This document shows positions 1 through 64,000 of a stretch of DNA of 64,000 nucleotides, piece after piece. Below the pieces are notes generated by a model. That model saw only the letters and a program-made list of their open reading frames with translations. It searched no databases and was not told where the DNA came from. Both the position numbers and the translations under genes were made by a program. This DNA comes from Corallococcus sp. RDP092CA. Lineage in GTDB: Bacteria; Myxococcota; Myxococcia; Myxococcales; Myxococcaceae. How positions within the stretch are numbered: position 1 is the stretch's first letter; each line of letters opens with the position of its first letter. The stretch is from assembly GCF_041903675.1 (NCBI RefSeq), contig NZ_JAYESI010000001.1:160643-224642 (forward strand), in the 5' to 3' direction.

Positions 1-47
1 AAGGAAGGCACGGAGTCCGCGGACTCCCACTACCAGGGGGAACCCTC

Positions 48-446
48 GTGAGCACTGGTACGAAGGCGGTCCTGCGGCTGCGCATGGGCAGCCATGACGC
101 GCACTACGGCGGCAACCTGGTGGACGGGGCGCGGATGCTCGGCCTGTTCGGGGACGTGGCCACGGAGCTGTGCATCCGCTCGGACGGGGACGAGGGGCTG
201 TTCCGCGCCTACGACTCCGTGGAGTTCCTGGCCCCGGTGTACGCGGGCGACTTCATCGAGGCGGAGGGGGAGATCGTCTCCGCGGGCAACACCTCGCGGA
301 AGATGCGCTTCGAGGCTCGCAAGGTCATCAAGCCCCGGCCGGACGTGAATGACTCGGCTGCGGACGTGCTGCCGGAGGCGGTGGTGGTGTGCCGCGCTTC
401 GGGCACCTGCGTGGTCCCGAAGGACAAGCAGCGAGGGCAGCGATGA
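48..446 (+). CDS. Hotdog-fold protein of the 3-aminobutyryl-CoA ammonia-lyase (Kal-like) family
   Basis: 132-aa ORF. Motifs [21 protein letters not shown] and [12 protein letters not shown] are typical of Kal-family hotdog proteins. GTG start with AGGGGG upstream. Stop overlaps the next start (ATGA). Confidence 0.5.
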
Positions 447-1270
447 GCAGGCCCATGGTCCTCACCGCCGCCATGGTGGGGGCGGAGACGACGCGCGAGC
501 AGACGCCGTACCTGCCCATCACCGCGGAGGAGATCGCCGAGGACGCGGTGAAGTGCCGCGAGGCGGGCGCGGCGATGGTGCACCTGCACGTGCGCACGGC
601 GGAGGGCAAGCCGTCCCAGGACGCGGAGCTGTTCCGCGCGGCCATCCGGGCCATCCGCGCGCGCACGGACGTGCTCATCCAGGTGTCCACGGGCGGCGCG
701 GTGGGCATGGGCGTGGACGAGCGGTGCGGCGGGCTGACGCTCACCGGCGCGGACAAGCCGGACATGGCCACGCTCACCACGGGCACGGTGAACTTCGGGG
801 AAGAGGTGTTCTGGAACCCGAGGCCGCTGGTGCGCGACATCGCGAAGCGCATCCGCGCCATCGGCCTCAAGCCGGAGCTGGAGTGCTTCGACGTCGGGAT
901 GATCGACGAGGCGCGCTACCTGGCGAAGGAGGGGCTGGTGGAGCTGCCGGCGCACTTCGACTTCGTGCTGGGCGTGCCGGGCACGCTCCAGGCGCGGCCG
1001 GAGGTGCTGGACTTCATGATCGCCTCGCTGCCGGAGGGCAGCTCCTGGACGGTGGCGGGCGTGGGGCGCCAGCAGCTGCCGTTCGTGGACGAGGCCGCGA
1101 AGCGCGGCGGCAACGCGCGCGTGGGCCTGGAGGACAACATCTACCTGTCCAAGGGCGTGCTCGCGAAGGGCAACTTCGAACTGGTGGCGGAGGCCGCGAA
1201 GCGGGTCCGCGCCGCGGGCCGTGAGGTCGCGACCCCGGAGCAGGCCCGGCAGCTCCTGCGGCTGGGCTGA
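443..1270 (+). CDS. kce: Beta-keto acid cleavage enzyme (BKACE/DUF849; 3-keto-5-aminohexanoate cleavage enzyme-like)
   Basis: Translation ([27 protein letters not shown]...HLHVR...QVSTGG) matches the Kce/BKACE family over its full length. Start overlaps the upstream stop, so the two genes are translationally coupled. Confidence 0.65.
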
Positions 1271-1415
1271 GGACGCCGCGCGCGGTGCCACCCCGTGAGG
1301 CCCGGGAGCGGACGACGCCCCGGGCCTTCGTGTCTCGGGGGCGCTCGCGCCCGCGTGGGCGCCTCGCGTGGAGGATGCCGCTCACGCGCGAGGGAGGTGG
1401 GGCATCCGGGGCCGT

Positions 1416-2885
1416 TCAGGCAGCCCAGGCCCAGCCCACGTGACCATCCGGGCGCACCAGCAGGCCCCCCACGCCTTCGAGGCGGCCCCCGCGCCCCACG
1501 CAGCCGCGTGCGCGCAGCGTCGTCACGTGCGAGGGCCAGCCGGGCTCCCAGCGGGGCAGGGGACGCGCGTCGTCCTCGCCCAGGCCCAGCAGCAGCCACC
1601 GGCCCGGATGCAGCGCCGCGTAGAGCCGCGCTTCCGCCCCGTCCTGGAGCGAAAGCGCCACGTCGCTCAGGCGCCGGCCACGCCAGTCCGCCAGCAGCGG
1701 TGACGTCGCCTCCGGCGCGGGCACGTCCAGCGGCGCGTAGCCCACGTCGAGCGCTCCGATGGTGTCCGCGAGTCGGCGGTTCAGCCCTGGCTCACGGAGC
1801 AGGTCGCTCAACAGCGCGCGCAGGGCCAGCGTCTCCCGCGTGGCGCCCATGAGGGCGGTCTGCGCCAGCGTGTTGTGGAGCAGCGCTTCGCCCACGGGGC
1901 GGCGCTCGCGCGAGTAGCTGTCGAGCAGGGCGTCCGGCGCGCCGTCCTTCACCACCGCCGCGAGCTTCCATCCCAGGTTCATCGCGTCCTGCATGCCGAC
2001 GTTGAGCCCCTGGCCTCCCGCGGGGAAGTGGATGTGCGCGGCATCTCCGGCCAGCAGCACGCGCCCCTCGCGGTAGCGCTCCGCGAGCCGCGTCTCGTTC
2101 CCGAACCGGGACAGCCACCGGGGCTCGCGCATGCCGAAGTCCGAGCCCGCGATGCGCAGCGTGCTCTCTCTCAGCTCCTCCAGCGTCACGGGCTCGCGCA
2201 CGGGCACCTTCTCCCGGAGCGGATCACTCACGACGATGCGATGGACGCCCGGCGCCATGGGGACCACCATCACGCCGCCCTGCTCATTCGAGATGCCGAG
2301 CGCGGGCTGGGCCGGTGGCGCACCCAACGTCACGTCGCCGAGCACCGCCGTGCGCGTCACGTCCGTCCCTGGGAACGGAATGCCCGAGAGCCGCCGGACC
2401 GCGCTCCGCGCCCCGTCCGCGCCCACCACGTAGCGCGCTCGGACCCGGAACGCCCCGGCGTCCGTGGAGCCCTCCAGGTCCACGCCCTCTGCGTCCTGGC
2501 GCAGGGCCTCCACCGTGTGGCCGCGCCGCACGGCCACGCCCAGCTCCTTCGCTCGCTCCTCCAGCAGGGCCTCCGTCATCGCCTGCGGCAGGAACAGCGT
2601 GTAGGGGAAGCGCGTGTCCAGGACGCTGAAGTCCAGGCGCGTGTCGAGCATCCCGAAGTGCCCCGTGGGCAGCGGCCGCCCCCGCTCCAGGAACCGCCCC
2701 TCCAGCCCGCGCAGCGCCAGCACCTCCAGCGAGCGCGGGTGCAGGGTCAGCGCCCGGGACTCGCGCACGGCCTCCCAGCGCCGCTCGAACAGCTCCGCCC
2801 GCCCGCCCGCCAGCGCCAGCTCGCACGCGAGCCACAGCCCGGTGGGACCTCCGCCCACCACTGCCACATCGAGGACCTCCGCCAT
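1416..2885 (-). CDS. FAD-dependent aromatic-ring monooxygenase (PgaE/OxyS/Rox-like, with C-terminal extension)
   Basis: 489 aa. N-terminal VAVVGGGPTG Rossmann motif, and DG/GD motifs including GDAAHIHFPAGGQGLNVGMQDAMNLGWKL. Divergent from a TetR-class repressor. Confidence 0.8.
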   Translation of the reverse strand: MAEVLDVAVVGGGPTGLWLACELALAGGRAELFERRWEAVRESRALTLHPRSLEVLALRGLEGRFLERGRPLPTGHFGMLDTRLDFSVLDTRFPYTLFLPQAMTEALLEERAKELGVAVRRGHTVEALRQDAEGVDLEGSTDAGAFRVRARYVVGADGARSAVRRLSGIPFPGTDVTRTAVLGDVTLGAPPAQPALGISNEQGGVMVVPMAPGVHRIVVSDPLREKVPVREPVTLEELRESTLRIAGSDFGMREPRWLSRFGNETRLAERYREGRVLLAGDAAHIHFPAGGQGLNVGMQDAMNLGWKLAAVVKDGAPDALLDSYSRERRPVGEALLHNTLAQTALMGATRETLALRALLSDLLREPGLNRRLADTIGALDVGYAPLDVPAPEATSPLLADWRGRRLSDVALSLQDGAEARLYAALHPGRWLLLGLGEDDARPLPRWEPGWPSHVTTLRARGCVGRGGRLEGVGGLLVRPDGHVGWAWAA

Positions 2886-2910
2886 GACGACCTCCGCCCG
2901 AAGGCATCAA

Positions 2911-2945
2911 ACTAACGTTGTTAGGGAAAGACTAACGCTGTTAGT
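2911..2945. promoter_or_regulatory. Two tandem palindromic operator candidates (ACTAAC-N3-GTTAG) in the divergent intergenic region
   Basis: actaacgttgttag (2911-2924) and actaacgctgttagt (2931-2945) are each inverted repeats, AT-rich against a 70% GC background. They sit between the divergent monooxygenase and tetR starts. Confidence 0.5.
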
Positions 2946-2968
2946 TTGTCAAGCCAGCGAGGGCCAGG

Positions 2969-3601
2969 GTGGGCATGCGAATCCAGCGGGAGCAGGTGGT
3001 GGCGGCGGCGTGGACGCTGCTGGACGAGCACGGCCTGGAGGGCCTCACGATGCGCGTCCTGGCGAAGGCGCTCTCCATCCAGGCCCCCTCGCTGTACTGG
3101 CACTTCCCAGGCAAGCAGGCGCTGTTGGACGCGATGGCGGACACGCTGGTGCAGGGCGTGGCGCGGACGCTGACGGCGGAGTCGCCGTGGGAGACGGTGG
3201 TGCGCACCGTGGCCGAGGAGCTGCGGCGCGCGTTCCTGGCCCACCGGGACGGCGCTCGCGTCTACGCCGGCACCATCGTCGTCTCCGAGCACACGCTGCG
3301 CGTCGCCGACACCGTCATCGGCGCGCTGACGCGAGCGGGGCTCGACTCGACGGAGGCGGGCTGGGCGGCGTTCAGCGCGCTGGACTACGTGCTGGGCTTC
3401 ACCATCGAGGAGCAGGGCTTCGCCTCGCAGGACGCCGAGGCGAAGGAGCGGGAAGGGGCGCTGCGGCAGCTCGCCTCGGTGCGCTATCCGCACGCGGCCG
3501 GCGCGGTGGACGCCATCCTGGACCGCGACTTCGATCGCCGGTTCGCCTTCGGGCTGGACCTGCTCGTCGCGGGCATCCGCACGCGGCTGTCCCCGCGGTA
3601 G
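2969..3601 (+). CDS. TetR-class (tetracycline-repressor-like) transcriptional repressor
   Basis: Translation aligns by eye along its length with the TetR(B) repressor (GLEGLTMRVLAKALSIQAPSLYWHF; LAHRDGARVYAGT; FAFGLDLLVAGI). Start is GTG at 2969 or ATG at 2975. Confidence 0.85.
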   Translation: MGMRIQREQVVAAAWTLLDEHGLEGLTMRVLAKALSIQAPSLYWHFPGKQALLDAMADTLVQGVARTLTAESPWETVVRTVAEELRRAFLAHRDGARVYAGTIVVSEHTLRVADTVIGALTRAGLDSTEAGWAAFSALDYVLGFTIEEQGFASQDAEAKEREGALRQLASVRYPHAAGAVDAILDRDFDRRFAFGLDLLVAGIRTRLSPR

Positions 3602-3763
3602 CGCGGCGCTGTCAGGAGCCCGGCGCCCAGCTCGTCCCGCCGCCCGGCACGCAGCGCACCCCCTGACACCGCGCCTCCATCCGGCTGTCCGCCCCGGGCG
3701 GCTCGGGCATCATGCCGCGCATCCCTCCCTGTCTAAGGGGAGGCCACGAGGAGCCGCGAAGCG

Positions 3764-4540
3764 ATGGACACGGGACTGCAAGGCAAGGGCGTGCTGGTGA
3801 CGGGCGGCGCGGGCGGCATCGGCTCCGCGCTGGTGCGGGCGTTCGCGGGCGAGGGCGCGAAGGTGGCGGTGCACTACCACCGCAGCCAGCAGAAGGCGGA
3901 GGCGCTCGCGCGCGAGGTGGGCGGGGCGGCCGTGCGCGCGGACCTGACGGTGGAGGCGGACGTGGACGCGCTGGTGCCGCGGGCCGTGAAGGGCCTGGGC
4001 CAGCTGGACGTGCTGGTGTGCAACACCGGCGTGTATCCCGCGCCCGACGAGCCGGTGTGGACGATGTCGCTGGAGCGCTGGCGCCGCACGCTGGCGCAGA
4101 ACCTGGACAGCGTGTTCCTGAGCTGCCGCGCCTTCCTGCGCCACGTGGAGACCACCGGCACGGGCAGCATCGTCATCATCAGCTCCACCGCGGGCCTCTT
4201 CGGCGAGGCAGGCCACACGGACTACGCGGCGGCGAAGGGGGCGCTCGCGGCGGGCTTCGTGAAGAGCCTGAAGAACGAGCTGCACCGCATCGCGCCCATG
4301 GGCCGGGTCAACGTGGTGTGCCCGGGCTGGACGGCGGTGGAGCGCAACCGCGACACGCTGGAGGACCCGCGGTTCGTGGGCCGCGTCACGCGGACGATGC
4401 CGCTGCGCAAGGTGGGGCAGCCAGAGGACGTGGCGCGCGTCGTGGTGACGCTCGCGTCGGATCGCATCTCCGGGCACGTGACGGGTGAGGTCGTCACCGT
4501 GGCCGGAGGCATGGAAGGACGGGTGCTGCATGAAGACTGA
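3764..4540 (+). CDS. SDR-family oxidoreductase
   Basis: TGGAGGIG glycine-rich motif and a YxxxK catalytic motif (HTDYAAAKGA). 258 aa. Confidence 0.85.
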   Translation: MDTGLQGKGVLVTGGAGGIGSALVRAFAGEGAKVAVHYHRSQQKAEALAREVGGAAVRADLTVEADVDALVPRAVKGLGQLDVLVCNTGVYPAPDEPVWTMSLERWRRTLAQNLDSVFLSCRAFLRHVETTGTGSIVIISSTAGLFGEAGHTDYAAAKGALAAGFVKSLKNELHRIAPMGRVNVVCPGWTAVERNRDTLEDPRFVGRVTRTMPLRKVGQPEDVARVVVTLASDRISGHVTGEVVTVAGGMEGRVLHED

Positions 4541-5324
4541 GCTGGATGTCCGGACGTACAACCGCGAGGCGTGGAACGGCGAGGTGGGGCGCGGCAACCC
4601 GTGGACGGTGCCGGTGTCCCCGGAGGTCATCGCCGCCGCGCGGCGCGGCGACTGGAGCGTGGTGCTCACCCCGAGGCGGCCCGTGCCGCGCGAGTGGTTC
4701 GGGGACCTGGAGGGCAAGGACGTGCTGGGCCTGGCGAGCGCGGGCGGCCAGCAGTGCCCGGTGCTCGCGGCGGCGGGCGCGCGCGTCACCGTCTTCGACA
4801 ACTCGCCCGCGCAGCTGGCGCAGGACCGGAAGGTGGCCGAGCGCGAGGGACTGGCGCTCCAGGACGTGGAGGGCGACATGCGGGACCTGTCCGCCTTCGC
4901 CGATGGGAGCTTCGACCTCGTCTTCCACCCGTGCTCCAACTGCTTCGCGGAGGAGATCCTGCCGGTGTGGCGCGAGGCCTTCCGCGTGCTGCGCCCGGGC
5001 GGCGCGCTCCTGTCGGGCCTCTGCAACCCGGTGCGCTACCTCTTCGACCCGGTGGAGGAGGAGAAGGGCGTGCTGCGGCTCAAGTACACGATGCCGTACT
5101 CGGACTTCACCAGCCTCACGGACGAGGAGCGCCGCCGCTACACCGACAAGGGCGAGCCCATGGTCGTGGGCCACTCGCTGGAGGATCAGCTGGGCGGACA
5201 GCTGGCGGCGGGCTTCGTGCTCACCCACCTCTTCGAGGACAAGTACGACGCGAAGGACCTGCTCTCCACGTTCCTGCCCACCTTCATCGCCACACGCGCC
5301 GTGAAGCCCTTATCGCGTTCGTGA
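4530..5324 (+). CDS. Class I SAM-dependent methyltransferase
   Basis: MKTELDV start overlaps the SDR stop. Motif I-like VLGLASAGGQ and an acidic loop VTVFDNSP. About 264 aa. Confidence 0.65.
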   Translation: MKTELDVRTYNREAWNGEVGRGNPWTVPVSPEVIAAARRGDWSVVLTPRRPVPREWFGDLEGKDVLGLASAGGQQCPVLAAAGARVTVFDNSPAQLAQDRKVAEREGLALQDVEGDMRDLSAFADGSFDLVFHPCSNCFAEEILPVWREAFRVLRPGGALLSGLCNPVRYLFDPVEEEKGVLRLKYTMPYSDFTSLTDEERRRYTDKGEPMVVGHSLEDQLGGQLAAGFVLTHLFEDKYDAKDLLSTFLPTFIATRAVKPLSRS

Positions 5325-5416
5325 CACAGACTTGCGTTGCGCCTGGCCGTCTCGAAAGCCTACAGATAGAGGTGTCCGGGTCCTCCCGGACTTCCCCCTA
5401 TCCGTAGGAGTCGTTC

Positions 5417-5968
5417 ATGAAGGTGTCGCTGCGTCTTTCCGCCGTGTTGCTGATGGGTGTGTCGTTGCTGGGCCTGGGCTGTGAGGGTGCGGGCGCGAGG
5501 GATCCGCTGAACGCCATCGAGGCGGGCGCGCAGGTGGCGGTGGATCCGTCGCTGGCGGAGGTGAAGCAGGGCGCCGTGGGCGACACGGTGCTGCGCTGCA
5601 CGCAGCCGCAGGACGGCAGCTACCTGGAGGTCGTGCAGACCGCCACGGGCTACGAGGCGGCCACGGTGTCCGAGGCCTACGACCCGTGGGACTGCCGCTG
5701 CACCTACGAGAAGCGCGTGGTGCTGGGGGAGTACACGCGGTGCAACCGCTCCACGGTGGATCCGCGCATCCTGAACTGCTTCCGCATCGAGCCCAGCGGC
5801 ACGACGGGCAAGGTGGTGCTGTCCACCACGCGCGTGCAGCGCACGCAGATGGTCATCGGCGGCACGCAGACGGTGTCGTACACGGACCTGAGCATCGCGG
5901 CCATCAACCAGGACCCGGGCCACACGCCGCGCCAGGACTTCACCTACAGCATGGACGACTGCGAGTAG
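5417..5968 (+). CDS. Hypothetical lipoprotein
   Basis: Signal peptide with LLGLGC lipobox. No recognisable domain. Confidence 0.45.
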   Translation: MKVSLRLSAVLLMGVSLLGLGCEGAGARDPLNAIEAGAQVAVDPSLAEVKQGAVGDTVLRCTQPQDGSYLEVVQTATGYEAATVSEAYDPWDCRCTYEKRVVLGEYTRCNRSTVDPRILNCFRIEPSGTTGKVVLSTTRVQRTQMVIGGTQTVSYTDLSIAAINQDPGHTPRQDFTYSMDDCE

Positions 5969-6096
5969 CCGGCGGTCCTCCGGAGGCGATTTAACCTTCG
6001 GCGGGCTCCGGGGTCTTGAGTGTCAGAGCGCGACGGGAGGCGGGCCTGCACGGCTGCTCCCGGAGCGTTTTGACCTGAACCCGGAGTCCACACACC

Positions 6097-6480
6097 ATGT
6101 CGCTCAAGTCCATGCTTCGCGGTACCGCCGTCGCCTCGCTGCTGTTCGCCGTGCCCGTGTTCGCCCAGGCCGTCGCGCCGTCCGACACCGCCAACAAGGC
6201 GGGCCCGTGCGAGGGTCGCCGGGGCCGCCACGGCGGGGGCCACAAGTTCGGCCACATGGAGCACCGGCTGGACAAGCAGGTCGCCGAAGGGCGCCTGACG
6301 CAGGCCCAGGCCGACAGCTTCAAGGCGGAGGCGAAGCAGCTCCACGAGGAGATGAAGGCCGCGCGCGCCTCCAACAACGGCCAGGTGGACGAGGCCACGC
6401 GCGCGCAGTTCAAGGAGCGCCGCAAGGCCCTGAAGGAGAAGATCAAGGCCGCGCTGGCGCCCACGCAGCAGGGCGCGTGA
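6097..6480 (+). CDS. Small periplasmic protein with LTXXQ motif (Spy/CpxP-like)
   Basis: Signal peptide (AVPVFAQA). LTQAQADSF LTXXQ motif. Charged helical remainder. Confidence 0.45.
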   Translation: MSLKSMLRGTAVASLLFAVPVFAQAVAPSDTANKAGPCEGRRGRHGGGHKFGHMEHRLDKQVAEGRLTQAQADSFKAEAKQLHEEMKAARASNNGQVDEATRAQFKERRKALKEKIKAALAPTQQGA

Positions 6481-6563
6481 GGTCCCCGCCGTGAATGGGG
6501 GACGTGACGCGAGGGCCCCGGCCGGCACAGACTGACCGGGCCCTTTCGTCCACGGGAGTCCCC

Positions 6564-7493
6564 ATGCTTCGCAGCCTCCTCGTCGCCCTCGTCGCCCTGA
6601 CCGCCGGCTGCCGCGCGCACCCTGGCGCGACGCAGGCCCCGGTGGACGCGCAGGCCCCGGCGGAGTCGCCGGTGGCGCTGGTGGCGGACGAGGAGCTCCA
6701 GCGCGTGCAGCGGCGCGCGCGGTACATCGTCGAATCGGAGAAGGGCGCCATCCGCGCCACGGACCTGCTGCTCGCGCGCCCGGACCTGGACCGCACGCGG
6801 ATGCACAGGTTCTTCACCGTGCCGCGCGGCAACGCCTGGTACGCCGTCTTCGGCCGCTTCAACTCCGAGGACGCGTTCGTCCCCGCGTATGCGTACCGCG
6901 CGCCCATCGAGTTCTCCGGCGAGATGGAGGACTTCCCCGTCGAGTCCCTCCCGGAGGGCATGGACGCCCTGGCCCGCGCGGTGAACGCCGCGTGCGAGCG
7001 CGTCTTCCAGGTGCATGGCCGCAGGCAGCTCAACCCCGTCGTGGTGGAGGAGGACGGCGGCATCACCGTCTACGTGCTCCAGGGCTTCGACGACTCGAAC
7101 CTGTACCTGCTGGGCGGGGACTTCCGCTTCAAGTTCAGCAAGGACGGCCGCCAGCAGCTCCAGGAGCTGCCCCTGCACCAGGGGCTCATCCCCGTGTCCG
7201 TCGCGCCGGACGCGGACGGCGAGCGGCCCGCCTTCTCCGCGCACGCGCACGTGCTCTTCCCGGGGCCGCTGGAGACGGAGCTCGCGCTGGTGATGCTCTA
7301 TCCCGCGCTGGGCGGCCTCTTCGTGGGCGTGCCGGACCAGGACTGCGTCTACGCGCTGTCGCCGGACGGCACCATCCGCGCGGTGCGCCTGAGCCGCGAG
7401 GAGGTCCTCCGGGAGCTTCGGCCGGACGGCATCTTCGCGCCGCCCGAGGAGCTGAACAGCGACCCGGAGTCGGGCGCGGACGTGGCGCTCTGA
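6564..7493 (+). CDS. Hypothetical lipoprotein
   Basis: MLRSLLVALVALTAGC lipobox. No recognisable domain. Confidence 0.45.
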   Translation: MLRSLLVALVALTAGCRAHPGATQAPVDAQAPAESPVALVADEELQRVQRRARYIVESEKGAIRATDLLLARPDLDRTRMHRFFTVPRGNAWYAVFGRFNSEDAFVPAYAYRAPIEFSGEMEDFPVESLPEGMDALARAVNAACERVFQVHGRRQLNPVVVEEDGGITVYVLQGFDDSNLYLLGGDFRFKFSKDGRQQLQELPLHQGLIPVSVAPDADGERPAFSAHAHVLFPGPLETELALVMLYPALGGLFVGVPDQDCVYALSPDGTIRAVRLSREEVLRELRPDGIFAPPEELNSDPESGADVAL

Positions 7494-7636
7494 ACAGCTC
7501 CCGCCGCCGCAGTGTTGAGCTTCGTTCAGGCCGTGTGTGGACGCATGACATCGCCCACGGGCAGGAGGCCTAAGTTCGCGACCTCACGGGGGGATGACGC
7601 GATGCGAGTCCCCCGTGCACTGACAGGAGGACGCGG

Positions 7637-8032
7637 ATGGCCCTGCAGAACGACTACCAGGACGTGCTGGACGTGGCGAAGACCGTGGGCGCGAAGATCG
7701 AGACGCGCGAGGAGAACGGAAAGCTCATCATCAAGGGCTCCGTGGACCACGCCTTCGACCGCGACCGCATGTGGGATCAGATCAAGGCGAAGCACCCGAA
7801 GTGGAACGATGAGGTCATGGTCATGCTGACCGTGACCCACGACGAGCCCTACGGCCTCCACACCGTGAAGTCCGGCGACACGCTCAGCAAGCTCGCCAAG
7901 GACATCTACGGGGACATGAAGCTCTACACGAAGATCTTCGAGGCCAACAAGGATCAGCTCAAGGACCCGGACCACATCAAGGTGGGCCAGATCCTCAAGC
8001 TGCCGCCGAAGACGATCGCCAACCGCGCCTGA
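7637..8032 (+). CDS. BON/LysM-domain protein (Kbp/YgaU-like)
   Basis: C-terminal YTVKSGDTLSKLAKDIYGD...YTKIFEANKDQLKDPDHIKVGQILKLP matches the LysM region of E. coli Kbp. Confidence 0.7.
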   Translation: MALQNDYQDVLDVAKTVGAKIETREENGKLIIKGSVDHAFDRDRMWDQIKAKHPKWNDEVMVMLTVTHDEPYGLHTVKSGDTLSKLAKDIYGDMKLYTKIFEANKDQLKDPDHIKVGQILKLPPKTIANRA

Positions 8033-8089
8033 GGCTTCAGCGCTCGAAGTGCCGGTGGACCGCCACCGCGCGGCCCGCCGGCCCCCGGC

Positions 8090-8755
8090 TCAAGGGCAGT
8101 ACGGGCAGTCCACCGACGCCTCGAGCGAGTCGTACACGAGGCAGTTCTGGTCCGCGGCGCTGTCGTTCTTCTGCTGGCAGCGGTGGTTCCACACGGACGC
8201 GCACTGCGTGTAGACCTGCGCGTCGCCGGTGGGCCCCTGGTAGGTGGCCGTGCACGTGCCGCCCGAGCTCCCGCCCGACACGGTGCAGGTGTTGGGGTCC
8301 GTGTTGCTGGTGCAGCGCATGTCGGAGCAGGCGGTGCCGCTGCCCAGCCACTTGCCCGAACAGCTGGAGGCCCCCGCGCGCTGATCACACAGCACGCGGT
8401 TCAGGCTCGAGTCGTAATAGGCGCACGCGCCCTTGCCGCTGCCGCTGGAGCCCCCGGACGGCGTTCCCCAGCTCCAGTCAGGCGACCTCGGCTCGGAGAA
8501 GGAGGTCTGGGAGACCATGTCGTCCGTGAAGCCGATGTCCTCGCACGAGTCACCGTCGAAGTAGCCGCAGTAGTCCCAGCTCTCGCACCAGAAGTCGCGG
8601 CACTCGTCCTCGGTGTCGTCCGAGCAGAAGTACAGCGTCGAGCCATGGACGCAGGCGCCCTGATCGAGGAAGCACCCTGGCAGGACGAGACCCACGGCGA
8701 GGGACAGGAGGACGGCGGACACAACGCCCGCGCGCGGACGAGGGGATGGGGTCAT
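8090..8755 (-). CDS. Cysteine-rich secreted lipoprotein, hypothetical
   Basis: LPGC lipobox. 19 Cys in about 195 mature residues. Gly/Ser-rich. Confidence 0.45.
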   Translation of the reverse strand: MTPSPRPRAGVVSAVLLSLAVGLVLPGCFLDQGACVHGSTLYFCSDDTEDECRDFWCESWDYCGYFDGDSCEDIGFTDDMVSQTSFSEPRSPDWSWGTPSGGSSGSGKGACAYYDSSLNRVLCDQRAGASSCSGKWLGSGTACSDMRCTSNTDPNTCTVSGGSSGGTCTATYQGPTGDAQVYTQCASVWNHRCQQKNDSAADQNCLVYDSLEASVDCPYCP

Positions 8756-8813
8756 CCGCCGGAATGTAGCTTCAAGCGCTCGGGGAATTCAGCTGGGTCA
8801 CCGTGACCATGGG

Positions 8814-10373
8814 CTAGAGCCCGCGCAGGCGAGCAGCCCAGGCGAGGTACGCGCCGCGTGGCTCCTCGAGCGGATCCCGGAAGAGCGAGCGGACGTCGTC
8901 GGTGTCCACCTGACCCGCTTCGAAGGCGCGGTAGAGGCTGTCCCCCAGCAGGTAGCCCAGCGCGTGGCTGACGCCGTGGAACAGGCGGTCGCGGCGCAGG
9001 GGGAGGAGCTTCACGGCCTCGTCGGGGGCCTCGGACTCCGTGGCCTTGTGGGCGAGGACGAAGGCGGCGATCTGCCGCTCCAGGCCCCGGGCCTCGCCGA
9101 AGCGCTTCGCCCACTCCGGGATGCCGGGGCAGGTGCGGCGCGGGTTGATCAGCTTGGAGCCGAAGAAGCCCAGGGCCTCCTCCAGGCAGCGCGCATAGAA
9201 GGCCTCGGACGCGCCGCGCGGGGCGTCCATGGCGTCGCCCACGGCGCAGTGGCGCACGAAGTGGGTGGCCTCCTCGGCGGCGTGGTTGAGGGACAGCGAC
9301 GCGAGGTAGGCCGTGCGCGCGCGGGGGATGTAGCCGCTCTCGCGCGAGAGGATGTGCTTGCGCAGCTGGGACAGCTCCGACTGGGTGAAGCGGCCACGTC
9401 GGCGGATGCGGGCGAGCACGTCGCCGTCCGCCGCCGTCGTCACCTCCACCGAGTCCAGCTCGCGGCCCACGGGCACGCCCGCGAGCCCTCCGATGAGCTC
9501 CGCCATGTCCCGGAAGCGCTCCGCGGCGCTGCGGTCCAGGAGGGGCGCGTCGTCGCCCTCGGCCTCCAGGTAGTCCAGGAAGCTCTGCTGGCAGAGGACG
9601 GGCGAGGCGTTCATCAGGCACAGCGCGCCGTCCGCCAGCTCCACGGCCTCCGCGCTGCCCAGCCGCCCCTCGCGCGCGAGCCGCCACCAGAGGCCCTCCG
9701 CGTTCTGGTACACGACGAGGCCCCGGCGCGGGTGGGCCTCACCCAGGGCGCGCTCCACCTGCGCGGGCAGGTGGCAGGGCGCGGCGTGGAACTGGCCCAC
9801 CAGCACCATCACCAGGGGGACGTCCTCCGCGCGGGCCACGCGGGCGATGCGCTCCGCGGCGAAGGCGTCACGCAGCGCGAGCGAGCGCTCGCCCTGGGCC
9901 CGCCGGTCGATGGCGGCCACCTGGAGCTTGAGGCGCTTCGCGAAGGCCAGCACCGCGCGGATGCCGGCGCCGGGACCGAAGCCCGGGGTGGGGCCGTGGC
10001 CCAGCCGGGCCATCAGGGTGCGCTCGGGCATCCGGCCCGCGAGGTACGCGTCGAGCGCCGCCTGGTGACGGCCCTCCACGCACTCGAGCGCGAGGACGAC
10101 GCGGCGCCCGGAGGCGAGGGCGCGCTCGACGAGCTCCAGGTAGGTCTGCTGGGCCAGTGGCAGCGTGTGGTAGTCGCCGACGTAGACGAGGTCCGACGCC
10201 GCGATGCGCTGGTGCACGTGGTGCAGGGGGACCACGCGCTGATAGGTGCTCGTGCGCCGGCGGTAGCGGGCCTCGTAGGCGCGGAAGGCTTCGGTGCGGC
10301 CCTCGACCACCCGGGCAATCTGGGCGCGTTGACGGCGGAAGAGGGCGAGGTGAAGGGCAAGCGACGCGCGCAT
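8814..10373 (-). CDS. Hypothetical protein with N-terminal ChaN/Tiki-like domain
   Basis: 519 aa. DLVYVGDYHTLPLAQQ and VLALECVEGRHQAALD resemble the ChaN/Tiki (Cofac_haem_bdg) signature. Uncertain. Confidence 0.4.
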   Translation of the reverse strand: MRASLALHLALFRRQRAQIARVVEGRTEAFRAYEARYRRRTSTYQRVVPLHHVHQRIAASDLVYVGDYHTLPLAQQTYLELVERALASGRRVVLALECVEGRHQAALDAYLAGRMPERTLMARLGHGPTPGFGPGAGIRAVLAFAKRLKLQVAAIDRRAQGERSLALRDAFAAERIARVARAEDVPLVMVLVGQFHAAPCHLPAQVERALGEAHPRRGLVVYQNAEGLWWRLAREGRLGSAEAVELADGALCLMNASPVLCQQSFLDYLEAEGDDAPLLDRSAAERFRDMAELIGGLAGVPVGRELDSVEVTTAADGDVLARIRRRGRFTQSELSQLRKHILSRESGYIPRARTAYLASLSLNHAAEEATHFVRHCAVGDAMDAPRGASEAFYARCLEEALGFFGSKLINPRRTCPGIPEWAKRFGEARGLERQIAAFVLAHKATESEAPDEAVKLLPLRRDRLFHGVSHALGYLLGDSLYRAFEAGQVDTDDVRSLFRDPLEEPRGAYLAWAARLRGL

Positions 10374-10485
10374 GGAGCGGCAGGCACCGTCGCATGCGCT
10401 CGCGGGGGCGGCAAAAAATCAGCGGGATGTGACAGGGGTGGTGGCTTGACTCGCACCGCCCTGCAACGGACCATCGTCTCCAATC

Positions 10486-13400
10486 TTGCAGACCGTTCTT
10501 CCTCGCACGCTCATCCTCTGTGTCGCGGTCTTCGCCGCGGCCCCCGTCCACGCGCAGGAGGCCGCGCTGTTGCACGCTGCGCCGCCTCGCGCCGAGGCCC
10601 GGCAGCCCCTCCAGTTGGATGCGACGCTGGTGGATGGCGGCAGGGTGCTGGAGCTCTTCGTCCGCTATCGTGGACCGGGAGAGCCGTACGTCCAGGTCCC
10701 CATGGAGCGGCAGTACGGGGACCTGTACCGCGCGCTGATCCCCGCCGAGCACATGGTGCCCCCCGGCGTGGAGTACTTCGTCGAGGCGGCCATGGTGGAC
10801 GGAGCGCGCACGCCGCTCTTCATGTCCGCGCTCCGGCCCGCGAGGGTGATGGTGGGGACGCAGCCCGCGGAGCCTCCGCCGGGCCGTGCGTCGCCGGGCC
10901 GCAGGGGGGCCCGTGAGCCTCCGAGGTCCGCACCCGAAATCGATGCGTTCGCGCCGCCGTCGGCGGCAGGGGAGGGCAACGACGCGGGAGGCGCATCGGC
11001 TTCGCCCCCGGCCTCAGGCACGGATTCCCGGGCTGCGACCCGGCCGGGAGCCGCTGACTCCCGCGCAGCGAGCACTCCGGATGGCACGGACCCGCGCGCC
11101 TCCACGCATGCGAATGGTCCGGACTCGGCCGAGCCGGGCCGCACGGATGGCACGGGCTCACGCGCCGTGAACCGCGCGGATGCGTCCGACCCGCGCGCCC
11201 CAACCCGCGTGAACGGGACGGACCCGCATGCCTCGAGCCGCACGGATGGCGCGGACCCGCGGGCCCCGCGCCGCGCGGACGCGTCCGACCCGCGCGCCTC
11301 CACCCGCACGGGCGGTCCGGATGCACGGGCGCCCGGCCGTGCGGACACCCAGGGCTCACGGGCTCCGGGCGACTCCGATGACGCCATGGCCGCGCTCAAC
11401 GCGGACCTCCCTCCAGACACCCGCTCCGACTCCCGCGCGTCGCCTTCCTCCCGCTCCACCATGGATGACGACCTGGCGCTCTACAGCGCGGAGGACGTGC
11501 TGGCGGTGACGACCCTCCAGGAGGAGGCCGTGCGCACCGTGCCGGCCATCGGCGCGTCCTTCAACCGCGCGCAGATGATCGCCCTGGGCGCCCGCACCGT
11601 GGCGGACGTGCTGGACGTGGTGCCCGGTGTGTCCGTCAGCCGCGACGTGCAGGGCTTCCACCGCACCGCCATCCGGGGCCTGCGCAACGACGCGGAGGTC
11701 CTCTTCCTCCTCGACGGCCACCGCCTCAACAACTTCTACGACGGCAAGGCGCTGATGAACCTGCCGGTGGAGAACCTGGAGCGCATCGAGGTCATCCGCG
11801 GCCCCGGCTCCGCTGTCTACGGCGCGGGCGCCTTCCAGGGCGTCGTCAACCTCATCACGAACCACGCGGACGGCGTGCGCGGCGCCATCACCACCGGCGG
11901 CGTCCCCCGCGACGATGGCCGCCTCGCGCTCGCCACCGATGGCCACCTGTCCGCCGCGCACACCACCGGCGACCTGCGCCTGTTCGCGGACCTGGACCTG
12001 TGGAGCCAGGAGGGAGGCTCGCTCGTCGTCAGCCACGACGCGCTCGACGACGAGGCCGTGGCCCAGGGGCTGCGCGACGTGGAGCAGCCGGCGGGCAGCA
12101 CCCGCGACGGCCGCTTCCTCCTCAACGCGGGCGGGGGCGTGTCCTACGGCCTGGACAGCGCCGGCCGCGTGGGCGTCACCGCGCGCTACCTCACGGAGAA
12201 GCGGGACGCGCTCGTCGGCCTGTTCGACACCGTGGGCAACGACTCGCGGCTGTCCTGGGACGTGCTCCTCGCGGACCTCACCTGGGAGCGGCCCCTCGCC
12301 GACGGCGGCCAGGTGCGCGCCCGGCTGGGGTTCGATCAGCAGTCCACCGACCGCCTGTTCCAGCTCACCCCCCACGACTTCCGCACCGGCGCCGGCGCGG
12401 AGCGCCTCTTCCCCGACGGCCTCCGCGAGCAGACGCAGGTCACCGTGCGCACCGTGTCGGGCGCCGTGGACGCGGACCTCGCGCTGGCCAAGGAGAACCA
12501 CCTCACGCTGGGCTTCGTCGCCGAGCAGCAGTCCCTGTCCCGCTACGACTACACCACCAACTACACGCTCGACGGCCGCCTGCGCCCCAGCCCCGCCGCC
12601 CCCGAGGGCCTGGTGGACCTCACGCAGGGCGCGGCCGCCCGCCGCCTCAGCCTGGGCCTGTCCGCGCAGGACCAGTGGACCGTGCTCTCCGCGCTCACGC
12701 TCACCTTCGGTCTGCGCCTGGACGCCATCCAGCTACCGGACGCGGACGCGGCTGAGGGCGTGCTCGACACGAGCAAGATGGTGGTGCGCGTCAACCCGCG
12801 CGTGGGCCTGGTCGTCGCCGCGTCGGACGCGCTCGTGCTCAAGGCGCTGTACGGCCGCGCCTTCCGCGCCCCCACGCCCCAGGAACTGGTCGAGCGCATC
12901 CCCGACACCACCTACAACCAGGGCCGCTTCGAGGGAAACCCGCTCCTGCAGCCCACCACCGTGGACACCTTCGAGCTGGGCATGGACCTGGTCCAGGCCG
13001 CGGGCGACACCCGCGTGCGCGTGCGCGCCAACGCCTTCCTCCAGAACTTCGCCTCGCCCATCACCCCGGTGGACACCAGCGGCAACATCGTCCCCCTGCG
13101 CAACCGCGAGCTGGGCGTGCGCGTGTACGGCGTGGAGGCGGAGGCCCGGCTGGAGGCGTCGAAGCGCGCCGCCGCGTGGGTCAACGCCAGCCTGTCGCGC
13201 GCGCAGGACCTGGAGCTGCCGGACCAGTCCCGCCTGCTCACGGACGTGCCCCAGGCGCGCTTCAACGCGGGCGTGTCCATGCCGCTGGGCGACTGGCTGA
13301 ACCTGGACGTGGTGGTGCGCTCCGGCGCCGAGCGCCGCAACAACAACCGCTCCACGCTGGAGCTCATCCGCCGCTACCAGATTCCCGCCTACAGCCTCAT

Positions 13401-13572
13401 CACCGCGCAGCTGCGCACCGAGCCCATCTGGGAGCACTTCGAGGTGACGCTCTTCGCGCAGAACCTCTTCGACCACGACCTGCGCGACGACGTGCCCCGG
13501 CCGGACCGCCTCACCGGCCTGCTGCCGCGCGAGGGCGTGTCCGGCTACCTCACCCTGAGGGCCTTCTACTGA
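10486..13572 (+). CDS. TonB-dependent outer-membrane receptor with long N-terminal extension
   Basis: Signal peptide, then a roughly 140-aa N-terminal domain, an Asp/Pro/Arg-rich repeat linker, a plug domain (TVPAIGASFNRAQ...IEVIRGPGSAVYG) and a beta-barrel ending LTLRAFY. Apparent TTG start. Confidence 0.75.
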   Translation: MQTVLPRTLILCVAVFAAAPVHAQEAALLHAAPPRAEARQPLQLDATLVDGGRVLELFVRYRGPGEPYVQVPMERQYGDLYRALIPAEHMVPPGVEYFVEAAMVDGARTPLFMSALRPARVMVGTQPAEPPPGRASPGRRGAREPPRSAPEIDAFAPPSAAGEGNDAGGASASPPASGTDSRAATRPGAADSRAASTPDGTDPRASTHANGPDSAEPGRTDGTGSRAVNRADASDPRAPTRVNGTDPHASSRTDGADPRAPRRADASDPRASTRTGGPDARAPGRADTQGSRAPGDSDDAMAALNADLPPDTRSDSRASPSSRSTMDDDLALYSAEDVLAVTTLQEEAVRTVPAIGASFNRAQMIALGARTVADVLDVVPGVSVSRDVQGFHRTAIRGLRNDAEVLFLLDGHRLNNFYDGKALMNLPVENLERIEVIRGPGSAVYGAGAFQGVVNLITNHADGVRGAITTGGVPRDDGRLALATDGHLSAAHTTGDLRLFADLDLWSQEGGSLVVSHDALDDEAVAQGLRDVEQPAGSTRDGRFLLNAGGGVSYGLDSAGRVGVTARYLTEKRDALVGLFDTVGNDSRLSWDVLLADLTWERPLADGGQVRARLGFDQQSTDRLFQLTPHDFRTGAGAERLFPDGLREQTQVTVRTVSGAVDADLALAKENHLTLGFVAEQQSLSRYDYTTNYTLDGRLRPSPAAPEGLVDLTQGAAARRLSLGLSAQDQWTVLSALTLTFGLRLDAIQLPDADAAEGVLDTSKMVVRVNPRVGLVVAASDALVLKALYGRAFRAPTPQELVERIPDTTYNQGRFEGNPLLQPTTVDTFELGMDLVQAAGDTRVRVRANAFLQNFASPITPVDTSGNIVPLRNRELGVRVYGVEAEARLEASKRAAAWVNASLSRAQDLELPDQSRLLTDVPQARFNAGVSMPLGDWLNLDVVVRSGAERRNNNRSTLELIRRYQIPAYSLITAQLRTEPIWEHFEVTLFAQNLFDHDLRDDVPRPDRLTGLLPREGVSGYLTLRAFY
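10990..11390 (+). repeat. Degenerate tandem repeats (about 30-33 nt units) encoding (D/S)PRA-rich low-complexity linker inside the TonB receptor gene
   Basis: Repeated gacccgcgcgcc/ggacccgcgggcc-type units. Protein shows roughly 11 iterations of xDPRAxxRxxG. Confidence 0.6.
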
Positions 13573-14402
13573 TGGATCGCCGCCACCTGACCGCCGCGCT
13601 CGCGGCACTCGCGCTGCTGCCCGGGTGCCTCGCCTACAACGACTCCTGCGCCCCCCTGGTGGACGATCCCGACGCCATCGTCGGCTACCTGGGCGAGGAG
13701 GTGCAGCTGGGCTCCGCCTTCACCCGCCACGACAACAACGCGCTGGGGCAGCTGGCCGCGGACGCGTTCCTCCACGCGGAGGACGGCGCCTCGAAGCCCA
13801 CCGACCTGGGCATCATCAACGGCGGCTCGCTGCGCGACGAGGGCCTGTGCGTCACCCGCACGTCCCTGCGCACGGGGCCGCTCACCGACGGCGTCCTGCA
13901 CGAGGTCATCCTCTTCGAGAACCTCGTCGTGACGGTGGACCTCACGGAGAAGCAGCTGGTGGACCTCTTCGAGCACTCCGTGGAGGCGCTGGCCGTGGAA
14001 GGGCAGGCCATCGTGTCGCCGTCCGGCGCGTTCCTCCACGTGTCCGAGGGCACCACCCTGCGCGTGGACTGCTCGCGTCCCGTGGGCCAGCGGGTGACGG
14101 CGCTGCGGGTGCGCGGGCGCGACGTGGCCATCCCCGCGCGCGACGACGCGTCCATCCGCTACCGCGTGGCGATGTCCACGTTCCTGCTGAACGGAGGGGA
14201 CGGCTACGGGAACATCCTGGGCAATGTCGGACAGGACCCGGACCGCAACCCGGTGACGGCGCGCAAGCTGGGCGGCACGGACGCCAACATCGCGGCGGCG
14301 TACATGAAGAGCACGTACCCCAGCCCGGTGCAGGCCCTGAAGGAGGCCCCACGCGTCGTGTTCGAAAGCTGTGCCCGGCCCGCCCGGCCCACCCCGCGCT
14401 GA
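13572..14402 (+). CDS. 5'-nucleotidase C-terminal (substrate-binding) domain lipoprotein
   Basis: ATG overlaps the receptor stop (TGATG). LLPGC lipobox. NALGQLAADAFL, GGSLRD and YRVAMSTFLLNGGDGY match UshA C-terminal-domain motifs. No metallophosphatase domain. Confidence 0.65.
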   Translation: MDRRHLTAALAALALLPGCLAYNDSCAPLVDDPDAIVGYLGEEVQLGSAFTRHDNNALGQLAADAFLHAEDGASKPTDLGIINGGSLRDEGLCVTRTSLRTGPLTDGVLHEVILFENLVVTVDLTEKQLVDLFEHSVEALAVEGQAIVSPSGAFLHVSEGTTLRVDCSRPVGQRVTALRVRGRDVAIPARDDASIRYRVAMSTFLLNGGDGYGNILGNVGQDPDRNPVTARKLGGTDANIAAAYMKSTYPSPVQALKEAPRVVFESCARPARPTPR

Positions 14403-14449
14403 CAGCGCGCGCGGATGCGAGGCTTGCGGGGGCCGGGGCGGACGGTGCC

Positions 14450-14731
14450 CTACTGCTTGGAGGGCTCGTCCGAGGAGGCCGGGGCGCTGGTCGTCACCGC
14501 CGCCGGAGCGGAGGTGGCGGTCTGCGCCGCGGCGGCCACCGGCCGTGGAGGCAGGGGGCCCAGCACGTCATTGACCGAGGGCATCCGACGGATGTCAGCG
14601 CGGGCGACCTTCCACGCCTGCTGGACGATCCACGACAGGGAACGATCCTGTCGGGTCGCCTCGCGCTGGATCTCTTCCAGCATGTCCTCGGGGAAATAGA
14701 GGGATTGCTTGCGGTGATCCGTGGTGGCCAT
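14450..14731 (-). CDS. Ribbon-helix-helix (CopG/Arc-like) DNA-binding protein
   Basis: MATTDHRKQSLYFPEDMLEEIQREATRQDRSLSWIVQQAWKVA is an RHH fold pattern. Disordered C-tail. Confidence 0.55.
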   Translation of the reverse strand: MATTDHRKQSLYFPEDMLEEIQREATRQDRSLSWIVQQAWKVARADIRRMPSVNDVLGPLPPRPVAAAAQTATSAPAAVTTSAPASSDEPSKQ

Positions 14732-14739
14732 TGCCCTGT

Positions 14740-14949
14740 CTACGGCCTTTCTTCGCGCGGGTCATTGCGCTCGTCGCCCGTGACGTCATTGACGGCGGGG
14801 AATGACTTGATGCGGTCGCGGGCGATCTTCCAGGCCTGCTGCACCACCCATGAGAGGGAGCGGTCCTGCCGGTTCGCCTCCTCCTGGATCTCCTTCAGCA
14901 TCTCCTCGGGGAAGTACAGCGACTGCTTGCGCTTGTCGGTGCCTGCCAT
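14740..14949 (-). CDS. Ribbon-helix-helix protein, tandem paralog
   Basis: MAGTDKRKQSLYFPEEMLKEIQEEANRQDRSLSWVVQQAWKIA is about 75% identical to its neighbour. DNA is also clearly duplicated. Confidence 0.55.
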   Translation of the reverse strand: MAGTDKRKQSLYFPEEMLKEIQEEANRQDRSLSWVVQQAWKIARDRIKSFPAVNDVTGDERNDPREERP

Positions 14950-15384
14950 GCCTGGGTCTCCGGGGCGGATTCGAGGTGACGACCTGAACACACCGGAGCG
15001 GTTATCCGACAGACTCCCTGAAGGGTCAACGGTTTCGGAGCACTCAAGCGTGCGCCCGCGCGCTGAACGCTCCGCTTCCGACAATGCGTGGCAAGTGAAA
15101 AAAGAGAAACGCCCCGGCCTCCGCGAGGGAGACCGGGGCGCTTCGGAAAGAGGGACCGCCGGGAGCGAATCTCCAAGCGGCCCCGTGGGCCCAGAGGGGG
15201 AGGGGGGGGACCCCTAGGCCCAACGTCATGAAGTCCAGAACGTCCGACCAACAACCGCGAGGCGCCGTTCTATTTCCGCCCCGCGTCCTTCTGTTGTGGG
15301 AATCATGGAATGTCTTCCCACGCCTTCCGGCCACCGCGACTCTGTAACCCGGCCATCTGACACTCCATTCCGGACCTGGGCGCC

Positions 15385-16752
15385 ATGCCTCGCGCGTCTC
15401 CTGCACGTCCCTCGCTGACCGCCGCGCTCGCCCGCTCCTATGCCGAGCAGGGCGCCCGCTCGCGCTCGGTGCTGCTCGCGGTGTCCGGAGGCGCGGACTC
15501 CACCGCGCTCCTCGTCGGGACGGCGCGCGTGCGCGAGGCGCTGGCGCTGCGCGTGGAGGTGGCCACGGTGGACCACGGCCTCCGGCCTGAGGCCGCGGGG
15601 GAGGTGACCTCCGTCGTGGGGCTGGCCTCGCGCCTGGGCCTGACCTGCCACGTCCGGCGGCTGGCGCTGGGACCCGGGGCGGGCCTGGAGGCGCGGGCGC
15701 GCGAGGCGCGCTACGCGACGCTGGAGGCCCTGCGGAAGGAACTCGGGCTGGACTTCGTGGCCACCGGCCACACGCTCGACGACCAGGCGGAGACGCTGCT
15801 GATGCGCCTGTCCCGGGGGGCGGCGCTCCGGGGCGCGCGGGCCATCCACGCGCGCGCCTCCACGCTCCTCCGCCCGCTGCTCGCGTGCTCGCGCGAGGAC
15901 GTGCTCGCCTTCCTGGCCGCCGAGGAGGTGGGGTTCGTGCGCGATCCGATGAACGCGGACCCCTCCTTCTTCCGCACGCGCGTGCGCCGGGACGTGCTGC
16001 CCGCGCTGAACCGCGCGGCGGGCTTCAGCACCGTGGAGCACCTGGCCACCTTCGCGCGGCTCGCCTCGGAGGACGAAGCCCTGCTCGCCGGGCTGGCGGA
16101 CGCGGCGTGGGAGCGGCTGGCGCTGCCGGGCGGGGGGCTGGAGGCCGTGGGGCTCCGCGCGCTGGAGCCGCCCCTGGCGCGCCGCGTGCTCGCCCGGCTG
16201 CTGGGCGCGGCGGGCGCGCGGGTGGACCACGCCACGCTCGAGCGCGGACGCGAGGTGGTGGCTCGCGGGGGCGCCATGCCGCTCAGCGGCGGCCTCCTCC
16301 TCAAGGCCACCGGCGGCCGGGTGCGCTGCGTGGGGGCGCGGCGGGACGCGGCGCCCGCGCCGCTCGTGCTCGAGGGGCCGGGGGCGCGGGGCGACTTCGG
16401 CGCGTGGCGCTTCCAGGTGGCGGAAGGAACGCCGCCCCCAGGTGTGTTGGCCCTGGGATTGGAAGCGGAGACGGCATGGCCCCTCACGGTGCGTTCGAGG
16501 ACCCAGGGCGACCGCATCCGGACGCGCGCGGGCCACCGCAAGGTGCAGGACGCCCTGGTGGATGCCCGCGTTCCCTCGGAGGCGCGCGACGCTCAACCCG
16601 TGGTGGTGGACGCGCGCGGCGAAGCGCTGTGGCTTCCCGGCGTCCTGCCGCGCTCCAGCGAGCCCCGCGCCGCTTCGCGCGAGGGGTCTTCCCGACAGTC
16701 GCTGTGGGCCCTTCCGCCGCCCACGAGCGAACGAAAGACCCCTCCGTTATAG
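15385..16752 (+). CDS. tilS: tRNA(Ile)-lysidine synthetase
   Basis: SGGADS PP-loop motif. Conserved position ahead of ftsH. Confidence 0.85.
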   Translation: MPRASPARPSLTAALARSYAEQGARSRSVLLAVSGGADSTALLVGTARVREALALRVEVATVDHGLRPEAAGEVTSVVGLASRLGLTCHVRRLALGPGAGLEARAREARYATLEALRKELGLDFVATGHTLDDQAETLLMRLSRGAALRGARAIHARASTLLRPLLACSREDVLAFLAAEEVGFVRDPMNADPSFFRTRVRRDVLPALNRAAGFSTVEHLATFARLASEDEALLAGLADAAWERLALPGGGLEAVGLRALEPPLARRVLARLLGAAGARVDHATLERGREVVARGGAMPLSGGLLLKATGGRVRCVGARRDAAPAPLVLEGPGARGDFGAWRFQVAEGTPPPGVLALGLEAETAWPLTVRSRTQGDRIRTRAGHRKVQDALVDARVPSEARDAQPVVVDARGEALWLPGVLPRSSEPRAASREGSSRQSLWALPPPTSERKTPPL

Positions 16753-16934
16753 AGTCGATGCCTCGAATCGAGGGGATGGTCGCGGTCCCCTAAATAGTTG
16801 AGGGCTTTTTGCTGTTGCTGATACGGTCCGTCGCTGGCCTGCACACGGGCGGGCGCCGGGCACATGACGAACTCCGCCAGGGTTTCTCCTGGCACGGCCC
16901 TCATCCCGCCGAGTACCGAAAGGGCAGCTGAAAC

Positions 16935-18851
<1,917 letters not shown>

Positions 18852-18870
18852 CGCCTCTGGGGGTTCCCTC

Positions 18871-18920
18871 CTGAAGTGACGAAGGCCCTCCCCGCTTCAC
18901 GGGGAGGGCCTTTTCCGTTT
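18871..18920 (+). terminator. Rho-independent terminator (nested hairpin + T-tract) after ftsH
   Basis: gtgacgaa ggccctccccg cttcac ggggagggcc ttttccgttttcgtcac. GC stem followed by a T-run. Confidence 0.5.
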
Positions 18921-19007
18921 TCGTCACGGCCTGCTATCCAGGGGGGATGGGGCCGGTCGACCTGGGGTTCGCCACCGCCTCCATGACTCTCCGCAGGGGA
19001 CCCGAAC

Positions 19008-20231
19008 GTGCTGCGTGCCCGCCTCATCTCGCGAGACCGTCCTGACGACCTGTCACTCGTCCTGCGTCGTCTGAACCTGTCGCCCCGCTTGCGGGAGCAC
19101 CTGACGCGCGAGCTGGGCCACGCGCACGTGCTCATCACCGGGGGCCGCCCCTCCTACGAGGAGGAGCTGGTGCCGCCGCACGGCTCCAGGGAGCGGGAGA
19201 AGCTGCCCACCTGGACGGCGGGCGGCCACCTGGACCATCCCGGCGAGGCGCTCCTGTCCGGCAGCCGCCAGCAGTTCGACCGGCTCATCATGCTCGCCCG
19301 CAAGTCCCCGCGCACGGACGGCCTGGCGCGCGCGCTGGAGGAGGCGCTGGCCCCCCAGGTCGTGCCGGCGCTGGCCCTGAGCGGACGCCGGTTCGAGTGG
19401 GGCTCGCGCACGTACCTCATGGGCGTGGTGAACGTCACGCCGGACAGCTTCTCCGACGGCGGCAGCCTCCCGGACGCGGACAGCGCGGTGGAGCACGCGC
19501 TGCGGCTGGTGGACGCGGGCGCGGACATCGTCGACGTGGGCGGGGAGTCCACCCGGCCGGGCTCGCTGCCGGTGTCCGCGGACGAGGAGCTGTCGCGCGT
19601 CCTCAAGGTGGTGGAGGGCATCAAGCGCCGCTGCACCGTGCCCATCTCCGTGGACACCACGAAGGCGGCGGTGGCCAGGGAGGTGCTCAAGGCGGGCGCC
19701 CACCTCATCAACGACGTCACCGGCTTCCACTCGGACCTGGCGCTGCCCGGCGTGGTGGCCGCCGCGGGCGCCGCGTGTTGCCTGATGCACACCCAGGGGA
19801 TGCCCCGGACGATGCAGGAGTCCCCCCGCTACGAGGACGTGGTGGGCGAGGTGATGGACTACCTGGAGGAGGGGATCTTCCAGGCCACCGAGGCCGGCAT
19901 CCCGCGCGAGCGCATCCTCCTGGATCCGGGCATCGGGTTCGGCAAGACGCTGGAGCACAACCTCTTCCTCCTGCGCCGCCTGGAGGAGCTGCGCGGGCTG
20001 GGGCAGCCCCTGCTGGTGGGCACCAGCCGCAAGTCCTTCCTCGGGACGCTGGCGGGCGGCAAGGGCCCCCAGGAGCGCCTGGCGGCCACCCTGGGCTCCG
20101 TGGCGGCCATGGCCATCATGGGGGGCGCGGACGTGGTCCGCGTGCACGACGTGGGCGAGGTCCGGGACGCGCTGGCCGTGGCGGACGCCATCCGGCGGGC
20201 CCGGGGCGGCGGGGACCTGTACGGCGGATGA
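19008..20231 (+). CDS. folP: Dihydropteroate synthase with about 130-aa N-terminal extension
   Basis: YLMGVVNVTPDSFSDGG and DIVDVGGESTRPG motifs. Start uncertain. Confidence 0.85.
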   Translation: MLRARLISRDRPDDLSLVLRRLNLSPRLREHLTRELGHAHVLITGGRPSYEEELVPPHGSREREKLPTWTAGGHLDHPGEALLSGSRQQFDRLIMLARKSPRTDGLARALEEALAPQVVPALALSGRRFEWGSRTYLMGVVNVTPDSFSDGGSLPDADSAVEHALRLVDAGADIVDVGGESTRPGSLPVSADEELSRVLKVVEGIKRRCTVPISVDTTKAAVAREVLKAGAHLINDVTGFHSDLALPGVVAAAGAACCLMHTQGMPRTMQESPRYEDVVGEVMDYLEEGIFQATEAGIPRERILLDPGIGFGKTLEHNLFLLRRLEELRGLGQPLLVGTSRKSFLGTLAGGKGPQERLAATLGSVAAMAIMGGADVVRVHDVGEVRDALAVADAIRRARGGGDLYGG

Positions 20232-20395
20232 CGGGCGCAAGCCCGCGCGTCGCGAACGGGCCCGTTCCGCCTGCCCGGGTGCTTGCCTGGGTGGCGCCGC
20301 ATCCCTAGCTTCGGGCGCACGTGCCGGACGGGGTATAAGCCCCGGACGTGAGTGGCCGGAGCCCTTCCGGCAATGGGAAAGGTGGAGCGGCACAC

Positions 20396-21790
20396 ATGGC
20401 GTACAGGATGGGCATGCCCCTCAAGGAAGCGCAGAAGACGGAGCGGCTGTTCGGCACGGACGGCGTCCGTGGCGTGGCCAACGTCTATCCGATGACGGCC
20501 GAGGTCGCGATGAAGCTGGGCCGCGCCCTGGCGTACCTCATCCGCAACGGTCCGCACCGCCACCGCGTCATCGTGGGCAAGGACACGCGCCTGTCCGGGT
20601 ACATGCTGGAGCAGGCCTTGGCCGCCGGCCTCATCTCCATGGGCGTCGACGTGGAGCAGGTGGGCCCGCTGCCCACGCCCGGCATCTCCAACCTCACCAC
20701 GTCCATGCGCGCGGACGCGGGCGCGGTGATCTCCGCGTCCCACAACCCGTACCAGGACAACGGCATCAAGTTCTTCTGGCGCGACGGCTTCAAGCTGCCG
20801 GACGAGACGGAGGCGAAGATCGAGGAGCTGGTCTCCAGCGGAGAGATCGACAACATCCGCCCCACGGCGACGAAGATTGGCCGGGCCATCCGCCTGGACG
20901 ACGCGCGCGGCCGCTACATCGTCTACCTGAAGGCCACGTTCCCCCGCGAGCTGACGTTGGAGGGGATGACCATCGTGGTGGACTGCGCCAACGGCGCGGC
21001 GTACCGCACGGCGCCGGCGGTGCTGGAGGAGCTGGGCGCGAAGGTCATCGCGCTGGGCGTGTCCCCGGACGGCAAGAACATCAACCACAAGTGCGGCGCG
21101 CTCCACCCGGAGGGCCTGGCCAAGGCGGTGGTGAAGCACGGCGCCCACCTGGGCGTCGCGCTGGACGGTGACGCGGACCGCCTCATCGTGGTGGACGAGA
21201 AGGGCAACGTCGTGGACGGCGATGCCATCATGGCCATCTGCACGGGCGAGCTCGTCGCGCGCAAGGAGCTGAAGAAGAAGACGCTCGTCGCCACGGTGAT
21301 GAGCAACATCGGCCTGGAGCGCGCGGTGTCCCGGTGGGGCGTGAAGGTGGCCCGCACGCGCGTGGGCGACCGGCACGTCGTGGATGAGATGCGCCGCAAC
21401 GGCTACAACCTGGGCGGTGAGCAGAGCGGCCACCTCATCTTCCTGAACCACACCACCACGGGCGACGGCACGCTCGCGGCGCTCCAGCTGCTGGCCGTGA
21501 TGTGCCGCCAGCAGAAGCCGCTGTCGGAGCTGGCCGCCATCTTCCAGCCGGTGCCGCAGACCCTGCTCAACGTCGTGGTGAAGCAGAAGCGCGAGCTGGG
21601 CGAGCTGCCCACGGTCATGAAGGCCATCAAGAACGTGGAGCAGAAGCTGGGCAGCGCCGGCCGCGTGCTGGTGCGCTTCTCCGGCACGGAGCCCAAGGCC
21701 CGCGTGCTGATTGAAGGCGAGGACGCGGCGCGCAACGAGGCATACGCCCGCGAAATCGTCGAGGCGCTCTCCAAGGCGCTCAACGGCTAG
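20396..21790 (+). CDS. glmM: Phosphoglucosamine mutase
   Basis: LFGTDGVRG and [15 protein letters not shown] active-site motif. RBS GAAAGGTGGAG upstream. Confidence 0.9.
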
Positions 21791-21891
21791 CGACAGCGGT
21801 TGACTTCCGGGCGCCGGCCACGAATAGAGGGGCCGGCGCGGGCCCGGGCCTTCGGACAATCCCGCACCGCGCCAGCGCAAGGAGCGGGACG

Positions 21892-22617
21892 ATGGGACAG
21901 CGACTGGGTGTCAACGTGGATCACGTGGCGACGCTGCGGCAGGCGCGGCGCACCGTGTATCCGGATCCCGTGACGGCCGCGGCGATGGCGGAGCTGGCCG
22001 GCGCCCGGCAGATCACCATCCACCTGCGTGAGGACCGGCGCCACATCCAGGACCGCGACCTGCGCATCCTCCGGGAGACGGTGCAGACGCTCCTGAACCT
22101 GGAGATGGCCGCCACCGCGGAGATGGTGAAGATCGCCTACGAGTACAAGCCGGACGTGGTGACGCTCGTCCCCGAGCGGCGCGAGGAGCTCACCACCGAG
22201 GGCGGCCTGGAGGTGGCCGGCCAGCGCGAGTCCATCGCGAAGATCATCAAGAACCTCAAGGACGGGGAGATCGCCGTCTCGTTGTTCATCGACCCGGACC
22301 TGGACCAGGTGCGCGCGGCGCACAAGGTGAACGCGGACCGGGTGGAGCTGCACACGGGCCGCTACTGCGAGGCGCGCAACGAGAAGGAGCGCGCGCGGGA
22401 GCTGGCGCGCATCGTGGACGCGGCCAAGGCGAGCGCCAAGCTGGGCATGGGCGTGGCCGCCGGCCACGGGCTCAACTACGACAACGTGCAGGACATCGCG
22501 CGCATCCAGGAGATCGACGAGCTGAACATCGGCCACGCCATCGTGGCGCGCGCGGTGCTGGTGGGCTTCGAGCGCGCGGTGCGCGAGATGCTCGAGCTGA
22601 TGCGCGACCCGGGGTAG
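21892..22617 (+). CDS. pdxJ: Pyridoxine 5'-phosphate synthase
   Basis: [16 protein letters not shown]-terminal signature. About 241 aa. Confidence 0.9.
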
Positions 22618-22623
22618 GACCGT

Positions 22624-22998
22624 ATGCCCATCGTCGGCCTGGGGTTGGACCTCTGCTCCATCGAGCGCATCCAGCGCATCCTCGACGGTCCGCGCGCGGA
22701 CGCGTTCCTGAAGCGCGTCTACACGGACGGCGAGCGGGCGTACTGCGCGCCCCGGCACGACGCGGCCAGCGCGTACGCGGCGAGGTTCGCGGCGAAGGAG
22801 GCGCTGGTGAAGGCGATGGGCGTGCCTCCGGGCGTGAAGTGGCGGGACATGGAGGTGGTGCGCGAGGGCGGCCCGCCGCGCTTCGTGCTCTCCGGGGTGG
22901 CCCGCGAGGTGATGGAAGCGCGAGGATGGGAGGCGATGCTCGCGCTCACCCATGATGCCGGCGTGGCCGCGGCCACGGTGGTGCTCCAGACGAAGTAG
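22624..22998 (+). CDS. acpS: Holo-ACP synthase
   Basis: IVGLGLDLCSIERI motif. 124 aa. Directly follows pdxJ. Confidence 0.85.
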   Translation: MPIVGLGLDLCSIERIQRILDGPRADAFLKRVYTDGERAYCAPRHDAASAYAARFAAKEALVKAMGVPPGVKWRDMEVVREGGPPRFVLSGVAREVMEARGWEAMLALTHDAGVAAATVVLQTK

Positions 22999-23012
22999 GG
23001 AGGGAGGAACCC

Positions 23013-24545
23013 ATGCAGCGCGTGCTCACCGCGAACCAGATGCGAGAGGCCGAGAAGGCCGCCCAGGACCAGCACGGGATGCCGTCCGGGTTGTTGATGG
23101 AGAACGCGGGCCGCGCGCTCGCGGAGGCCGCCCGAGGCGTCGCGGGCCCGGGGGGGCGCTTCACGGTGCTCTGCGGCCCCGGCAACAACGGCGGGGACGG
23201 CCTGGTCGCCGCGCGCTTCCTCCTGGAGGGCGGCGCCCGGGTGGTGGTGTCGCTGGTGGGGGACCCCGGCAAGCTCACCTCGGAGGCGAAGCGCAACCTC
23301 CAGGCGCTGGAGGGCTTCGGTGAGTCGCCGCGCGCCTTCGAGGCGCTGCCGGAGGCGGGCCCGGGGGACGTGGTGGTGGACGCCCTCTTCGGCACGGGCC
23401 TGAAGCGCGCGCCGGAGGGCGCCTTCGCGGACGCCATCGGCACGGTCGCGCGGTGGCGGCGCGCGGGGGCGAAGGTGGTGGCGGCGGACGTGCCGTCGGG
23501 CCTCCAGAGCGACACGGCGGAGCCCTACACGCCGTGCGTGGAGGCGGACGTCACGGTGGCCTTTGGCTTCGTGAAGCCCGCGCACGAGCTGGAGCCTGGC
23601 GCGTCGCTGTGCGGCGAGGTGCGGCGCGTGGACATCGGCCTGGGCGGCGAGTCCTCGCGCGCGGTGTCCGGCGCGGAGTTGTTCCGGGTGGAGGAGAAGG
23701 ACGCGCGGGAGGCGCTGCCCAGGCGCCGCGCGGACTCGCACAAGGGCACCTACGGCCACGTGCTGGTGGTGGCGGGCAGCCCGGGCAAGACGGGCGCCGC
23801 GGCGATGGTGGCCCTGGCCGCGCTGCGCAGCGGGGCGGGGCTCGTCACGGTGGCGACGCGCCCGGAGGCGCTGACGTGGGTGATGGCGCACTCGCCGGAG
23901 ATCATGGGCCTCCCGCTGCCCGGCGAGGGCCCGCTGGGCAAGGGCGACCTGGAGGCCCTCAAGGCCGCGCTGGAGGGCAAGGACGCGCTGGTGATCGGGC
24001 CGGGCATCCCCCGCGGGCCGGAGACGGGCGCGCTGATTGGCGACCTGCTGGCCTCGGTGGAGATGCCCGCGGTGCTGGACGCGGACGCGCTCAACGCCGT
24101 CGCGGAGGACCTCAAGGTGCTGAGCCAGGCGAAGGGGCCCGTGCTGCTCACGCCGCACCCCGGGGAGATGGCGCGGCTGTGGGGCCGGACGACGAAGGAC
24201 GTGCAGGCGCACCGCGTGGGCGTGGCGCTCAACATGGCCACGTCGCTCAACGTGACGGTGGTGCTCAAGGGCTCGCGCACGCTCATCGCGGAGGCGGGCG
24301 GGCGCGTGTTCATCAACCCCACGGGCAACGCGGGCATGGCCACGGGCGGCACGGGCGACGTGCTGTCGGGCGTGTGCGGCGCGCTGCTCGCGCAGGGGAT
24401 CCCGCTGCCCAAGGCCGCGTGGACGGCCGTGTACGCCCACGGGCTCGCGGGCGACCTGATGGCCCGGCAGCGCGGCTTGATGGGCCTCATCGCCACGGAC
24501 CTGTTGAAGGGCCTGGGCCACGTCTGGGTGCGGTGGGAGCGATGA
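23013..24545 (+). CDS. nnr: Bifunctional NAD(P)H-hydrate repair enzyme (epimerase/dehydratase)
   Basis: YjeF-N (LCGPGNNGGDG) and YjeF-C (GTGDVLSG) motifs. Confidence 0.85.
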   Translation: MQRVLTANQMREAEKAAQDQHGMPSGLLMENAGRALAEAARGVAGPGGRFTVLCGPGNNGGDGLVAARFLLEGGARVVVSLVGDPGKLTSEAKRNLQALEGFGESPRAFEALPEAGPGDVVVDALFGTGLKRAPEGAFADAIGTVARWRRAGAKVVAADVPSGLQSDTAEPYTPCVEADVTVAFGFVKPAHELEPGASLCGEVRRVDIGLGGESSRAVSGAELFRVEEKDAREALPRRRADSHKGTYGHVLVVAGSPGKTGAAAMVALAALRSGAGLVTVATRPEALTWVMAHSPEIMGLPLPGEGPLGKGDLEALKAALEGKDALVIGPGIPRGPETGALIGDLLASVEMPAVLDADALNAVAEDLKVLSQAKGPVLLTPHPGEMARLWGRTTKDVQAHRVGVALNMATSLNVTVVLKGSRTLIAEAGGRVFINPTGNAGMATGGTGDVLSGVCGALLAQGIPLPKAAWTAVYAHGLAGDLMARQRGLMGLIATDLLKGLGHVWVRWER

Positions 24546-24760
24546 GCGGCGCGTCGGACGGGCCGCGCGCGCGGACGCCGTGGCGCGTGTCAGCGCGTCG
24601 GGCGGGCCGTGCGGGTGGGCCGCGGCCTCGTCGCGGCGCGGAGGTCGCGATGAGCGGCGCGGCGGGCGCGCGGACGCCGTGGCGCGTGTCGTCGCGGCGC
24701 GCGGTCGTGCGGGTGGGCCGCGGCCTCGTCGCGGCGCGGAGGTCGCGATGAGCGGCGCGG
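24541..24760 (+). repeat. Tandem direct repeat (about 100-108 bp, 2 full units plus a partial third) duplicating the nnr-stop/tsaE-start junction
   Basis: gatgagcggcgcg...ggcctcgtcgcggcgcggaggtcgc recurs starting at 24541, 24649 and 24747. Confidence 0.7.
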
Positions 24761-25233
24761 CGCAGCCCACGCGCTCCTGGCGGCTCGTGTCTCCGTCTCC
24801 GGAGGAGACGCACCGGCTGGGCGTGAAGCTGGGGGCGCTGCTCCAGCCCGGGGACTTCGTGGGGCTGATTGGCGACCTGGGCGCGGGCAAGACGCACCTG
24901 GCGCGCGGCGTGGCGGAAGGGGCGGGCGTCGCGCGCTCCGAGGTGGCCAGCCCCACCTTCGCCATCGTGTATCCGTACGCGGGCCGCATCCCGCTGTACC
25001 ACGCGGACCTGTACCGCCTGACGGACTACGACGAGCTGTACGCCACCGGGTTCCTGGACCTGGTGGGCGGCGACCACGCGATGCTCGTGGAGTGGCTGGA
25101 CCGCATCCCCCAGGCCGCGCCGCGCGACTTCCTGCGCGTCACGCTCCGCCACGAGGGCGAGGAGGCGCGGAGCCTCGACGTGGAGGCCTTCGGCGCGCGG
25201 CCCGCGGCGCTGCTCGACGCGTGGCTGGGGTGA
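24748..25233 (+). CDS. tsaE: tRNA t6A37 biosynthesis ATPase TsaE
   Basis: GDLGAGKT P-loop. Small size. Conserved position after nnr. Likely start is the ATG of the third repeat unit. Confidence 0.8.
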   Translation: MSGAAQPTRSWRLVSPSPEETHRLGVKLGALLQPGDFVGLIGDLGAGKTHLARGVAEGAGVARSEVASPTFAIVYPYAGRIPLYHADLYRLTDYDELYATGFLDLVGGDHAMLVEWLDRIPQAAPRDFLRVTLRHEGEEARSLDVEAFGARPAALLDAWLG

Positions 25234-25234
25234 G

Positions 25235-26104
25235 TCAGGCCATGGAGTGCTGAGCCGCGGGCCGCGGATTCAGCACGCCGTCCGCCAGCGTCTGCACCTT
25301 CCAGCGGTGGAACACGAGCCGCGCGTCCACGCCCACCACGTCCTCTTCATCCACGGGCACCCAGTGCGGCCCGCCGCACAGCGACTCGCTGGCGACGAGG
25401 AACTGCTGGAGCGGCACGCGCGTGTTCTGCCCGCGCAGCACCTCCGGGCAGCCGCTGAGGCCGGAGGAGATGAAGAGGGTGCGGTTGCGGCGCGTGGCCA
25501 CCATCGCCTCGCCATCCGTGACGAGGAAGTTCATCGCGGAGCGCTCCTTCGGCTCGCGACTTCCCGGCACGTCCGTCATCGCGGACACCAGCGTCATCGT
25601 CTCCGCGAGCGCCTGCGCCATCGCCTCCACGCTCACCGTGCCGTCGAGCGGCCCGCGCGCCGACAGCCGCGACAGGAACAGGTAGAAGCAGCGCTCGCTG
25701 TCCGTGGTGCCCTTGATGTTCACCCGCAGCTCTGGGTGGATGAGCGCCTCCACGGCGGCCTTGTGCTTCGCGAACTCGCGCAGCGTGCCGTTGTGGACGA
25801 AGGACCAGCGGCCGAAGTGGAACGGGTGCGAGTTGCGCAGCTCCACCGCGCCCACGCTGGCCAGGCGGATGTGCGCCACGACCGTGCGCGCGGAGACCTG
25901 GCTCGACACGCGCTCGAAGTCGGGGTCGCTGTGCGCGGGCCCTACGCCGTGCGCGACGAGCGGCGAGGAATCCACCCCGTAGGTGGCGATGCCCCAGCCG
26001 TCCTTGTGCTCACGCGACTGGATGAGGAGGGAATTCCTCTCCGTGACAAGGGCGGTGTGGACAGCGGCGGGAACGGCACTCCTGAAACCAAATAATCGGC
26101 ACAT
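25235..26104 (-). CDS. Class II (Ntn) glutamine amidotransferase, YafJ-type
   Basis: MCRLFG N-terminal Cys nucleophile, HIRLAS and NSHPF motifs. Confidence 0.7.
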   Translation of the reverse strand: MCRLFGFRSAVPAAVHTALVTERNSLLIQSREHKDGWGIATYGVDSSPLVAHGVGPAHSDPDFERVSSQVSARTVVAHIRLASVGAVELRNSHPFHFGRWSFVHNGTLREFAKHKAAVEALIHPELRVNIKGTTDSERCFYLFLSRLSARGPLDGTVSVEAMAQALAETMTLVSAMTDVPGSREPKERSAMNFLVTDGEAMVATRRNRTLFISSGLSGCPEVLRGQNTRVPLQQFLVASESLCGGPHWVPVDEEDVVGVDARLVFHRWKVQTLADGVLNPRPAAQHSMA

Positions 26105-26191
26105 GGTGGCAGCTGATCTCTACAACGGCCGGCCCACGACGGAAGTTCCACCTGCCCCCTTGTCCAATGCCGGGTGTTCAGCGGCATCCAA

Positions 26192-27457
26192 TCAGGGGCA
26201 GTGATTCATTCGCGCGCGAAACACCACACGTCCGCCCTTCACCACCACGCGCGCGTGACTGACCCCCAGATGATAAGGCAGATGCCGGTAGTCGCGACAG
26301 GCGAACACCACCAGGTCGCCCGCGTCACCCACGGCCATCCGCCCCTGCCGTTGCAACCCCAAGCACTGCGCGGCCCCGCGGGTGGCGGCCCAGTAGGCCT
26401 CTGCGGCCGACAGGCCGTTCTCCAGGCAGGCGAGCCCCAGCACCAACGCCAGGTTCTCCGTCATGGAGGAGCCCGGATTCACGTTGGAACCCAAAGCAAT
26501 GTTGACGCCCGCGTCGCGCAGCTTCCGGCCGGGCGCGTAGGGGCGCATGCGCAGGAAGAGGGTGGAGGTGGGTACGAGTACGGCGGTGACGTTCGCGGCG
26601 GCGAGCGCGCGGATGCCCTCGTCCGTCACCTGCTCCAGGTGGTCCGCGCTGGCGGCGCCCACCTCCGCGGCGAGCGCGGAGGCCCCGCACGCGGTGAGCT
26701 GATCCGCGTGCAGGCGCGGCGTGAGGCCCAGCGCCTTCGCCGCGTTGAGCAGCCGGCGCGACTCGTCCACGGTGAAGGCGCTGTCCTCCGTGAAGACGTC
26801 GCAGAAGCGCGCCAGGCCCTCGCGCGCCACGGCGGGGAGGATCTCGTTGATGCAGAGGTCCAGGTACTCGGCGCGGCGGTCCTTGTACTCCGCGGGCACG
26901 GCGTGCGCGCACAAGAGCGTGGGCACCAGCTCCAGCGGGGACATCCCGCCCAGCCGGCGCACCGCGCGCAGCATCTTGAGCTCGTCCTCCAGGGAGAGGC
27001 CGTAGCCGCTCTTCACCTCGGCGGTCGTCACGCCCTGCGCGAGCAGCCGCTCCAGGCGGGGCAGGGCGAGCGCGGCCAGCGCCTCCTCGCTCGCGGCGCG
27101 CGTGGCGCTCACCGTGTTGACGATGCCGCCGCCGGCCCTGGCGATCTCCAGGTACGTGGCGCCCTGGTTGCGCAGGTCGAACTCCCGGGAGCGCTCGCCC
27201 GCGAAGACGAGGTGCGTGTGCGGATCCACGAAGCCCGGGCCGACGAAGCCGCCCTCGGCGTCGATGACCTCCGTCGCGTCCGTGAGCGCGCCCTTCGGCA
27301 GGCCGGATTCGGGGCCCACGTAGGCCACGCGGCCGTCCCTCACGCCGATGCCCGCCGCCGGGCGCGGCGTGAGGGCCTCCTCCGCCGGCTGGCGGTGGGT
27401 GCCCTCCACGGTGAGCACCTCGGAGGTGTTGCGCACCCACAGGTCCAGGGCTTCCAT
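26192..27457 (-). CDS. hutI: Imidazolonepropionase
   Basis: GFVDPHTHLVFAG metal-binding motif and HADQ motif. GGAGG RBS ahead of MEALDLW. Confidence 0.9.
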   Translation of the reverse strand: MEALDLWVRNTSEVLTVEGTHRQPAEEALTPRPAAGIGVRDGRVAYVGPESGLPKGALTDATEVIDAEGGFVGPGFVDPHTHLVFAGERSREFDLRNQGATYLEIARAGGGIVNTVSATRAASEEALAALALPRLERLLAQGVTTAEVKSGYGLSLEDELKMLRAVRRLGGMSPLELVPTLLCAHAVPAEYKDRRAEYLDLCINEILPAVAREGLARFCDVFTEDSAFTVDESRRLLNAAKALGLTPRLHADQLTACGASALAAEVGAASADHLEQVTDEGIRALAAANVTAVLVPTSTLFLRMRPYAPGRKLRDAGVNIALGSNVNPGSSMTENLALVLGLACLENGLSAAEAYWAATRGAAQCLGLQRQGRMAVGDAGDLVVFACRDYRHLPYHLGVSHARVVVKGGRVVFRARMNHCP

Positions 27458-27459
27458 CC

Positions 27460-28188
27460 TCAACGTCCTCCGCGTACGCCCGCCAGGGGCGCGTTCCAAC
27501 GGGTGTCACCCGAGTGCGCGCGGCCGAAGCCGCCGGACAGCTCCAGCTTCGTGCGCGACTCGCCGAACTTGAGCTGCGCCGCCACCACGGCGCCATAGAG
27601 GTAGGTGGTCACCTGCGAGCCGGGGTTCACCAGCGACTGCTGCACGCTGACGAACGGCACCAGGCCCAGCGACATGCCGGGCTCCGGCTGCACGGTGAAG
27701 GCGCAGGTGGCCTCCACGCCGAAGAGGCTGCTGGTGCTGTCCGTGTCGCCCAGGCCGAAGTCGGACGCGCCGCGCAGGGAGAGGGCCGGGGCCAGCCCCA
27801 GCCGCTCCGACCCGACGTAGTACGACACCCCCGAGTAGACGCCGTAGCCGGGCACCGGCAGGCCGACGAACTCGCCCTGGAGCCCGAGGTGCCACGACAG
27901 CCGGTCGCTCACGGGCACCGTCACCGAGCCGTCGAGGTCGAGGCCCCACTGCTCGTTGATGAAGGGCTTCGCGTCGCCCTGGAAGGCGCCGTGCTCGCCG
28001 CGCTCCGACAGCTGCGGGGCGTTGAGGCGGGGGCCGGCGCGCACGCCCAACTGGAAGAAGTTCTCCCGGGGCAGGCCCGGGCCCAGGCGCATCACCATGG
28101 GCCCGGCGGTGGTGGGCGTGCAGCCGGCGAGCACCCCCACCCCCGCTGTCATCAGCAACGCTCGGACGCGACGTGGCATCCGGCGCAC
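27460..28188 (-). CDS. Hypothetical lipoprotein embedded in hut operon (possible outer-membrane beta-barrel)
   Basis: VGVLAGC lipobox. Gly/aromatic-rich. Stop lies 2 nt from the hutI start and its start overlaps the hutU stop. Confidence 0.45.
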   Translation of the reverse strand: MRRMPRRVRALLMTAGVGVLAGCTPTTAGPMVMRLGPGLPRENFFQLGVRAGPRLNAPQLSERGEHGAFQGDAKPFINEQWGLDLDGSVTVPVSDRLSWHLGLQGEFVGLPVPGYGVYSGVSYYVGSERLGLAPALSLRGASDFGLGDTDSTSSLFGVEATCAFTVQPEPGMSLGLVPFVSVQQSLVNPGSQVTTYLYGAVVAAQLKFGESRTKLELSGGFGRAHSGDTRWNAPLAGVRGGR

Positions 28189-28189
28189 T

Positions 28190-29845
<1,656 letters not shown>

Positions 29846-30113
29846 GCGGAGTGCTCCTGGAAAGAGGGCGCCAGGAAGGGGCGCTTTGGCGGGCACCCTA
29901 ACCGAACACCGGGGCCGCGGGGGGGCCGGCGTGCGGGGCCGCCGCCACCCTGGAGCCCGCTGGACGCTGTGCGTCAGCAGGCCTTGCGCGCGTCGATGGA
30001 GGCGCTGGCGTGGAGCACGGGGGAGCCCCGGGCGGGCCTTGAAGGGGCTGTCGAGGCCCGCGGGCTGGCTCGGGCCGGTGGTGCGGTAGAGTCGCGCCGC
30101 GCGGAGGTGGGAC

Positions 30114-32474
<2,361 letters not shown>

Positions 32475-32564
32475 GCCCGTCGAGGCTCCAGGTGCTGGGC
32501 TCCAGGCTCCAGGGTGCTCGGGGCTTGCGCCCACGCGCCATTCGCGTGAGCCTCTCGAGGTCCC

Positions 32565-34784
32565 ATGCCGCCGTCGGTTGAAGCCTCCTGGCCAGCGCCG
32601 CTCCTGGCGCTCCACGCTCGCGTCGCCGCCGCGGCGCCGCGAGAGGCCGTGGCGTCGAGCGCGGAGTGGCGCGAGGACTTCGCCCGCTGGGTGCGCGGCG
32701 CTTCGCTGGAGGAGCGCACGCGCGCCCAGGCCGCCGCGTGGGAGCGGCTGTCCCCGGGCGAGCGCACCCCGGCGGAGCTCCTCTTCCTCCTGTCCACCCT
32801 CAGCGAGCTGCTCTGGCCGTATGAAGAGCCGCGCCCCGGGCTCTTGAAGCAGCTGCTCGCGCGCCGGGACGCCGCGGTGACGGCGCTCCGCGACGCGGGC
32901 GATCCGGAGAGCGCGGACCGCGTCCATCGCGAGTCCGCTGTCACCATCTCCACGGTGCTCACGCGCTACCTCAAGCGCCACCCGGAGACGCTGTCGGCGC
33001 TGGTGCGCGACGTGCCCTGCACCTACGACGGCCGCGCGCTGCGCTTCCTGGGCGCGGTGGAGGTGGATCTCAAGTACGTCATGGGCACGGGGGCGAGGTC
33101 GGTGGACCTGCTGGAGCAGCTGCGCTCCCTGCTCCCCGACACGCGCGATGGCGGCCGCGACAAGCTCACCGACTTCATCCGCACGCGCGCGGCCCGCATG
33201 CCGTGGCGCGAGGCCAGTGAAGTGCTGGGCGAGCGCCTCTTCGCGCTGGCCACGTCGCCGGACGGCCGGAGCAGCATGCGCGGCTTCCTCGCGTGCTACC
33301 CCAACGGGCGCAAGGAGCCGGACTGGTGCTCGCGCGCGGGCCTCCTCCTGGCGCGCACGGTGGAGGTGGGCGGGCCGCCCGCGGTGGTGGAGAACCTCTG
33401 CGACCTGCTCACGCTCTTCGACGCGCCCCCGGTGGACGGGCTGCGCGGCGCCCTGGGCGCGCTCGTGCAGAGCGACTTCGAGACGGCCGCGGACCTGGGG
33501 CACGCGCGCTTCGTGCTCGACCACTGCCAGGCCACGATGCGCAAGAGCGAGCCCGCGCTGGCGCTCACGCTCCTGTGGCTGGAGGAGCGCCTGTTCCGCG
33601 CCTCCGTCCGGCGCGGTGTGCCGGAGGCCTTCGAGCGGCGCACTCGCGCTCGCGCGAAGCTGGAGGCGCTGTCCGGCTTCACGCACCTGGTGTGGCTGGC
33701 GGAGGAGTGCGCGGAGATGTGGCCGCGCTTCCGCACGCCCTCGCGTCCCGGGCTGGACGGGCTCGTCGCGTGGCGCGCGGAGGTCGCGCGGCGCATGGGC
33801 AACAAGCCCGTGCTGCGCAAGGCGGCCATCGAGTTCCTCCTGTGGTGCGCGCCGGACGAGGCCTCGTCGGAGGCGGAGCTGGCCACGCTGTCGCTGGTGC
33901 GCACCGCCACGGACCGGCGGCTGGTGCGCCGCATGCTGGAGCACCCGTCCCCCCGGGCCCGCTTCCGCGCCCGCGCGCTCCAGTCCTTCCTCCAGGCCGG
34001 AGCGGGGCAGGGCGCCGCTCCCGTCGAGCCCTCCGAACCCGCGACGCTGACCGGCTCCCTGCGCCACCTGCACGCGACGCGCTCGGTGCCGGTGGGCGGC
34101 CGCACGTGGCTGCGCGACCGCGACCTGGAGGACCTGCTGGTGGGCGCGGTGGGCCGCGTGGAGGCGGAGGCCGCCCAGCACCACCCCCGGCGCTTCCGCG
34201 AGGAGACGCCGGAGCTGATCGCGGGGCTGCTCGAAGGCCTGCGCTCGGAGCTGGAGCGCGTGCAGGCGGACCTGGGGTCGCTGGTGTCATCGCCGCTGTC
34301 GCTGTCCATGGCGGTGCACCGCCACGCCGAGCCTCCGCCGGAAGCCGCATCCGAGGTCGCCTTCGTCGTGTCGGTGGAGCGCGAGGGCTTCGCGCGCACC
34401 CGCCGCGTCGTCCGCGTGCCGGTGGCCAAGCTGGAGCAGCGCGGGGAGGGGCAGTGGCTGCCCACGCTCCGCCTGGGCCGCGAGCGCCTGGACGCGCTGC
34501 TCTCCCGCACCGAGGCCGCCTTCTGCCTCTTCCTGGTGCCCGCCTTCGTGCGCCCGGAGCTGTGGGTGACGCCGGCCCGGCTGGCCCGGGCGTTGATGGA
34601 GGCTCAGGGCGCCCTGTCCGGCGTGCCCCGCGAGGCCGCGCAGGCCGCGTCCCGGCCCCTGGCCCAGTGGCTGGTGTACGACGTGCTGGGCCTGTGGGTG
34701 GGCGATGAGCGCCCCGACGTCATCGACGCCGCCCGCGAGGGAGCCGCCGCCGCGGGCTTCGTGGTGGACGTCACGATCCGCTGA
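32565..34784 (+). CDS. Hypothetical protein (739 aa, Ala/Arg/Leu-rich helical)
   Basis: Long, coherent ORF with coding-like composition. No recognisable motif. Confidence 0.4.
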   Translation: MPPSVEASWPAPLLALHARVAAAAPREAVASSAEWREDFARWVRGASLEERTRAQAAAWERLSPGERTPAELLFLLSTLSELLWPYEEPRPGLLKQLLARRDAAVTALRDAGDPESADRVHRESAVTISTVLTRYLKRHPETLSALVRDVPCTYDGRALRFLGAVEVDLKYVMGTGARSVDLLEQLRSLLPDTRDGGRDKLTDFIRTRAARMPWREASEVLGERLFALATSPDGRSSMRGFLACYPNGRKEPDWCSRAGLLLARTVEVGGPPAVVENLCDLLTLFDAPPVDGLRGALGALVQSDFETAADLGHARFVLDHCQATMRKSEPALALTLLWLEERLFRASVRRGVPEAFERRTRARAKLEALSGFTHLVWLAEECAEMWPRFRTPSRPGLDGLVAWRAEVARRMGNKPVLRKAAIEFLLWCAPDEASSEAELATLSLVRTATDRRLVRRMLEHPSPRARFRARALQSFLQAGAGQGAAPVEPSEPATLTGSLRHLHATRSVPVGGRTWLRDRDLEDLLVGAVGRVEAEAAQHHPRRFREETPELIAGLLEGLRSELERVQADLGSLVSSPLSLSMAVHRHAEPPPEAASEVAFVVSVEREGFARTRRVVRVPVAKLEQRGEGQWLPTLRLGRERLDALLSRTEAAFCLFLVPAFVRPELWVTPARLARALMEAQGALSGVPREAAQAASRPLAQWLVYDVLGLWVGDERPDVIDAAREGAAAAGFVVDVTIR

Positions 34785-35004
34785 CGGCCCGGCGCTCCGG
34801 CGCAGCCGGAACGGCCCCGAAATTGTCCGGGAATATCCAAAAGCCCCGGCGTAAAGCCGGGTGAGGGGTGCTGGAACACACCCGGGAGGGGTCCCGGGCA
34901 CAGGTCCGTCCGTGGGCTGACGGAGATGGCATGCCTCGACAGCCTCCGCGCCTCCTGAGCGCGGTCCACCATCCGTCACCGGTTCCGGGGGGACCGTTTC
35001 CTCA

Positions 35005-36258
<1,254 letters not shown>

Positions 36259-36316
36259 CGCGGGCCCTCGCACAAATCCCGCGCGCGACGGGAGCGGGTG
36301 GCGGAGAATCCGCCGC

Positions 36317-37186
36317 ATGTCCGCACCCATCCTCGACCTGCACTCGCTCCCGTCGATGCCCGCGACCCTGCTGCGCGCGGCCAATCCCTTCGGGAAGTCC
36401 CGGGGCGGCGCCGCGCTGCCGGCCCTGGCGCTGCGGGCGCACGGCTGCCGCGCGTCGCCCGTCCTGCTGGAGCGCTACCGCGCCGCCTGCGGCTTCGACG
36501 CCGACGGCTTCCTGCCGCTCCCGTACCCGCAGGTGCTGGCGACGCCGCTGCACCTGGAGCTGCTGGGGCTGCCCGACTTCCCGTACTCCGCGATGGGCAT
36601 CGTGCACGTGCGCAATCACATCCAGCAGCACCGCCGCGTGCCGGACACCACCGCGCTCACGGTCACCTGCCGCTTCGAGGCCCGGCGCGAAGTGCCCGTC
36701 GGCCACGAGTTCGACATCGAGACGCGCGTCGAGTCCCAGGAGACCGGCGAGCTGCTCTGGCAGGCCCTCAGCACCATGCTGCGCCGCCACGCCGCCCGGA
36801 GGGAGAAGGACGGCGCGCGCAAGGCCCCGCCGGAGGACCCGCGCTTCGCGTCCAGCCGTCCCGCTTCCTGGAGCATCCCCGCGGACACCGGGCGCCGCTA
36901 CGCCCAGGCGTCCGGCGACTTCAACCCCATCCACCTCACCGCCCTCACCGCGAAGCCCTTCGGCTTCCCGCGCGCCATCGCGCACGGCATGTGGACGCTC
37001 GCGCGCTGCGTGGCGGAGCTGGGCGAGGCGGCCCACGCGGACTTGCTCCACCTGGAGTGCGACTTCAAGAAGCCCCTCCTCCTGCCGTCGCGCGTGACGT
37101 TCCAGACGGCGCGCGAGTCCGCGGGCGTGGCGTTCCGGGTGCTGTCGGAGGAGGGGAAGCCGCACCTCGTGGGGCGGCTGGGCTGA
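36317..37186 (+). CDS. MaoC-like (R)-hydratase/dehydratase, double hotdog
   Basis: ASGDFNPIH MaoC motif in the C-terminal half. About 289 aa. Confidence 0.7.
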   Translation: MSAPILDLHSLPSMPATLLRAANPFGKSRGGAALPALALRAHGCRASPVLLERYRAACGFDADGFLPLPYPQVLATPLHLELLGLPDFPYSAMGIVHVRNHIQQHRRVPDTTALTVTCRFEARREVPVGHEFDIETRVESQETGELLWQALSTMLRRHAARREKDGARKAPPEDPRFASSRPASWSIPADTGRRYAQASGDFNPIHLTALTAKPFGFPRAIAHGMWTLARCVAELGEAAHADLLHLECDFKKPLLLPSRVTFQTARESAGVAFRVLSEEGKPHLVGRLG

Positions 37187-37235
37187 GGCGGGCGGGCGAC
37201 GCGCCGGCGGGCCGGAGAGGGGCCCGCCAGCCGCG

Positions 37236-37472
37236 TCAGTCACTCAGCTCCGGCAGGTCCGGCAGGCTGTCCGGATCCAACTTCATCAGGGCGCACAGCC
37301 GGCTCAGCGTGGGGATGGTGGGGACCATCACCCCTCGCTCGACGCGGGCCAGGACTTCCACGCCCAGTTCCAGATGCTCGGCGACTTCCTCCATGGAGAG
37401 CCCCGCCTGCTGCCGCGCTGCCTTCAGCGCGGCGCCAAGCGCTTCGGCCCGCTCTCTCCGACTCTGTGTCAT
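37236..37472 (-). CDS. XRE-family helix-turn-helix regulator
   Basis: LKAARQQAGLSMEEVAEHL is an HTH_XRE pattern. Start ambiguous (alternatives at 37520 or 37580). Confidence 0.55.
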   Translation of the reverse strand: MTQSRRERAEALGAALKAARQQAGLSMEEVAEHLELGVEVLARVERGVMVPTIPTLSRLCALMKLDPDSLPDLPELSD

Positions 37473-37792
37473 CCCCCGAGCATGGCGCCATCCGGCCCGC
37501 ACGTCACTTGAATCCCACATGCCCCCAGTGAGGACGGTGGCCCGGCCGGGAGGCGCCTCCCCGGGACGTGAAGTCCCCAACAGCCCTCATCCCCCGAGGC
37601 CCGGGCCTCCGCCACGTCTCCCGCCGCCCCCGCGCCCGCTCCTGGCGGACAGGGCCGGGTGGGGTGGCCACGCGTCCCGGGCGTGCGCACGCTGCTCCCA
37701 GGAGGGGCCTTGCGCATTGGCGCCGGGCAGGGGCTGTGTTACGCCGCCGCACCCTGCCGTTCATCTTTGGGACCCCAATCGAGGAGAAGTGA

Positions 37793-38200
37793 ATGACCCG
37801 TCGTCACGTGCGAGTCGTCGGCGCGATGCTCCAGAACGAGATGGGTCGCTACCTCATCACCCAGCGTCCTCCCACCGCGTCGCTGCCCCTGCTCTGGGAG
37901 TTCCCGGGCGGCCGGGTGGAGGAGGGGGAGCAGGACACGGCGGCGCTCGCCCGCGAGCTCCATGAGGAGATGGGCATCCACATCGAGGTGCTCGAGCGGG
38001 TCATGCACACCCGCCACGAGTACCCGACCTATGACATCGACTTCCGGGTGTTCCGCTGCCGCCTGAGCCACCCGGACGCGGAGATCCAGCACCTGCGCGT
38101 GCACGACCACCGCTGGGTCGCGCTGGAGGAGATGGGCCAGTACCGCTTCCCCGACGCGGACGCGAAGACGCTGGCCCGGCTGCTGGACCTGGACCACTGA
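37793..38200 (+). CDS. NUDIX hydrolase (MutT-like)
   Basis: Nudix box GGRVEEGEQDTAALARELHEEMGI. Confidence 0.8.
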   Translation: MTRRHVRVVGAMLQNEMGRYLITQRPPTASLPLLWEFPGGRVEEGEQDTAALARELHEEMGIHIEVLERVMHTRHEYPTYDIDFRVFRCRLSHPDAEIQHLRVHDHRWVALEEMGQYRFPDADAKTLARLLDLDH

Positions 38201-38202
38201 CC

Positions 38203-39141
38203 GTGCGGCCCTCCCTGCGCCTCCTCGCCGCCGCGGGCCTCCTGCTGTCCACCGCCTGCTCCGGCTCCCGCCCCACGCCCACGGGCTCCCAGGCTCCGGA
38301 CGCCGGCATGCCGCAGGTGCCCGCCACCGGCCTGGAGGGGTGCCTGCTCTACGCGGACGGTCGCCAGACGGGCACCGTGCCCCGCCAGGTGCCGGAGCTG
38401 TCCGGCCTGGCCGCCAGCCAGCGCCACCCGGGCATCTTCTGGGGCCACAACGACTCCAACAACGCCTTCGAGCTGTTCGCCCTGGACGAGACGGGCGCGG
38501 TGAAGGCCACGCTGACGCTCACCGGCGCGGACCCCCGCGACATCGAGGACGTCGCCGTGGGGCCCTGCGCGCCGGGCGACAAGGACAGCTGCGTCTTCCT
38601 CGCGGACACCGGCGACAACTTCGAGCGGCGCAAGGAGGTGCGCCTGTTCCGGCTGCCGGAGCCGGCGACCGTCGCCGACGCCACGCTCCCGGTGGAGGCG
38701 CTGCCCTTCACCTACGAGGACGGCGCCCACGACGCCGAGTCCCTGATCGTCGACGACCGCTCCGGGCAGGTGGGCATCCTCACCAAGACGCGCGCGTCGC
38801 TGGGGGACCTGTACGCCGTGGAGGGGCTGAAGCCCGGGGCCACCGGCAAGGCGCGCAAGCTGGGCACCCTGCGCGTGCCGGACGACGTGGACCGCCTGTC
38901 CACCGCCGCCGCCCTGCACCCGTCCGGCCAGCGCCTGCTGGTGCGCACGTACACCCGCGTGTGGGAGCTGCGCCGCCCGGACGCGAAGCGGCTGGAGGAC
39001 TTCGTCCAGGCCCAGGTGGTGGAGGTGCCGGGCGCCAGCCAGGCCCAGGCGGAGGCCGTGACGTACCTCCAGGATGGCCGCGGCTACCTGTTGGGCAGTG
39101 AGTTCGCGGGCGAGCCCCTGGTGCGCGTCGACTGCCGCTGA
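38203..39141 (+). CDS. Hypothetical lipoprotein
   Basis: GTG start 2 nt after the NUDIX stop. LLLSTAC lipobox. Confidence 0.45.
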   Translation: MRPSLRLLAAAGLLLSTACSGSRPTPTGSQAPDAGMPQVPATGLEGCLLYADGRQTGTVPRQVPELSGLAASQRHPGIFWGHNDSNNAFELFALDETGAVKATLTLTGADPRDIEDVAVGPCAPGDKDSCVFLADTGDNFERRKEVRLFRLPEPATVADATLPVEALPFTYEDGAHDAESLIVDDRSGQVGILTKTRASLGDLYAVEGLKPGATGKARKLGTLRVPDDVDRLSTAAALHPSGQRLLVRTYTRVWELRRPDAKRLEDFVQAQVVEVPGASQAQAEAVTYLQDGRGYLLGSEFAGEPLVRVDCR

Positions 39142-39281
39142 GCGGACAGTCCCGGCCGGTTTCGTCATCGTCCTGTCACGCCTTGCGGTTGACGGGTTGG
39201 CGGTGGTGACCATCTTTGGCCGGCTGAGGGAACCGTCACACGACATGGTGTCGGTGTGTACGGGGGAGGGGGAGGGCGAGC

Positions 39282-41336
39282 GTGCCGACGATGAAGCCAC
39301 AGGACCTGCCGCCGGGGATGGGCCCGCGCGGAAAGAAGAGCGACAAGCCAACGCCCACGAAAGGTGGGTTCAAGTTTGGCTCACCACTGGGCTACATCCT
39401 CCTGCTCGTCCTGGGGTTCCTGCTGTTCCGGAACGTGTTTCAGGACGCGGGCGTGCGCCGGGTGTCGTACAGCCAACTGCGCGACGCGGTGGAGAACAAC
39501 CAGTTCAGCCGCGTGCAGATCTCCAACGAGTGGGTGAAGGGCTACCTGAAGGACAACGCCCAGCCGCCCCCGGGCGAGCGCGGCACGCTGCGCAGCGAGC
39601 CCAGCGCCCTGCCGTGGATGGCCTACCGCGTCCCCGGTGACGAGGGCCTGGTGCCGCTGCTGGAGCAGAAGGGCATCCAGTTCGAGGCCGTCCCGCAGTC
39701 CAGCTTCAGCGAGGTGTTGTGGATCTGGCTCATCCCCATGGGCCTGCTCATCCTCTTCTGGAGCTTCATGATGCGCCGGATGTCCGGCGGCATGGGCCAG
39801 GGGCCGCAGAGCGTCATGTCCTTCGGCAAGACGCGCGCGAAGGTGCAGGCGGAGTCCGACACCGGCGTGGGCTTCAAGGACGTGGCCGGCGTGGACGAGG
39901 CCGTGGACGAGCTCCGGGAGATCGTCGAGTTCCTCAAGACGCCGGAGAAGTTCCGCCGCCTGGGCGGTCGCATCCCCAAGGGCGTGCTGCTGGTGGGGCC
40001 GCCGGGCACGGGCAAGACGCTGCTGGCGCGCGCCGTGGCCGGCGAGGCGGGCGTGCCCTTCTTCAACCTCTCCGGCTCGGAGTTCGTGGAGATGTTCGTG
40101 GGCGTCGGCGCGGCCCGCGTCCGCGACCTCTTCGCCCAGGCCACGGCCAAGGCGCCGTGCATCATCTTCATCGACGAGCTGGACGCCATCGGCAAGAGCC
40201 GCAACTCGGGCGTGGCCGGCGGCCACGACGAGCGCGAGCAGACGCTCAACCAGCTGCTGGCGGAGATGGACGGCTTCGACAGCCGCGCGGGCCTCATCAT
40301 CCTGGCGGCGACGAACCGCCCGGAGATCCTGGACAGCGCGCTGATGCGCCCGGGTCGCTTCGACCGGCAGGTGCTGGTGGACCGCCCGGACAAGCGCGGC
40401 CGCGAGCGCGTGCTCGAGATCCACGCCAAGGGCGTGAAGCTGGCGGCGGACGTGGACCTGAAGCAGATCGCCTCGCGCACGCCGGGCTTCGCCGGCGCGG
40501 ACCTGGCCAACGTGGTCAACGAGGCGGCGCTGCTCGCCGCGCGCAAGAACCGCGACGCGGTGATGCGGGCGGACTTCGACGAGGCCATCGAGCGCGTGGT
40601 GGCGGGCCTGGAGAAGAAGAACCGCCGCATGAACGAGCGCGAGAAGGAGATCGTCGCGCACCACGAGGCCGGCCACGCGGTGGTGGGCTGGATGCTGCCC
40701 TACGCGGAGCGGGTGACGAAGGTGTCCATCATCCCGCGCGGCCTGGCGGCCCTGGGCTACACCATGTCGCTGCCTCTGGAGGACCGCTACCTCATGTCCT
40801 TCGACGAGCTGCGCGACAAGATGGCCGGCATGATGGGCGGCCGCGCGGCGGAGGAGATCTTCATCGGCGAGGTGTCCACCGGCGCGTCCAACGACATCAA
40901 GCAGGCGACGGAGATCGCCAAGATGATGGTCCGCGACTACGGCATGAGCACGCTGGGGCCGGTGGCGCTGAGCGGGGAGCAGGGGCCGGGCTTCCTGCGG
41001 TCCGCGGGCCTGCCGGAGTCGCGCAGCTACTCCGAGCAGACGGCGCGGATGATCGACGAGGAGGTCCGAAAGATGGTCTCCGAGGCGCTGGACCGGGCCC
41101 GGGCGCTCCTCCACACCCACCGTGAAAAGGTGGAGGCCCTGGCGGCGCGGCTGCTGGCCACGGAGGTCATCGAGGAGGAGGCGATGATCACCATCCTGGG
41201 GCCCAAGGTGCAGGCGCAGCGCGGCCTGCTCCACCCGGAGGCGCGCACGGTCATCTCCGCCCACCCCGTGGGGGGGACGGAGACCGAGCCGCCGGTGCCG
41301 CCCACGCAGCACTCCGAGGGCAAGCTCGACTCGTAG
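39282..41336 (+). CDS. ftsH: ATP-dependent zinc metalloprotease FtsH, second paralog
   Basis: GPPGTGKT Walker A and HEAGHAVVG zinc site. Basic N-terminal tail and C-terminal extension. Confidence 0.9.
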
Positions 41337-41420
41337 CGCGTGCCTGCCTGCCCTCCGGGCAGACCGTCGCCCACCGGATTCACCGTCAGCCTGCGGTGGC
41401 CGGTGGGCGAAATTACTTTC

Positions 41421-41690
41421 ATGCGACAAGGAGGCGTCGCCGTGGAGAACCGGATCGGAAAGAGCTACGTCGCGCGCAAAGCGTTGTTCGCCAAGGGCCT
41501 GAAGGACGGCCGGCTCACGGTGCAGGAGATCGAGGAGGCGCTGCCCGCGGGGACGCTGACGGCCGCCGAGCGGTGGCTCCTCTACTACTCCCTTCGCGCC
41601 GCCCAGGTGGAGATCATCGACGAGGTGACCGGGCAGGTGGACCACGGCTTCATGGCGGAGGCTCCGCCCGCGGCCCCGTCCAATCACTAG
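41421..41690 (+). CDS. Small hypothetical protein (sigma-70 region 1.1-like pattern)
   Basis: GRLTVQEIEEALPAGTL resembles RpoD region 1.1. Good RBS (AAGGAGG) before the in-frame GTG at 41443. Confidence 0.3.
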   Translation: MRQGGVAVENRIGKSYVARKALFAKGLKDGRLTVQEIEEALPAGTLTAAERWLLYYSLRAAQVEIIDEVTGQVDHGFMAEAPPAAPSNH

Positions 41691-41773
41691 GCGCGTTGAC
41701 AGACCCGCCCTCGCGGTTACGTTCGCGCCACTCACGCGGTTCGCTTCTTCCAACCCCTGGCGCAGGTTCGACA

Positions 41774-42364
41774 ATGGACGGCAATCCCCGCAGCGACGAA
41801 ACCCCGGACACGCAGCCCCCCGCCGACACGGAGGTGGAGGCCGCGAGCTCCGAAACGCAGCCCGAGTCCGCCCAGGACGGCGAGGTGGCGCGGCTCCAGG
41901 CGGAGCTGGAGGCGGCGCGCCGCCGGGTGAACGAGCTGGCGCGGGGCCTCCAGGACCTCACCAAGGACCGCGAGGAGTTCAAGCAGCGCATCTCCCGGGA
42001 GCGGGAGCGCATGCTCGACGTGGAGCGCGGCAACGTGGCCCGCACGCTGCTGGAGGCCATCGACGAGCTGGACCTGGTGTTGAACGCCAGCCCGCAGGAC
42101 ACGTCCCCGGTGGTGCAGGGCGTGCGGATGATCCGCGACAGCCTGCTGTCCAAGGCCCAGGCCACCGGGATCGAGCGCATCCAGGTGGTGGGGCACCCGT
42201 ATGATCCGAACGTGGCCGAGGCGGCGGACATGGAGGTGACGCCGGTGGAGGGCGACGACCAGAAGGTGGTCGCCGAGTTCCGCGCGGGCTACCGCCTGAA
42301 GGACCGCGTCATCCGCCCCGCCCGGGTGAAGGTGGCCCGGTACGTGGCCCCCGCCCAGGCCTGA
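41774..42364 (+). CDS. grpE: Nucleotide exchange factor GrpE
   Basis: Acidic N-terminus, coiled coil, C-terminal IRPARVKV beta domain. Confidence 0.85.
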   Translation: MDGNPRSDETPDTQPPADTEVEAASSETQPESAQDGEVARLQAELEAARRRVNELARGLQDLTKDREEFKQRISRERERMLDVERGNVARTLLEAIDELDLVLNASPQDTSPVVQGVRMIRDSLLSKAQATGIERIQVVGHPYDPNVAEAADMEVTPVEGDDQKVVAEFRAGYRLKDRVIRPARVKVARYVAPAQA

Positions 42365-42427
42365 GCTCACCCCCTCGCGCCCCCGCACGGGCGGGGGCGC
42401 GGACGGGGAAGGGCGGAGGCCGTCAGC

Positions 42428-43981
42428 GTGTTGGGCCCTGTCGCCATGGCCCGCCGTGTAAGCTGCCGCTCCGTGTCCGTCCGACTGCTCAGCGTCCTTC
42501 TCGTGGTGTCGCTCGCCCCGGTGGCGGGAGCCGCCGGGGATCCGCTCACGCCCTGGCTCCAGGCTCGCGTGCGCGAGCACCTGGCCTGGTTCGCCGCGCC
42601 TCCGCCCGCGACGACCGAGGCGCCGGCCACCGCGGGCGCGTCCTCGCTGTGGCGCGAGCGCCCCGCGGGCTACGCGGGCCTGCCCCGCTTCACGCCGCCC
42701 ACGTCCCTGGCGCCGCTGATCCGCGCGGTGGAGGCGAGCGTGGTGAACATCACCACGGTGGGGCCCGGCGCGGTGGCGGGCGCGGTGAAGCGCTCCACCG
42801 GCTCCGGCTTCGTGCTGACGCCGGACGGGCTCGTCGTCACCAACAACCACGTGGTGGCCAGCGCGCAGGGCCCGGCGGAGTCCGCCAGTGGCGCGGGCGT
42901 CACGCCGGGCAAGGACGGCCCCCGCGAGGTGCCAGTGCAGCAGGTGTCCGTGCGGCTGGCGGACGGCCGCGAGTTCCCCGCGGAGGTGGTGGGCCGGGAC
43001 GCGTCCACGGACGTGGCGCTCCTGCGGCTGAACGGCGCGGGGCTGGGGACGCTGCCGGCGGTGTTCCTGGGGGACTCGGACGCGCTGGAGGTGGGGGACT
43101 GGGTGGTGGCCATCGGCAACCCGTTCGGCCTGGACCACTCGGTGGCGCACGGGATGATCTCGGCCAAGGAGCGCGTGCTGGGCGTGGGCCAGTTCGACGA
43201 CTTCATCCAGACGGACGCGCTCATCAACCCCGGCAACTCCGGCGGCCCGCTCTTCAACATGAAGGGCGAGGTGATTGGCGTGAACACCGCCATCATCAGC
43301 GAGGGGCAGGGCATCGGCTTCGCGGTGCCCATCAACCTGGTGAAGGACCTGCTGCCCAACCTGCGGGAGAACGGCAAGCTGGAGCGCGGCTGGCTGGGCG
43401 TCGTCATCAACGAGGACGGCGCGGACACCACCGCCACGGCGCCGGTGGTGAAGGACGTCTACCGGGGCAGCCCCGCCGCCCAGGCGCACATCCGCCCCGG
43501 GGACCGGCTGGTGGCGGTGAACGGCCGGCCCATTGGCAGCTACCTCCAGCTGCTGCGCAAGGTGGCGCTCCTGGCCCCGGGCACGGAGGCGCGGCTGACG
43601 CTGCTGCGCGACGGCGGCACCCAGGAGGTGGCGGTGCGGCTCGTGGCCCGGCCCGCGCAGGAGGCCACCGAGGGGCTCACGAAGCGGGGCGGCAGCAGCG
43701 CGAACGACCTGGGGCTGGTGCTGCGGGACCTGACGCCGGAGGTGGCCGCGCCCCTGGGCTACGAGGCCTTCCTGGGGGCGCTCGTGTCCGGCGTGGTGCC
43801 GCGCAGCCCGGCGGAGCAGGCCGGACTGCGCGCGGGCGACGTCGTCACGGAGGTGAACCGCCGCCGGGTGAAGGACTCCGCCGCGGTGAAGGCCGCCCTG
43901 GAGCGGGGCAGCAGCGGGGCCAGCATCCTCCTGCGCGTCCAGCGGGGCGACGCGCTCCAGTACATCGCCATCGCCCGCTGA
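42428..43981 (+). CDS. htrA: Periplasmic serine endoprotease DegP/HtrA (Do family) with two PDZ
   Basis: His (TNNHVV), Asp and GNSGGPL catalytic motifs. Two PDZ-like C-terminal segments. Confidence 0.85.
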   Translation: MLGPVAMARRVSCRSVSVRLLSVLLVVSLAPVAGAAGDPLTPWLQARVREHLAWFAAPPPATTEAPATAGASSLWRERPAGYAGLPRFTPPTSLAPLIRAVEASVVNITTVGPGAVAGAVKRSTGSGFVLTPDGLVVTNNHVVASAQGPAESASGAGVTPGKDGPREVPVQQVSVRLADGREFPAEVVGRDASTDVALLRLNGAGLGTLPAVFLGDSDALEVGDWVVAIGNPFGLDHSVAHGMISAKERVLGVGQFDDFIQTDALINPGNSGGPLFNMKGEVIGVNTAIISEGQGIGFAVPINLVKDLLPNLRENGKLERGWLGVVINEDGADTTATAPVVKDVYRGSPAAQAHIRPGDRLVAVNGRPIGSYLQLLRKVALLAPGTEARLTLLRDGGTQEVAVRLVARPAQEATEGLTKRGGSSANDLGLVLRDLTPEVAAPLGYEAFLGALVSGVVPRSPAEQAGLRAGDVVTEVNRRRVKDSAAVKAALERGSSGASILLRVQRGDALQYIAIAR

Positions 43982-43993
43982 AGGACGGGCGCG

Positions 43994-44628
43994 CTACCTG
44001 CCGCCCGCGTCCTTGCCGTTGAGCCACAGCCCCAGCTGGTTGCCGGTGCGGCCCTCGGTGACGAGGATGGCCTCGATGCGGGCGTTGACGCCGTAGTTCT
44101 TCCCGCCGCCCTTCTTGGGCAGCGTCCACACCGACTGCGGCGTGAAGACGACCTGCGCGCGCACGCCCCGCGCCCGGAACATGCGGTCGAAGGTGCCGCC
44201 GTTCCACATGTCCGGCGCCGTGCCGCTCACCACCAGGTAGTTCATCACCGGGTTGCCCTGCGCGTCCGTCTTCTTGGGCGCGCCGTGGCACAGGCCGTAC
44301 TTCCCGCCCGCGAAGAAGGGCGTGATGTTGATGGTGTACTCGTTGGTGCCGGGGTTGAAGTCGCCGGGGGACAGCATGTTCGCGTCGTCCTCGGTGACGA
44401 TCATGTACAGGCGCTTGCCCGTGTACTTCTTGCGGAAGGCCTCCGCCTGCTGCTTGCACTGCGGATCCACCAGCGCCCCGTCACACTCGCCCACGTACTT
44501 CTCCAGGAAGGCCCCCAGCCCCCCCAGGGGCTCGGACTCGTCGCGGAGCTTCGCGAAGCGTGAGTCCACGTCGGCCAGGGCGAGCGTGGGCACGAGGAGG
44601 GCAAAGGCGGCGGCCAGGAAGCGATTCA
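43994..44628 (-). CDS. Secreted hypothetical protein
   Basis: GTG start after GGGAG. Signal peptide FLAAAFALLVPTLALA. Confidence 0.4.
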
Positions 44629-44748
44629 CGGAGAGGAACTCCCGGAAAAAAGGGGGAAGGACTGCCCGGCGATGGTGCCACTTCCGGCCGCGCCGGGGGC
44701 AGCGCTTTCCCGAGCCCGGAACATGGTGCGTCACGGTGCGCCAGGGTG

Positions 44749-44774
44749 GATGTAGGTGATTATTTGCCTACATC
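44749..44774. promoter_or_regulatory. AT-rich inverted repeat GATGTAGG-N10-CCTACATC upstream of the PilZ gene
   Basis: Perfect 8-bp arms with spacer tgattatttg, about 50 bp upstream of the ATG at 44826. Confidence 0.3.
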
Positions 44775-44825
44775 TGGCTACCGTGTAGTTTGCCCCTGTC
44801 CCCACCTGTTTCGGAGCCCTCCCCG

Positions 44826-45186
44826 AATGAACACGCAGCCCCAGGAACGCCGCTCCCATCTGCGCTTTGACAAGATTTTTACCGTTTACCTGTCCACGCA
44901 GGATGGGATGATGCGGGGAATCGGCCGCAACATCAGCGCGCGGGGCATGTTCATCGAGGTGCGCGACTCGCTCAGCCTGGGCGAGAAGCTGAAGGTGACG
45001 TTCGCGGGCGAGGACGGCACGGAGATGACGTGCCTGTGCGAGGTCCGCTACCAGGTGGCGCTGGCCTTCGGCCGCAAGGACGGGCGGCCCGGCAACAGCC
45101 GCGGGGTGGGGCTGCGCATCGTGGCCTACGAGACCCTGGACGACGCGCCGCTGCTCCTGGTGGACCGCGAGCGGGTGATGCACTGA
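44826..45186 (+). CDS. PilZ-domain protein
   Basis: RRSHLRF...DGMMRGIGRNISARGMF matches the c-di-GMP-binding PilZ motifs RxxxR and (D/N)xSxxG. Confidence 0.6.
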
Positions 45187-45270
45187 GACACCGCGGGGCA
45201 CGGCCCTTCCCCATGGAAGCGGGAAGACACCGTGCCCCGGGGGGCGAAGCGGGAAGCGGCCTTCAGCCGG

Positions 45271-46821
45271 CTACTGCGAGAAGCCCTCGAGGAGGTAGTG
45301 GGCCTCGATGCGCTTGAGCGCGAGGATCATCGCGGCGCAGCGGCTGTCCACCGTCTTCCCGATGCAGTACGGGCGGCTGTCGTGCATCTCCGTCTTGCGC
45401 GGCTGGTTGCGCGAGATGTCCCGGATGATGCGGTAGTTGCGCTTCATGGCGCGCTCGAGGCGCTGATCGACCTCCGCCTCGCTCCAGCGCTCCATGCGCT
45501 TGTTCTGGATCCACTCGTAGTAGGACACCGTCACGCCGCCGGCGTTGGCGATGATGTCCGGGATGAGCTCGATGTTGCGCTTCTGCAGGACGCGGTCGGC
45601 CTCCGGGGTGGTGGGGCCGTTGGCGCCCTCCGCGATGAGCTTGACCTTGAGGCGCTCCGCGATGTCCGCGGTGATCTCGCCCCCCAGGGCGGCGGGGACG
45701 AGGATGTCCGCCTGCACGTCCCAGAGGTCCTTCTTCTCGATGCGCTGGGCGCCGGGGAAGCCCACGACGGAGCGCTTGAGGTTCTTGGGGTCCGCCACGT
45801 AGGCGGCCAGCGCGTTCACGTCGATGCCGTCGCCGTTGAAGATGGAGCCGTCGGCGTCGTTCACGGCCAGCAGGCGCGCGCCCATGTTCGACAGGATGAG
45901 GGCGGCGTTGCTGCCCACGTTGCCGAAGCCCTGGAGGACGAAGGTCTTGCCCTTCACGCTCTCGCCGCGGTCGGCGTAGTAGTCCTCGATGCAGAACGCG
46001 ACGCCCTGGCCGGTGGCCTTGCCGCGGCCCTCGGAGCCGCCGATGCGCACGTCCTTGCCGGTGACGATGCCGCGCAGGTTGTGGCGCTCGCGCTCACCGT
46101 CGGAGAACTGGCGGTACAGCAGCGCCATGATCTCCGGGTTGGTGCCCACGTCCGGCGCCGGGATGTCGATGTTCGGCCCGATGAGGCTCTTGAGCCGGTA
46201 CATGAAGCGCAGGGTGATGGCCTCCAGCTCCTCGCGGCCGTACTCGCGCGGATCCAGCTGGATGCCGCCCTTGCCGCCGCCGAACGGGACCTCCGCGATG
46301 GCGGTCTTCCAGGTCATCTCCGCGGCGAGCGCCTTGAAGAGGTCCAGGGACACCTCGCGGTGGTAGCGCAGGCCGCCCTTGTAGGGGCCGCGGGCCTGGT
46401 TGTGCTGGACGCGGTAGGCCTTGAAGCGCTGCGACTCACCGGGGACCAGCTGGTACACCAGCCCGTCCGGCAGGCGCAGGTGGCCGTGGCGGATGGCGAC
46501 GTCGGAGCCCAGCAGGGCGCGGCCGTTCAGGATGAGGTTGCCGTTGGCCAGGCGCTCCAGGCCCTCGGGGTTGCGCACCTGGGTGACGGAGAGGTCGGCG
46601 AAGGACTTCGCCGCCTCGGCGGACAGCGGCACGAGCCGGTCCTTGAGCTTCGCGGTGACGTAGAAGATGTGCTCGTAGTCGGGCTCTTCGAGCTCCAGAC
46701 GCACCCGCTTGTCCAGGCCGATGAGATCCGCCGCGAAGTGGAAGATCTCCATCGCCTCCGTGTAGATGGTGCGCTTGGGCGTAGGGGCCGGGGCGCGCAT
46801 GAAAGTCTCTTCGCTGGCCAT
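45271..46821 (-). CDS. gdhA: NAD(P)-specific glutamate dehydrogenase
   Basis: KGGLRYH active-site Lys motif, GFGNVG dinucleotide fold. 516 aa. Confidence 0.85.
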   Translation of the reverse strand: MASEETFMRAPAPTPKRTIYTEAMEIFHFAADLIGLDKRVRLELEEPDYEHIFYVTAKLKDRLVPLSAEAAKSFADLSVTQVRNPEGLERLANGNLILNGRALLGSDVAIRHGHLRLPDGLVYQLVPGESQRFKAYRVQHNQARGPYKGGLRYHREVSLDLFKALAAEMTWKTAIAEVPFGGGKGGIQLDPREYGREELEAITLRFMYRLKSLIGPNIDIPAPDVGTNPEIMALLYRQFSDGERERHNLRGIVTGKDVRIGGSEGRGKATGQGVAFCIEDYYADRGESVKGKTFVLQGFGNVGSNAALILSNMGARLLAVNDADGSIFNGDGIDVNALAAYVADPKNLKRSVVGFPGAQRIEKKDLWDVQADILVPAALGGEITADIAERLKVKLIAEGANGPTTPEADRVLQKRNIELIPDIIANAGGVTVSYYEWIQNKRMERWSEAEVDQRLERAMKRNYRIIRDISRNQPRKTEMHDSRPYCIGKTVDSRCAAMILALKRIEAHYLLEGFSQ

Positions 46822-46926
46822 GATGAAACTCGCTCCTTGAGGGCCCACCTGGAATGGGGGCCACTGGGAAAGCGGCGCCCTTATGTGCACAGGCGCTCGG
46901 GGGATTCAACCCGTCTGGCGGAGGGG

Positions 46927-46952
46927 CATTTCTCCAAATTAATGGAGAAATG
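46927..46952. promoter_or_regulatory. Perfect 10-bp inverted repeat CATTTCTCCA-aattaa-TGGAGAAATG upstream of gdhA
   Basis: AT-rich palindrome about 105-130 bp upstream of the gdhA start, in a 70% GC context. Confidence 0.35.
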
Positions 46953-47119
46953 TCGCGGACTTAGCCAACGCGGTGTGTCACCGCGACGAATGCGCCGTGT
47001 CATGGATGTCAGGGCTTCTGGGGGGTAGAAGCGGGCGTGGAGGCGGGGGCTTGAAGATCCCCGGAGAAACTCCTTGCCGGGTCCGGATGCGGGTGGTACT
47101 TACGCGCCGCTTTCGGTGC

Positions 47120-47195
<76 letters not shown>

Positions 47196-47202
47196 AGAAG
47201 TC

Positions 47203-47240
47203 CAAGGGCTTGGGTGGCTTCGGTCGCCCAAGCCCTTTTT
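47203..47240 (+). terminator. Rho-independent terminator after tRNA-Thr
   Basis: caagggcttgggtggcttcggtcgcccaagccc followed by ttttt. Confidence 0.6.
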
Positions 47241-47475
47241 CTATGTTGCCTACGAGGCTCCGCGCCGTTTCGAGTGCCCGCGCGACCGGGCCGAGGAACT
47301 GGTGCATCAAGGAGCCTGACGTCCTCCACTCCCCCCGTCCAATCGTGGCGCGAACAGCGACCGGTCGCTCGTGCCGGTGCCGAGCGGGAGGACCGCGCAA
47401 GCTTCGCTGGGATTGTCGGACCCTGAAGTCAGGATGCCGCGCCTCCTGATTCCAGGAAGGTACCTTGGGGGGAGT

Positions 47476-48774
47476 ATGAGATTGATTGCAGTGGCGTCTT
47501 TGCTGCTTCTGTTGGCGGGGTGCGCGACCCCCCGCGTTGTCCACATCGACGTTGGGAATGGGCAGCGAGTCGTCCATGAGTCGGTGGAGGTTGACCCAGT
47601 TCAGGTGGGTGAGGACGAGTTCAAGGCGGCCCTCACGCAGCTCCTCCTCGACATGCGAATGGACGTTGCCTTCCGCGAGACGGATGCAGCCGACCGGCGA
47701 GGGTGGGTGAGGTCCCGGTCGTTGCTCGCATCCTCGAAGGGGCTCGCGGATTCGGGGGCTGGGGTGTCTCCGGAGTCCCTGTATTCGCGCATCTGCCCCG
47801 AGGGCGACGAGTGCTTGACCCTGGTGGACGGCACGGGGCTGCCCTTCTCGCGCAAGGACCGAACGTTGATGGCCCTGTCGTTCGCGCTGGATACGGTCTG
47901 GGGGAGCGTCGAGGCCGAGATCGGCAAGCTGCTGAACCCGGTGGTGCTCAAGGCCATGGTGACCTCCGCGGCGCTGACCGTGCTCCTCACGATGGCGCTG
48001 CCCGAGCCTGTCACGAAGGTCCTCGCCGTGGCGTTGACGGCGGCGATGGTGGCCTACCTGGGGGTGGTGCCTGTCTGGGAGATGGGACGGGGCTTCGTGC
48101 GGCTGTGGGACAACGCGGAGAGGGCAACGAGCGTCCTCGAGTTGCAGGACATCGGTCATCGCTTCGGGAAGGTGCTGGGGACGAACGGCACGCGTGTCCT
48201 GGTGCTGCTGGTCACGGCGGCCCTGGGTGGGAGGAACGCGATGGCGGCCCAGGGGCCCCGGCTCCCGGGCTTCCCCCAGGCTGTGTCCCGAGGACAAGCC
48301 GAGGCGGGCTTCCAACTCGGAGCGGCGATGAATGGCGGCGTGTCGTCCATCGCGCTGCCCGCTGCTGGAGTGCTGAACGTGACGCTGGCTCCGGGCGCGA
48401 CCGCTGTCGTCGCGATGTACTCGAATGGTATTCAGGGTGACGCTGAAGGTCCGGTTCACCACATCTGTACGAACAAGAACCCGGTTTCGGCTGTATCAGG
48501 CGGTCCCTGGACACCGTTGTGCGAAGAGGTCTTTGCCCGAGCCGGGATGTCCCTGGAAGATGTCTCCAACAAAGTCCGACTCGGGGGACACCAGGGACCT
48601 CATCCACGCGAATACCACGAGGCGGTATTGCGGCGCTTGAATGACGCGCTAGGAAAATGCAGGAGCATGGACGCGTGTCGGAGTCGCCTGGTCGAAGAGC
48701 TTGCCAGAATCGCAGAGGAGCTTCTGACGCCAGGTTCAGCGCTTCGGCGCCTGATTGTGCCGAAAGAGGGCTAG
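47476..48774 (+). CDS. Lipoprotein polymorphic-toxin candidate with C-terminal AHH/HNH-type nuclease domain (SitA-like)
   Basis: MRLIAVASLLLLLAGC lipobox after GGGGGGAG RBS. Two hydrophobic helices mid-protein. C-terminus VHHICTNKN...AGMSLEDVSNKVRLGGHQGPHPREYHEAVLRRL resembles the AHH nuclease signature. GC drops at the C-terminal domain. Confidence 0.55.
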   Translation: MRLIAVASLLLLLAGCATPRVVHIDVGNGQRVVHESVEVDPVQVGEDEFKAALTQLLLDMRMDVAFRETDAADRRGWVRSRSLLASSKGLADSGAGVSPESLYSRICPEGDECLTLVDGTGLPFSRKDRTLMALSFALDTVWGSVEAEIGKLLNPVVLKAMVTSAALTVLLTMALPEPVTKVLAVALTAAMVAYLGVVPVWEMGRGFVRLWDNAERATSVLELQDIGHRFGKVLGTNGTRVLVLLVTAALGGRNAMAAQGPRLPGFPQAVSRGQAEAGFQLGAAMNGGVSSIALPAAGVLNVTLAPGATAVVAMYSNGIQGDAEGPVHHICTNKNPVSAVSGGPWTPLCEEVFARAGMSLEDVSNKVRLGGHQGPHPREYHEAVLRRLNDALGKCRSMDACRSRLVEELARIAEELLTPGSALRRLIVPKEG

Positions 48775-48777
48775 TGG

Positions 48778-49368
48778 ATGTTCAATGGAAATTACTATGA
48801 TGTTGGAATTGCGGATGTCCCTCAGTGGGTGCTGGAGTTGCCTGTTCTTGCATCTGGCGACGAGCTAGACGACCCGTGGATGTTTGGGGACGGAAGGCGC
48901 CTGCCAGAGCCAGGACTCCTCAAGAGCAGGCCGTTCCGTGACGGGCCACAACGGTCCTTCTCTGTGGCGAATTCAGGGAGAACGCCTATCGCAGACGAGC
49001 AGGCTGCGAATGTCTTTCGCAAGCTGGCGCCTGCTGATGTTCAGGTGTTCCCCATCGAAGTCGCAGGAGCGAGGAAGCCACTCTTTGTCATCAACGCAGC
49101 CAGGTGCTTCAAATGCGTTGATGAGACAAACTCCAAGGAGGTGCAGATCTATCCTCCAGAGGGTGTCGCACCGGAGAGAGTCGGAACGTACCGTGCCATT
49201 TACGGACTGCGTATCGACCCTTCCAAATCAGAGGGTGCCCGGGTCTTTCGGATACAAGGCTATTCTTCTGCGTTCATCGTCTCTGAGGACATCAAGACCG
49301 CCCTCGAAGCAGTCGGGAACCTGGGCGTTTCGTTCGAGCGTGTGACCGGACCGCACGAGCCTCACTGA
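48778..49368 (+). CDS. Candidate cognate immunity protein
   Basis: ATG lies 4 nt after the toxin stop. Lowest-GC part of the window. 196 aa. No signal peptide. Confidence 0.4.
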   Translation: MFNGNYYDVGIADVPQWVLELPVLASGDELDDPWMFGDGRRLPEPGLLKSRPFRDGPQRSFSVANSGRTPIADEQAANVFRKLAPADVQVFPIEVAGARKPLFVINAARCFKCVDETNSKEVQIYPPEGVAPERVGTYRAIYGLRIDPSKSEGARVFRIQGYSSAFIVSEDIKTALEAVGNLGVSFERVTGPHEPH

Positions 49369-49375
49369 CGGTCGG

Positions 49376-49615
49376 TCAGGGGCGCGACAGCGTCGCGGGT
49401 GCTCCTCCCGAGGGGAGCAGCGCTTCGCGGTTCTTGAAGAAGATGAAGACACCCATGACGACGAGGAACAGGGAGAAGGCCCGTTTGAGCGCCGCCTGGG
49501 AGACGTAGTGGGACGCCCAGGTGCCGAGGAGGATCCCGGCCACGGCGATGGCCGTGAAGATCCCCAGCGCGCGCCAGGGGACCTCCACGTGGCCCAGGTA
49601 GCCGGCGAAGCCCAC
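49376..49615 (-). pseudogene. C-terminal remnant of a TauE/SafE (TSUP) sulfite-exporter family gene
   Basis: 79-aa ORF equal to the last two TM helices of TSUP proteins (ILLGTWASHYVSQAALKRAFSLFLVVMGVFIFF). No in-frame upstream continuation. Confidence 0.45.
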
Positions 49616-49702
49616 GAAGGCCGAGCGTGGCGAGCCGCGAGGCTTGGAGGTCTTGATAGGGGGAGGGCGTCATCGCTTGTCTCCTGAGGGCCGCGTGGGA
49701 CG

Positions 49703-50404
49703 TCACGCGTCCTGGGGTGAGGGCGCCGTGTGACCACAGGCGCGGTTGGCCGGGACGGCGAGGTCCATCTTCCGGGGCTTGGGAAGATGGAGGTTCTCCA
49801 TGATGTGGATGAACTCCTCGCGGCTCTTGCCGACGAGGCGCGGGTGGTGCCGCTTCTCCTCGGCGATGGTCGTCATCGTGAAGCCCCTGTAGTCATGGGC
49901 GGGGTAGACGCGCGTCGCGTCCGGCAGGTGGAAGAGGACGCGGGTGATGGAGTCGTGGAGCCGGGCCGCGTCTCCGTTCTGGAAGTCGGTGCGGCCGTTG
50001 CCGCGCACGAGCAGCGCGTCGCCGGTGAAGACCCGATCGCCCAGCAGGTAGCTGACGCTGTCATCCGTGTGGCCCGGCGTGGCGAGCACCTGGAAGACGA
50101 GTTGCCCGATGCGCACCTCGTCCCCGTGGCGCACCTGGAGATCGGCGCAGGCGGCGCCGCCCACGCTCCCCACCACCGTGCACCGCGTGCGCTCGCGCAG
50201 CACGCCCGACGCGGTGACGTGGTCGGCGTGCACGTGGGTGTCGAGGACGTGCGTGAGGGTGAGGTCCAGCTCGCGGACCAGTTGTAGATCGCGGTCGACC
50301 TGCTCCAGCACGGGATCGATGAGGACGGCCTGCCGCGTGGCCTCGTCACCGAGGAGGTAGGTGTACGTCGAGGACTCGGAATCGAAAAGCTGGCGGAAAA
50401 TCAT
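49703..50404 (-). CDS. pdo: Persulfide dioxygenase (ETHE1/Blh-like MBL-fold)
   Basis: MIFRQLFDSESSTYTYLL N-terminus. HVHADH metal motif. 233 aa. Confidence 0.8.
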   Translation of the reverse strand: MIFRQLFDSESSTYTYLLGDEATRQAVLIDPVLEQVDRDLQLVRELDLTLTHVLDTHVHADHVTASGVLRERTRCTVVGSVGGAACADLQVRHGDEVRIGQLVFQVLATPGHTDDSVSYLLGDRVFTGDALLVRGNGRTDFQNGDAARLHDSITRVLFHLPDATRVYPAHDYRGFTMTTIAEEKRHHPRLVGKSREEFIHIMENLHLPKPRKMDLAVPANRACGHTAPSPQDA

Positions 50405-50522
50405 GGTCGAAGCCTCCTGCCCGTGAGAGCCAGGGCGCCGCGAAAGGATTCAGGAGGGGGCCCGGTGATACATCCTGGCCGCGGTCCGAATCCTCCGCGG
50501 TGGAACCTGGCTCTCATCCGGC

Positions 50523-50948
50523 ATGACCTCCTTCATCCTCCTTCCCCTCGTGGGCGGGGCGCTCATCGGCCTGAGCGCCTCCTTGCTCCTCCTGGCCAAT
50601 GGCCGGGTGGCCGGAATCAGTGGGGTGGTGGGCTCGCTGCTCACCCCCGCCCGCGGCGACATCGCCTGGCGCCTGTCCTTCCTCGCAGGGCTCCTGGGCG
50701 GCGGGCTGCTGCTGGCGGCGGTGCGCCCCGGGACCTTCGCGGCCACCGCGCCCCCGGGCGTCGGCGGCGCCATCACGCTGGTGGGCGCCGGACTGCTGGT
50801 GGGCTTCGGTTCGCTGCTGGGCAACGGCTGCACGAGCGGACACGGCGTCTGCGGCATCAGCCGGGGGGCGACCCGCTCCATCGCCGCCACGCTCACCTTC
50901 ATGGCCACTGGCGGCCTCACCGTCTTCCTCGTCCGCCACGTCTTCTAG
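50523..50948 (+). CDS. YeeE/YedE-family sulfur-transport membrane protein (half 1)
   Basis: [12 protein letters not shown] signature. 4 TM segments. Confidence 0.7.
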
Positions 50949-50960
50949 GGAGGCCGCTCC

Positions 50961-51437
50961 ATGCGTTCCAACCTCAGTGCGCTGCTCAGCGGCGCTCTCT
51001 TCGCGGTCGGGCTGGGCCTCGCGGGCATGACGGACCCGGCCAACGTTCTCGGGTTCCTCGACGTCGCGGGGGACTGGGACTTCCGGCTCGCCTTCGTGAT
51101 GGCGGGCGCCATCGCCGTCCATGCGGCGCTGCGGCCCCTCGTCCTCCGACGTGAGCGCCCCCTGTTCGCCGGGACGTTCCCTGCCTTCACATCGACGCGG
51201 GTGGACCCCAGGCTCCTCGTGGGGGCGGGCCTCTTCGGCGTGGGGTGGGGGCTCGGAGGCTACTGCCCGGGCCCCGCGCTCACCTCCCTCGCCAGCGGGG
51301 CGTCAGGGGTGCTCCTCTTCGTGCCCGCGATGTTGGTGGGCATGGGGCTCGCCCACGGGTGGCGGTCGCGGCACGGCGGGCGTGCGGACGCCGCGGACCC
51401 GGAGTCCGCGAGCGTGGGCGCGACGCCAGCGTCATGA
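50961..51437 (+). CDS. YeeE/YedE-family membrane protein (half 2)
   Basis: [11 protein letters not shown] signature. Confidence 0.7.
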
Positions 51438-51866
51438 CTCGAGCGAGCGCTTTTTCGGGAGCGCCGCCGCGCTGGCACCTCGGCGTCCGGGGAATGGCGA
51501 TGTGAAGCGGATGGAGTCCGCGCGCTGCCGCCTGGGACCTGACCCCAGGCCGTCAGGGCAGGCGCGCCTCTTCGCGGCTCGGCCCGGGGGGCCTGACGCG
51601 GACCCAGAGGGGGCCCACCTGCCTCCCGCGGCAGTGGCTTCCCGGGCCCGAGCCTGGACGCCGGGGGGAAACGAGGGGGAGGGGGCCCTGGCCGGCCGAC
51701 CCGCTGGCGACCTGAACCCGGCGATAAGCCCGAAGCTGGCCGCCTGCCTGCTTTCCCTGGTGTCAACAGGGAATCTGTCGCACAACGTCACCCGTTAACT
51801 GGCGCGTTCGGCCGTTCGTGCGAGGCGCACGGGAACGCCGCCGGCCCTCTTCGGGAGTCAACGACC

Positions 51867-52640
51867 GTGAGCAACCTCATGAAGGAGTCCGTGCTGCGCG
51901 TGCACCACTGGACCGACACCCTCTTCAGCTTCGTCACCACGCGCGACCCGGGGTTCCGCTTCGCCAGCGGCCAGTTCACGATGATTGGCCTGGAGGTGGA
52001 GAACCGCCCGCTGCTGCGCGCCTACAGCATGGTGAGCGCGCACTATGACGACCACCTCGAGTTCCTCAGCATCAAGGTGCCCGGCGGGCCCCTGACCTCC
52101 CGGCTCCAGCACCTCAAGGAGGGCGACAACGTCCTGGTCAGCCGCAAGGCCACCGGGACGCTCGTCCTCAAGCACCTGCTGCCCGGCAAGAACCTCTACA
52201 TGCTGAGCACGGGCACGGGCCTGGCGCCGTTCCTGAGCCTCGTGAAGGACCCGGAGATGTACGAGCAGTTCGACCGCGTCATCCTCACGCACACCTGCCG
52301 GCGGGCCGAGGAGCTGGCCTACCACGACCTCTTCCTCCATGAGCTGCCGCGCAACGAGTTCTTCGGGGAGCTGGTGAAGCAGAAGCTCACGTACTACCCG
52401 AGCGTCACGCGCGAGGACTTCCGCAACACCGGCCGCATCACGGATCTCATCCGCAGCGAGAAGCTGTTCAAGGACGTGGGCCTGCCGCCGCTGAACCCGG
52501 AGGTCGACCGGGTGATGCTCTGCGGCAGCCCCGCCATGCTCGCGGACCTCACGGTCATGCTGGAGGAGCGCGGCTTCCGGGAGGGCACCCCGGGAGAGGC
52601 CGGCCACTACGTCACCGAGAAGGCCTTCGCCGAGCGCTGA
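51867..52640 (+). CDS. fpr: Ferredoxin/flavodoxin--NADP+ reductase
   Basis: VHHWTDTLFSF...RAYS FAD-binding RxYS motif. MLSTGTGLAPF NADP motif. About 257 aa. Confidence 0.8.
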   Translation: MSNLMKESVLRVHHWTDTLFSFVTTRDPGFRFASGQFTMIGLEVENRPLLRAYSMVSAHYDDHLEFLSIKVPGGPLTSRLQHLKEGDNVLVSRKATGTLVLKHLLPGKNLYMLSTGTGLAPFLSLVKDPEMYEQFDRVILTHTCRRAEELAYHDLFLHELPRNEFFGELVKQKLTYYPSVTREDFRNTGRITDLIRSEKLFKDVGLPPLNPEVDRVMLCGSPAMLADLTVMLEERGFREGTPGEAGHYVTEKAFAER

Positions 52641-52759
52641 GCGGCCACGACCCGCGGCCTGCTGGAGCGGGTCGTCGCCGGGCTGCTCAAAGAGGCGGTC
52701 CCACGGGCCGGCGCCCTCCGGCCGGTAGACCGCCTCCGGCCAGTCCATCGGGGAGACCT

Positions 52760-53125
52760 CTAGCGTGGGGCCGGGTCCTTTCCGGGGGCCCGCGGTGGAT
52801 CCGCCTTCTTGAACGTCTCCTTGGCGACGTTCATCGCGGACAGGGCCTTGGGCCAGCCGCAGTAGAAGGCCAGGTGCGTGAGGGCCTCGACGAGCTCCGA
52901 CTCGGAGAGGCCGTTCTCCCGGGCCTTGGCGAGGTGGAAGGGCAGCTGTTCGGTGTTGCCGCCCACGGTGAGCGCGGCGACGGTGACGAGGCTGCGGTCG
53001 CGGGGCGCAAGCCCCTGGCGCTCCCAGACATCGCCAAACAGCACGTCATCCGTGAGCTGCACCAGCTTGGGCGCGAAGTCGCCCAGCTGCTTCTGGAGCG
53101 CGGAAGGTTCTTTCTTCAGGGTCAT
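52760..53125 (-). CDS. Carboxymuconolactone decarboxylase/AhpD-family protein
   Basis: AhpD-like fold with HLAFYCGWP motif. 121 aa. Confidence 0.7.
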   Translation of the reverse strand: MTLKKEPSALQKQLGDFAPKLVQLTDDVLFGDVWERQGLAPRDRSLVTVAALTVGGNTEQLPFHLAKARENGLSESELVEALTHLAFYCGWPKALSAMNVAKETFKKADPPRAPGKDPAPR

Positions 53126-53236
53126 GGCTCCCTACAGGTATGTCCGCCCCCAACCGACGACCAGGAGGCAGGGGGGGATGGGCTTTGAAGCCAGGGTTGA
53201 TGATGAAGTGACGCTGTCCGAGAAGGGACCTTCGCG

Positions 53237-54142
53237 ATGAAGCCGGCGCTCCTTCCCCACCTCCAGGTGTTCCTCGTCGTGGCCCGCCTGCGCAGCTTCA
53301 GCGGCGCGGCGCGCGAGCTCGGCGTCTCCACGACCGCGGTGAGCCAGTCGGTGCGTCACTTCGAGGAGCAGCTGGGGGTGACGCTGCTCGCGCGCACGAC
53401 GCGCAGCGTGTCGCTGACGGATGCCGGCCGGCGCCTGGTGGAAGGCGCCGGTCCCGGGCTGGGCCAGGCCCTCTCCGCCATCCGCGAGGTCTCCGCGCAG
53501 CCGGGCGAGACCGTGGGCCGGCTGCGGCTGTCGGTGCCGCGCTCGGCGGTGCCGTTCCTCATCACCCCGGTCCTCCCCACCTTCCGGGAGCGCCATCCCC
53601 GGGTGGAGGTGGAGGTCGTCGTCGAGGACCGCTTCGTGGACATCGTGGCCGAGGGCTACGACGCGGGCGTGCGGCTGAGCGAGGCCATCGAGCGCGACAT
53701 GGTGCAGGTGCGGCTCACCGACGCGTTCCGCTTCGTGGTGGTGGGCGCGCCCGGCTACCTCGCGCGCCAGGGCTCGCCCCAGCGCCCCGAGGACCTCCTG
53801 AAGCACGAGTGCATCACCTTCCGCTCGCAGTCCACCGGGACGCTCTACGCCTGGGAGCTGGAGCGTGGCCGCCGGAGCTGGCGCGTGCCGGTGCGGGGCG
53901 GCGTCGTCAGCAATGACAATCAGACCACCGTGGCGCTCGCGGAGGCGGGGCTGGGGCTGGCGTATGCCTTCGAGCCGGCCGCGGAGGAGCGGCTGCGCGC
54001 GGGGCGGCTCGTGCGGGTGCTGGAGGCCTATGCGCCCACCGTTCCTGGCTTCTTCCTCTACTTCCCCAGCCGGGCCCAGCGCTCCATGCCCTTGCGCCAC
54101 TTCATCGAGGTCGCGAAGGAGCTGAGCGCCAGGCGGCTGTGA
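53237..54142 (+). CDS. LysR-family transcriptional regulator
   Basis: N-terminal HTH (FSGAARELGVSTTAVSQSVRHFE) and LysR substrate-binding domain. Divergent from the AhpD-like gene. Confidence 0.85.
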   Translation: MKPALLPHLQVFLVVARLRSFSGAARELGVSTTAVSQSVRHFEEQLGVTLLARTTRSVSLTDAGRRLVEGAGPGLGQALSAIREVSAQPGETVGRLRLSVPRSAVPFLITPVLPTFRERHPRVEVEVVVEDRFVDIVAEGYDAGVRLSEAIERDMVQVRLTDAFRFVVVGAPGYLARQGSPQRPEDLLKHECITFRSQSTGTLYAWELERGRRSWRVPVRGGVVSNDNQTTVALAEAGLGLAYAFEPAAEERLRAGRLVRVLEAYAPTVPGFFLYFPSRAQRSMPLRHFIEVAKELSARRL

Positions 54143-54203
54143 AGGCTCCCGGGGCGTGAGCTCAATCCCATCCAGGAAGGCATGGTAACCCCGTGCGTTC
54201 CGC

Positions 54204-55325
54204 CTACCGCGGCGAGGGCCGGGCCGCGGGACGCCGCGCGACGTGGAAGACGCTGCCGCCCAGGTCCTTCACGATGGACTCGATGGACCGCTGCGCGCGC
54301 ACGCTGTTGCCTGCCTCATCCAGGGGCGGCGCGAACGCGGCCACCGCGTACTTGCCGGGCACCACCGCGACGATGCCTCCGCCCACGCCGCTCTTGGCGG
54401 GCACGCCGACGTCAAAGGCCCAGGTGCCGGAGTCCTCGTAGAGGCCGGCGGTCATCATCACCGCGAGGGTGTGCGCGGCCACGTCGGGGCTCACCACCGC
54501 CTTGCCGGTGAGGGGGTTGGTGCCGCCCGCGGCGAGGGTGGCGCCCATCGCGGCCAGGTCCTTCACGGTCACCGCCACCGAGCACTGCCGCGTGTAGACG
54601 TCGAGCGCCTCCGCCGGGTTGCCGGGGATCACGTCATACGCCTTGAGCAGGTCCGCGATGGAGCGGTTGCGGGTGTTGGTCTTCGACTCGGACTTGTAGA
54701 TCTCCTGATCCACCGAGAGCTCGCGGCCGGCGAACGCGCTGAGGGTGCCCAGGACGCTGTCCCAGCGCGCGTCGGCGTTCGCGGCCTTCAGGTTCCCCAC
54801 GGTGGCGATGGCGCCCGCGTTCACCAGGGGATTGCCGGTGGGAGGCTCCTTCTGCTGCTTGTTCCGCTCGATGGCCTCGATGGAGTTGAAGGGGAGGCCG
54901 GTGGCATTCACCCCCAGCTTGTCCTCCACGCGCTGGATTCCCAGCTCCGACATCAGCTTCGCCGCCATGAAGGGCTTGGAGATGGACTGGATGGAGAACG
55001 CGTGGCCGGTGTCTCCAATGGAGAAGGCCCTTCCGTCCACGGTGAGGATGGCGATGCCGAACAGCTTCGGGTCGACCCTGGCGAGCACCGGGATGTAATC
55101 GGCGTTCTTGCCGGCGGTGACCCCCTTGTTCGCGGAGTAGGACCGCTGCATGGCGGACTGGAACTCCTCATCGGTGGGGAGGCCGGCCTCCGGTGCGCTC
55201 TGGGTGCGCGCGGGGGCCTCCGCCGGGGCGCTGGCGGGCGCCTGTGCCCAGGCGCCTGTCGTGAGCGTGACGACGGTGAGCGCCGCCCAGAGGGCGCTCC
55301 TGCGAACACGGTTGCCTTCGAGCAT
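54204..55325 (-). CDS. glsA: Glutaminase A with signal peptide (possibly Tat: RVRRSALW)
   Basis: SIQSISKPF serine-lysine active site. GGGAGG RBS before the MLEGNRVRRSALW start. Confidence 0.8.
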   Translation of the reverse strand: MLEGNRVRRSALWAALTVVTLTTGAWAQAPASAPAEAPARTQSAPEAGLPTDEEFQSAMQRSYSANKGVTAGKNADYIPVLARVDPKLFGIAILTVDGRAFSIGDTGHAFSIQSISKPFMAAKLMSELGIQRVEDKLGVNATGLPFNSIEAIERNKQQKEPPTGNPLVNAGAIATVGNLKAANADARWDSVLGTLSAFAGRELSVDQEIYKSESKTNTRNRSIADLLKAYDVIPGNPAEALDVYTRQCSVAVTVKDLAAMGATLAAGGTNPLTGKAVVSPDVAAHTLAVMMTAGLYEDSGTWAFDVGVPAKSGVGGGIVAVVPGKYAVAAFAPPLDEAGNSVRAQRSIESIVKDLGGSVFHVARRPAARPSPR

Positions 55326-55448
55326 GAGGACCCCTCCCACTGTGAATGGCTTTCACCGCGCAACCTAGGTCGCCATCGACAGTCGGACAGCCTTGGGGAG
55401 GGGGGCCTCGCGTGCGCCACCTCGGCCGCCTGGCTCGCCCGTGGCCAG

Positions 55449-56591
55449 TCAGAGCATGCTCTTGCCGAGCTCCAGCACCACCTCGATGAAGCGCCGGTTG
55501 GCGAGGAGCAGGGGCACCAGGGGCGCCATGGCCGCGGCGACGACGGTCAGCGCCGCGCGGAGGTCCACCGGGAGCGAGCGCATGCCGCGTGTCGTCTTGA
55601 AGGACGTGCCCAGGTCCGCGAGCGAGGAGAAGTCATCCGCGCTCAGCGGGTCCAGCCCCTCCGGAAGCTCGCGGTGGAACCACCGCCGCTCGAAGCGCTG
55701 CGAGTGCCAGGCCGCCACGGCCGAGAGGTCCTGGTCCCCCTTTTGCTTCGCCCTCAGCAGCTGACGGAAGAAGGGCAGCAGCGGGGCGAAGACGACGACG
55801 AGGCAGAGGAGCGCGAAGGCGAACAGGTGCAGGGCGTAGTCGGTGAAGTCCGTGGTGGGGGCGTGCGGCAGGCGATGCGCGGTGAGCGTGGCGGCCACGG
55901 CGAGGACGATGAGGGAGAAGCTGGCCTGGACCGTCCCGAGGAAGCCCAGTCCGCCCGCCGCGTCCGGATGGGTGGGCACGAGGGCGAGCGGCAGCCGGGA
56001 GACCTTGAACAGGAACCTTGCCCACAGGACCCCGTGCCACAGCCAGCGCAGGAGCTGGAACCGGAGGAGGGGCATGCTCACCGCGAGGTACCACCCCCCG
56101 GCCAGGGTCAGCGGGCCCCGGGGCTCCGCGTGGAGCCAGGACGGACGGATCGTCAGGTGGGGCACGTCCAGGAAGGACGCGGCGAAGGAGAGGACCAGCA
56201 ACCCCGCCTCGATGAGGACGCTCCGCCGCGTCCGCACCACGCTGTTGGCGATGCCCTCGTAGCGGGGCAGGTCCTTCGCGGCAATCAGCTCCGAGACGAC
56301 GAACTGGCGCACGGCCGCCGAGAGGCTCAGGTCGATGTAGCGCTCGGACGCGACGAGCAGTGGCAGGGACACCAGGAACTGGACATGGGTCGCCGCGTCG
56401 CGGAGGAAGGCGCGCGACACCGCCCCTCCATCCAGGAGCGACAGGGCGAAGAGCGGAAGCCAGCTCACCAGCGTCAGGGCGAGGATGCGCGCCCACCTCG
56501 AAGCCCGCCGAGGAAGGGCGCGGCGCCGCGACCAGCCGAGCACGGGGCCCTGGACCAGTGAGAAGTCGAGCAGCGAGGCAGGGACGTCCAT
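55449..56591 (-). CDS. Integral membrane protein, hypothetical
   Basis: Multiple hydrophobic helices. Start uncertain (56591 or 56681). Confidence 0.4.
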   Translation of the reverse strand: MDVPASLLDFSLVQGPVLGWSRRRALPRRASRWARILALTLVSWLPLFALSLLDGGAVSRAFLRDAATHVQFLVSLPLLVASERYIDLSLSAAVRQFVVSELIAAKDLPRYEGIANSVVRTRRSVLIEAGLLVLSFAASFLDVPHLTIRPSWLHAEPRGPLTLAGGWYLAVSMPLLRFQLLRWLWHGVLWARFLFKVSRLPLALVPTHPDAAGGLGFLGTVQASFSLIVLAVAATLTAHRLPHAPTTDFTDYALHLFAFALLCLVVVFAPLLPFFRQLLRAKQKGDQDLSAVAAWHSQRFERRWFHRELPEGLDPLSADDFSSLADLGTSFKTTRGMRSLPVDLRAALTVVAAAMAPLVPLLLANRRFIEVVLELGKSML

Positions 56592-56916
56592 GGCCGCATC
56601 AAAGCTGCGCCGTAGGGGTGGCTCCCGCCAGTCGGGAGGGCGCCGAAGGAGGGAGTGGCGGCCAGGCCCGTCCGCCCCCACGGCAGCGGATGCGAGACAT
56701 CGAGCCCGCGCCGGGCGCGATGTCAGCGCTGGAGCGGAGCTGCTTCATGAACGCGTGCGGCGCGGGGAGGCCCGACTCCCGGAGGCTTCGGGGCGTGTCG
56801 CGCAGGCGGTCCTCGACGAGGCCGTCGGATGCAGGGGTGACGGCCTCGTGGATGCGTCGGCGCCGCGACCCGGACCGCCTTGCGCGCGGCGGCGGTTGAG
56901 AGAAGGCAGCCCGCTC

Positions 56917-57711
56917 CTACTGACGGGCCTGCTCCGCTGATGGCAGGCCCAGGGCCGCCGCGAGCTCCGTGAGCTTCGCCTGCACCTTGCGCATGTTCTC
57001 CGGGCCCATGCGCAGCAGGTGCTTCTCCGCCGCGCTCAGCGCTTCGAGGTTCGGATCCGCGTAGGCATAGAGCGCGCCCTTCGGCGTGAGCTCCGGAGGC
57101 GTCTTCGGGACGGGGACCCGGGTGAGGCGTCCGATGGCCCGCGACAGGGTCGCGTCCAGGCTCCGGCCCGGCGGGGCGAGTTCCGCGTGGGCGGCGTCCA
57201 GCAGCGGCTTGAGCTCCTGATACACCGGCCCGGCCTTCTTCACGTCCAGGGAGACGATGACGCGGACCACTCCGTCGTAACGGGTATGGCTCTCCGGCGC
57301 CGTCACCGTGTGGCCCTGACGCTTCGTCACGCGGAAGGTCCCCGCGGGTGCCATGAAGGACAGCGGCATGCGCGGGCTCTGCCCTTCGGCGACCAGGTTC
57401 ACGGACGCGGCGAAGCGGCGGGCCAGGTCCCCGGCGGACAGCCAGCGCGCGAAGTCCGCGTCCGTGGAGAGCCCTCGCAACAGCTCCCTCACGCGCGCGT
57501 CGGTGCCGGAGAGCTGCACCGCCGGGGGCGGAGGCGGCGCCGGAGGCGTCGGCTCGGCGTAGGCGGGCGTGGGCGCGGGAGGCGGCTCCGACGTGCGCAG
57601 GAGGAAGATGCCCGCTCCGCTCAGGAGCGCCACGACGGTGGCGATGCCCAGGGGCCAGCGCATGGAACGGACGAGAGACGGCGGGAGGGGGGCGTTTTCG
57701 CTGGGGCTCAT
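56917..57711 (-). CDS. Membrane-anchored hypothetical protein (DUF3014-like)
   Basis: N-terminal TM helix, Pro-rich linker, about 180-aa domain. Confidence 0.4.
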   Translation of the reverse strand: MSPSENAPLPPSLVRSMRWPLGIATVVALLSGAGIFLLRTSEPPPAPTPAYAEPTPPAPPPPPAVQLSGTDARVRELLRGLSTDADFARWLSAGDLARRFAASVNLVAEGQSPRMPLSFMAPAGTFRVTKRQGHTVTAPESHTRYDGVVRVIVSLDVKKAGPVYQELKPLLDAAHAELAPPGRSLDATLSRAIGRLTRVPVPKTPPELTPKGALYAYADPNLEALSAAEKHLLRMGPENMRKVQAKLTELAAALGLPSAEQARQ

Positions 57712-57747
57712 ATGAGTGGGGCTGCGGTGGAGGTCGGTTGAGAGGGA

Positions 57748-58284
57748 TTACAGCTCGCCGGCGCGGGCCTGCTCGGCCAGGCGGAAGGAGAACTCCGCGC
57801 GGCGGTTCTTCTCCGGGGCGTTCGGGTCGGCGGGCCGCTCCTCGCCGTAGGAGATGACGGAGATGCGCCCGGGCTCGACGCCCAGGTTCACCAGGTAGGC
57901 GCGCACGCTCGCGGCCCGGCGCTGGCCCAGCGCGAGGTTGTATTCCGTCGTGCCCAGCTCGCAGGTGTGGCCCGCCACCGTCACCTTCGCCAGGCTCCGC
58001 TGACGCAAGGCCCGCGCGATGCGCGACAGCTCCTCGGTGGCCTCGGGCGGGAGGAGGGACGAGTCGAGCGGGAAGTAGATGGGCGCGGCGTTGAGCGCCG
58101 CGAGCGCCTGCTCCGTGTCATCCGGTCCGGGCCGTGGCGCGCGGTCCCGGTCGCTGACGCCGGGCGGCGGTGGATGGGTCGCCGCGTCGGCGGTGCTGGG
58201 GTTGGCCGCGCGCCGCGCGCATCCGGTGAGACCCATCACAGACATCAGGAGCACCCAGGAGGTTCGGTTCATGCCCTGAGACAT
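57748..58284 (-). CDS. OmpA-family peptidoglycan-associated lipoprotein (Pal-like)
   Basis: LTGC lipobox. OmpA_C motifs (VTVAGHTCELGTTEYNLALGQRRA). Confidence 0.7.
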   Translation of the reverse strand: MSQGMNRTSWVLLMSVMGLTGCARRAANPSTADAATHPPPPGVSDRDRAPRPGPDDTEQALAALNAAPIYFPLDSSLLPPEATEELSRIARALRQRSLAKVTVAGHTCELGTTEYNLALGQRRAASVRAYLVNLGVEPGRISVISYGEERPADPNAPEKNRRAEFSFRLAEQARAGEL

Positions 58285-58360
58285 GAGCAAGGGCTGTGCC
58301 GCGGTTCTCTCCTCTGGGGCCTCGCGCGGCGGGGCGCGCTGACTGGCAAAGCGCGTCGTC

Positions 58361-59734
58361 CTAGCGTTGCGAAACGCCGCTGTCGGTCCGCTCCCGGCGG
58401 TGGATGGTGGAGACATCAATCCCCAGCAGCTCCGCCGCCCGCGTCTTGTTGCCTCCGCAGCGGGCAACCACCCACGCGATGTACTCACCCTCCAGCTGTC
58501 GCAGCGGCACCACCTGCCCGTGGGCCGCGGCCAGCGGGTGGGCTTCCGGCGCTCCGTCGGAGGTGTGCAGCCGCAGCTGGGCCAGGTCCACGGTGGGCTG
58601 CGCCCCCAGGACGACCAGGCGCTCCACCAGGTTCTCCAGCTCGCGCACGTTGCCGGGCCACGGCATGCGCGTGAGCGTGGCCACGACCTCCGGGGACAGG
58701 GTGGTGACGGGGGAGCGCGGGTTGCGGGCGCGGGCCTGGGCCACGAAGTGCTCGGCGAGCTTCGGGATGTCCTCCGTGCGCTCGCGCAGCGGGGGGACCC
58801 GGAGCGAGACGACGTTGAGCCGGTAGAAGAGGTCCGCCCGGAACCGGCCTTCCTTCACCCGCGCGTCCAGGTCCTGGTGCGTGGCGGCGAGGATGCGCAC
58901 GTCCACCTTGCGCGAGCCGTCCGCGCCCACCGCGCGCACCTCGCCGTCCTGGAGGACGCGCAGCAGCTTCGCCTGGAGCTCTGCGGGCATGTCCCCGATT
59001 TCGTCGAGGAAGAGCGTGCCCTCGTCCGCCTCCACGAAGAGGCCCCGGCGCGTGGTGGTGGCGCCGCTGAAGGCGCCCTTGATGTGGCCGAACAGCTCGC
59101 TCTCCAGCAGGGCGTGGGGCAGGGCGGTGCAGTTGACCGCCACGAAGGGCGCCTGGCTGCGCGGCCCCTCGGAGTGCAGCGCCCTCGCGACCAGCTCCTT
59201 GCCGCTGCCGCTCTCGCCCCGGATGAGCACCGGCGCCTCGGAGGCCGCCACGCGGTCGATGAGCTCATAGAGCGTGCGCATGGGCACGCTGTGGCCCAGC
59301 AGCGCCCCCATGCCGTTGCGCTGGACCACCTGGCGCTTGAGGTCGCGGTGCTCGGAGCGAAGCCGGCGGGTCTCCAGCGCCCGACCGACGTGGAGCAGCA
59401 CTTCGTCCAGCCGGAAGGGCTTGGTGAGGTAGTGCCAGGCGCCGCGCTTCATCGCCTCCACCGCGCTCTCCACCGCGCCGAAGGCGGTCATCAGCAGCAC
59501 CGGCAGCTCCGGGTCGTGGCGGCGCGCCGCCGCGAGCACGTCCAGCCCGTCCACCTCCTCCATGCGCAGGTCGCACAGGATGACGTCGTAGACGCGGGCC
59601 TTGAGCTGGGCGATGGCGTCCGCGCCGCTCGTGGAGAGGTCCACGCGGTAGCCCGCGTCCGTGAGGGGCTCCTTCAACATCTGTCCCATCTCCTCGTGGT
59701 CATCCACCACGAGGATGCGCGCGCTAGACGGCAT
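58361..59734 (-). CDS. Sigma-54-dependent response regulator (NtrC family)
   Basis: Receiver domain (ILVVDDHEE...CDLRMEEVDG), AAA+ with ESELFGHIKGAFSGA, C-terminal HTH. GGGAGG RBS. Confidence 0.9.
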   Translation of the reverse strand: MPSSARILVVDDHEEMGQMLKEPLTDAGYRVDLSTSGADAIAQLKARVYDVILCDLRMEEVDGLDVLAAARRHDPELPVLLMTAFGAVESAVEAMKRGAWHYLTKPFRLDEVLLHVGRALETRRLRSEHRDLKRQVVQRNGMGALLGHSVPMRTLYELIDRVAASEAPVLIRGESGSGKELVARALHSEGPRSQAPFVAVNCTALPHALLESELFGHIKGAFSGATTTRRGLFVEADEGTLFLDEIGDMPAELQAKLLRVLQDGEVRAVGADGSRKVDVRILAATHQDLDARVKEGRFRADLFYRLNVVSLRVPPLRERTEDIPKLAEHFVAQARARNPRSPVTTLSPEVVATLTRMPWPGNVRELENLVERLVVLGAQPTVDLAQLRLHTSDGAPEAHPLAAAHGQVVPLRQLEGEYIAWVVARCGGNKTRAAELLGIDVSTIHRRERTDSGVSQR

Positions 59735-61904
59735 GCCGTTCCTCCCAGCCGGACGCCGCGGCCACCGGCCACCGCAGCGTGAAGACGGTGCCCCGGCCGG
59801 GCTCGCTCTCGACCCCCACCTGGCCACCGTGATTGCGGACGATCTGCGCCACCACGCTCAGCCCCAGGCCCGTGCCCTGGCCGCGCTTCTTGGTGGTGAA
59901 GAAGGGGTCGAACACCTGGTGCAGGTGCTCCGGTGCGATGCCCCGGCCGTCGTCCTGGAGGCGGATCTCCACCGCCGGGGTGTCCCCCGCCATGCACGCG
60001 GACGCGCTCAGCCGCACGTGGCCCCCGGCGCTGCACGCGTCGCAGGCGTTGAGCGCGAGGTTGAGGAGCACCTGCTGGAGCTGATCCGCGTCCGCGGCCA
60101 GGCTGGGCAGCCGCTCGGGCACGTCCAGCTCGAAGTGGACGCGCCGGCGCTCGGCCTCCACGTCGAGCAGCTCCTGGAGGCCGCGCACCACGGGCGCCAG
60201 CGGGACGACGCCCGCCCGCGCGGGTTGCAGGCGCGACAGGTCCAGCAACTGGCGGATGATGCGGCTCACCCGGTCGATCTGCGTGACGATGGCGGTGAGG
60301 CCCCGGCCCTGCGGGTGCTCCACGCCGCCCACCTTCAGGAGCATGTACTCGGCGTGGCCGCGGATGATGCCCAGCGGCGTGCCGATCTCATGGGCCACGC
60401 CCGCGGCGAGCACGCCCACCGTGGCCAGCTTCTCCGCGCGCAGCAGCTGGTCCTCCAGCATGCGCACGTTGCTCAGGTCCTCCAGCACGAGCAGCGTGCT
60501 GGCCTCGCCGTCGCCGTGCTCCAGCGGGACGGCGTGGACGTTGAACTGGTCCTTCTCGTTGAAGAGGCTGAGCGGCTCGCCGTGCAGGCTGCGCACGGCG
60601 CCCTGGTCCCGCGCGGCCAGCACCATCGCCTCCAGCCGCTGCACCGCCGCCGCGGGCGCGGCGGGGAAGGCCTCAGGGAGCGTGCTGCCCACGGCGGTGG
60701 CGGACAGGCGCGCGCGCAGGGCCTGGTTCACGGCGCTGATGCGGCCCTCGTGGTTCAGGGCCAGGATGCCCGTGGGGATGTGGTCGAGGATCTTCTGCGT
60801 CTTCTCGTGCAGGTGCGCGAACCGGGCGGCGTGGCGCAGGCTCTCCCGGAGCGCCACCGCGCGGCGGTTGGCGAGCACCACATAGGTCCCGAACGCCACC
60901 AGGAACACCGCCACGAGGAGCGCCGCCAGCGACAGGCGGAGCACCAGCGTGCGCTCGTGGGAGCGCAGGGCGCTGGTGGAGGAGAGCGTCGCCACGGACC
61001 AGGACGCCTCGCCCCGCATGCGCAGCGGGCGGAACGTGGCCACCGCGTCCGCGGAGCCCAGGCCCAGGCGCGAGGCCACCGCCTCGTGGAGGCGCAGCGT
61101 CCCGGACCCGCCCGCGCGCATCCGCTCCACCAGCGCGCGCAGCCCGGGCACGCGCGCGCCGTCGGGGCCCTCCAGCCGCCGGTACCAGGACGCCAGGGTC
61201 GGGTCGCTCATGGGGGCGGGCGTGCCGTGGGCGCCCAGGAGGAGCAGCCGCGTGTTCTCCTCCACCGTCACCATGCGCAGCGGCGCGAAGAGGGGCTCGG
61301 TGTCCACGAGGATGGCGACGGCGCCTCCGCCCCCGGGCGCGTCGGCGTCGAGGCGGGTGGCGAAGACGCGCATCCAGCCGGAGGAGGCGGGCCCCTCGAT
61401 GGGGTGCGAGGGGATGACGTACCCCGCCGGGGCCGTGAGCGCCTGCCGCGCGGTCTCCACGAGCGCCGCGGGGTGGACGGCCTCCCGGGACAGGTGGCGC
61501 GACTTGTGGTCCACCAGGAAGAGCCGCTCGTCGCCGTCCGGGCCCAGCACGGCGATGGCGCGATACTGGCCCACGGACTCCAGCAGGGCGCGCAGCTCGT
61601 TGTGGTGATCCGCGGCCGAGCCGGGCTGGGCGAGCAGCTCGCTCGCGAAGCGCAGGTTGTCCCCCAGGTCCTCGAGGGACCGGGCGACGCCGCTGGCGGC
61701 CTCATCCAGCTGGGCCTGCCGGTCGCGCGCGAACTGCTCCACCAGGGCCTGCCGGTCGCGCTGGATGAACCACACGGCGCCGCCCGCCACGCTGGCCAGG
61801 GAGACGAGCAGGAGGACGAGGGGCGCGAGGAGCCGGTGCATGGGGGAGAGGAGCCAGGACAACGCAAGGCCCGGGCCAGTCGTTCCCCCAGGGGACCTCG
61901 CCAC
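59724..61904 (-). CDS. Sensor histidine kinase (NtrB-like partner)
   Basis: TM helix, periplasmic domain, second TM, HisKA H-box (AHEIGTPL), HATPase (GLGLSVV). Overlaps the regulator start by 11 nt. Alternative start at 61841. Confidence 0.85.
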   Translation of the reverse strand: MARSPGGTTGPGLALSWLLSPMHRLLAPLVLLLVSLASVAGGAVWFIQRDRQALVEQFARDRQAQLDEAASGVARSLEDLGDNLRFASELLAQPGSAADHHNELRALLESVGQYRAIAVLGPDGDERLFLVDHKSRHLSREAVHPAALVETARQALTAPAGYVIPSHPIEGPASSGWMRVFATRLDADAPGGGGAVAILVDTEPLFAPLRMVTVEENTRLLLLGAHGTPAPMSDPTLASWYRRLEGPDGARVPGLRALVERMRAGGSGTLRLHEAVASRLGLGSADAVATFRPLRMRGEASWSVATLSSTSALRSHERTLVLRLSLAALLVAVFLVAFGTYVVLANRRAVALRESLRHAARFAHLHEKTQKILDHIPTGILALNHEGRISAVNQALRARLSATAVGSTLPEAFPAAPAAAVQRLEAMVLAARDQGAVRSLHGEPLSLFNEKDQFNVHAVPLEHGDGEASTLLVLEDLSNVRMLEDQLLRAEKLATVGVLAAGVAHEIGTPLGIIRGHAEYMLLKVGGVEHPQGRGLTAIVTQIDRVSRIIRQLLDLSRLQPARAGVVPLAPVVRGLQELLDVEAERRRVHFELDVPERLPSLAADADQLQQVLLNLALNACDACSAGGHVRLSASACMAGDTPAVEIRLQDDGRGIAPEHLHQVFDPFFTTKKRGQGTGLGLSVVAQIVRNHGGQVGVESEPGRGTVFTLRWPVAAASGWEERHAV

Positions 61905-62030
61905 GGGCCCCGCCGCGACCGCCGCAAATCACCACACCGGGGCTGGCACTTTGCCGGACCCGACCGGCGCCGGCCCCCTCCGGGCCTGCGCTAGAGTGGC
62001 CGGCCCCTCGAACGGAGCCCGAGCCTGAAC

Positions 62031-62582
62031 ATGAGCCAGAACCTCTACGACATCCCCCTCACCGGCATTGACGGTTCCCCCCGCACGCTCGGTCAGTACC
62101 GGGGCAAGGTCCTGCTGGTGGTGAACGTCGCGTCCAAGTGCGGCCTGACGCCCCAGTACGAAGGCCTCCAGAAGCTCTACGCGAGCCGGCAGGGCCAGGG
62201 CCTGGAGGTGCTGGGCTTCCCCGCGAACAACTTCCTGGGGCAGGAGCCGGGGAGCGAGGCGGAGATCCAGCAGTTCTGCACCACCACGTACGACGTGACC
62301 TTCCCGCTGTACTCGAAGATCTCCGTGGTGGGGCCGGACAAGCACCCGCTCTACCACGCGCTGACGGGCGCCATCCCGGAGGCCACGGGGGAGGGGCCCA
62401 TGCGCGCGAACCTCAAGGGCTACGGCATCGAGCCCAACCCGCAGCCGGAGGTGCAGTGGAACTTCGAGAAGTTCCTCATCGGCCGGGATGGCCGCGTCGC
62501 GGGCCGCTTCGCGCCGGACGTGACGGCGGACGATCCGCGGCTCGTGCAGGCCATCGACGCGGAGCTGGCGAAGCCGGCCTGA
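62031..62582 (+). CDS. gpx: Glutathione peroxidase
   Basis: LLVVNVASKCGLTPQY active-site Cys motif and FPANNF/WNFEKF motifs. Confidence 0.9.
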   Translation: MSQNLYDIPLTGIDGSPRTLGQYRGKVLLVVNVASKCGLTPQYEGLQKLYASRQGQGLEVLGFPANNFLGQEPGSEAEIQQFCTTTYDVTFPLYSKISVVGPDKHPLYHALTGAIPEATGEGPMRANLKGYGIEPNPQPEVQWNFEKFLIGRDGRVAGRFAPDVTADDPRLVQAIDAELAKPA

Positions 62583-62584
62583 GG

Positions 62585-63280
62585 TCAGCGCTCCGGCGGC
62601 GGGAGCCGTCCGCAGGCGCGGTTGGCCGGGACGGCGACGTCGATCTTCCGGGGAGGCGGCAGCCGGAGGTCCTTCATCACCTGGATGAACTCCTCGCGGC
62701 GCTTCCCCGCGAGGCGCGGGTTGTGCCGCTTCTCCTCGCCGATGCTCGTCGCCAGGTGCCCGTGGTAGTCGTGCCCGGGGTGGACGAGCGTCGCGTCCGG
62801 GAGCCGGAAGAGGACGCGGGTGATGGAGTCATAGAGCTGGCCCGCGTTGCCGTTCTGGAAGTCGGTGCGGCCATTTCCGCGCACGAGCAGCGCGTCGCCG
62901 GTGAACACGCGGTCCCCCAGCAGGTAGCTCACGCTGTCGTCCGTGTGGCCCGGCGTGGCGAGCACCTGGAAGGCGCACCCGCCGACGCGCACCGTGTCGC
63001 CGTGCCGGAGGTGGAGGTCGGCGCACTCGGCCCCGCCGGCTCCGGCCACCACCTGGCACCGCGTGCGCTCGCGCAGCGTCCCCGACGCGGTGACGTGGTC
63101 GGCGTGCACGTGGGTGTCGAAGACGTGGGTGAGGGTGAGGTCCAGCTCGCCGACGAGCCGCAGGTCGCGCTCCACCTGCTCCAGCACCGGGTCGATGAGC
63201 ACGGCCTGACGCGTGGCCTCGTCACCGACGAGGTACGTGTACGTCGAGGACTCGGAGTCGAAGAGCTGGCGGAAGACCAT
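62585..63280 (-). CDS. pdo: Persulfide dioxygenase, second copy
   Basis: About 80% aa identity to the 49703-50404 product. DNA similarity visible over about 700 bp. Confidence 0.8.
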   Translation of the reverse strand: MVFRQLFDSESSTYTYLVGDEATRQAVLIDPVLEQVERDLRLVGELDLTLTHVFDTHVHADHVTASGTLRERTRCQVVAGAGGAECADLHLRHGDTVRVGGCAFQVLATPGHTDDSVSYLLGDRVFTGDALLVRGNGRTDFQNGNAGQLYDSITRVLFRLPDATLVHPGHDYHGHLATSIGEEKRHNPRLAGKRREEFIQVMKDLRLPPPRKIDVAVPANRACGRLPPPER

Positions 63281-63429
63281 GACGAGGCTCCTATCACGGG
63301 AGGAGCGCCTCCTCCGGCTGCCAGGGGGCGCGGCAGGGGTGTCCGCTCCTCGACGTTCCGCCACCTCGGAGGTCAGTAGGCGCGGGCCGCCTCGCCGCGC
63401 AGGCTCGCCCGCGTTCAATGGAGGACGGC

Positions 63430-64000
63430 ATGTCCCGTTCCACGCAGCACCACCGGGTGCTGATCATCGGCGGTGGCACCGCGGGCCTCACGGTCGCGGC
63501 GCGGCTGAAGCGCAAGGGCGTGCAGGGCGTCGCCGTCCTCGAGCCCTCCGCGCATCACTACTACCAGCCGCTGTGGACGCTGGTGGGCGGCGGGGCCGCG
63601 GACATCGCGAGCACCGTGCGGCCGGAGGCGGACTACATCCCCCGGGGGACGCAGTGGATCCGGGACCGGGCGGAGGAGGTGGACCCCGTCCAGCGGCAGG
63701 TGCTCACCCGAGGTGGCGAGCGCGTGTCCTATGACTTCCTCGTGGTCGCTCCCGGCATCCAGCTGGACTGGGACCGGGTGCGCGGCCTGCGCGAGGCGCT
63801 GGAGACGCCGTTCGTGTCCAGCAACTACGACTTCCGGCTCGCGCCGAAGACGTGGGAGATGGTGCGGGCGTTCCAGGGGGGCACGGCCCTGTTCACCCAC
63901 CCGGCCACGCCGGTGAAGTGCGCGGGGGCGCCGCAGAAGATCATGTACCTGGTGGCGGACCACCTGCGCCGGAGCGCGCTCGCCGGGAGGTCACGGGTCG
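63430..64000 (+). CDS. sqr: Sulfide:quinone oxidoreductase (5' partial, runs off window)
   Basis: Manual translation gives MSRSTQHHRVLIIGGGTAGLTVA...HHYYQPLWTLVGGG (FAD Rossmann plus SQR-like motifs). GGAGGA RBS. Not in the supplied ORF track because no stop lies within the window. Confidence 0.65.
   Translation, partial: MSRSTQHHRVLIIGGGTAGLTVAARLKRKGVQGVAVLEPSAHHYYQPLWTLVGGGAADIASTVRPEADYIPRGTQWIRDRAEEVDPVQRQVLTRGGERVSYDFLVVAPGIQLDWDRVRGLREALETPFVSSNYDFRLAPKTWEMVRAFQGGTALFTHPATPVKCAGAPQKIMYLVADHLRRSALAGRSRV

Follow-up and report, generated by a model that had tools for sequence, protein, structure and literature searches.

The region at positions 1416–5324 of the window (the whole 64-kb stretch of Corallococcus DNA analyzed here) places a gene for a Tet-repressor-like protein beside a divergent flavin monooxygenase (MO) gene, which raises the question of what such a pair senses and how many of its neighbors belong to it. 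The MO gene, the divergent tetR gene, two palindromes, a short-chain dehydrogenase/reductase (SDR) gene, and a methyltransferase gene were all found where a preliminary description had put them (Table 1). The functional unit is two genes, tetR and MO, rather than four, and its effector gene is the MO gene. We give a probability of about 60% to the reading that these two genes form a self-contained, horizontally mobile module, with a sensor governing an enzyme that detoxifies a hydrophobic aromatic compound. The preliminary description had proposed inducible small-molecule detoxification, which stands as the best reading, but the tetracycline ligand, four-gene cassette, and named enzyme family attached to it do not.

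Table 1. Features of the locus, in window coordinates.
Feature	Position	Strand	Basis
Class A FAD-dependent monooxygenase (MO), 489 aa	1416..2885	-	Pfam FAD_binding_3 and C-terminal thioredoxin-like Rng_hyd_C
Predicted operator nearer the MO gene, CTAACGTTGTTAG	2912..2924	.	Exact palindrome CTAAC-N3-GTTAG
Predicted operator nearer the tetR gene, CTAACGCTGTTAG	2932..2944	.	Exact palindrome CTAAC-N3-GTTAG
-35-like hexamer TTGACA, facing the MO gene	2947..2952	-	Read from sequence; offset kept in relatives
TetR-family repressor, 208 aa	2975..3601	+	Pfam TetR_N and TetR_C_1; ORF opens at GTG 2969
Short-chain dehydrogenase/reductase (SDR), 258 aa	3764..4540	+	Pfam adh_short_C2; neighbor, probably outside the module
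SAM-dependent methyltransferase, 264 aa	4530..5324	+	Pfam Methyltransf_11; neighbor, probably outside the module

The repressor and its operators

The repressor is not a generic family member, as had been noted. PDB matches to TetR(H/G/A/D/B) (E 1e-30 to 1e-24) and a best NCBIfam match to the TetR equivalog (148 bits versus a cut-off of 265) place it with the closest relatives of the classical Tet repressors. It contains the motifs PSLYWHF, HRDGARVY, and FAFGLDLL, and alignment with TetR(B), using a reference sequence identical to PDB 4ac0, extended over the full length at 31% identity (pairwise E 8e-31). Relatives from the TetR_C_1 branch were also matched, namely PDB 3bqy (E 3e-38) and BioQ (5yek, 2e-27). 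The likely start codon, the ATG at 2975, was chosen from a 100% identical Corallococcus database protein of 208 aa.

Two exact palindromes, spaced 20 bp apart, lie in the 89-bp gap between the MO start codon and this ATG. They are the only CTAAC-N3-GTTAG sites in the 64 kb, where 0.01 would be expected, and none of 100 shuffles gave two or more matches. Across 643 kb comprising the window and related loci, 70 exact sites were present, all but two in the promoter region adjoining a gene of the same TetR subfamily; the two exceptions lie in another intergenic region ~0.85 kb downstream of a Variovorax tetR gene. The motif, mostly paired, adjoins every subfamily member examined, with the pair spaced by 19–22 or 31–33 bp. 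Among Corallococcus relatives the half-sites are invariant, and variation is confined to the central 3 nt, while a Streptomyces module member (L035) carries exactly TGAAC-N3-GTTCA instead. This recurrence across phyla supports the earlier view of the palindromes as genuine, if predicted, operators.

The operators and the DNA-reading head of the repressor appear to have changed at corresponding positions. The head is that of TetR(B) apart from T27M and Q38A, and the operator is tetO with a single core change (G2 A3 T4 A5 G6 in tetO, G2 T3 T4 A5 G6 in the window), at the base that Gln38 reads in TetR. Base-specific hydrogen bonds in TetR are made only by Arg28 to G+2 and Gln38 to A+3 (PMC7102968). 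Arg28, Tyr42, and Lys48 were retained in all subfamily members compared, and Trp43 and His44 in all but the Streptomyces one, whose operator differs; Gln38 is replaced by Ala in every compared member with a CTAAC operator.

Read toward the MO gene, the tetR-proximal operator is preceded at 2 nt by a TTGACA hexamer. The window shares this arrangement, TTGA(C/A)A followed after 2 nt by the operator, with 25 related loci of Myxococcota and Betaproteobacteria. The tetR-proximal operator would therefore sit within the MO promoter spacer, directly 3' of the -35 hexamer, and the MO-proximal one 3' of the predicted -10, over the predicted MO transcription start. Since neither a consensus -10 element nor a terminator was found in this region of 73% GC, these promoter positions were inferred from AT-richer relatives.

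The monooxygenase and the distribution of the module

The divergent gene, preceded by GGAGG 5 nt 5' of its ATG, does encode a flavin monooxygenase of the OxyS/Rox/PgaE type (FAD_binding_3, 302 bits, E 1e-89; Rng_hyd_C, 46 bits). Its nearest solved relatives (E 1e-109 to 1e-82) are OxyS (4k2x, 4e-109), MtmOIV (1e-98), Rox (3e-93)/RIFMO, AlpK, FlsO1, and PgaE, all of which oxygenate large aromatic polyketides or rifamycins. Small-phenol hydroxylases matched at E 1e-28 or worse. The MO is related to OxyS and Rox without belonging to their group: in a neighbor-joining tree, Rox and RIFMO grouped with OxyS and MtmOIV, outside a separate clade of TetR-linked MOs. This clade is equidistant (~45% identity) from OxyS, Rox, and MtmOIV, and the substrate class is therefore transferable from none of them. 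Assignment to a named family also failed, as the protein is neither a Tet(X)-type destructase nor a Rox nor a MabTetX orthologue. With NCBIfam PRK08244 it scored 609 bits, versus a cut-off of 644. ORFs in the window are at most 1428 aa long, which places the MO outside any biosynthetic cluster.

Divergent tetR–MO pairs are dispersed among soil bacteria and plasmids: they occur in five Myxococcota genera, in Betaproteobacteria, and on Bradyrhizobium and Agrobacterium plasmids, in otherwise unrelated surroundings. Both operators accompany the pair in Corallococcus, Pyxidicoccus, Myxococcus, Hyalangium, Janthinobacterium, Massilia, and Burkholderia, where the copy is flanked by IS elements. Only one exact operator is present on the Bradyrhizobium plasmid, and the MO appears disrupted on the Agrobacterium plasmid. 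Clustering of all ORFs over the related loci gave no third conserved gene.

Sensor and enzyme also occur apart. MO orthologues are partnered by an AraC regulator in Archangium and a MarR regulator in Bacillus sonorensis, so the enzyme need not come with this sensor, and in Variovorax a member of the repressor subfamily lies beside unrelated genes, so its members need not share one ligand. Elsewhere, the same sensor and predicted operators have been rewired to efflux pumps. On plasmids of Klebsiella, Enterobacter, and Citrobacter, the subfamily (~50% identity) and the operator pair are found at an outer-membrane-factor/HlyD/MFS operon, and in Pseudoxanthomonas at an RND pump. Pocket positions are similar in the pump-linked and MO-linked repressors.

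Alternative explanations for ligand, substrate, and gene number

A tetracycline resistance cassette, in which tetracyclines or anhydrotetracycline induce the repressor and the MO destroys them in the manner of Tet(X) or MabTetRx/MabTetX, is favored by the closeness of the repressor to the Tet repressors, by an operator that departs from tetO at a single core position, and by the best PDB match of the MO, the anhydrotetracycline hydroxylase OxyS. MabTetX, which is likewise TetR-repressed (PMC6143652), also shares FAD_binding_3 and Rng_hyd_C with the MO. However, of the eight conserved residues that bind tetracycline in TetR (PMC8326586), six are replaced in the window protein by hydrophobic ones: His64 by Ala, Asn82 by Val, Phe86 by Leu, His100 by Tyr, Arg104 by Ile, and Gln116 by Val. 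The three most important contacts (His64, Asn82, and Phe86) and the Mg-binding His100 are thus all lost; Thr103 and Glu147 are retained. Because the pocket has turned hydrophobic, tetracycline–Mg is an unlikely inducer on sequence grounds, and the ligand suggested earlier is further disfavored by the score below the TetR equivalog cut-off. On the enzyme side, no Tet(X) chain occurs among the 48 PDB sequences matching the MO at E ≤1e-10, MabTetX is only 34% identical to it over 352 aa, and MabTetRx is unlike the window repressor (E 9.4). Tetracyclines are probably not what the module deals with, and we consider a resistance cassette of this kind very unlikely. A place for the MO among the rifamycin monooxygenases (Rox/RIFMO/Iri) is highly improbable: it is 45.6% identical to both Rox and RIFMO, and rif_monoox is its second-best NCBIfam model, but its scores lie below the cut-offs both of that model (406 bits, cut-off 800) and of the Iri model (288 bits, cut-off 950), and Rox and RIFMO fall outside its clade. 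Rox genes in actinomycetes lie under a rifamycin-associated element.

The MO could instead catalyze the first step in the use of an aromatic nutrient, with the repressor responding to the substrate in the ordinary way. Its enzyme class takes in phenol, 3-hydroxyphenylpropionate, and pentachlorophenol hydroxylases, and the downstream alpha/beta-hydrolase, MBL-fold, RidA, or SDR genes at a few loci could reflect catabolism rather than resistance. Yet more than 30 loci showed neither a ring-cleavage dioxygenase nor any other conserved pathway gene alongside the module, small-phenol hydroxylases are far less similar to the MO than polyketide and rifamycin oxygenases are, and a sensor that drives pumps elsewhere is easier to reconcile with a toxin than with a nutrient; we regard catabolism as unlikely. 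Serial action of the MO, SDR, and methyltransferase on one small molecule under the repressor, the four-gene cassette of the preliminary description, is quite unlikely. The SDR gene is indeed followed on the tetR strand by an overlapping methyltransferase gene (PDB match 8k76, 4e-54), whose most likely start gives an 11-nt overlap; gene order and the identical overlap are kept in Pyxidicoccus (L037). However, the two genes accompany the module only in these two genera, where the adjacent lysine-fermentation genes are also syntenic and the linkage may be inherited order. Both are absent from Myxococcus stipitatus and Hyalangium, which have the pair and its operators, and from all proteobacterial or plasmid copies examined. 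The 162-bp gap 5' of the SDR gene contains no operator, even with up to 2 mismatches. Between Corallococcus and Pyxidicoccus, the SDR (86% identity) is much better conserved than the module proteins (MO 71%, TetR 68%), although the methyltransferase (71%) is not.

Proposed mechanism and comparison with known systems

The detoxification module that we favor would work as follows. A TetR-like dimer would bind the two tetO-like operators (CTAAC-R-N-Y-GTTAG), one between the -35 and -10 of the MO promoter and one over its transcription start, and probably represses the MO gene from there. Since the divergent promoters overlap, tetR itself is probably repressed as well. A hydrophobic, probably polycyclic aromatic toxin would enter the apolar pocket and work the conserved helix-6 switch (RDGARVYAGT, with Thr103 and Glu147), releasing the repressor from DNA. 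The induced NAD(P)H- and FAD-dependent enzyme would then oxygenate and inactivate its own inducer, in the way that rifamycins are inactivated by Rox and tetracyclines by MabTetX.

Among known systems, Tn10-type TetR/tetO (classes A–H, with tetA) shares the TetR_N and TetR_C_1 domains, the divergent arrangement with two palindromic operators overlapping promoters, and the operator form of 5-bp half-sites around a 3-bp center, with core positions 2, 4, 5, and 6 equal, as well as Arg28, Tyr42, Trp43, His44, Lys48, Thr103, and Glu147. The window module differs in T rather than A at position 3 with Gln38 changed to Ala, in its hydrophobic pocket and sub-cut-off equivalog score, and in its target gene, which encodes an enzyme and not the TetA pump. 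BioQ of mycobacteria and corynebacteria and S. coelicolor 3bqy, for which we know of no published function, belong to the same TetR_C_1 branch but differ in half-site sequence and regulated genes. The BioQ operator, TGAAC-N3-GTTCA, has the same 5-N3-5 form and equals the Streptomyces motif. Rox/RIFMO, OxyS, and MtmOIV share the three-domain architecture of the MO at 45–46% identity, but the MO lies in a separate clade near PRK08244.

MabTetRx/MabTetX of Mycobacterium abscessus (MAB_1497c/MAB_1496c) likewise combines a TetR-family repressor with a class A FAD monooxygenase, which inactivates the inducing antibiotic (PMC6143652). In contrast to the divergent window pair, its genes lie in one operon on a single strand and overlap by 4 nt, and MabTetRx carries TetR_C_11 rather than TetR_C_1; the MabTetX sequence compared here came from a metagenome contig located by published primers. 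The plasmid pump loci (L039 and L040) resemble VceR-VceCAB of Vibrio cholerae in gene order and regulatory logic, VceR being a TetR-type repressor whose gene faces away from the operon for an outer-membrane-factor/fusion-protein/MFS pump (PMC6780985).

Gene content and extent of the module

The locus carries a class A FAD monooxygenase gene and a divergent TetR-family repressor gene, with two palindromic operators predicted between them. The monooxygenase start codon is 83 bp from the repressor ORF and 89 bp from its probable ATG. The window has a GC content of ~72%, the monooxygenase shared 91% identity with a Corallococcus sp. AB011P protein, and the repressor was 100% identical to a Corallococcus database protein (208 aa), which places the window in a genome of Corallococcus (Myxococcota). 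Exact look-ups of the repressor and of this 208-aa protein returned no recorded contig. For the methyltransferase encoded downstream, the single close match among solved structures was PDB 8k76 (E 4e-54), which is described only as an S-adenosylmethionine-dependent methyltransferase, and a literature search found no paper that mentions this entry.

Coordinates of features at the locus and of a related efflux operon (window positions unless a locus is named)
Feature	Position	Strand	Details
kal (3-aminobutyryl-CoA ammonia lyase) and kce (3-keto-5-aminohexanoate cleavage enzyme)	48-1270		Both above NCBIfam cut-offs
Monooxygenase	1416-2885	-	489 aa; Pfam FAD_binding_3 and Rng_hyd_C
Predicted operator CTAACGTTGTTAG	2912-2924		Between monooxygenase and repressor genes
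Predicted operator CTAACGCTGTTAG	2932-2944		Between monooxygenase and repressor genes
Predicted -35 of monooxygenase promoter	2947-2952	-	From position relative to operator, conserved in related loci
TetR-family repressor	ORF 2969-3601, probable start ATG 2975	+	Pfam TetR_N and TetR_C_1
SDR	3764-4540	+	
Class I SAM methyltransferase	Most plausible start ATG 4530, end 5324	+	11-nt overlap with SDR gene
Three consecutive ORFs	5417-5968, 6097-6480, 6495-7493		Apparent signal or lipoprotein-type N termini
Uncharacterised OMF/HlyD/MFS efflux operon	L039 (K. pneumoniae plasmid CP067450.1) 3780-8630		Also in L040

The three ORFs beyond the methyltransferase gene are kept in Corallococcus, and the middle one in Pyxidicoccus too; none of them matched a family in Pfam or NCBIfam. 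On the other side of the module, this aerobic myxobacterium has lysine-fermentation genes (kal and kce), and in Pyxidicoccus these run on into lysine 5,6-aminomutase genes. We rejected a role in a biosynthetic cluster, as the window contains no ORF longer than 1428 aa and the neighbours are these lysine-fermentation genes and genes without a recognised family. Farther along, a tRNA-Thr(CGT) gene (47120-47195) is followed by a gene (47371-48774) whose 467-aa product has an AHH nuclease toxin domain at its C terminus, and directly after it by one for an Imm11 immunity protein (48778-49368). This stretch has the lowest GC content in the window (0.64-0.68 versus about 0.72) and resembles a polymorphic toxin-immunity islet beside a tRNA gene.

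A scan for the monooxygenase across one genome per species gave 33 loci, which were then searched with the window proteins by tblastn. The divergent pair was present in Corallococcus (four species), Janthinobacterium, Massilia, Telluria, Allopusillimonas, a betaproteobacterial MAG, a Yersinia MAG and, more distantly, Saccharopolyspora, and further look-ups added Pyxidicoccus, Myxococcus stipitatus, Hyalangium and a Streptomyces. Relative to the window proteins, identities in related loci were 50-56% for the monooxygenases and 42-52% for the repressors. Plasmid copies occurred on a conjugative Bradyrhizobium plasmid and on Agrobacterium pAt, and a Burkholderia copy had transposase genes of the IS21 type and DUF772 on its flanks. 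In this Burkholderia territorii locus (L036, 2037-8205), DUF772 transposase fragments and an rve/IstB pair of the IS21 type enclose the module, a setting that suggests it was mobilised recently. On pAt of Agrobacterium tumefaciens Ach5 (L042, 3647-4925), the monooxygenase annotation consists of a 330-aa FAD-dependent oxidoreductase and an overlapping 105-aa hypothetical protein, which points to a probable frameshift; a RidA gene comes next, and in Streptomyces albiaxialis too a RidA-like gene follows the monooxygenase.

The preliminary description had counted the SDR and methyltransferase genes into a four-gene cassette, and this larger unit was not supported. Both genes lie 3' of the repressor gene in Corallococcus and Pyxidicoccus only, where kce and kal on the other side are syntenic too, so their linkage may be inherited gene order. 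In M. stipitatus and Hyalangium, the pair and both operators sit in unrelated surroundings without an SDR or methyltransferase gene. No operator was found upstream of the SDR gene when up to two mismatches were allowed, and clustering of all ORFs across 42 loci found no third conserved gene: beyond antisense artefacts, it returned only a generic SDR cluster of varying position and orientation. On this comparison, the predicted functional unit is two genes, encoding the repressor and the monooxygenase.

Repressor, operators and promoter

With Pfam scores of 50.7 bits for TetR_N and 96.1 bits for TetR_C_1 (PF02909), against gathering cut-offs of 24 and 21, the repressor falls in the TetR_C_1 subfamily. 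Its closest solved relative in a PDB search was 3bqy (E 3e-38), an uncharacterised TetR from S. coelicolor; tetracycline repressors followed, from classes H, G, A, D and B (E 1e-30 to 1e-24), plus BioQ. It was 31% identical over its whole length to TetR(B), a comparison sequence confirmed against PDB 4ac0. The nearness to classical Tet repressors noted in the preliminary description was thus borne out, but tetracycline as the inducer was not. The best NCBIfam model was the TetR equivalog NF010319, and the score of 148 bits, below the curated cut-off of 265, led us to reject the protein as an equivalog tetracycline repressor.

Residues conserved for binding of tetracycline-Mg are His64, Asn82, Phe86, His100, Thr103, Arg104, Gln116 and Glu147 (PMC8326586). 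At these positions, the window repressor has Ala (less certain, as this column lies near an alignment gap), Val and Leu (in columns that Trp75 and the RDG motif hold firmly in register), Tyr, Thr, Ile, Val and Glu. Thr103 and Glu147 are the only ones kept, here and across the subfamily, and the remaining pocket positions are likewise hydrophobic throughout the subfamily. The helix-6 switch region is retained (RDGARVYAGT in the window versus RDGAKVHLGT). Judged from these residues, the repressor probably works like TetR but with a hydrophobic ligand, and tetracycline-Mg is probably not that ligand.

The two palindromes previously noticed in the divergent region were confirmed. Exact CTAAC-N3-GTTAG occurs nowhere else in the 64-kb window, with an expected number of 0.01 and two matches in 0 of 100 shuffles; allowing up to two mismatches across the window added a single match, at 41731, which is chance level. 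Read outward from the centre, the tetO core is G2 A3 T4 A5 G6, whereas both half-sites of both window operators are G2 T3 T4 A5 G6. In the TetR-tetO complex, base-specific hydrogen bonds come only from Arg28 and Gln38, to G+2 and A+3, and specificity is set by Gln38, Pro39 and Thr40 (PMC7102968). The DNA-reading head of the window repressor keeps Arg28, Pro39, Tyr42, Trp43, His44 and Lys48. Among all subfamily members compared, Arg28, Tyr42 and Lys48 are invariant, and Trp43 and His44 are kept except in a Streptomyces member, which has Arg43 and Tyr44 and, instead of the CTAAC operator, TGAAC-N3-GTTCA, the BioQ motif. Every member with a CTAAC operator has Gln38 replaced by Ala and Thr27 by Met. 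The coincidence of the protein change (Gln38 to Ala) with the DNA change (A3 to T) is the strongest internal evidence for the palindromes as putative binding sites. By sequence, a tetO-type recognition head is matched with two predicted operators in the divergent promoter region, and this predicted regulatory anatomy of repressor, paired operators and divergent target is well supported.

The window and related loci (643 kb) contained 70 exact instances of CTAAC-N3-GTTAG, all but two (68/70) in promoter regions beside a subfamily tetR gene. The two exceptions were in another intergenic region of Variovorax, about 0.85 kb downstream of tetR. Operators are paired in nearly all loci with the module, with the consensus A(-9)...CTAAC-R-N-Y-GTTAG...T(+9), and their start-to-start spacing is 19-22 bp in Myxococcota, Burkholderia, Agrobacterium and Pseudoxanthomonas and 31-33 bp in Janthinobacterium, Massilia and enterobacterial plasmids. 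We also observed three intergenic operators with an apparent duplicated 5' end of tetR in the betaproteobacterial MAG (L009, 3700-3870), and one CTAAC operator with a different palindrome, TTATCGATAA, in place of the second in the Yersinia MAG (L019, 5875-6001).

On its upstream side, at a distance of exactly 2 nt, the repressor-proximal operator has a TTGA(C/A)A hexamer reading towards the monooxygenase gene; this holds for the window and for 25 related loci. In genomes richer in AT, a hexamer resembling a -10 (TAACAT, TACCAT or similar) follows after a spacing of 16-18 nt. A promoter and terminator scan of 1200-5600 found nothing; the sigma-70 consensus (E. coli rules) fits poorly at 73% GC, and promoter positions in the window were taken from comparison with AT-richer relatives. 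From the hexamer positions, one operator would lie in the promoter spacer and the other downstream of the -10. In the window, the downstream operator would then cover the predicted start of transcription, and in the group with 31-33-bp spacing the early 5' untranslated region.

The monooxygenase and pumps sharing its sensor

Fingerprints of class A flavoprotein hydroxylases were read from the translation (GGGPTG at residues 11-16, GADGARS and GDAAHIHFPAGGQGLN), and a Pfam FAD_binding_3 score of 302 bits agrees with a class A (single-component) flavoprotein aromatic hydroxylase. The nearest solved structures in a PDB search were OxyS (4e-109), MtmOIV, Rox, RIFMO, AlpK, FlsO1 and PgaE, whereas small-phenol hydroxylases matched at E 1e-28 or worse. 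With reference sequences rebuilt from printed alignments, the enzyme was 45-46% identical to OxyS, Rox, RIFMO and MtmOIV, and a neighbour-joining tree placed these four outside a clade of the window enzyme, proteobacterial TetR-linked monooxygenases and Archangium orthologues. The earlier assignment to an OxyS/PgaE/Rox type was supported, but membership of a named enzyme family was not. Members of this clade are already found on plasmids and beside IS elements.

Known inactivating enzymes were rejected as assignments. The best NCBIfam model, NF006092 (PRK08244 'monooxygenase'), scored 609 bits, just below its cut-off of 644. Scores fell well short for Rox/RIFMO (NF033145, rif_monoox; 406 bits against 800), which also lie outside the TetR-linked clade, and for Iri (NF000343; 288 bits against 950). 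Tet(X)-type destructases (types 1 and 2) have about 380-400 aa, with FAD-binding and substrate domains and a C-terminal bridging helix, and resemble Tet(X) or Tet(50) in sequence (PMC10944477). The window enzyme, at 489 aa with a C-terminal Rng_hyd_C domain, was judged not to be of this type by architecture and by the PDB search, in which no Tet(X) chain was among the 48 sequences matching at E 1e-10 or better.

The enzyme and the sensor also occur apart. Archangium orthologues of the monooxygenase (63% identity) have a divergent AraC-type gene and the Bacillus sonorensis enzyme a MarR gene downstream, so the enzyme is not bound to this sensor. Conversely, the closest plasmid relatives of the repressor in a tblastn search (about 50% identity), from Klebsiella pneumoniae, Enterobacter and Citrobacter, are encoded divergently from an outer-membrane-factor/HlyD/MFS pump operon, with two intergenic CTAAC-N3-GTTAG operators 33 bp apart. 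The K. pneumoniae carriers were urine isolates with conjugative IncFIB/IncHI1B plasmids, and this pump version is rare (6/72,556 plasmids). In Pseudoxanthomonas, a subfamily repressor and two operators precede an RND pump. In Variovorax sp. OK605 (L045), the repressor lies near other genes, and the two extra operators mentioned above (6465-6509) stand in front of an ECF sigma/FecR pair, with a siderophore-interacting FAD_binding_9 gene on their other side, which suggests a wider regulon in that genome. Pocket positions are similar in pump-linked and monooxygenase-linked repressors. As one repressor subfamily and operator type drives either export or oxidation, a toxic ligand would be the simplest explanation.

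Readings of the module and comparison with known systems

Detoxification is the role that these comparisons best support for the module. That part of the preliminary description, which had proposed an inducible cassette against a tetracycline-, rifamycin- or anthracycline-like compound, was supported; its tetracycline, rifamycin and four-gene forms are less likely. Action on tetracycline would suit the family of the repressor, but six of the eight binding residues are replaced, the enzyme is not Tet(X)-like and neither component is orthologous to the MabTetX system. Rox and RIFMO are among the nearest structures, as action on rifamycin would have it, yet the missed Rox and Iri cut-offs and the position of Rox/RIFMO in the tree make this less likely too. 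A four-gene pathway would give the adjoining SDR and methyltransferase a place, and is disfavoured by the species in which the pair stands without them and by the lack of an operator before the SDR gene. Plain catabolism, for which an aromatic hydroxylase might be expected, is less likely given the distance of the small-phenol hydroxylases and a sensor that also drives pumps.

A tentative joint reading, to which we give a probability of roughly 0.3, goes beyond detoxification. The repressor would be a sister lineage of Tet repressors, sensing one specific natural toxin or antibiotic and using an operator code of its own (Gln38 to Ala with A3 to T). This sensor would be wired either to a new antibiotic-inactivating flavoenzyme, in a clade apart from Rox, OxyS, Tet(X) and MabTetX, or to tripartite pumps, including those on conjugative plasmids of clinical Klebsiella, and the module would be an unrecognised mobile resistance determinant.

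The points of note are the nearness to TetR/tetO, the mobility and a practical route to the ligand. An inducer identified through the enterobacterial pump version, which is easy to handle, would lead straight to the monooxygenase substrate. Being one base and one residue apart from TetR/tetO, the window pair offers a natural test of TetR DNA-recognition rules and could provide a TetR/tetO-like part that is orthogonal and answers to another inducer. Should the substrate turn out to be a common phenolic compound, the module is a TetR-regulated hydroxylase of the ordinary kind; should it be an antibiotic, an enzyme clade would be added to the flavin-dependent inactivators beside Rox, Tet(X) and MabTetX.

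Among large flavin monooxygenases under TetR repression, MabTetX is the one described as inactivating an antibiotic (PMC6143652). To obtain its sequence, we searched metagenome contigs for the PCR primer published for its cloning; the recovered ORF (475 aa) matches both primers at its N terminus (MTVVIAGAGP) and C terminus (YLARVV), and a 190-aa TetR gene precedes it with a 4-nt overlap. MabTetX and the window enzyme have a common domain architecture but only 34% identity over 352 aa. MabTetRx carries a TetR_C_11 domain, a different C-terminal domain from that of the window repressor, to which it shows no detectable similarity (E 9.4). With such low enzyme identity and dissimilar repressors, we rejected orthology with this proposed 'type 3' destructase system, and the two systems are analogous rather than orthologous.

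What the first reader, a model, noticed from the sequence alone, without database searches (positions are those of the whole stretch)
10486..14402. TonB-dependent receptor with novel N-terminal domain and repeat linker, translationally coupled to a stand-alone 5'-nucleotidase C-domain lipoprotein
The receptor carries about 300 extra N-terminal residues: a folded roughly 115-aa domain plus about 11 degenerate xDPRAxxRxxG repeats, encoded by 30-33-nt DNA repeats, before the plug. Its stop overlaps the start of a lipoprotein comprising only the substrate-binding C-terminal domain of UshA-type 5'-nucleotidases, with no phosphoesterase domain. This suggests a nucleotide-capture lipoprotein paired with a dedicated transporter, for example for NAD or nucleotide scavenging.
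Basis: partly seen in the sequence, partly recalled or inferred. Interest (0 to 1): 0.6.

Follow-up and report, generated by a model that had tools for sequence, protein, structure and literature searches.

The report
TonB transporter paired with nucleotide-binding lipoprotein
A myxobacterial outer-membrane transporter carries an extra tethered periplasmic domain and is always encoded next to a lipoprotein that keeps the nucleotide-binding pocket of a 5'-nucleotidase but has no catalytic half, which suggests an uncharacterised uptake system for a nucleotide-like nutrient.

Summary
The window comes from a Corallococcus species. Gene 10486-13572 (+) encodes a 1028-aa TonB-dependent transporter (TBDT). 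Its parts, in order, are a signal peptide, a ~100-aa all-beta domain (NTD), a ~200-aa disordered linker with eleven in-register 33-nt (11-aa) xDPRAxxRxxG units, a TonB box, a plug and a barrel. Its TGA overlaps the ATG of a 276-aa lipoprotein (13572-14402) that is only a 5'-nucleotidase C-terminal domain.

All 76 related loci with upstream DNA place the TBDT immediately before the lipoprotein. NTD and plug share one uninterrupted frame in 62 of 65 loci. Linker length varies from 61 to 314 aa, and repeat number differs between Corallococcus strains.

The six CD73 ligand-contact residues (R354, N390, R395, F417, F500, D506) are kept in the lipoprotein, and five of them are invariant in the family.

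It is an Ig-like module that also occurs as tandem copies in giant proteins. Its position before the TonB box matches that of the SusC N-terminal extension.

The most likely function is a two-component uptake system for a nucleotide-containing ligand. The ligand, the topology and the role of the NTD are all untested. I rate it a new variant of a known kind, of moderate interest.

The parts
8814..10373 (-). Divergently transcribed 519-aa ChaN/Tiki-superfamily protein. It is a co-conserved neighbour whose role in the system is uncertain.
   Evidence: Pfam Cofac_haem_bdg matches aa 55-156 only (6.6e-14). It is present next to the TBDT in nearly every locus with enough flank, at 51-96% identity. 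It has no obvious signal peptide (read from the sequence) and no PDB relative by sequence.
10374..10485 (.). Intergenic region of 112 nt with conserved blocks: GGCAAAAAA, CTTGAC(T), and GGACCAT about 12 nt before the start codon.
   Evidence: Alignment across 15 genus-level-diverse loci. There is no sigma-70 consensus hit, no Rfam hit, and no AT-rich Fur-box-like stretch by inspection.
10486..13572 (+). TonB-dependent transporter gene (1028 aa, TTG start).
   Evidence: The TTG start (GTG in two loci) is conserved at the homologous position in 25+ loci. The C-terminal residue is aromatic (...LRAFY).
10486..10554 (+). Signal peptide (aa 1-23, ...AAAPVHA|QEA).
   Evidence: Read directly from the sequence. 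The hydrophobic N-terminus is conserved in orthologs.
10555..10854 (+). N-terminal Ig-like beta-sandwich domain (NTD, aa 24-123).
10855..11463 (+). Disordered low-complexity linker (aa 124-326; rich in A, P, D, R, S, G and T).
   Evidence: Hydrophobic residues make up 4.8% of the linker against 32-36% in the folded parts. Length is 61-314 aa across loci and composition differs by genus.
11011..11373 (+). Eleven tandem 33-nt units encoding xxxxD(P/S)RAxxR, inside the linker.
   Evidence: Unit number varies among Corallococcus strains (linker 152-294 aa).
11377..11418 (+). Conserved island DDAMAALNADLPPD within the linker.
   Evidence: Kept in Corallococcus, Myxococcus, Archangium and Cystobacter linkers that are otherwise unalignable.
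11464..11514 (+). Conserved DDDLALYSAE-DVLAVTT segment. The TonB-box-like motif is DVLAVTT (aa 337-343).
   Evidence: The consensus LEEDLALYSAEDTLA is conserved in all orthologs, immediately before the plug. Its identity as a TonB box is inferred from the resemblance to DTxVVTA.
11533..11844 (+). Plug domain (aa 350-453).
   Evidence: Pfam PF07715, 9.8e-21. The plug is the only part similar to solved TBDTs (CirA, BtuB, PhuR).
12151..13569 (+). Beta-barrel (Pfam match aa 556-994; the part is drawn to the C-terminus, aa 1028).
   Evidence: Pfam PF00593, 9.1e-36.
13572..14402 (+). 276-aa lipoprotein made only of a 5'-nucleotidase C-terminal (substrate-binding) domain. Its ATG overlaps the TBDT stop by 1 nt.
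   Evidence: Lipobox Cys19. Four further cysteines (26, 93, 167, 267) are invariant.
13818..13859 (+). NGGSLR motif (equivalent to CD73 N390...R395) followed by the family-specific insertion DEGLCVTR (E90, G91, C93 and R96 invariant).
   Evidence: The insertion is a gap in all PDB homologs aligned. Invariant columns are listed.
14450..14731 (-). TIGR04563-family ribbon-helix-helix protein (93 aa), convergent with the lipoprotein gene.
   Evidence: NCBIfam TIGR04563, 9.2e-36. It stays adjacent to the pair in nearly all loci.
14740..14949 (-). Second TIGR04563-family RHH protein (69 aa as NCBI calls it; the longest ORF runs to 15084).
   Evidence: NCBIfam, 5.5e-36. NCBI gene call of 69 aa. The core is 97-99% identical between Corallococcus and Archangium/Cystobacter.

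Best explanation
The TBDT and the lipoprotein form a two-component outer-membrane uptake system specific to the Myxococcaceae/Archangiaceae.

Shown: the two genes are co-translated from overlapping stop/start codons and are never found apart. The lipoprotein is a pseudo-enzyme. It has lost the metallophosphoesterase half of UshA/CD73-type 5'-nucleotidases. It keeps the pocket that stacks a nucleobase between two aromatic residues and contacts the ribose and phosphate.

Inferred: the lipoprotein binds a nucleotide-containing molecule (nucleoside phosphate, NAD, a nucleotide-sugar or a similar cofactor) without hydrolysing it, and passes it to the barrel. TonB then pulls on the DVLAVTT box to open the plug. 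This would parallel SusD/SusC, TbpB/TbpA or BtuG/BtuB.

Inferred: the Ig-like NTD hangs in the periplasm on a disordered spacer that tolerates changes in length and lies N-terminal to the TonB box. That is the same position as the SusC NTE or the FecA signalling domain. It most likely docks onto a periplasmic or inner-membrane partner (a particular TonB/Exb complex, peptidoglycan or a sensor). Only the spacer's reach matters, not its sequence.
For: Architecture.

Co-conservation: the TBDT is directly upstream of the lipoprotein in 76/76 loci with flank. The stop/start overlap or a gap of at most 5 nt is seen in all 62 intact loci.

Fusion of the NTD to the plug: same frame, no stops, in 62/65 loci.

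Pocket: R52, N83, G84, G85, R88, F115, N117 and GGDG(208-211) are invariant, and F/Y204 is always aromatic. They align residue for residue with CD73 R354, N390, R395, F417, F500 and D506.

Fold: Foldseek probability 1.0 to Thermus, E. coli, CD73, UshA and NadN C-domains.

No catalytic domain: the protein is 276 aa and Pfam finds only PF02872.

Extracytoplasmic location: lipobox plus four invariant cysteines.

Linker: 4.8% hydrophobic residues, 61-314 aa, composition differs by genus.

Precedent: an Ig-like NTE before the TonB box is essential in SusC Bt1763 (PMC7782687).

Expression: the M. xanthus ortholog (product name identical to, and unique for, MXAN4365) was detected in the outer-membrane proteome (PMC3222651).
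Against: No ligand, binding or transport data exist. The barrel resembles characterised TBDTs only in the plug, so substrate class cannot be read from homology. The topology of the lipoprotein (surface or periplasmic face) is unknown. No inner-membrane nucleotide or nucleoside transporter, TonB/ExbBD or nucleotide-metabolism gene lies in the conserved block. The conserved neighbours are instead a ChaN-like protein and two RHH proteins. The family-specific insertion (E90-R96) next to the pocket could have changed specificity away from nucleotides. Physical interaction of the two proteins could not be modelled.
Confidence: 0.45

Rival explanations
1. Haem or iron uptake. The TBDT would be a haem/siderophore-type receptor working with the divergently encoded ChaN-like (haem-binding family) protein. 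The lipoprotein would be an accessory factor whose nucleotidase ancestry is irrelevant.
For: The ChaN-domain gene is co-conserved next to the TBDT in almost all loci. The best NCBIfam partial matches are TonB-hemin (140 bits) and the haemoglobin/transferrin receptor families. FRAP and GNPxL motifs are present.
Against: All NCBIfam scores are far below their cut-offs (140 against 316.85). There is no histidine between FRAP and NPxL in the window or in the family consensus. The ChaN-like protein matches only half of the Pfam model, lacks an evident signal peptide and so is probably cytoplasmic. There is no Fur-box-like AT-rich site in the 112-nt promoter region. This reading also leaves unexplained why the nucleoside-pocket residues are the most conserved columns of the lipoprotein.
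Confidence: 0.15
2. Cobalamin (for example adenosylcobalamin) uptake. The lipoprotein pocket would hold the 5'-deoxyadenosyl or nucleotide-loop part of B12, in analogy with BtuG/BtuB. M. xanthus depends on exogenous B12 (my own knowledge, not tested here).
For: The plug resembles BtuB (3e-11). TIGR01779 gives a partial hit. One automatic annotation of the M. xanthus ortholog reads 'Vitamin B12 transporter BtuB'. This is a special case of the nucleotide-containing-ligand idea.
Against: There is no cobalamin riboswitch, or any other Rfam element, upstream. TIGR01779 scores 84 bits against a cut-off of 599.7. The barrel is about 100 aa larger than BtuB and is unrelated to it outside the plug.
Confidence: 0.1
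3. Not a nutrient importer. The TBDT-like barrel would act in export or as an envelope-spanning structural or signalling device, as Oar does for PopC secretion in M. xanthus (my own knowledge). The NTD and spacer would reach the inner membrane, and the lipoprotein would be a pseudo-enzyme scaffold.
For: The long spacer can span the periplasm. In distant relatives it is EP/KP-rich, like the spacer of TonB itself. The NTD module is otherwise used in giant surface proteins. Two very highly conserved RHH regulators are glued to the pair.
Against: The TonB box, plug and barrel are all intact and conserved. Strict conservation of a small-molecule pocket in the lipoprotein argues for ligand binding. 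There is no ECF sigma or anti-sigma gene, and no secretion substrate, in the block.
Confidence: 0.15
4. Split enzyme. The lipoprotein would be the C-terminal half of a 5'-nucleotidase that pairs in trans with a metallophosphoesterase encoded elsewhere, degrading nucleotides at the cell surface so that the products enter through the TBDT.
For: All substrate-binding residues are retained. Other 5'-nucleotidase-family lipoproteins exist in the M. xanthus outer-membrane proteome (MXAN2470 and MXAN5361).
Against: There is no Metallophos gene in the conserved five-gene block. In UshA and CD73 catalysis needs a covalently hinged domain rotation (established structural knowledge of the family). The family-specific disulfide-containing insertion occupies the side that would face the catalytic domain (inference).
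Confidence: 0.05

Closest known systems
SusC/SusD-type transporter-lipoprotein pairs of Bacteroidota (e.g. Bt1763/Bt1762)
   Same: The gene order is TBDT then partner lipoprotein. The TBDT carries an Ig-like N-terminal extension located before the TonB box (PMC7782687).
   Different: The lipoprotein is a 5'-nucleotidase C-domain, not a TPR SusD fold. The NTD is not the CarboxypepD_reg domain (no Pfam hit). It is separated from the TonB box by a 61-314-aa disordered spacer instead of a few residues. The lineage is a different phylum (Myxococcota).
TonB-dependent transducers (FecA, FpvA, FoxA) with the STN signalling domain
   Same: An extra periplasmic domain lies N-terminal to the TonB box.
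   Different: There is no STN domain, and no ECF sigma or FecR-type anti-sigma gene nearby. The fold here is all-beta Ig-like, whereas STN is alpha/beta.
UshA / CD73 / NadN 5'-nucleotidases
   Same: The C-terminal domain fold and its nucleoside/phosphate-contact residues are shared.
   Different: The entire N-terminal dimetal phosphoesterase domain is absent, so hydrolysis by the known mechanism is impossible. The protein is lipid-anchored, has four conserved cysteines and a family-specific insertion after the NGGxxR motif.
TbpB/TbpA, HpuA/HpuB and BtuG/BtuB ligand-capturing lipoprotein plus TBDT systems
   Same: The logic of a dedicated lipoprotein encoded with its TBDT.
   Different: The lipoprotein folds and ligands are unrelated. 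Surface exposure has not been shown here.
ChaN/ChaR of Campylobacter jejuni
   Same: A ChaN-family gene lies adjacent to a TBDT gene.
   Different: The myxobacterial protein is 519 aa, matches only aa 3-104 of the 213-position Pfam model, and has no lipobox or signal peptide.

Membership tests
TonB-dependent transporter (TBDT) | N-terminal plug domain inside a C-terminal 22-strand barrel | tested here: met
   Pfam Plug 9.8e-21 and TonB_dep_Rec_b-barrel 9.1e-36, both above the gathering scores.
TonB-dependent transporter (TBDT) | TonB box preceding the plug | tested here: inconclusive
   A conserved ...LALYSAE-D(V/T)LA(V/L)(T/A)T motif lies directly before the plug in all orthologs. It resembles DTxVVTA, but binding to TonB was not tested.
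TonB-dependent transporter (TBDT) | Signal peptide and a C-terminal aromatic residue for outer-membrane insertion | tested here: met
   The N-terminus is MQTVLPRTLILCVAVFAAAPVHA|Q and the C-terminus is ...LRAFY. The M. xanthus ortholog was found in outer-membrane fractions.
TonB-dependent transducer (FecA type) | STN signalling domain (PF07660) at the N-terminus | tested here: not met
   No Pfam hit in aa 1-345 at E<=10. The model is all-beta Ig-like.
TonB-dependent transducer (FecA type) | Adjacent ECF sigma and anti-sigma genes | tested here: not met
   The neighbours are the ChaN-like gene, two RHH genes, TilS and FtsH.
SusC-like TBDT | CarboxypepD_reg-type NTE (PF13715) and a SusD-family partner | tested here: not met
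   There is no such Pfam hit, and the partner is PF02872. Only the position and the Ig-like nature of the NTE are analogous.
UshA/CD73-type 5'-nucleotidase (enzyme) | N-terminal calcineurin-like metallophosphoesterase domain with the dimetal site | tested here: not met
   The protein is 276 aa. Only about 30 residues separate the lipid cysteine from the C-domain, and there is no Metallophos hit.
UshA/CD73-type 5'-nucleotidase (enzyme) | C-terminal substrate-binding domain with two stacking aromatics and the Arg/Asn/Asp contacts | tested here: met
   PF02872 2.4e-19. Profile to PDB 5.8e-23. Foldseek probability 1.0. R52, N83, R88, F115, F/Y204 and D210 align to CD73 R354, N390, R395, F417, F500 and D506.
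Bacterial lipoprotein | Lipobox with an invariant Cys after a signal peptide | tested here: met
   The sequence is ...ALALLPG-C19. Cys19 is conserved in all aligned full-length family members (invariant, >=90%). Acylation and sorting were not tested.
HemR/ShuA-type haem receptor | Conserved His between the FRAP and NPNL boxes, and a score above the TIGR01785 cut-off | tested here: not met
   The stretch FRAPTPQELVERIPDTTYNQGRFEGNPLL contains no His. TIGR01785 scores 140 bits against a cut-off of 316.85.
BtuB cobalamin transporter | Equivalog-level match and an upstream cobalamin riboswitch | tested here: not met
   TIGR01779 scores 83.7 against 599.7. There is no Rfam hit in 5000-20000 at E<=1 other than chance-level sRNA matches.

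The most novel reading that the evidence does not exclude
This would be the first TonB-dependent import system dedicated to intact nucleotides or dinucleotide cofactors (for example NAD, ATP or nucleotide-sugars released from lysed prey). A catalytically dead 5'-nucleotidase half would have been recruited as the ligand-capturing lipoprotein. A new class of tethered Ig-like N-terminal extension would couple the transporter to a periplasmic or inner-membrane partner.
Probability: 0.3. Interest if true: 0.7.

Novelty: new variant of a known kind. Interest (0 to 1): 0.45.

Why it matters
TonB-dependent transporters are known for iron chelates, haem, B12, metals and glycans. To my knowledge none has been assigned to nucleotides, and none has a 5'-nucleotidase-derived partner; two full-text searches found nothing of the kind. 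If the inference holds, three things follow. It would add a substrate class and a partner fold to the TBDT repertoire. It would give a clean example of an enzyme half turned into a binding protein. It would also bear on how predatory myxobacteria harvest high-value metabolites from prey. Separately, the NTD and its variable spacer offer a second, independent case for studying what N-terminal extensions placed before the TonB box do. That question is still open for SusC (PMC7782687).

Tried and rejected
(1) A word-indexed homology search with the NTD alone found only 5 truncated proteins. This reflects the limits of the index, not rarity, because the exhaustive profile search found 1093.

It was redone with permitted full-length orthologs.

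(3) The afdb50 fold library was unavailable. The spread of stand-alone 5'-nucleotidase C-domain proteins in other phyla was therefore not surveyed.

(4) The Rfam scan of 5000-20000 gave only chance-level hits, so there is no riboswitch.

(5) The sigma-70 and terminator scans gave nothing useful for the operon.

(6) The ChaN-like protein has no PDB relative by sequence. Its role is left open.

(7) The gene inserted between the RHH pair and TilS in distant MAGs is an unrelated 695-aa Ig-repeat lipoprotein. I rejected it as a system component.

(8) Mapping of the M. xanthus lipoprotein to a locus tag failed. The TBDT maps to MXAN4365 only by its unique product name. Searches for MXAN_4364/4366 and MXAN_2469-2471 found no further papers.

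(9) I rejected the idea that the NTD is a novel fold.

Full report
**What is there.** The window has 70-75% GC. Its proteins are 91-94% identical to those of Corallococcus exiguus and C. exercitus. ORF 10486-13572 (+) encodes a 1028-aa protein. Pfam finds a Plug at aa 350-453 and a TonB-dependent receptor barrel at aa 556-994. Pfam finds nothing in aa 1-345, even at E<=10. An identical 1028-aa protein is already deposited in NCBI (P0126). NCBI also calls the full-length form (1041 aa) in C. exiguus.

The stop codon TGA (13570-13572) overlaps by one base the ATG (13572-13574) of a 276-aa ORF that ends at 14402. That protein has a signal peptide ending in the lipobox LLPG-C19. Its only Pfam match is 5_nucleotid_C (2.4e-19), with no metallophosphoesterase domain.

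**Anatomy of the N-terminal extension.** After a 23-aa signal peptide, aa 24-123 form a confidently predicted nine-strand beta-sandwich (AlphaFold2 with 44 sequences, mean pLDDT 93.6). Residues 124-326 are a low-complexity stretch with 4.8% hydrophobic residues, against 32-36% in the folded parts. Inside it, eleven units of exactly 33 nt (11 aa, consensus xxxxD(P/S)RAxxR) sit in register from 11011 to 11373.
- TRF finds periods of 33 and 66 nt.
- The protein autocorrelation peaks at lags 11, 22 and 33.

Two short islands are conserved in linkers that are otherwise unalignable. One is DDAMAALNADLPPD (11377-11418). The other is DDDLALYSAE-DVLAVTT (11464-11514). By position and by its similarity to DTxVVTA, I read the second as the TonB box. 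The architecture is therefore signal peptide, Ig-like NTD, disordered spacer, TonB box, plug, barrel.

**Is the fusion real?** In a 72% GC genome, long stop-free frames arise by chance, so I tested the fusion across relatives.
- In 62 of 65 loci that cover the region, the NTD and the plug lie in the same frame with no stop between them.
- The three exceptions (L033, L040, L044) have a frame shift or stop between the NTD and the plug, which I read as probable assembly errors.
- The start codon is TTG at the homologous position in Corallococcus, Myxococcus, Hyalangium and others, and GTG in two loci.
- GC3 of the linker is 0.82 in this frame.

**Co-conservation.** A scan of one genome per species returned 107 relatives of the lipoprotein, of which 80 loci were kept. 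All are from Myxococcaceae, Archangiaceae or related Myxococcota MAGs, with identity down to 43%.
- Every one of the 76 loci with upstream DNA has the TBDT ending at the lipoprotein start. The four loci without it begin within 85 nt of the lipoprotein gene.
- The TGATG overlap is kept in 51 loci. In 11 more the ATG lies 1-5 nt after the stop.
- The wider conserved block is ChaN-like(-) | TBDT(+) lipoprotein(+) | RHH(-) RHH(-).
- TilS and FtsH follow directly in most genera but lie about 2.7 kb further away in distant MAGs. The five-gene block stays intact there.

**Linker variability.** The spacer ranges from 61 to 314 aa across loci. The DPRA repeat is specific to Corallococcus. Myxococcus linkers are rich in Pro, Ala, Thr and Arg. 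Distant MAGs have EP/KP-type spacers that resemble the spacer of TonB itself. Among Corallococcus strains the linker runs from 152 to 294 aa, with differing numbers of 11-aa units. Only length and disorder appear to be under selection, not sequence.

- The best hits are 2000-4000-aa proteins with up to 20 tandem copies.
- Those proteins also carry beta-helix and PKD domains.
- Their copies brush the Pfam models Big_7 and GlgE_dom_N_S.

About twenty further cluster representatives are TBDT-sized proteins with a single copy at the N-terminus. One protein (P0300) joins the same NTD and a charged linker to a non-TBDT C-terminus. The domain is therefore not a new fold or an orphan. What is unusual is its use as a tethered N-terminal extension of a TBDT. 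The nearest precedent is the Ig-like NTE of SusC proteins. That NTE also precedes the TonB box, is required for function, and has no known role (PMC7782687).

**What the lipoprotein is.** AlphaFold2 gives mean pLDDT 89.7. Foldseek matches the C-terminal domains of Thermus 5'-nucleotidase, E. coli c4898, UshA, human CD73 and NadN with probability 1.0. The TM-score is about 0.6 on the query and about 0.33 on the two-domain targets. A family profile hits the same structures at 6e-23 to 1e-11.

I counted along the printed CD73 alignment using the +26 signal-peptide offset. This reproduces the known ligand contacts (my own knowledge of Knapp et al. 2012):
- R354 corresponds to R52.
- N390-G-G-x-x-R395 corresponds to N83-G84-G85-x-x-R88.
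- F417 corresponds to F115.
- F500 corresponds to F204.
- D506 corresponds to D210.

All of these are invariant in 32 family members except position 204, which is always Phe or Tyr. They are among the most conserved columns of a family whose mean column identity is 61%.

A family-specific insertion (D89-EGLCVTR-96, with E90, G91, C93 and R96 invariant) follows the NGGxxR motif and is absent from every solved homolog. Four non-lipid cysteines are invariant, which fits an oxidising extracytoplasmic location. The protein thus keeps a nucleoside/nucleotide pocket but cannot hydrolyse by the family mechanism.

**What cannot be read from homology.** Outside the plug, the TBDT has no detectable similarity to any solved transporter. 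All NCBIfam matches are far below their cut-offs.
- Against a haem receptor: there is no His between FRAP and NPxL. The ChaN-like neighbour matches only half of its Pfam model and has no signal peptide.
- Against a BtuB role: there is no cobalamin riboswitch.
- Against a FecA-type transducer: there is no STN domain and no sigma/anti-sigma pair.

**Mechanism proposed.**
- Shown: a TBDT and a pocket-retaining pseudo-nucleotidase lipoprotein are encoded with overlapping stop/start codons and are strictly co-inherited. The TBDT carries a periplasmic Ig-like domain on a disordered tether of variable length, ahead of its TonB box.
- Inferred: the lipoprotein captures a nucleotide-containing ligand and delivers it to the barrel, and TonB energises passage. 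The NTD docks to a periplasmic or inner-membrane partner, with the spacer providing reach.

I put 0.45 on this. The rivals are haem/iron with ChaN (0.15), a B12 special case (0.10), a non-import role (0.15) and a split enzyme (0.05).

**Known or new.** The genes are annotated generically in public genomes. The M. xanthus TBDT ortholog carries the product name that is unique to MXAN4365, and that protein was detected in the outer-membrane proteome (PMC3222651). I found no functional study and no report of a TBDT paired with a 5'-nucleotidase-derived lipoprotein. I classify it as a new variant of a known kind (a TBDT with a dedicated lipoprotein and an N-terminal extension), restricted to one myxobacterial lineage. 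Interest is moderate at 0.45. The anatomy is solid and clearly testable, but the function is still inferred.

Noticed in passing
window 14450-14731 (-) and 14740-14949 (-; longest ORF to 15084): Two paralogous TIGR04563-family ribbon-helix-helix proteins lie convergent with the lipoprotein gene. The core of the second is 97-99% identical between Corallococcus and Archangium/Cystobacter, which is more conserved than FtsH (about 90%). The pair stays attached to the TBDT-lipoprotein genes even where TilS and FtsH have moved away. Their function is unknown; they may be regulators.
   Followed up: partly
window 10374-10488: The TBDT start codon is TTG (GTG in two loci) across genera. Upstream, CTTGAC(T), then about 17 nt, then GGACCAT about 12 nt before the start, and a GGCAAAAAA tract are all conserved. 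This could be a promoter giving a nearly leaderless mRNA, or an operator.
   Followed up: partly
window 15106-15144 (-): A strong 17-bp GC-rich hairpin followed by a T-run lies on the minus strand, between the TilS start and the RHH genes. It is upstream of the second RHH gene, so it may be a 5'-UTR structure or a terminator of unknown origin.
   Followed up: no
window 8814-10373 (-): A 519-aa ChaN/Tiki-superfamily protein has no signal peptide, and only aa 55-156 match Pfam Cofac_haem_bdg. It is more conserved across genera (75-80%) than the TBDT or the lipoprotein (63-73%). Its C-terminal 360 aa have no family assignment.
   Followed up: partly
P0274-P0299, e.g. P0274 aa 2000-4000: Giant proteins of 2000-4000 aa carry up to 20 tandem copies of the same Ig-like module as the NTD, together with beta-helix, PKD and P-domain regions. 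The module itself seems to lack a dedicated Pfam model and gives only weak Big_7 and GlgE_dom_N_S matches.
   Followed up: partly
P0300 (478 aa): This protein has the same NTD and a Lys/Glu/Pro-rich linker but a non-TBDT cysteine-containing C-terminal domain. The NTD-plus-spacer cassette is therefore reused in another context.
   Followed up: no
L047 7402-9489 (+), and equivalent positions in L048, L052, L056: In distant MAGs a 695-aa Ig-repeat lipoprotein gene is inserted between the RHH pair and TilS.
   Followed up: no
window 7637-8032 (+) and 8090-8755 (-): A small LysM protein (131 aa) and a 221-aa Cys-rich secreted or lipoprotein-like protein with no family lie upstream of the ChaN-like gene. 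Both are conserved only within Corallococcus.
   Followed up: no

Follow-up and report, generated by a model that had tools for sequence, protein, structure and literature searches.

Known coupled gene pairs and tandem duplications

In gene pairs that are coupled through an ATGA overlap (Huber et al. 2019, 2023; PMC6728339, PMC10666635), termination-reinitiation is nearly abolished by an untranslated spacing of about 20 nt (PMC10666635). An RNA-unfolding model of coupling has also been described (PMC12548453), as for MS2 coat-lysis and E. coli rpmI-rplT, in which the downstream start lies in a stable stem that can be opened by the ribosome finishing the upstream gene. The nnr/tsaE locus analyzed here resembles the first type in that its ancestral junction is a textbook ATGA overlap and in that the open reading frame (ORF) now found between the two genes is again bounded by ATGA overlaps. 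However, if coupling persists at this locus it crosses a 69-codon ORF and involves two reinitiation events, and no description of coupling through an intervening ORF with two reinitiations was found in the literature searched. The likeness to the second type is that the tsaE start may also lie in a stem openable by an arriving ribosome, but here the structure is a predicted one, strong in a single lineage and without covariation support.

Head-to-tail copies, exact boundary repeats of 15-17 nt, a copy number that varies among relatives and precise losses that restore the original arrangement are features shared with bacterial VNTR-like tandem duplications. In contrast to such loci, the unit is the boundary of two overlapping genes and not anonymous DNA, so that start codon, stop codon and ribosome-binding region are formed anew in every copy; also, only 0-2 copies are seen, and these are old enough to have diverged. 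The mutation is a tandem duplication of the ordinary sort and does not introduce a new type of system. It is a tidy natural example of overlapping genes coming apart, clean and datable, with three allelic states in close relatives. The repeat, the chimeric origin of its units, their distribution, their recovery from independent read sets and the lack of a protein-coding or known-RNA signature are all established.

Gene context and architecture of the repeat array

In the window, that is, the whole 64-kb stretch of DNA of a Corallococcus soil bacterium that was analyzed, the array separates two housekeeping genes on the forward strand (Table 1). The upstream gene was assigned to nnr because its product matches PF03853 YjeF_N (6.7e-44) and PF01256 Carb_kinase (5.4e-58) and scores above the cut-offs of TIGR00196 and TIGR00197. 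The downstream gene was assigned to tsaE because its product matches PF02367 (2.5e-34) and passes TIGR00150 (85.5 bits against a cut-off of 60.1); this product is identical to NCBI WP_374259806.1, also of 161 aa. The Pfam and TIGR matches bear out the names that an earlier note on this DNA had given to both genes. Its description of them as two essential genes is loose as a matter of general knowledge, tsaE (yjeE) being essential in E. coli and nnr (yjeF), to our knowledge, not being known as essential. Eight Corallococcus loci extend to the upstream side, and all of them share the gene order pdxJ-acpS-nnr-tsaE; the nnr (YjeF)/tsaE (YjeE) pair thus combines domains above curated cut-offs with a conserved adjacency.

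Table 1. Features of the nnr/tsaE locus in the window (positions are those of the whole stretch)
Feature	Position	Strand	Remarks
nnr, bifunctional NAD(P)H-hydrate epimerase/dehydratase, 510 aa	23013-24545	+	stop TGA 24543-24545
A0, true last 45 nt of nnr	24497-24541	+	source sequence of the A' copies (A1, A2)
J1, motif GCGATGAGCGGCGCG	24539-24553	+	nnr stop overlaps ATG 24542 (ATGA)
Spacer ORF, 69 codons, MSGASDGPRARTPWRV...AARRSR*, pI 12, 18 Arg	24542-24751	+	ATGA overlap at both ends
Repeat unit 1, 108 nt	24542-24649	+	B1 24542-24604 (tsaE-5'-derived) and A1 24605-24649 (nnr-3'-derived)
Predicted hairpin around J2 ATG, matching that at the tsaE start	24607-24673	+	MFE -50.8 kcal/mol, z -3.29
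GGAGG Shine-Dalgarno-like motif	24640-24644	+	5 nt upstream of J2 ATG; anti-Shine-Dalgarno duplex -10.7 kcal/mol, contiguous
Repeat unit 2, 98 nt	24650-24747	+	J2 and B2 24650-24702, then A2 24703-24747
Predicted hairpin enclosing the tsaE start	24706-24771	+	inner 12-bp stem 24724-24735 / 24742-24754
GGAGG Shine-Dalgarno-like motif	24738-24742	+	5 nt upstream of tsaE ATG
tsaE, t6A ATPase subunit, 161 aa	24748-25233	+	starts at J3

Three copies of the junction 15-mer GCGATGAGCGGCGCG start at 24539, 24647 and 24745 (J1, J2 and J3), with spacings of 108 and 98 nt; 0.14 occurrences were expected and none of 100 shuffles reached three. The 25-mer GGAGGTCGCGATGAGCGGCGCGGCG was observed twice, with 0.00 occurrences expected. 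Tandem Repeats Finder reported a period-98 array at 24567-24762 (2.0 copies, 93% matches, score 350) as the top tandem repeat of the window, and a repeat search recovered a 60-nt family with copies at 24497, 24605 and 24703, spaced by the same 108 and 98 nt. The second and third copies of this family are 98% identical, and the first, which is the true 3' end of nnr, is 73% identical. Units 1 and 2 are 94% identical and differ by 6 substitutions, one 9-nt indel and one 1-nt indel; the halves of the units do not differ significantly in how far they have diverged (Fisher p 0.21). The duplicated junction has resulted in a 206-base spacer of 86% GC between nnr and tsaE.

The copies lie head to tail, at high identity and beyond chance expectation, as tandem direct repeats do. 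A dispersed REP- or MITE-like element would have further copies, but within the window no array copy was found outside 24497-24762, and the repeat search reported no inverted repeat of the kind that would form the termini of such elements. The earlier reading of the array as a tandemly duplicated stop-start junction of nnr and tsaE agrees with the three junction copies and the period-98 array; duplications of this type are made by slippage or unequal exchange. The note's count, two full units followed by the beginning of a third from which tsaE starts, is also correct. As to where the repeat starts, the junction is indeed duplicated, but the segment also reaches about 45 nt further upstream, into nnr (A0).

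Recovery of the array from independent sequencing runs

The region is GC-rich (86%) and repetitive, and both short-read and draft assemblies break at it, which could point to an assembly artefact, i.e. a collapsed or expanded repeat in a genome that in reality has one junction. This outcome, which the earlier note had named as its own refutation, fails against the contigs of other runs, and its probability is next to negligible. Between unit 1 and unit 2 there are 6 substitutions and two indels, differences that would be unexpected for an artefactual copy, and nnr-side Logan contigs of two runs (L081/L082) carry unit 1 base-for-base, ending at J2. Also, tsaE-side contigs of three runs (SRR10595380/83/94) begin with a 31-mer whose last base is the first at which the passage from J3 into tsaE differs from that of J2 into unit 2, and the short-read contigs from other runs stop exactly at this forced k=31 graph branch. 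Since such a branch point exists only if a copied nnr end and its junction (A'-J) continue into two sequences, at least two A'-J copies must be present. A complete genome (L084, CP114039.1) and a further draft (L096, GCA_046520365.1) also contain homologous spacers. In practical terms, this is a locus that breaks short-read assemblies of these genomes.

Chimeric origin of the repeat units

In each unit the tsaE start (the ATG and about 50 nt) runs directly into a diverged copy of the final 45 nt of nnr. The units open with the exact tsaE start ATGAGCGGCGCGG, followed by a tsaE-like ...TPWRVS... stretch. Such chimeras of tsaE 5' and nnr 3' sequence are expected if the ancestral 4-nt ATGA overlap lay inside the segment that was duplicated in tandem. 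In anchored, ungapped comparisons the identity between A0 and A1/A2 is 67%, and that between the A' copies and the nnr end of a Corallococcus locus without spacer (L083) is 73-76%, against a background mean of 33%; about 3e-5 of all 45-mers of the window score as well. Gapped local alignment of the units with the ancestral gene ends under strict scoring gave modest z-scores only, and it is the anchored ungapped test that is convincing for a chimeric origin. In the pair measured, the A' copies of the window and of L084 are 91% alike, and A' copies are only 64-69% alike to their own nnr end. The units derive, then, from the unique sequence that flanks them.

Gene conversion from the repeats, which have TGG at the matching place, was considered as the source of Trp11 in the TsaE of the window and was rejected, a single C>T being simpler.

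Distribution among relatives and order of events

An Nnr protein search of genome contigs returned, among the matches listed, nearly all distant phyla, the useful one being an Archangium locus (L001). A plain ATGA overlap with no spacer is found in this locus and in six Corallococcus loci (L083, L085-L088, L095). The context of J1 is that of the tsaE start in these six Corallococcus loci, J1 being the ancestral tsaE start site, which is now the start of the spacer ORF. A homologous spacer is complete in L084, where it comprises 161 nt and a 54-codon ORF from junction to junction, and is at least partially present in L096, where its last 68 nt are seen. The comparison of orthologous junctions, which the earlier note had proposed, thus reveals a repeat copy number that varies among relatives, from 0 in the seven loci with a plain overlap through one spacer in L084 to 2 units in the window.

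In a tree of ten sequences built on 2.4 kb of flank, where interspecies recombination could mimic repeated loss, L083 and L084 are sisters with 100% bootstrap and only L084 has the spacer; L095 and L096 are paired at only 56% support, with the spacer present in L096 and absent from L095. Because presence and absence alternate between sister genomes, the spacer seems to be readily gained and lost, and its precise loss in two sister genomes suggests that it is dispensable. Metagenome DNA searches for the derived junction yielded a single match (L097) and no true homologue. This match, an unrelated gene pair ending in ...MVAARRNA* with an ATGA overlap, was discarded as a chance match.

Taken from the sequence comparisons, a lineage-specific, two-step tandem duplication of a segment spanning the ancestral 4-nt nnr/tsaE ATGA overlap is very probably the origin of the array. 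A duplication that crosses the boundary would keep both genes intact and leave a chimera of tsaE 5' and nnr 3' sequence between them. In the first step, a single spacer would have formed before the split of three Corallococcus lineages, and its copy of the nnr end, freed from coding constraint, would have diverged by about 25-35% and gained a GGAGG 5 nt upstream of the tsaE ATG. In the second step, presumably in the window lineage only, the 98-nt version would have been duplicated again, the copies having since diverged by 6% and two indels. The junction repeats of 15-17 nt permit precise loss, so that sister genomes come to differ in having 0, 1 or 2 units. The locus shows in this way how a 4-nt overlap can be duplicated leaving both genes intact. 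The earlier suggestion of a recent replication-slippage duplication is retained as regards the slippage type of the event, but not as regards a single recent event, given that the first duplication is common to two other lineages and diverged, and that the second, specific to the window, already has copies that far apart.

The occurrence of 0, 1 or 2 copies across close relatives, alternating between sisters, could also reflect a copy-number rheostat or contingency locus, in which the gain and loss of units would tune the TsaE:Nnr dosage and be kept by selection, every extra unit adding a predicted hairpin and a reinitiation step. The window units are, however, 6% diverged, so that turnover must be slow on the strain scale, and in a strain 99.6% identical to the window unit 1 is unchanged and two or more A'-J copies are indicated. 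Selection for a variable copy number is on these grounds very unlikely.

Coding potential of the spacer ORF

The spacer ORF overlaps both of its neighbors co-directionally, through ATGA at 24542-24545 (nnr/ORF69) and at 24748-24751 (ORF69/tsaE), and the locus thus shows a new ORF created with reinitiation sites at both ends. The ORF is open, its start site is a good one inherited from tsaE, it has these overlaps, and its tail, ...VGxGxVAARRxx*, is recognisable in three lineages, all of which would be in line with a functional, newly born Arg-rich micropeptide. In contrast, a search of 5.8 billion proteins returned no homologue of the 69-aa product at E<=1, and the product matches no Pfam or NCBIfam family. 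Its GC content by codon position is nearly flat (0.79/0.83/0.89), against 0.75/0.52/0.98 in nnr and about 0.75/0.5/0.97 in the flanking genes. The N-terminal two thirds are unalignable between lineages, all five of the five codon differences in the tail shared by L084 and L096 are non-synonymous, and the ORF is wholly absent from sister genomes. The likeness of the tail is explained by its descent from the nnr C-terminus together with the constraint of the tsaE ribosome-binding site.

The spacer ORF accordingly lacks the homology, the codon-position composition and the purifying selection of a conserved small protein. A micropeptide with a function of its own is very unlikely indeed, and the Arg/Ala-rich peptide that the earlier note had offered as a possible product finds no backing in homologues, family matches, codon composition or the changes between lineages. 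Judging from its sequence, the ORF does not encode a conserved protein; its translation is probably a relay or a by-product, and it should not be annotated as a gene.

Conservation of the reading frame was considered as evidence of selection and rejected: all three frames are nearly stop-free at 86% GC, and for this reason an ORF running from junction to junction is a weak sign of selection. Also, a unit of nearly any length would either form a relay or extend tsaE in frame at the N-terminus.

Initiation signals, predicted structures and translation of tsaE

The GGAGG that precedes tsaE originated within the released nnr 3' copy, a case of a copied gene end, without coding constraint, turning into a better ribosome-binding site: the duplex with the anti-Shine-Dalgarno sequence is contiguous and reaches -10.7 kcal/mol, against -7.9 for the interrupted duplex of the ancestral context. 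The motif is found at the same spacing in L084 and L096, and in L096 the 5 nt between motif and ATG differ.

The hairpin predicted at the tsaE start places the AUG in the stem and GGAG in the loop. Its MFE is -51.3 kcal/mol (z -4.44), a stability attained by none of 200 shuffles, and none of 2000 simulations in which the ancestral sequence diverged at random reached it. The fold of the whole 246-nt spacer is not significant (z -1.67), and the folds that do stand out are confined to the 70-nt segments around J2 and J3. The hairpin is strong in the window lineage only, being weak in L084 (z -1.2) and absent in L096 (z +0.3), where changes disrupt 3 of the 12 inner pairs and no compensatory change restores them; because of this confinement, a conserved structure has no covariation support. 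The spacer region gave no Rfam match at E<=1 and contains no promoter-like or terminator-like site.

The ATGA overlaps at both ends of the ORF, the GGAGG for tsaE and the burial of its AUG in the predicted hairpin make it plausible that the spacer acts as a translational relay, in which ribosomes leaving nnr reinitiate at J1, cross the spacer ORF and hand over to tsaE. This model, to which we give a little less than even weight, would run as follows. Ribosomes terminating on nnr would reinitiate at the unchanged ancestral start J1, read the 69-codon ORF and stop at the TGA that overlaps the tsaE ATG; their arrival would melt the hairpin hiding this ATG and permit the handover, so that tsaE would stay coupled to nnr, and the Arg-rich peptide itself would be a by-product. 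The idea of a coupling spacer, also raised in the earlier note, is compatible with the anatomy of the locus as read from the sequence. If the relay exists, the relatives would provide a natural series, from the overlap through one relay ORF to a longer one, for the effects of distance and structure on coupling.

The spacer may instead be an untranslated, neutral duplication scar, with tsaE initiated independently from the new GGAGG and the coupling lost. In favor of a scar, each of the three lineages with a spacer keeps the canonical Shine-Dalgarno motif, the composition of the spacer is not that of coding DNA, and its loss in sister genomes is the behavior of a dispensable sequence. J1, however, retains every cis feature of the ancestral tsaE start, namely the upstream nnr end and the first 12-13 nt, and there is therefore no reason for reinitiation at this site to cease; also, the tsaE AUG of the window lies in a predicted hairpin of -51 kcal/mol, which should hinder unaided initiation. 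We consider a scar of this kind somewhat unlikely.

Beyond simple relay, the duplication might have been co-opted as relay and attenuator, the spacer ORF carrying ribosomes to a hairpin-locked tsaE and the number of units setting the TsaE:Nnr ratio, which seems to us quite unlikely. If such co-option were true, the locus would represent a natural, evolvable coupling element derived from the duplication of an ATGA overlap, and a documented route for overlapping genes to part and for a new ORF to be born.

The correction of quasi-palindromes by template switching is a known mutational mechanism, and the derived copy of the nnr end shows a likeness to its products in that the inner stem has been perfected, from 7 of 12 pairs in the ancestral nnr end to 12 of 12. 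The difference is that selection for the hairpin would yield the same pattern, the two being indistinguishable in these data. Read from the sequences, six of the 11 substitutions hit the five mismatched inner-stem pairs.

Structure of the duplicated nnr/tsaE junction

The earlier note proposed that the junction between nnr and tsaE is tandemly duplicated, and this first reading proved largely correct, its location included. Tandem Repeats Finder reports a period-98 array at 24567-24762 (2.0 copies, 93% matches, score 350), by a wide margin the strongest tandem repeat of the window; the junction 15-mer GCGATGAGCGGCGCG occurs three times (24539, 24647 and 24745; chance expectation 0.14), a 25-mer around the junction occurs twice (0.00 expected), and two units can be delimited, with six substitutions, a 9-nt indel and a 1-nt indel between them. 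The two genes are separated by 202 nt with 86% G+C (window, 71.6%), and no further copies were found elsewhere in the window.

Features of the nnr-tsaE region (window coordinates)
Feature	Position	Strand	Remarks
pdxJ	21892-22617	+	
acpS	22624-22998	+	
nnr	23013-24545	+	YjeF_N and Carb_kinase domains; TIGR00196/00197 above cut-off
Repeat unit 1	24542-24649	+	108 nt
Spacer ORF	24542-24751	+	69 codons; ATG overlaps nnr stop, TGA overlaps tsaE ATG
Repeat unit 2	24650-24747	+	98 nt
tsaE	24748-25233	+	PF02367; TIGR00150 above cut-off

Each unit begins with the exact tsaE start (ATGAGCGGCGCGG) and continues in a stretch resembling that gene (...RTPWRVS... in the units, ...TRSWRLVS... in TsaE). Its 3' end consists of 45 nt (A') that align without gaps to the last 45 nt of nnr (A0), leaving the register to the ATGA unchanged. 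A' and A0 are 67-76% identical (background mean, 33%); of the window's 45-mers, about 3 in 100,000 match equally well, all of them A0 or A' sites. Because the unit ends match the tsaE start and the nnr end, the order can be written nnr...A0 / J1-B1-A1 / J2-B2-A2 / J3-tsaE, J being the junction copies, B the parts derived from the tsaE 5' end and A1 and A2 the two A' copies. This layout is the expected outcome of a tandem duplication across the gene boundary, with a tsaE-5'/nnr-3' chimera placed between two intact genes.

The metagenome collection yielded no related copy; its sole match (2326-2353 of the locus on contig Ga0308175_100083519) lies at the ATGA overlap of an unrelated gene pair, the first gene ending in ...MVAARRNA*. 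It was rejected as a related junction, being a chance match to the derived pattern GTCGCGGCGCGGAGGnnnnnATGAGCGG, and shows that GC-rich junction strings of this kind arise repeatedly and independently.

Support from independent read sets

The chance that the repeat is an assembly artefact, with reads showing one copy, as the earlier note had allowed, appears negligible. The two units have diverged, unlike an assembly duplication, and Logan short-read contigs from two other runs encode an Nnr protein identical to that of the window; both contigs reproduce unit 1 base for base and end at J2. Contigs carrying tsaE, from three runs, all start 15 nt upstream of its ATG (window about 24733), and in each the opening 31-mer reaches just as far as the base at which "J3 then tsaE" first departs from "J2 followed by unit 2". 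Branching of a k=31 graph at this point requires two different sequences after A'-J, so these read sets hold at least two copies. Over 2.4 kb the Logan strain matches the window at 99.6% identity, yet it is a different strain, with one synonymous difference in nnr and Arg for Trp at TsaE residue 11.

On the nnr side, contigs stop at about window position 24657, a place consistent with a k=31 boundary provided that copies 1 and 2 of that strain last differ at 24627; the equivalent position also varies in L096 (GCA_046520365.1). Short-read or draft assemblies of several strains break within the repeat, that of L096 starting at about window position 24680.

History of the spacer in related genomes

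Comparison with orthologous junctions, as the earlier note advised, revealed that unit number differs among close relatives. A plain 4-nt ATGA overlap joins nnr and tsaE in six Corallococcus loci (L083, L085, L086, L087, L088 and L095) and in an Archangium MAG (L001), and is therefore the ancestral state. In the complete genome CP114039.1 (L084) two junctions lie 161 nt apart, with 157 nt from nnr stop to tsaE start, and its A' is 91% identical to that of the window but only 67% to its own nnr end. The L096 contig begins 68 nt upstream of tsaE, all of it A'-type sequence. A' copies of different lineages are far closer to one another than any is to the nnr end of its own genome. The first duplication therefore probably happened once, before the spacer-bearing lineages split; the window lineage then duplicated a 98-nt version again.

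A neighbour-joining tree of the 2.4 kb downstream of the junction pairs the window with the Logan strain and L084 with L083 (both 100% bootstrap), and L096 with L095 (only 56%). In each of the latter two pairs one member has the spacer and the other lacks it. The simplest reading is a single gain and, later, two or more precise losses by way of the 15-17-nt junction repeats, although exchange between species could yield the same pattern. That these differences represent a selected copy-number switch is very unlikely.

Coding capacity of the spacer

A functional micropeptide encoded by the spacer ORF is scarcely credible. A search of 5.8 billion proteins gave no homologue of the ORF at E<=1, and Pfam and NCBIfam gave no match; the G+C of the ORF by codon position is 0.79/0.83/0.89, and the 0.75/0.5/0.97 signature of the neighbouring genes is absent in every spacer frame. 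As all three frames are nearly free of stops, the open frame itself carries little meaning. The product would have a pI of 12, with 18 Arg among 69 residues. The counterpart in L084, of 54 codons, has only the nnr-derived tail in common with it; within this tail L084 and L096 differ at five codons, each time non-synonymously. The spacer has no Rfam match, and the region scanned contains no promoter-like or terminator-like sites.

Translation start of tsaE and its possible coupling to nnr

In the ancestral overlap the bases preceding the tsaE ATG double as nnr codons (GGUGGGAGCG-AUG), and the best canonical anti-Shine-Dalgarno pairing is interrupted (-7.9 kcal/mol). The derived copy reads GGAGG-5 nt-AUG, with a contiguous duplex (-10.7 kcal/mol); all three spacer-bearing lineages conserve GGAGG at this distance, while the five bases between differ in L096. 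The spacer may be untranslated, tsaE now depending on its own GGAGG, an alternative that we consider rather unlikely, though it is the main rival of the coupling reading given below.

In the window lineage the 70 nt around J3 are predicted to form a hairpin of -51.3 kcal/mol (z = -4.4), and those around J2 one of -50.8 kcal/mol (z = -3.3), with 0/200 shuffles equally stable; the AUG lies in the stem and GGAG in the loop. Neither 2000 simulations of random divergence starting from the ancestral sequence nor 2000 shuffles yielded a single case of such stability. Counted directly from the sequences, inner stem pairs rise from 7/12 in the ancestral to 12/12 in the derived form, a gain that could be explained by selection or by template switching that corrects a quasi-palindrome. 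As L084 has only a weak form (z -1.2) and L096 none (z +0.3), three pairs being lost there without compensating changes, the hairpin is not a conserved element.

J1 retains every feature that the tsaE start had in the ancestral overlap, and ribosomes that finish nnr should therefore continue to reinitiate at it. In reporters, about 20 nt of untranslated distance nearly abolishes termination-reinitiation (PMC10666635), and a second coupling route is the unfolding of structure covering the downstream start (PMC12548453). With ATGA overlaps at both ends, and extending through the hairpin, the spacer ORF would keep coupling by both routes. That it preserves nnr-tsaE coupling through reinitiation and hairpin unfolding is our preferred but tentative reading, to which we give slightly less than even chances.

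Judged feature by feature, the mutation is an ordinary member of the class of tandem duplications between short repeats, and the junctions are ATGA overlaps, likewise a common class; the papers retrieved in a shallow literature search did not describe a relay ORF formed by a duplicated overlap. The significance is modest: the locus is a well-resolved case in which duplication of a junction has pulled overlapping genes apart and created an ORF; it differs among close relatives and has a candidate function only.

Additional observations on neighbouring genes

TsaE of the window (identical to WP_374259806.1) is 94% identical to Corallococcus proteins. Its residue 11 is Trp (TGG, 24778-24780), where every relative examined, including the strain 99.6% identical over the flank, has Arg (CGG); both spacer units carry TGG at the homologous place (...CCGTGGCGC...). 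The Trp could stem from a single C>T change or from a very short conversion from the repeat.

Downstream, tsaE lies tail to tail with a convergent class-II glutamine amidotransferase-like gene (GATase_4, 25235-26104), a single base separating the stop codons (25231-25237); no terminator-like structure was detected in 24200-25400. This ORF is intact in the window and the other relatives (285-291 aa), and its orthologue in CP183924.1 (L083, 2988-3800) is called as two pieces of 206 and 60 aa, which may reflect a frameshift or pseudogene. At 11161-11346, an imperfect 33/66-nt tandem repeat (Tandem Repeats Finder scores 127-159) encodes repeats of about 11 residues (R-x-D-x-S-D-P-R-A-x-x) in the N-terminal, low-complexity linker of a TonB-dependent receptor of 1028 aa (10486-13572) with Plug and beta-barrel domains.

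What the first reader, a model, noticed from the sequence alone, without database searches (positions are those of the whole stretch)
48380..48774. GC step inside the toxin gene coincides with the C-terminal domain boundary
The first roughly 900 nt of the lipoprotein gene are near genome-typical GC. The last roughly 350 nt, encoding the putative nuclease domain, and the whole downstream gene are markedly AT-richer. This is the signature of C-terminal toxin-domain and immunity cassette displacement seen in polymorphic toxin loci.
Basis: seen in the sequence. Interest (0 to 1): 0.6.

Follow-up and report, generated by a model that had tools for sequence, protein, structure and literature searches.

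The report
Swapped toxin–immunity cassette in myxobacterial SitA5
The GC drop is real and marks the nuclease-plus-immunity end of a known myxobacterial kin-discrimination toxin (a SitA5 lipoprotein with its SitI partner), and a nearly identical strain carries a different version of exactly that end, so the cassette-swap reading is right but the system is already known.

Summary
Observation confirmed. GC falls from 67.7% to about 57–58% at about nt 48415, almost all of it at third codon positions (GC3 0.85 to 0.62). The stretch 48380–49368 is the lowest-GC kilobase in the 64-kb window.

The gene (47476–48774) is a SitA5-family lipoprotein toxin of Corallococcus. It has a lipobox, a SitA5 escort domain and an AHH nuclease domain starting at aa 316. 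An Imm11 immunity gene (sitI, 48778–49368) follows 3 nt downstream.

A syntenic contig from a near-isogenic strain (L052) has flanks 99.6–100% identical. It is only about 62% identical (48–72% per 100 nt) across 48507–49268, which covers the last ~88 SitA codons and SitI aa 1–164. That is a recombinational cassette replacement. Across 36 homologous units, covariation with immunity starts and stops at the same two points.

The swapped unit therefore starts about 90 nt downstream of the GC step. The step itself appears in 45 of 46 related units, in the alternative allele, and in SitA5 genes carrying unrelated toxins. It marks the module in general, not this particular swap.

The finding is correct and typical of its kind, in a characterised family. 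It is a new allele of a known kind, and interest is low to moderate.

The parts
47120..47195 (+). tRNA-Thr(CGT). It marks a conserved chromosomal site where sitAI5 units sit in several myxobacterial genera.
   Evidence: ARAGORN and Rfam RF00005 at 75 bits. The same tRNA plus the gdh left flank is syntenic in L016, L023, L026, L027, L029, L030, L031, L042 and L052.
47204..47237 (+). Terminator-like hairpin (15-bp stem plus T-run) after the tRNA. It implies that sitA has its own promoter somewhere in 47240-47475.
   Evidence: Consensus scan. No sigma-70-like promoter was found. The promoter is inferred only.
47476..48774 (+). sitA5: a 432-aa lipoprotein polymorphic toxin.
   Evidence: ORF. 100% identical to P0001, 'AHH domain-containing protein [Corallococcus sp. 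RDP092CA]'. NCBIfam SitA5_escort plus Pfam AHH.
47476..47523 (+). Signal peptide with lipobox L-A-G-C. Cys16 is the lipidation site and residue +2 is Ala.
   Evidence: Sequence MRLIAVASLLLLLAGC. C16 is invariant in 27 homologs.
47500..48414 (+). SitA5 escort domain (aa 9 to about 313), with high GC3.
   Evidence: NCBIfam NF050093 matches aa 9-254 at 285.6 bits against a cut-off of 160. Homology to SitA5 proteins with other toxins runs to aa ~310. GC3 is 0.85.
48421..48723 (+). AHH nuclease domain (HNH/EndoVII superfamily), aa 316-416.
   Evidence: Pfam PF14412, E 2.9e-20, 72.8 bits against a cut-off of 22.3. H328, H329, H372, H376 and H381 are invariant.
48415..48506 (+). Low-GC but conserved first part of the AHH domain (GPVHHICTNKN...GGPWTP). 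It was not exchanged and forms the left homology arm of the cassette.
   Evidence: One mismatch (48507 is the first of the divergent block) against L052 across this stretch. GC is 53%. It shows no covariation with SitI (rho 0.07-0.10).
48507..49268 (+). The exchanged specificity cassette: SitA aa 345-432 plus the 3-nt spacer plus SitI aa 1-164. The window carries allele class 1.
   Evidence: About 62% nt identity to syntenic L052 (48-72% per 100-nt block), between flanks that are 98-100% identical. First mismatch at 48507, last at about 49268. Family-wide covariation has the same boundaries. Class assignment.
48778..49368 (+). sitI: a 196-aa Imm11-family immunity protein. Its start lies 3 nt after the sitA stop, and a GAGGG ribosome-binding motif lies within the sitA 3' end.
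   Evidence: Pfam PF07791, E 5e-7, 29.7 bits against a cut-off of 22.1. 100% identical to P0121, 'imm11 family protein [Corallococcus sp. RDP092CA]'. Sequence read.
49269..49368 (+). Conserved SitI tail (aa 165-196). It is of the resident type and forms the right homology arm.
   Evidence: 100% identical to L052. The tail residues F, D and A match L052 and class 6 rather than class 1. It shows no covariation with the SitI body (rho 0.13 and -0.04).
48380..49368 (.). The low-GC stretch: 58.0% against a window mean of 71.6%.

Best explanation
This is a sitA5-sitI toxin/immunity operon of a Corallococcus strain. It belongs to the SitA polymorphic lipoprotein toxins that myxobacteria pass to neighbours by TraA/TraB-mediated outer-membrane exchange.

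SitA5 is made as an outer-membrane lipoprotein (lipobox Cys16). Its about 310-aa escort domain takes it from the recipient's outer membrane into the cytoplasm; for tested SitA5 proteins this needs ExbB1. The C-terminal AHH (HNH/EndoVII-type) nuclease then attacks nucleic acid unless the recipient makes the matching cytoplasmic SitI (Imm11).

The GC step marks the junction between the escort domain and the toxin/immunity module. In the window's lineage, homologous recombination replaced the specificity-determining segment (48507-49268: SitA aa 345-432 plus SitI aa 1-164). The incoming segment belongs to a different allele class (class 1) and went into a resident backbone. The conserved AHH core (..GGPWTP) and the conserved SitI tail served as homology arms. 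The expected result is a new toxin/immunity specificity, that is, a changed 'self' barcode.

The low GC3 of the module is a standing, family-wide property and not a footprint of that event.

Shown here: the composition, the domain identities, the mosaic structure, the breakpoints, and the linkage between toxin and immunity sequences. Inferred from the characterised family: delivery by outer-membrane exchange, the entry route, nuclease action, and neutralisation by SitI. Inferred by parsimony: the direction of the swap.
For: Identity of the proteins:
- NCBIfam SitA5_escort at 285.6 bits (cut-off 160), Pfam AHH E 3e-20 and Imm11 E 5e-7.
- Lipobox with an invariant Cys16.
- The protein is 100% identical to a Corallococcus sp. 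RDP092CA protein, and one homolog is named 'SitA5 family polymorphic toxin' by NCBI.

Family biology, from PMC8546572 and PMC5562445:
- SitA5 escort and toxin domains are modular.
- The tested allele SitA5Mf2 has an AHH nuclease.
- An ExbB1 mutation confers resistance to SitA5.
- Transfer depends on TraA.

The swap:
- Against L052, gdh is 99.9% identical, the tRNA 100%, SitA up to 48500 98.2%, 48501-48774 62.0%, sitI 62.1%, and the downstream region 99.6%.
- The edges are sharp, at 48507 and 49268.

Linkage:
- Identity of the variable toxin part against SitI gives rho 0.86. Escort domain against SitI gives 0.06.
- Covariation with SitI switches on at SitA aa 349 and off at SitI aa ~168 across 630 pairs.

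Direction of the swap:
- All eight other tRNA-Thr-syntenic loci carry immunity classes 3, 4 or 6, and L052 carries class 6. Only the window carries class 1.
- The window's SitI tail and AHH core are of the L052 type, not the class-1 type.

Modularity at family level:
- 85 escort-domain representatives carry AHH, CdiA_C, Tox-REase-5, Colicin-DNase, WHH, HNH, TreTu_C, Ntox21/27/37 and other domains.

The GC step is generic:
- Mean GC3 is 0.81 / 0.675 / 0.675 (escort / toxin C-part / SitI) over 46 units, and 45 of 46 are positive.
- L052 shows the same step, and so do L047 and L048, which carry unrelated toxins.
- dS between cassette classes is about 1.3-1.5, so synonymous sites are saturated, yet GC3 stays about 0.65.
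Against: - No function was tested here. Toxicity, immunity, TraAB-dependent transfer and the entry route are all taken from characterised relatives whose escort domains are divergent; the SitA5 family is described as the most diverse in its escort domains (PMC8546572).
- The donor of the class-1 segment was not found. The best SitI relative is 86% identical.
- Divergence from L052 is also about 10-fold higher across 47300-48500 (about 1.8-2.5%) than in the flanks. The history may therefore involve a longer imported tract or several events, not one clean 762-bp exchange.
- Average dN/dS in the cassette is 0.13-0.18, so pairwise averages show no diversifying selection.
- L052 is a metagenome/SRA-derived contig of unknown strain identity.
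Confidence: 0.85

Rival explanations
1. The low-GC block is a recently acquired foreign island. It would have come from a lower-GC donor, integrated next to tRNA-Thr by a site-specific recombinase, and not yet ameliorated.
For: The position is directly downstream of a tRNA gene. The block is the lowest-GC kilobase in the window. sitAI loci are often on mobile elements (PMC8546572).
Against: - There is no integrase and no repeat of the tRNA 3' end downstream.
- sitA5 sits at this tRNA-Thr/gdh site in Myxococcus, Cystobacter and MAG genomes, so it is an old resident.
- The low-GC block starts inside the gene, not at the tRNA.
- The same step is found in 45 of 46 units at many loci and in the alternative allele.
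- Cassette classes differ by dS of about 1.3-1.5 yet all remain at GC3 about 0.65.
- All SitI relatives listed (the best 120 of 184) that carry a source name are from myxobacteria; about a third are unnamed metagenome proteins.
Confidence: 0.05
2. The GC step is only a by-product of amino-acid composition. On this view the AHH and Imm11 domains need more AT-rich codons (Lys, Asn, Glu, Ile), and the step has no evolutionary meaning.
For: Total GC in the family drops sharply at aa 316, where the domain changes. GC1 falls slightly, from 0.70 to 0.66 and 0.63.
Against: GC2 is unchanged (0.48, 0.47, 0.45). Most of the drop is at third positions (0.85 to 0.62 and 0.61). GC3 is low across the module in all alleles.
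Confidence: 0.05
3. The difference from L052 arose in place, by very fast diversifying mutation of the toxin/immunity interface, not by recombination.
For: Toxin-immunity interfaces are classic targets of diversifying selection. Invariant catalytic residues are interspersed with variable positions.
Against: Flanks are 99.6-100% identical while the cassette is about 62% identical, with saturated synonymous change (dS 3.5 or undefined). The edges are sharp. The window's segment groups with class-1 alleles at other loci and in other genera (74-89% aa), while L052's groups with class 6. Mean dN/dS is 0.13-0.18.
Confidence: 0.01
4. The exchange took place in L052's lineage and not in the window's. 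Alternatively, the whole sitAI gene pair was imported from another strain's orthologous locus, and the class-1/backbone junctions are older.
For: Divergence from L052 is about 1.8-2.5% over 47300-48500 against about 0.1% in gdh, which fits a longer imported tract that begins upstream of sitA. L055 and L056 show that the class-1 chimera exists in other samples at 98.4% identity.
Against: All other syntenic loci carry non-class-1 cassettes. The window's AHH core and SitI tail are of the L052 type. The class-1/backbone junctions must have formed by recombination at this locus in any case.
Confidence: 0.25

Closest known systems
SitA5/SitI of Myxococcus. SitA5Mf2 is the AHH-bearing allele tested in Vassallo & Wall 2019 (PNAS, not held in the paper library) and in PMC8546572.
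   Same: A lipoprotein signal, a SitA5 escort domain above the NCBIfam cut-off, a C-terminal AHH nuclease, an adjacent downstream immunity gene, a myxobacterial host, many paralogs per genome, and escort and toxin domains that are modular.
   Different: This allele is untested. Identity to the tested Myxococcus alleles was not measured. Close homologs from Myxococcus species are 73-83% identical overall. The nearest SitI is 86% identical. What is added here is the exchangeable unit within the AHH subclade. It is a sub-domain segment (the last ~88 aa of the toxin plus SitI aa 1-164), and the catalytic HH core and the SitI tail lie outside it.
Rhs C-terminal displacement (Jackson et al. 2009, PMC2935791) and CdiA-CT/CdiI modules.
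   Same: A conserved N-terminal delivery part, a variable C-terminal toxin tip with a linked immunity gene, new combinations made by recombination at a conserved junction, a composition change at the junction, and displaced tips or orphan immunity genes left downstream. Relatives show such relics: L008 has a 22-aa AHH tip remnant plus a second Imm11, and L001 has three tandem Imm11 genes.
   Different: Delivery is by outer-membrane exchange of a lipoprotein, not by T6SS or T5SS. In the window the old cassette was replaced cleanly, with no orphan relic. The junction used lies inside the toxin domain, not at a PxxxxDPxGL- or VENN-type demarcation motif.
Pfam AHH (PF14412) with Imm11 (PF07791, 'MXAN_0049 immunity').
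   Same: Both HMMs match above their gathering scores. The His dyad and the downstream His residues are conserved.
   Different: The motif reads VHH, not AHH. Imm11 matches only profile positions 75-192. No solved structure is available and no fold match was found.

Membership tests
SitA5 polymorphic lipoprotein toxin (delivered by outer-membrane exchange) | N-terminal type II signal peptide with a lipobox cysteine | tested here: met
   MRLIAVASLLLLLAGC. Cys16 is invariant in 27 homologs.
SitA5 polymorphic lipoprotein toxin (delivered by outer-membrane exchange) | Family-specific escort domain | tested here: met
   NCBIfam NF050093 SitA5_escort, 285.6 bits against a cut-off of 160, aa 9-254.
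SitA5 polymorphic lipoprotein toxin (delivered by outer-membrane exchange) | C-terminal toxin domain that is polymorphic and modular across the family | tested here: met
   AHH in the window's gene. Escort-domain homologs carry at least 14 other Pfam toxin families. L047 and L048 carry an unrelated C-terminus.
SitA5 polymorphic lipoprotein toxin (delivered by outer-membrane exchange) | Cognate immunity gene immediately downstream in the same operon | tested here: met
   An Imm11 ORF starts 3 nt after the sitA stop. Toxin and immunity sequences covary, rho 0.86.
SitA5 polymorphic lipoprotein toxin (delivered by outer-membrane exchange) | Myxobacterial host with many paralogous loci | tested here: met
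   The protein is identical to one from Corallococcus sp. RDP092CA. Relatives have multiple copies per genome, for example L006 with three tandem units and several loci each in C. carmarthensis and Cystobacter fuscus.
SitA5 polymorphic lipoprotein toxin (delivered by outer-membrane exchange) | TraA/TraB-dependent cell-to-cell transfer, killing of non-immune kin, and ExbB1-dependent entry | not testable with these tools
   Known for tested SitA5 alleles only (PMC8546572, PMC5562445).
AHH nuclease (PF14412, HNH/EndoVII superfamily) | HMM match above the gathering score, with the conserved HH dyad and downstream His residues | tested here: met
   72.8 bits against 22.3. H328, H329, H372, H376 and H381 are invariant in 101 sequences. 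The first motif residue is V, not A.
AHH nuclease (PF14412, HNH/EndoVII superfamily) | beta-beta-alpha-metal finger fold | tested here: inconclusive
Imm11 immunity protein (PF07791) | HMM match above the gathering score and a position next to a toxin gene | tested here: met
   29.7 bits against 22.1, profile positions 75-192 of 194. The L052 allele scores 49.2 bits.
C-terminal displacement of polymorphic toxins | The same locus in related strains has a conserved N-part and replaced C-part plus immunity, with sharp recombination edges | tested here: met
   Window against L052. The boundaries are family-wide.
C-terminal displacement of polymorphic toxins | A displaced orphan tip or orphan immunity gene left downstream | tested here: not met
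   The window has only one N, one C and one immunity match. Relics do occur in relatives L008 and L001.
tRNA-integrated genomic island | An integrase and a direct repeat of the tRNA 3' end bounding the insert | tested here: not met
   No repeat of >=14 nt (<=1 mismatch) of the tRNA was found in 47196-53000. No integrase ORF lies between the tRNA and the MBL-fold gene.

The most novel reading that the evidence does not exclude
The AHH subclade of SitA5 may have evolved a built-in sub-domain 'specificity cassette'. This cassette is the last ~88 residues of the toxin plus the first ~165 residues of SitI. It is bracketed by two conserved arms, the catalytic HH..GGPWTP core and the SitI tail, which let cells swap specificity by short homologous exchanges without touching the catalytic core or the delivery domain.

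The module's persistently low GC3, despite saturated synonymous divergence, may also be a steady state. It could arise because old, balanced allele classes recombine too rarely with each other to feel GC-biased gene conversion or weak codon selection. It would then not be a relic of foreign origin. If so, GC3 depression could serve as a general genomic marker of long-term balancing selection in high-GC bacteria.
Probability: 0.3. Interest if true: 0.5.

Novelty: new member of a known kind. Interest (0 to 1): 0.3.

Why it matters
SitA/SitI repertoires are the 'self-identity barcodes' that decide which myxobacterial cells can live together in a swarm. This locus gives a clean natural example of how a barcode digit changes. 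Two otherwise near-identical haplotypes differ by a 762-bp exchange that replaces only the immunity-facing part of the nuclease and most of its immunity protein.

The mapped boundaries predict which residues set toxin-immunity specificity and which part of SitI is dispensable for it. Chimeras can test this directly.

There is also a caution for genome scans. In this family, a GC step inside a toxin gene identifies the module but does not date or locate a recent transfer.

Tried and rejected
- **Full-length AF2 model** (27-sequence alignment): pLDDT 43, unusable for the escort domain.
- **Search for an att-like repeat of the tRNA 3' end**: none found.
- **Search for a recent donor of the class-1 cassette**: the best SitI is 86% identical and no second copy comes from the same strain.
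- **Pairwise dN/dS**: no excess in the cassette (0.13-0.18), so diversifying selection could not be shown by this crude measure.
- **Pfam on the alternative C-termini and immunity genes of L047 and L048**: no family.
- **Papers not held**: three look-ups failed, two for the 2019 PNAS SitA-family paper (by DOI and by PMC id) and one for the 2020 ISME J paper. Whether the sub-domain cassette boundaries or the GC step have already been described there could not be checked.
- **Promoter scan upstream of sitA**: no sigma-70-like site.
- **Simple form of the recombination/gBGC idea**: the non-exchanged AHH core (48415-48506) is as AT-rich as the cassette. The idea is therefore kept only as a speculative reading.
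Full report
**The observation**

A 200-nt sliding profile shows GC of 0.67-0.73 across 47600-48400. It falls to 0.53-0.61 across 48400-49300 and returns to 0.66-0.71 after 49300. A maximum-likelihood two-segment fit over the two genes puts the change at nt 48415, with 67.7% to the left and 57.3% to the right.

The stretch 48380-49368 has 58.0% GC. It is essentially the lowest-GC kilobase of the 64-kb window, whose mean is 71.6% with sd 3.1.

The drop is mostly synonymous. GC1/GC2/GC3 are 0.70/0.48/0.85 for SitA aa 1-313, 0.66/0.47/0.62 for aa 314-432 and 0.63/0.45/0.61 for the downstream gene. The 45 coding-like ORFs of the window have GC3 0.933 +/- 0.053. Two nuances apply:
- The N-terminal part is itself about 1.5 sd below typical.
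- GC3 declines as a ramp from about 48230 to about 48400.

**What is there**

The ORF most likely starts at ATG 47476, giving MRLIAVASLLLLLAGC with a lipobox. Cys16 is invariant in homologs. The ORF ends at 48774 and encodes 432 aa.

- NCBIfam places aa 9-254 in SitA5_escort (NF050093) at 285.6 bits against a cut-off of 160.
- Pfam places aa 316-416 in AHH (PF14412) with E 2.9e-20.
- The next ORF (48778-49368, 196 aa) starts 3 nt after the stop and is Imm11 (PF07791) with E 5e-7.
- Both proteins are 100% identical to proteins of Corallococcus sp. RDP092CA.

Upstream lie gdh on the minus strand, tRNA-Thr(CGT) at 47120-47195, and a strong terminator-like hairpin. Downstream lie a TauE fragment and an MBL-fold gene on the minus strand. 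Rfam finds only the tRNA.

**Known biology of the family** (PMC8546572; PMC5562445)

SitA proteins are lipoprotein toxins transferred between myxobacterial cells by TraA/TraB-dependent outer-membrane exchange. Each of six families is defined by an N-terminal escort domain of about 375 aa that mediates entry into the cytoplasm. For SitA5, an ExbB1 mutation confers resistance. The C-terminal domains are nucleases, and SitI proteins give immunity. SitA5 is one of the modular families, and one tested allele (SitA5Mf2) carries AHH.

The top 120 full-length homologs are all about 430 aa with AHH. At close range, therefore, the fold of the C-terminus does not vary.

I fetched 51 genomic loci and compared the parts separately.
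- Escort-domain identity to the window is a flat 77-85%.
- AHH identity is bimodal, at 62-70% or 81-89%.
- AHH identity tracks immunity identity, at 50-56% or 74-85%.

In an all-against-all analysis of 36 complete units, identity in SitA aa 344-432 correlates with identity in SitI at Spearman 0.86 (Mantel p<=0.001). The escort domain does not correlate with SitI (0.06, p 0.18). SitI sequences fall into six classes at 70% identity. The window belongs to class 1, which is only 43-50% identical to all the others.

At the wider family level, a search of 1.84 billion representatives with the escort domain alone found 379 clusters. Among 85 full-length representatives the C-termini include AHH (13), CdiA_C (7), Tox-REase-5 (5), Colicin-DNase, WHH, HNH, TreTu_C, 2'-5' RNA ligase-like, Ntox21/27/37 and LHH. 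Many have no Pfam match. L047 and L048 are examples that pass the SitA5_escort cut-off but carry an unrelated C-terminus and unrelated immunity genes.

**Direct evidence of replacement at this locus**

P0002 (90% identical) is encoded on L052, a 6.4-kb contig with the same neighbours: PilZ, gdh, sitA, Imm11, TauE and rhodanese. Aligned to the window, identities are as follows:

| Segment | Identity to L052 |
|---|---|
| gdh | 99.9% |
| tRNA | 100% |
| sitA 47476-48500 | 98.2% |
| sitA 48501-48774 | 62.0% |
| sitI | 62.1% |
| 250 nt after sitI | 99.6% |

The first mismatch of the divergent block is at 48507, just after the codons for GGPWTP. The last is at about 49268, and the final 33 codons of sitI are identical. 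Synonymous divergence inside the block is saturated, while outside it is 0.00-0.05. Only recombination can produce this pattern.

The same gene pair as L052 occurs in three independent SRA assemblies. The window's class-1 chimera occurs at 98.4% identity in two further metagenomes (L055, L056).

**Direction of the exchange**

The left flank (gdh plus tRNA-Thr) is syntenic in L016, L023, L026, L027, L029, L030, L031 and L042, which come from Myxococcus, Cystobacter and a MAG. Those loci carry immunity classes 3, 4 or 6. L052 is class 6 and is closest to the syntenic M. vastator allele.

The window's SitI tail reads SAFIVSEDIKTALEAV. That matches L052 and class 6, not class 1, which reads SALIVSEEIK.ALEEV in most members. 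The window's AHH core shares a one-residue deletion with L052.

The window allele is therefore best read as a resident backbone that received a class-1 segment. Divergence from L052 of 1.8-2.5% across 47300-48500, against about 0.1% in gdh, leaves room for a longer tract or more than one event.

**The boundaries are family-wide**

For 12-codon bins along both genes, I correlated identity in each bin with identity in the SitI body over 630 pairs.
- Through SitA aa 348 the correlation is about 0.1 or less in most bins (at most 0.23).
- It jumps to 0.62 at aa 349-360.
- It stays mostly between 0.3 and 0.86 through SitI aa 168, with one low bin (0.14 at aa 145-156).
- It drops to 0.13 and -0.04 in the last two bins.

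The co-inherited unit is therefore SitA aa ~345-432 plus SitI aa 1 to ~168, which is the same unit exchanged between the window and L052. The HH catalytic core (aa 313-348) is linked neither to SitI nor strongly to the escort domain.

**What the GC step does and does not mean**

The step coincides with the escort/AHH domain boundary at aa 313-316. It lies about 90 nt upstream of the exchanged unit, and the non-exchanged AHH core is as AT-rich as the cassette (53% GC).

The step is generic. Mean GC is 66.4 / 58.5 / 58.3% and mean GC3 is 0.81 / 0.675 / 0.675 for escort, toxin C-part and SitI over 46 units, and 45 of 46 show the drop. L052 shows it too, with GC3 0.84 / 0.57 / 0.61. So do L047 and L048, which carry unrelated toxins.

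Cassette classes differ by dS of about 1.3-1.5, against about 0.7 for the escort domain. Synonymous sites have therefore turned over while GC3 stayed low.

I conclude that the step marks the module and is maintained. It is not an un-ameliorated footprint of the recent swap. Possible causes are inference only:
- reduced GC-biased conversion or weak-selection efficacy in old, rarely recombining allele classes;
- circulation on AT-richer mobile elements.

**Mechanism**

Delivery, entry, nuclease action and neutralisation are inferred from family membership. Not one of them was tested here.

Structure prediction did not add support. The full-length model failed (pLDDT 43). A confident AHH-domain model (pLDDT 85.8) found no solved relative.

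**Comparison with known systems, and verdict**

This is a member of the SitA5/SitI family, and all testable defining features were met. Its evolution matches the C-terminal displacement described for Rhs (PMC2935791), with two differences:
- The junction lies inside the toxin domain.
- No orphan relic remains in the window, although relatives do show relics: L008 has a 22-aa AHH tip remnant plus a second Imm11, and L001 has three tandem Imm11 genes.

The system is known, and the allele and the mapped sub-domain cassette are modest additions.

Noticed in passing
window 49619/49620 (compare L052 5124-5972): The window lacks about 849 bp that are present in the near-isogenic contig L052. The missing piece covers the N-terminal two-thirds of a TauE/SafE sulfite-exporter gene and most of a rhodanese gene. 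The junction has 2-bp microhomology. The 79-aa ORF at 49376-49615 (minus strand) is the remaining TauE fragment (Pfam TauE E 7.5e-10).
   Followed up: partly
L055 1655/1656 and L056 (window-equivalent position 48653): Two metagenome contigs carry the window's class-1 sitA allele at 98.4% identity, but an IS element (DUF4096 transposase ORF) is inserted after the codon for G393. This truncates the AHH domain (...NDALG|RVRK*). It may be a natural toxin knock-out at the same locus. Whether sitI survives downstream is unknown, because the contigs end.
   Followed up: partly
L008 7973-8618; L001 7306-9296; L006 104-7893; L022 5527-9489; L048 7309-9012: Relatives show the classic relics and arrays of polymorphic toxin loci. 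L008 has a 22-aa AHH C-terminal remnant followed by a second Imm11 gene. L001 has three tandem Imm11 genes. L006 has three and L022 two complete sitAI5 units in tandem. L048 has three tandem paralogs of an unrelated immunity gene.
   Followed up: partly
window 47120-47475 and loci L016, L023, L026, L027, L029, L030, L031, L042, L052: The site between gdh/tRNA-Thr(CGT) and the TauE/MBL genes is a conserved sitAI5 site across Corallococcus, Myxococcus, Cystobacter and a MAG. The distance from the tRNA to sitA varies from 0.15 to 4.3 kb. In L027, L029 and L030 the right-flank homology starts 4-6 kb after the tRNA, so the site holds a variable amount of cargo. No integrase or att repeat was seen in the window.
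   Followed up: partly
window 47300-48500 vs L052: Divergence from L052 is about 1.8-2.5% across the sitA upstream region and the escort domain, against about 0.1% in gdh and 0-0.4% after sitI. One cluster has 5 mismatches in 30 nt (47740-47769). This suggests a longer imported tract or gene-conversion patches from paralogs.
   Followed up: no
window 47930-48230 (SitA aa ~153-250): The escort domain contains long hydrophobic, near-invariant helices (for example LNPVVLKAMVTSAALTVLLTMALPEPVTKVLAVALTAAMVAYLGVVPVW and TRVLVLLVTAALGG). That is unusual for a soluble lipoprotein domain and may be relevant to membrane translocation. AlphaFold2 could not model the domain (pLDDT about 30-40).
   Followed up: no
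L039 (BNCN01000017.1): A record titled 'Comamonas sp. KCTC 72670' encodes a complete SitA5-AHH/Imm11 unit (51% and 41% identical) in a locus with 67% GC. The record may be mislabelled or contaminated, since every other hit that carries a source name is myxobacterial.
   Followed up: no
SitA aa 271-313 (window 48286-48414): Across the family, the last ~40 residues of the escort domain already show lower GC3 (0.68-0.73) and higher dS (about 0.9-1.0) than the rest of the escort domain, although their protein sequence is well conserved. The compositional boundary therefore sits slightly upstream of the domain boundary.
   Followed up: no
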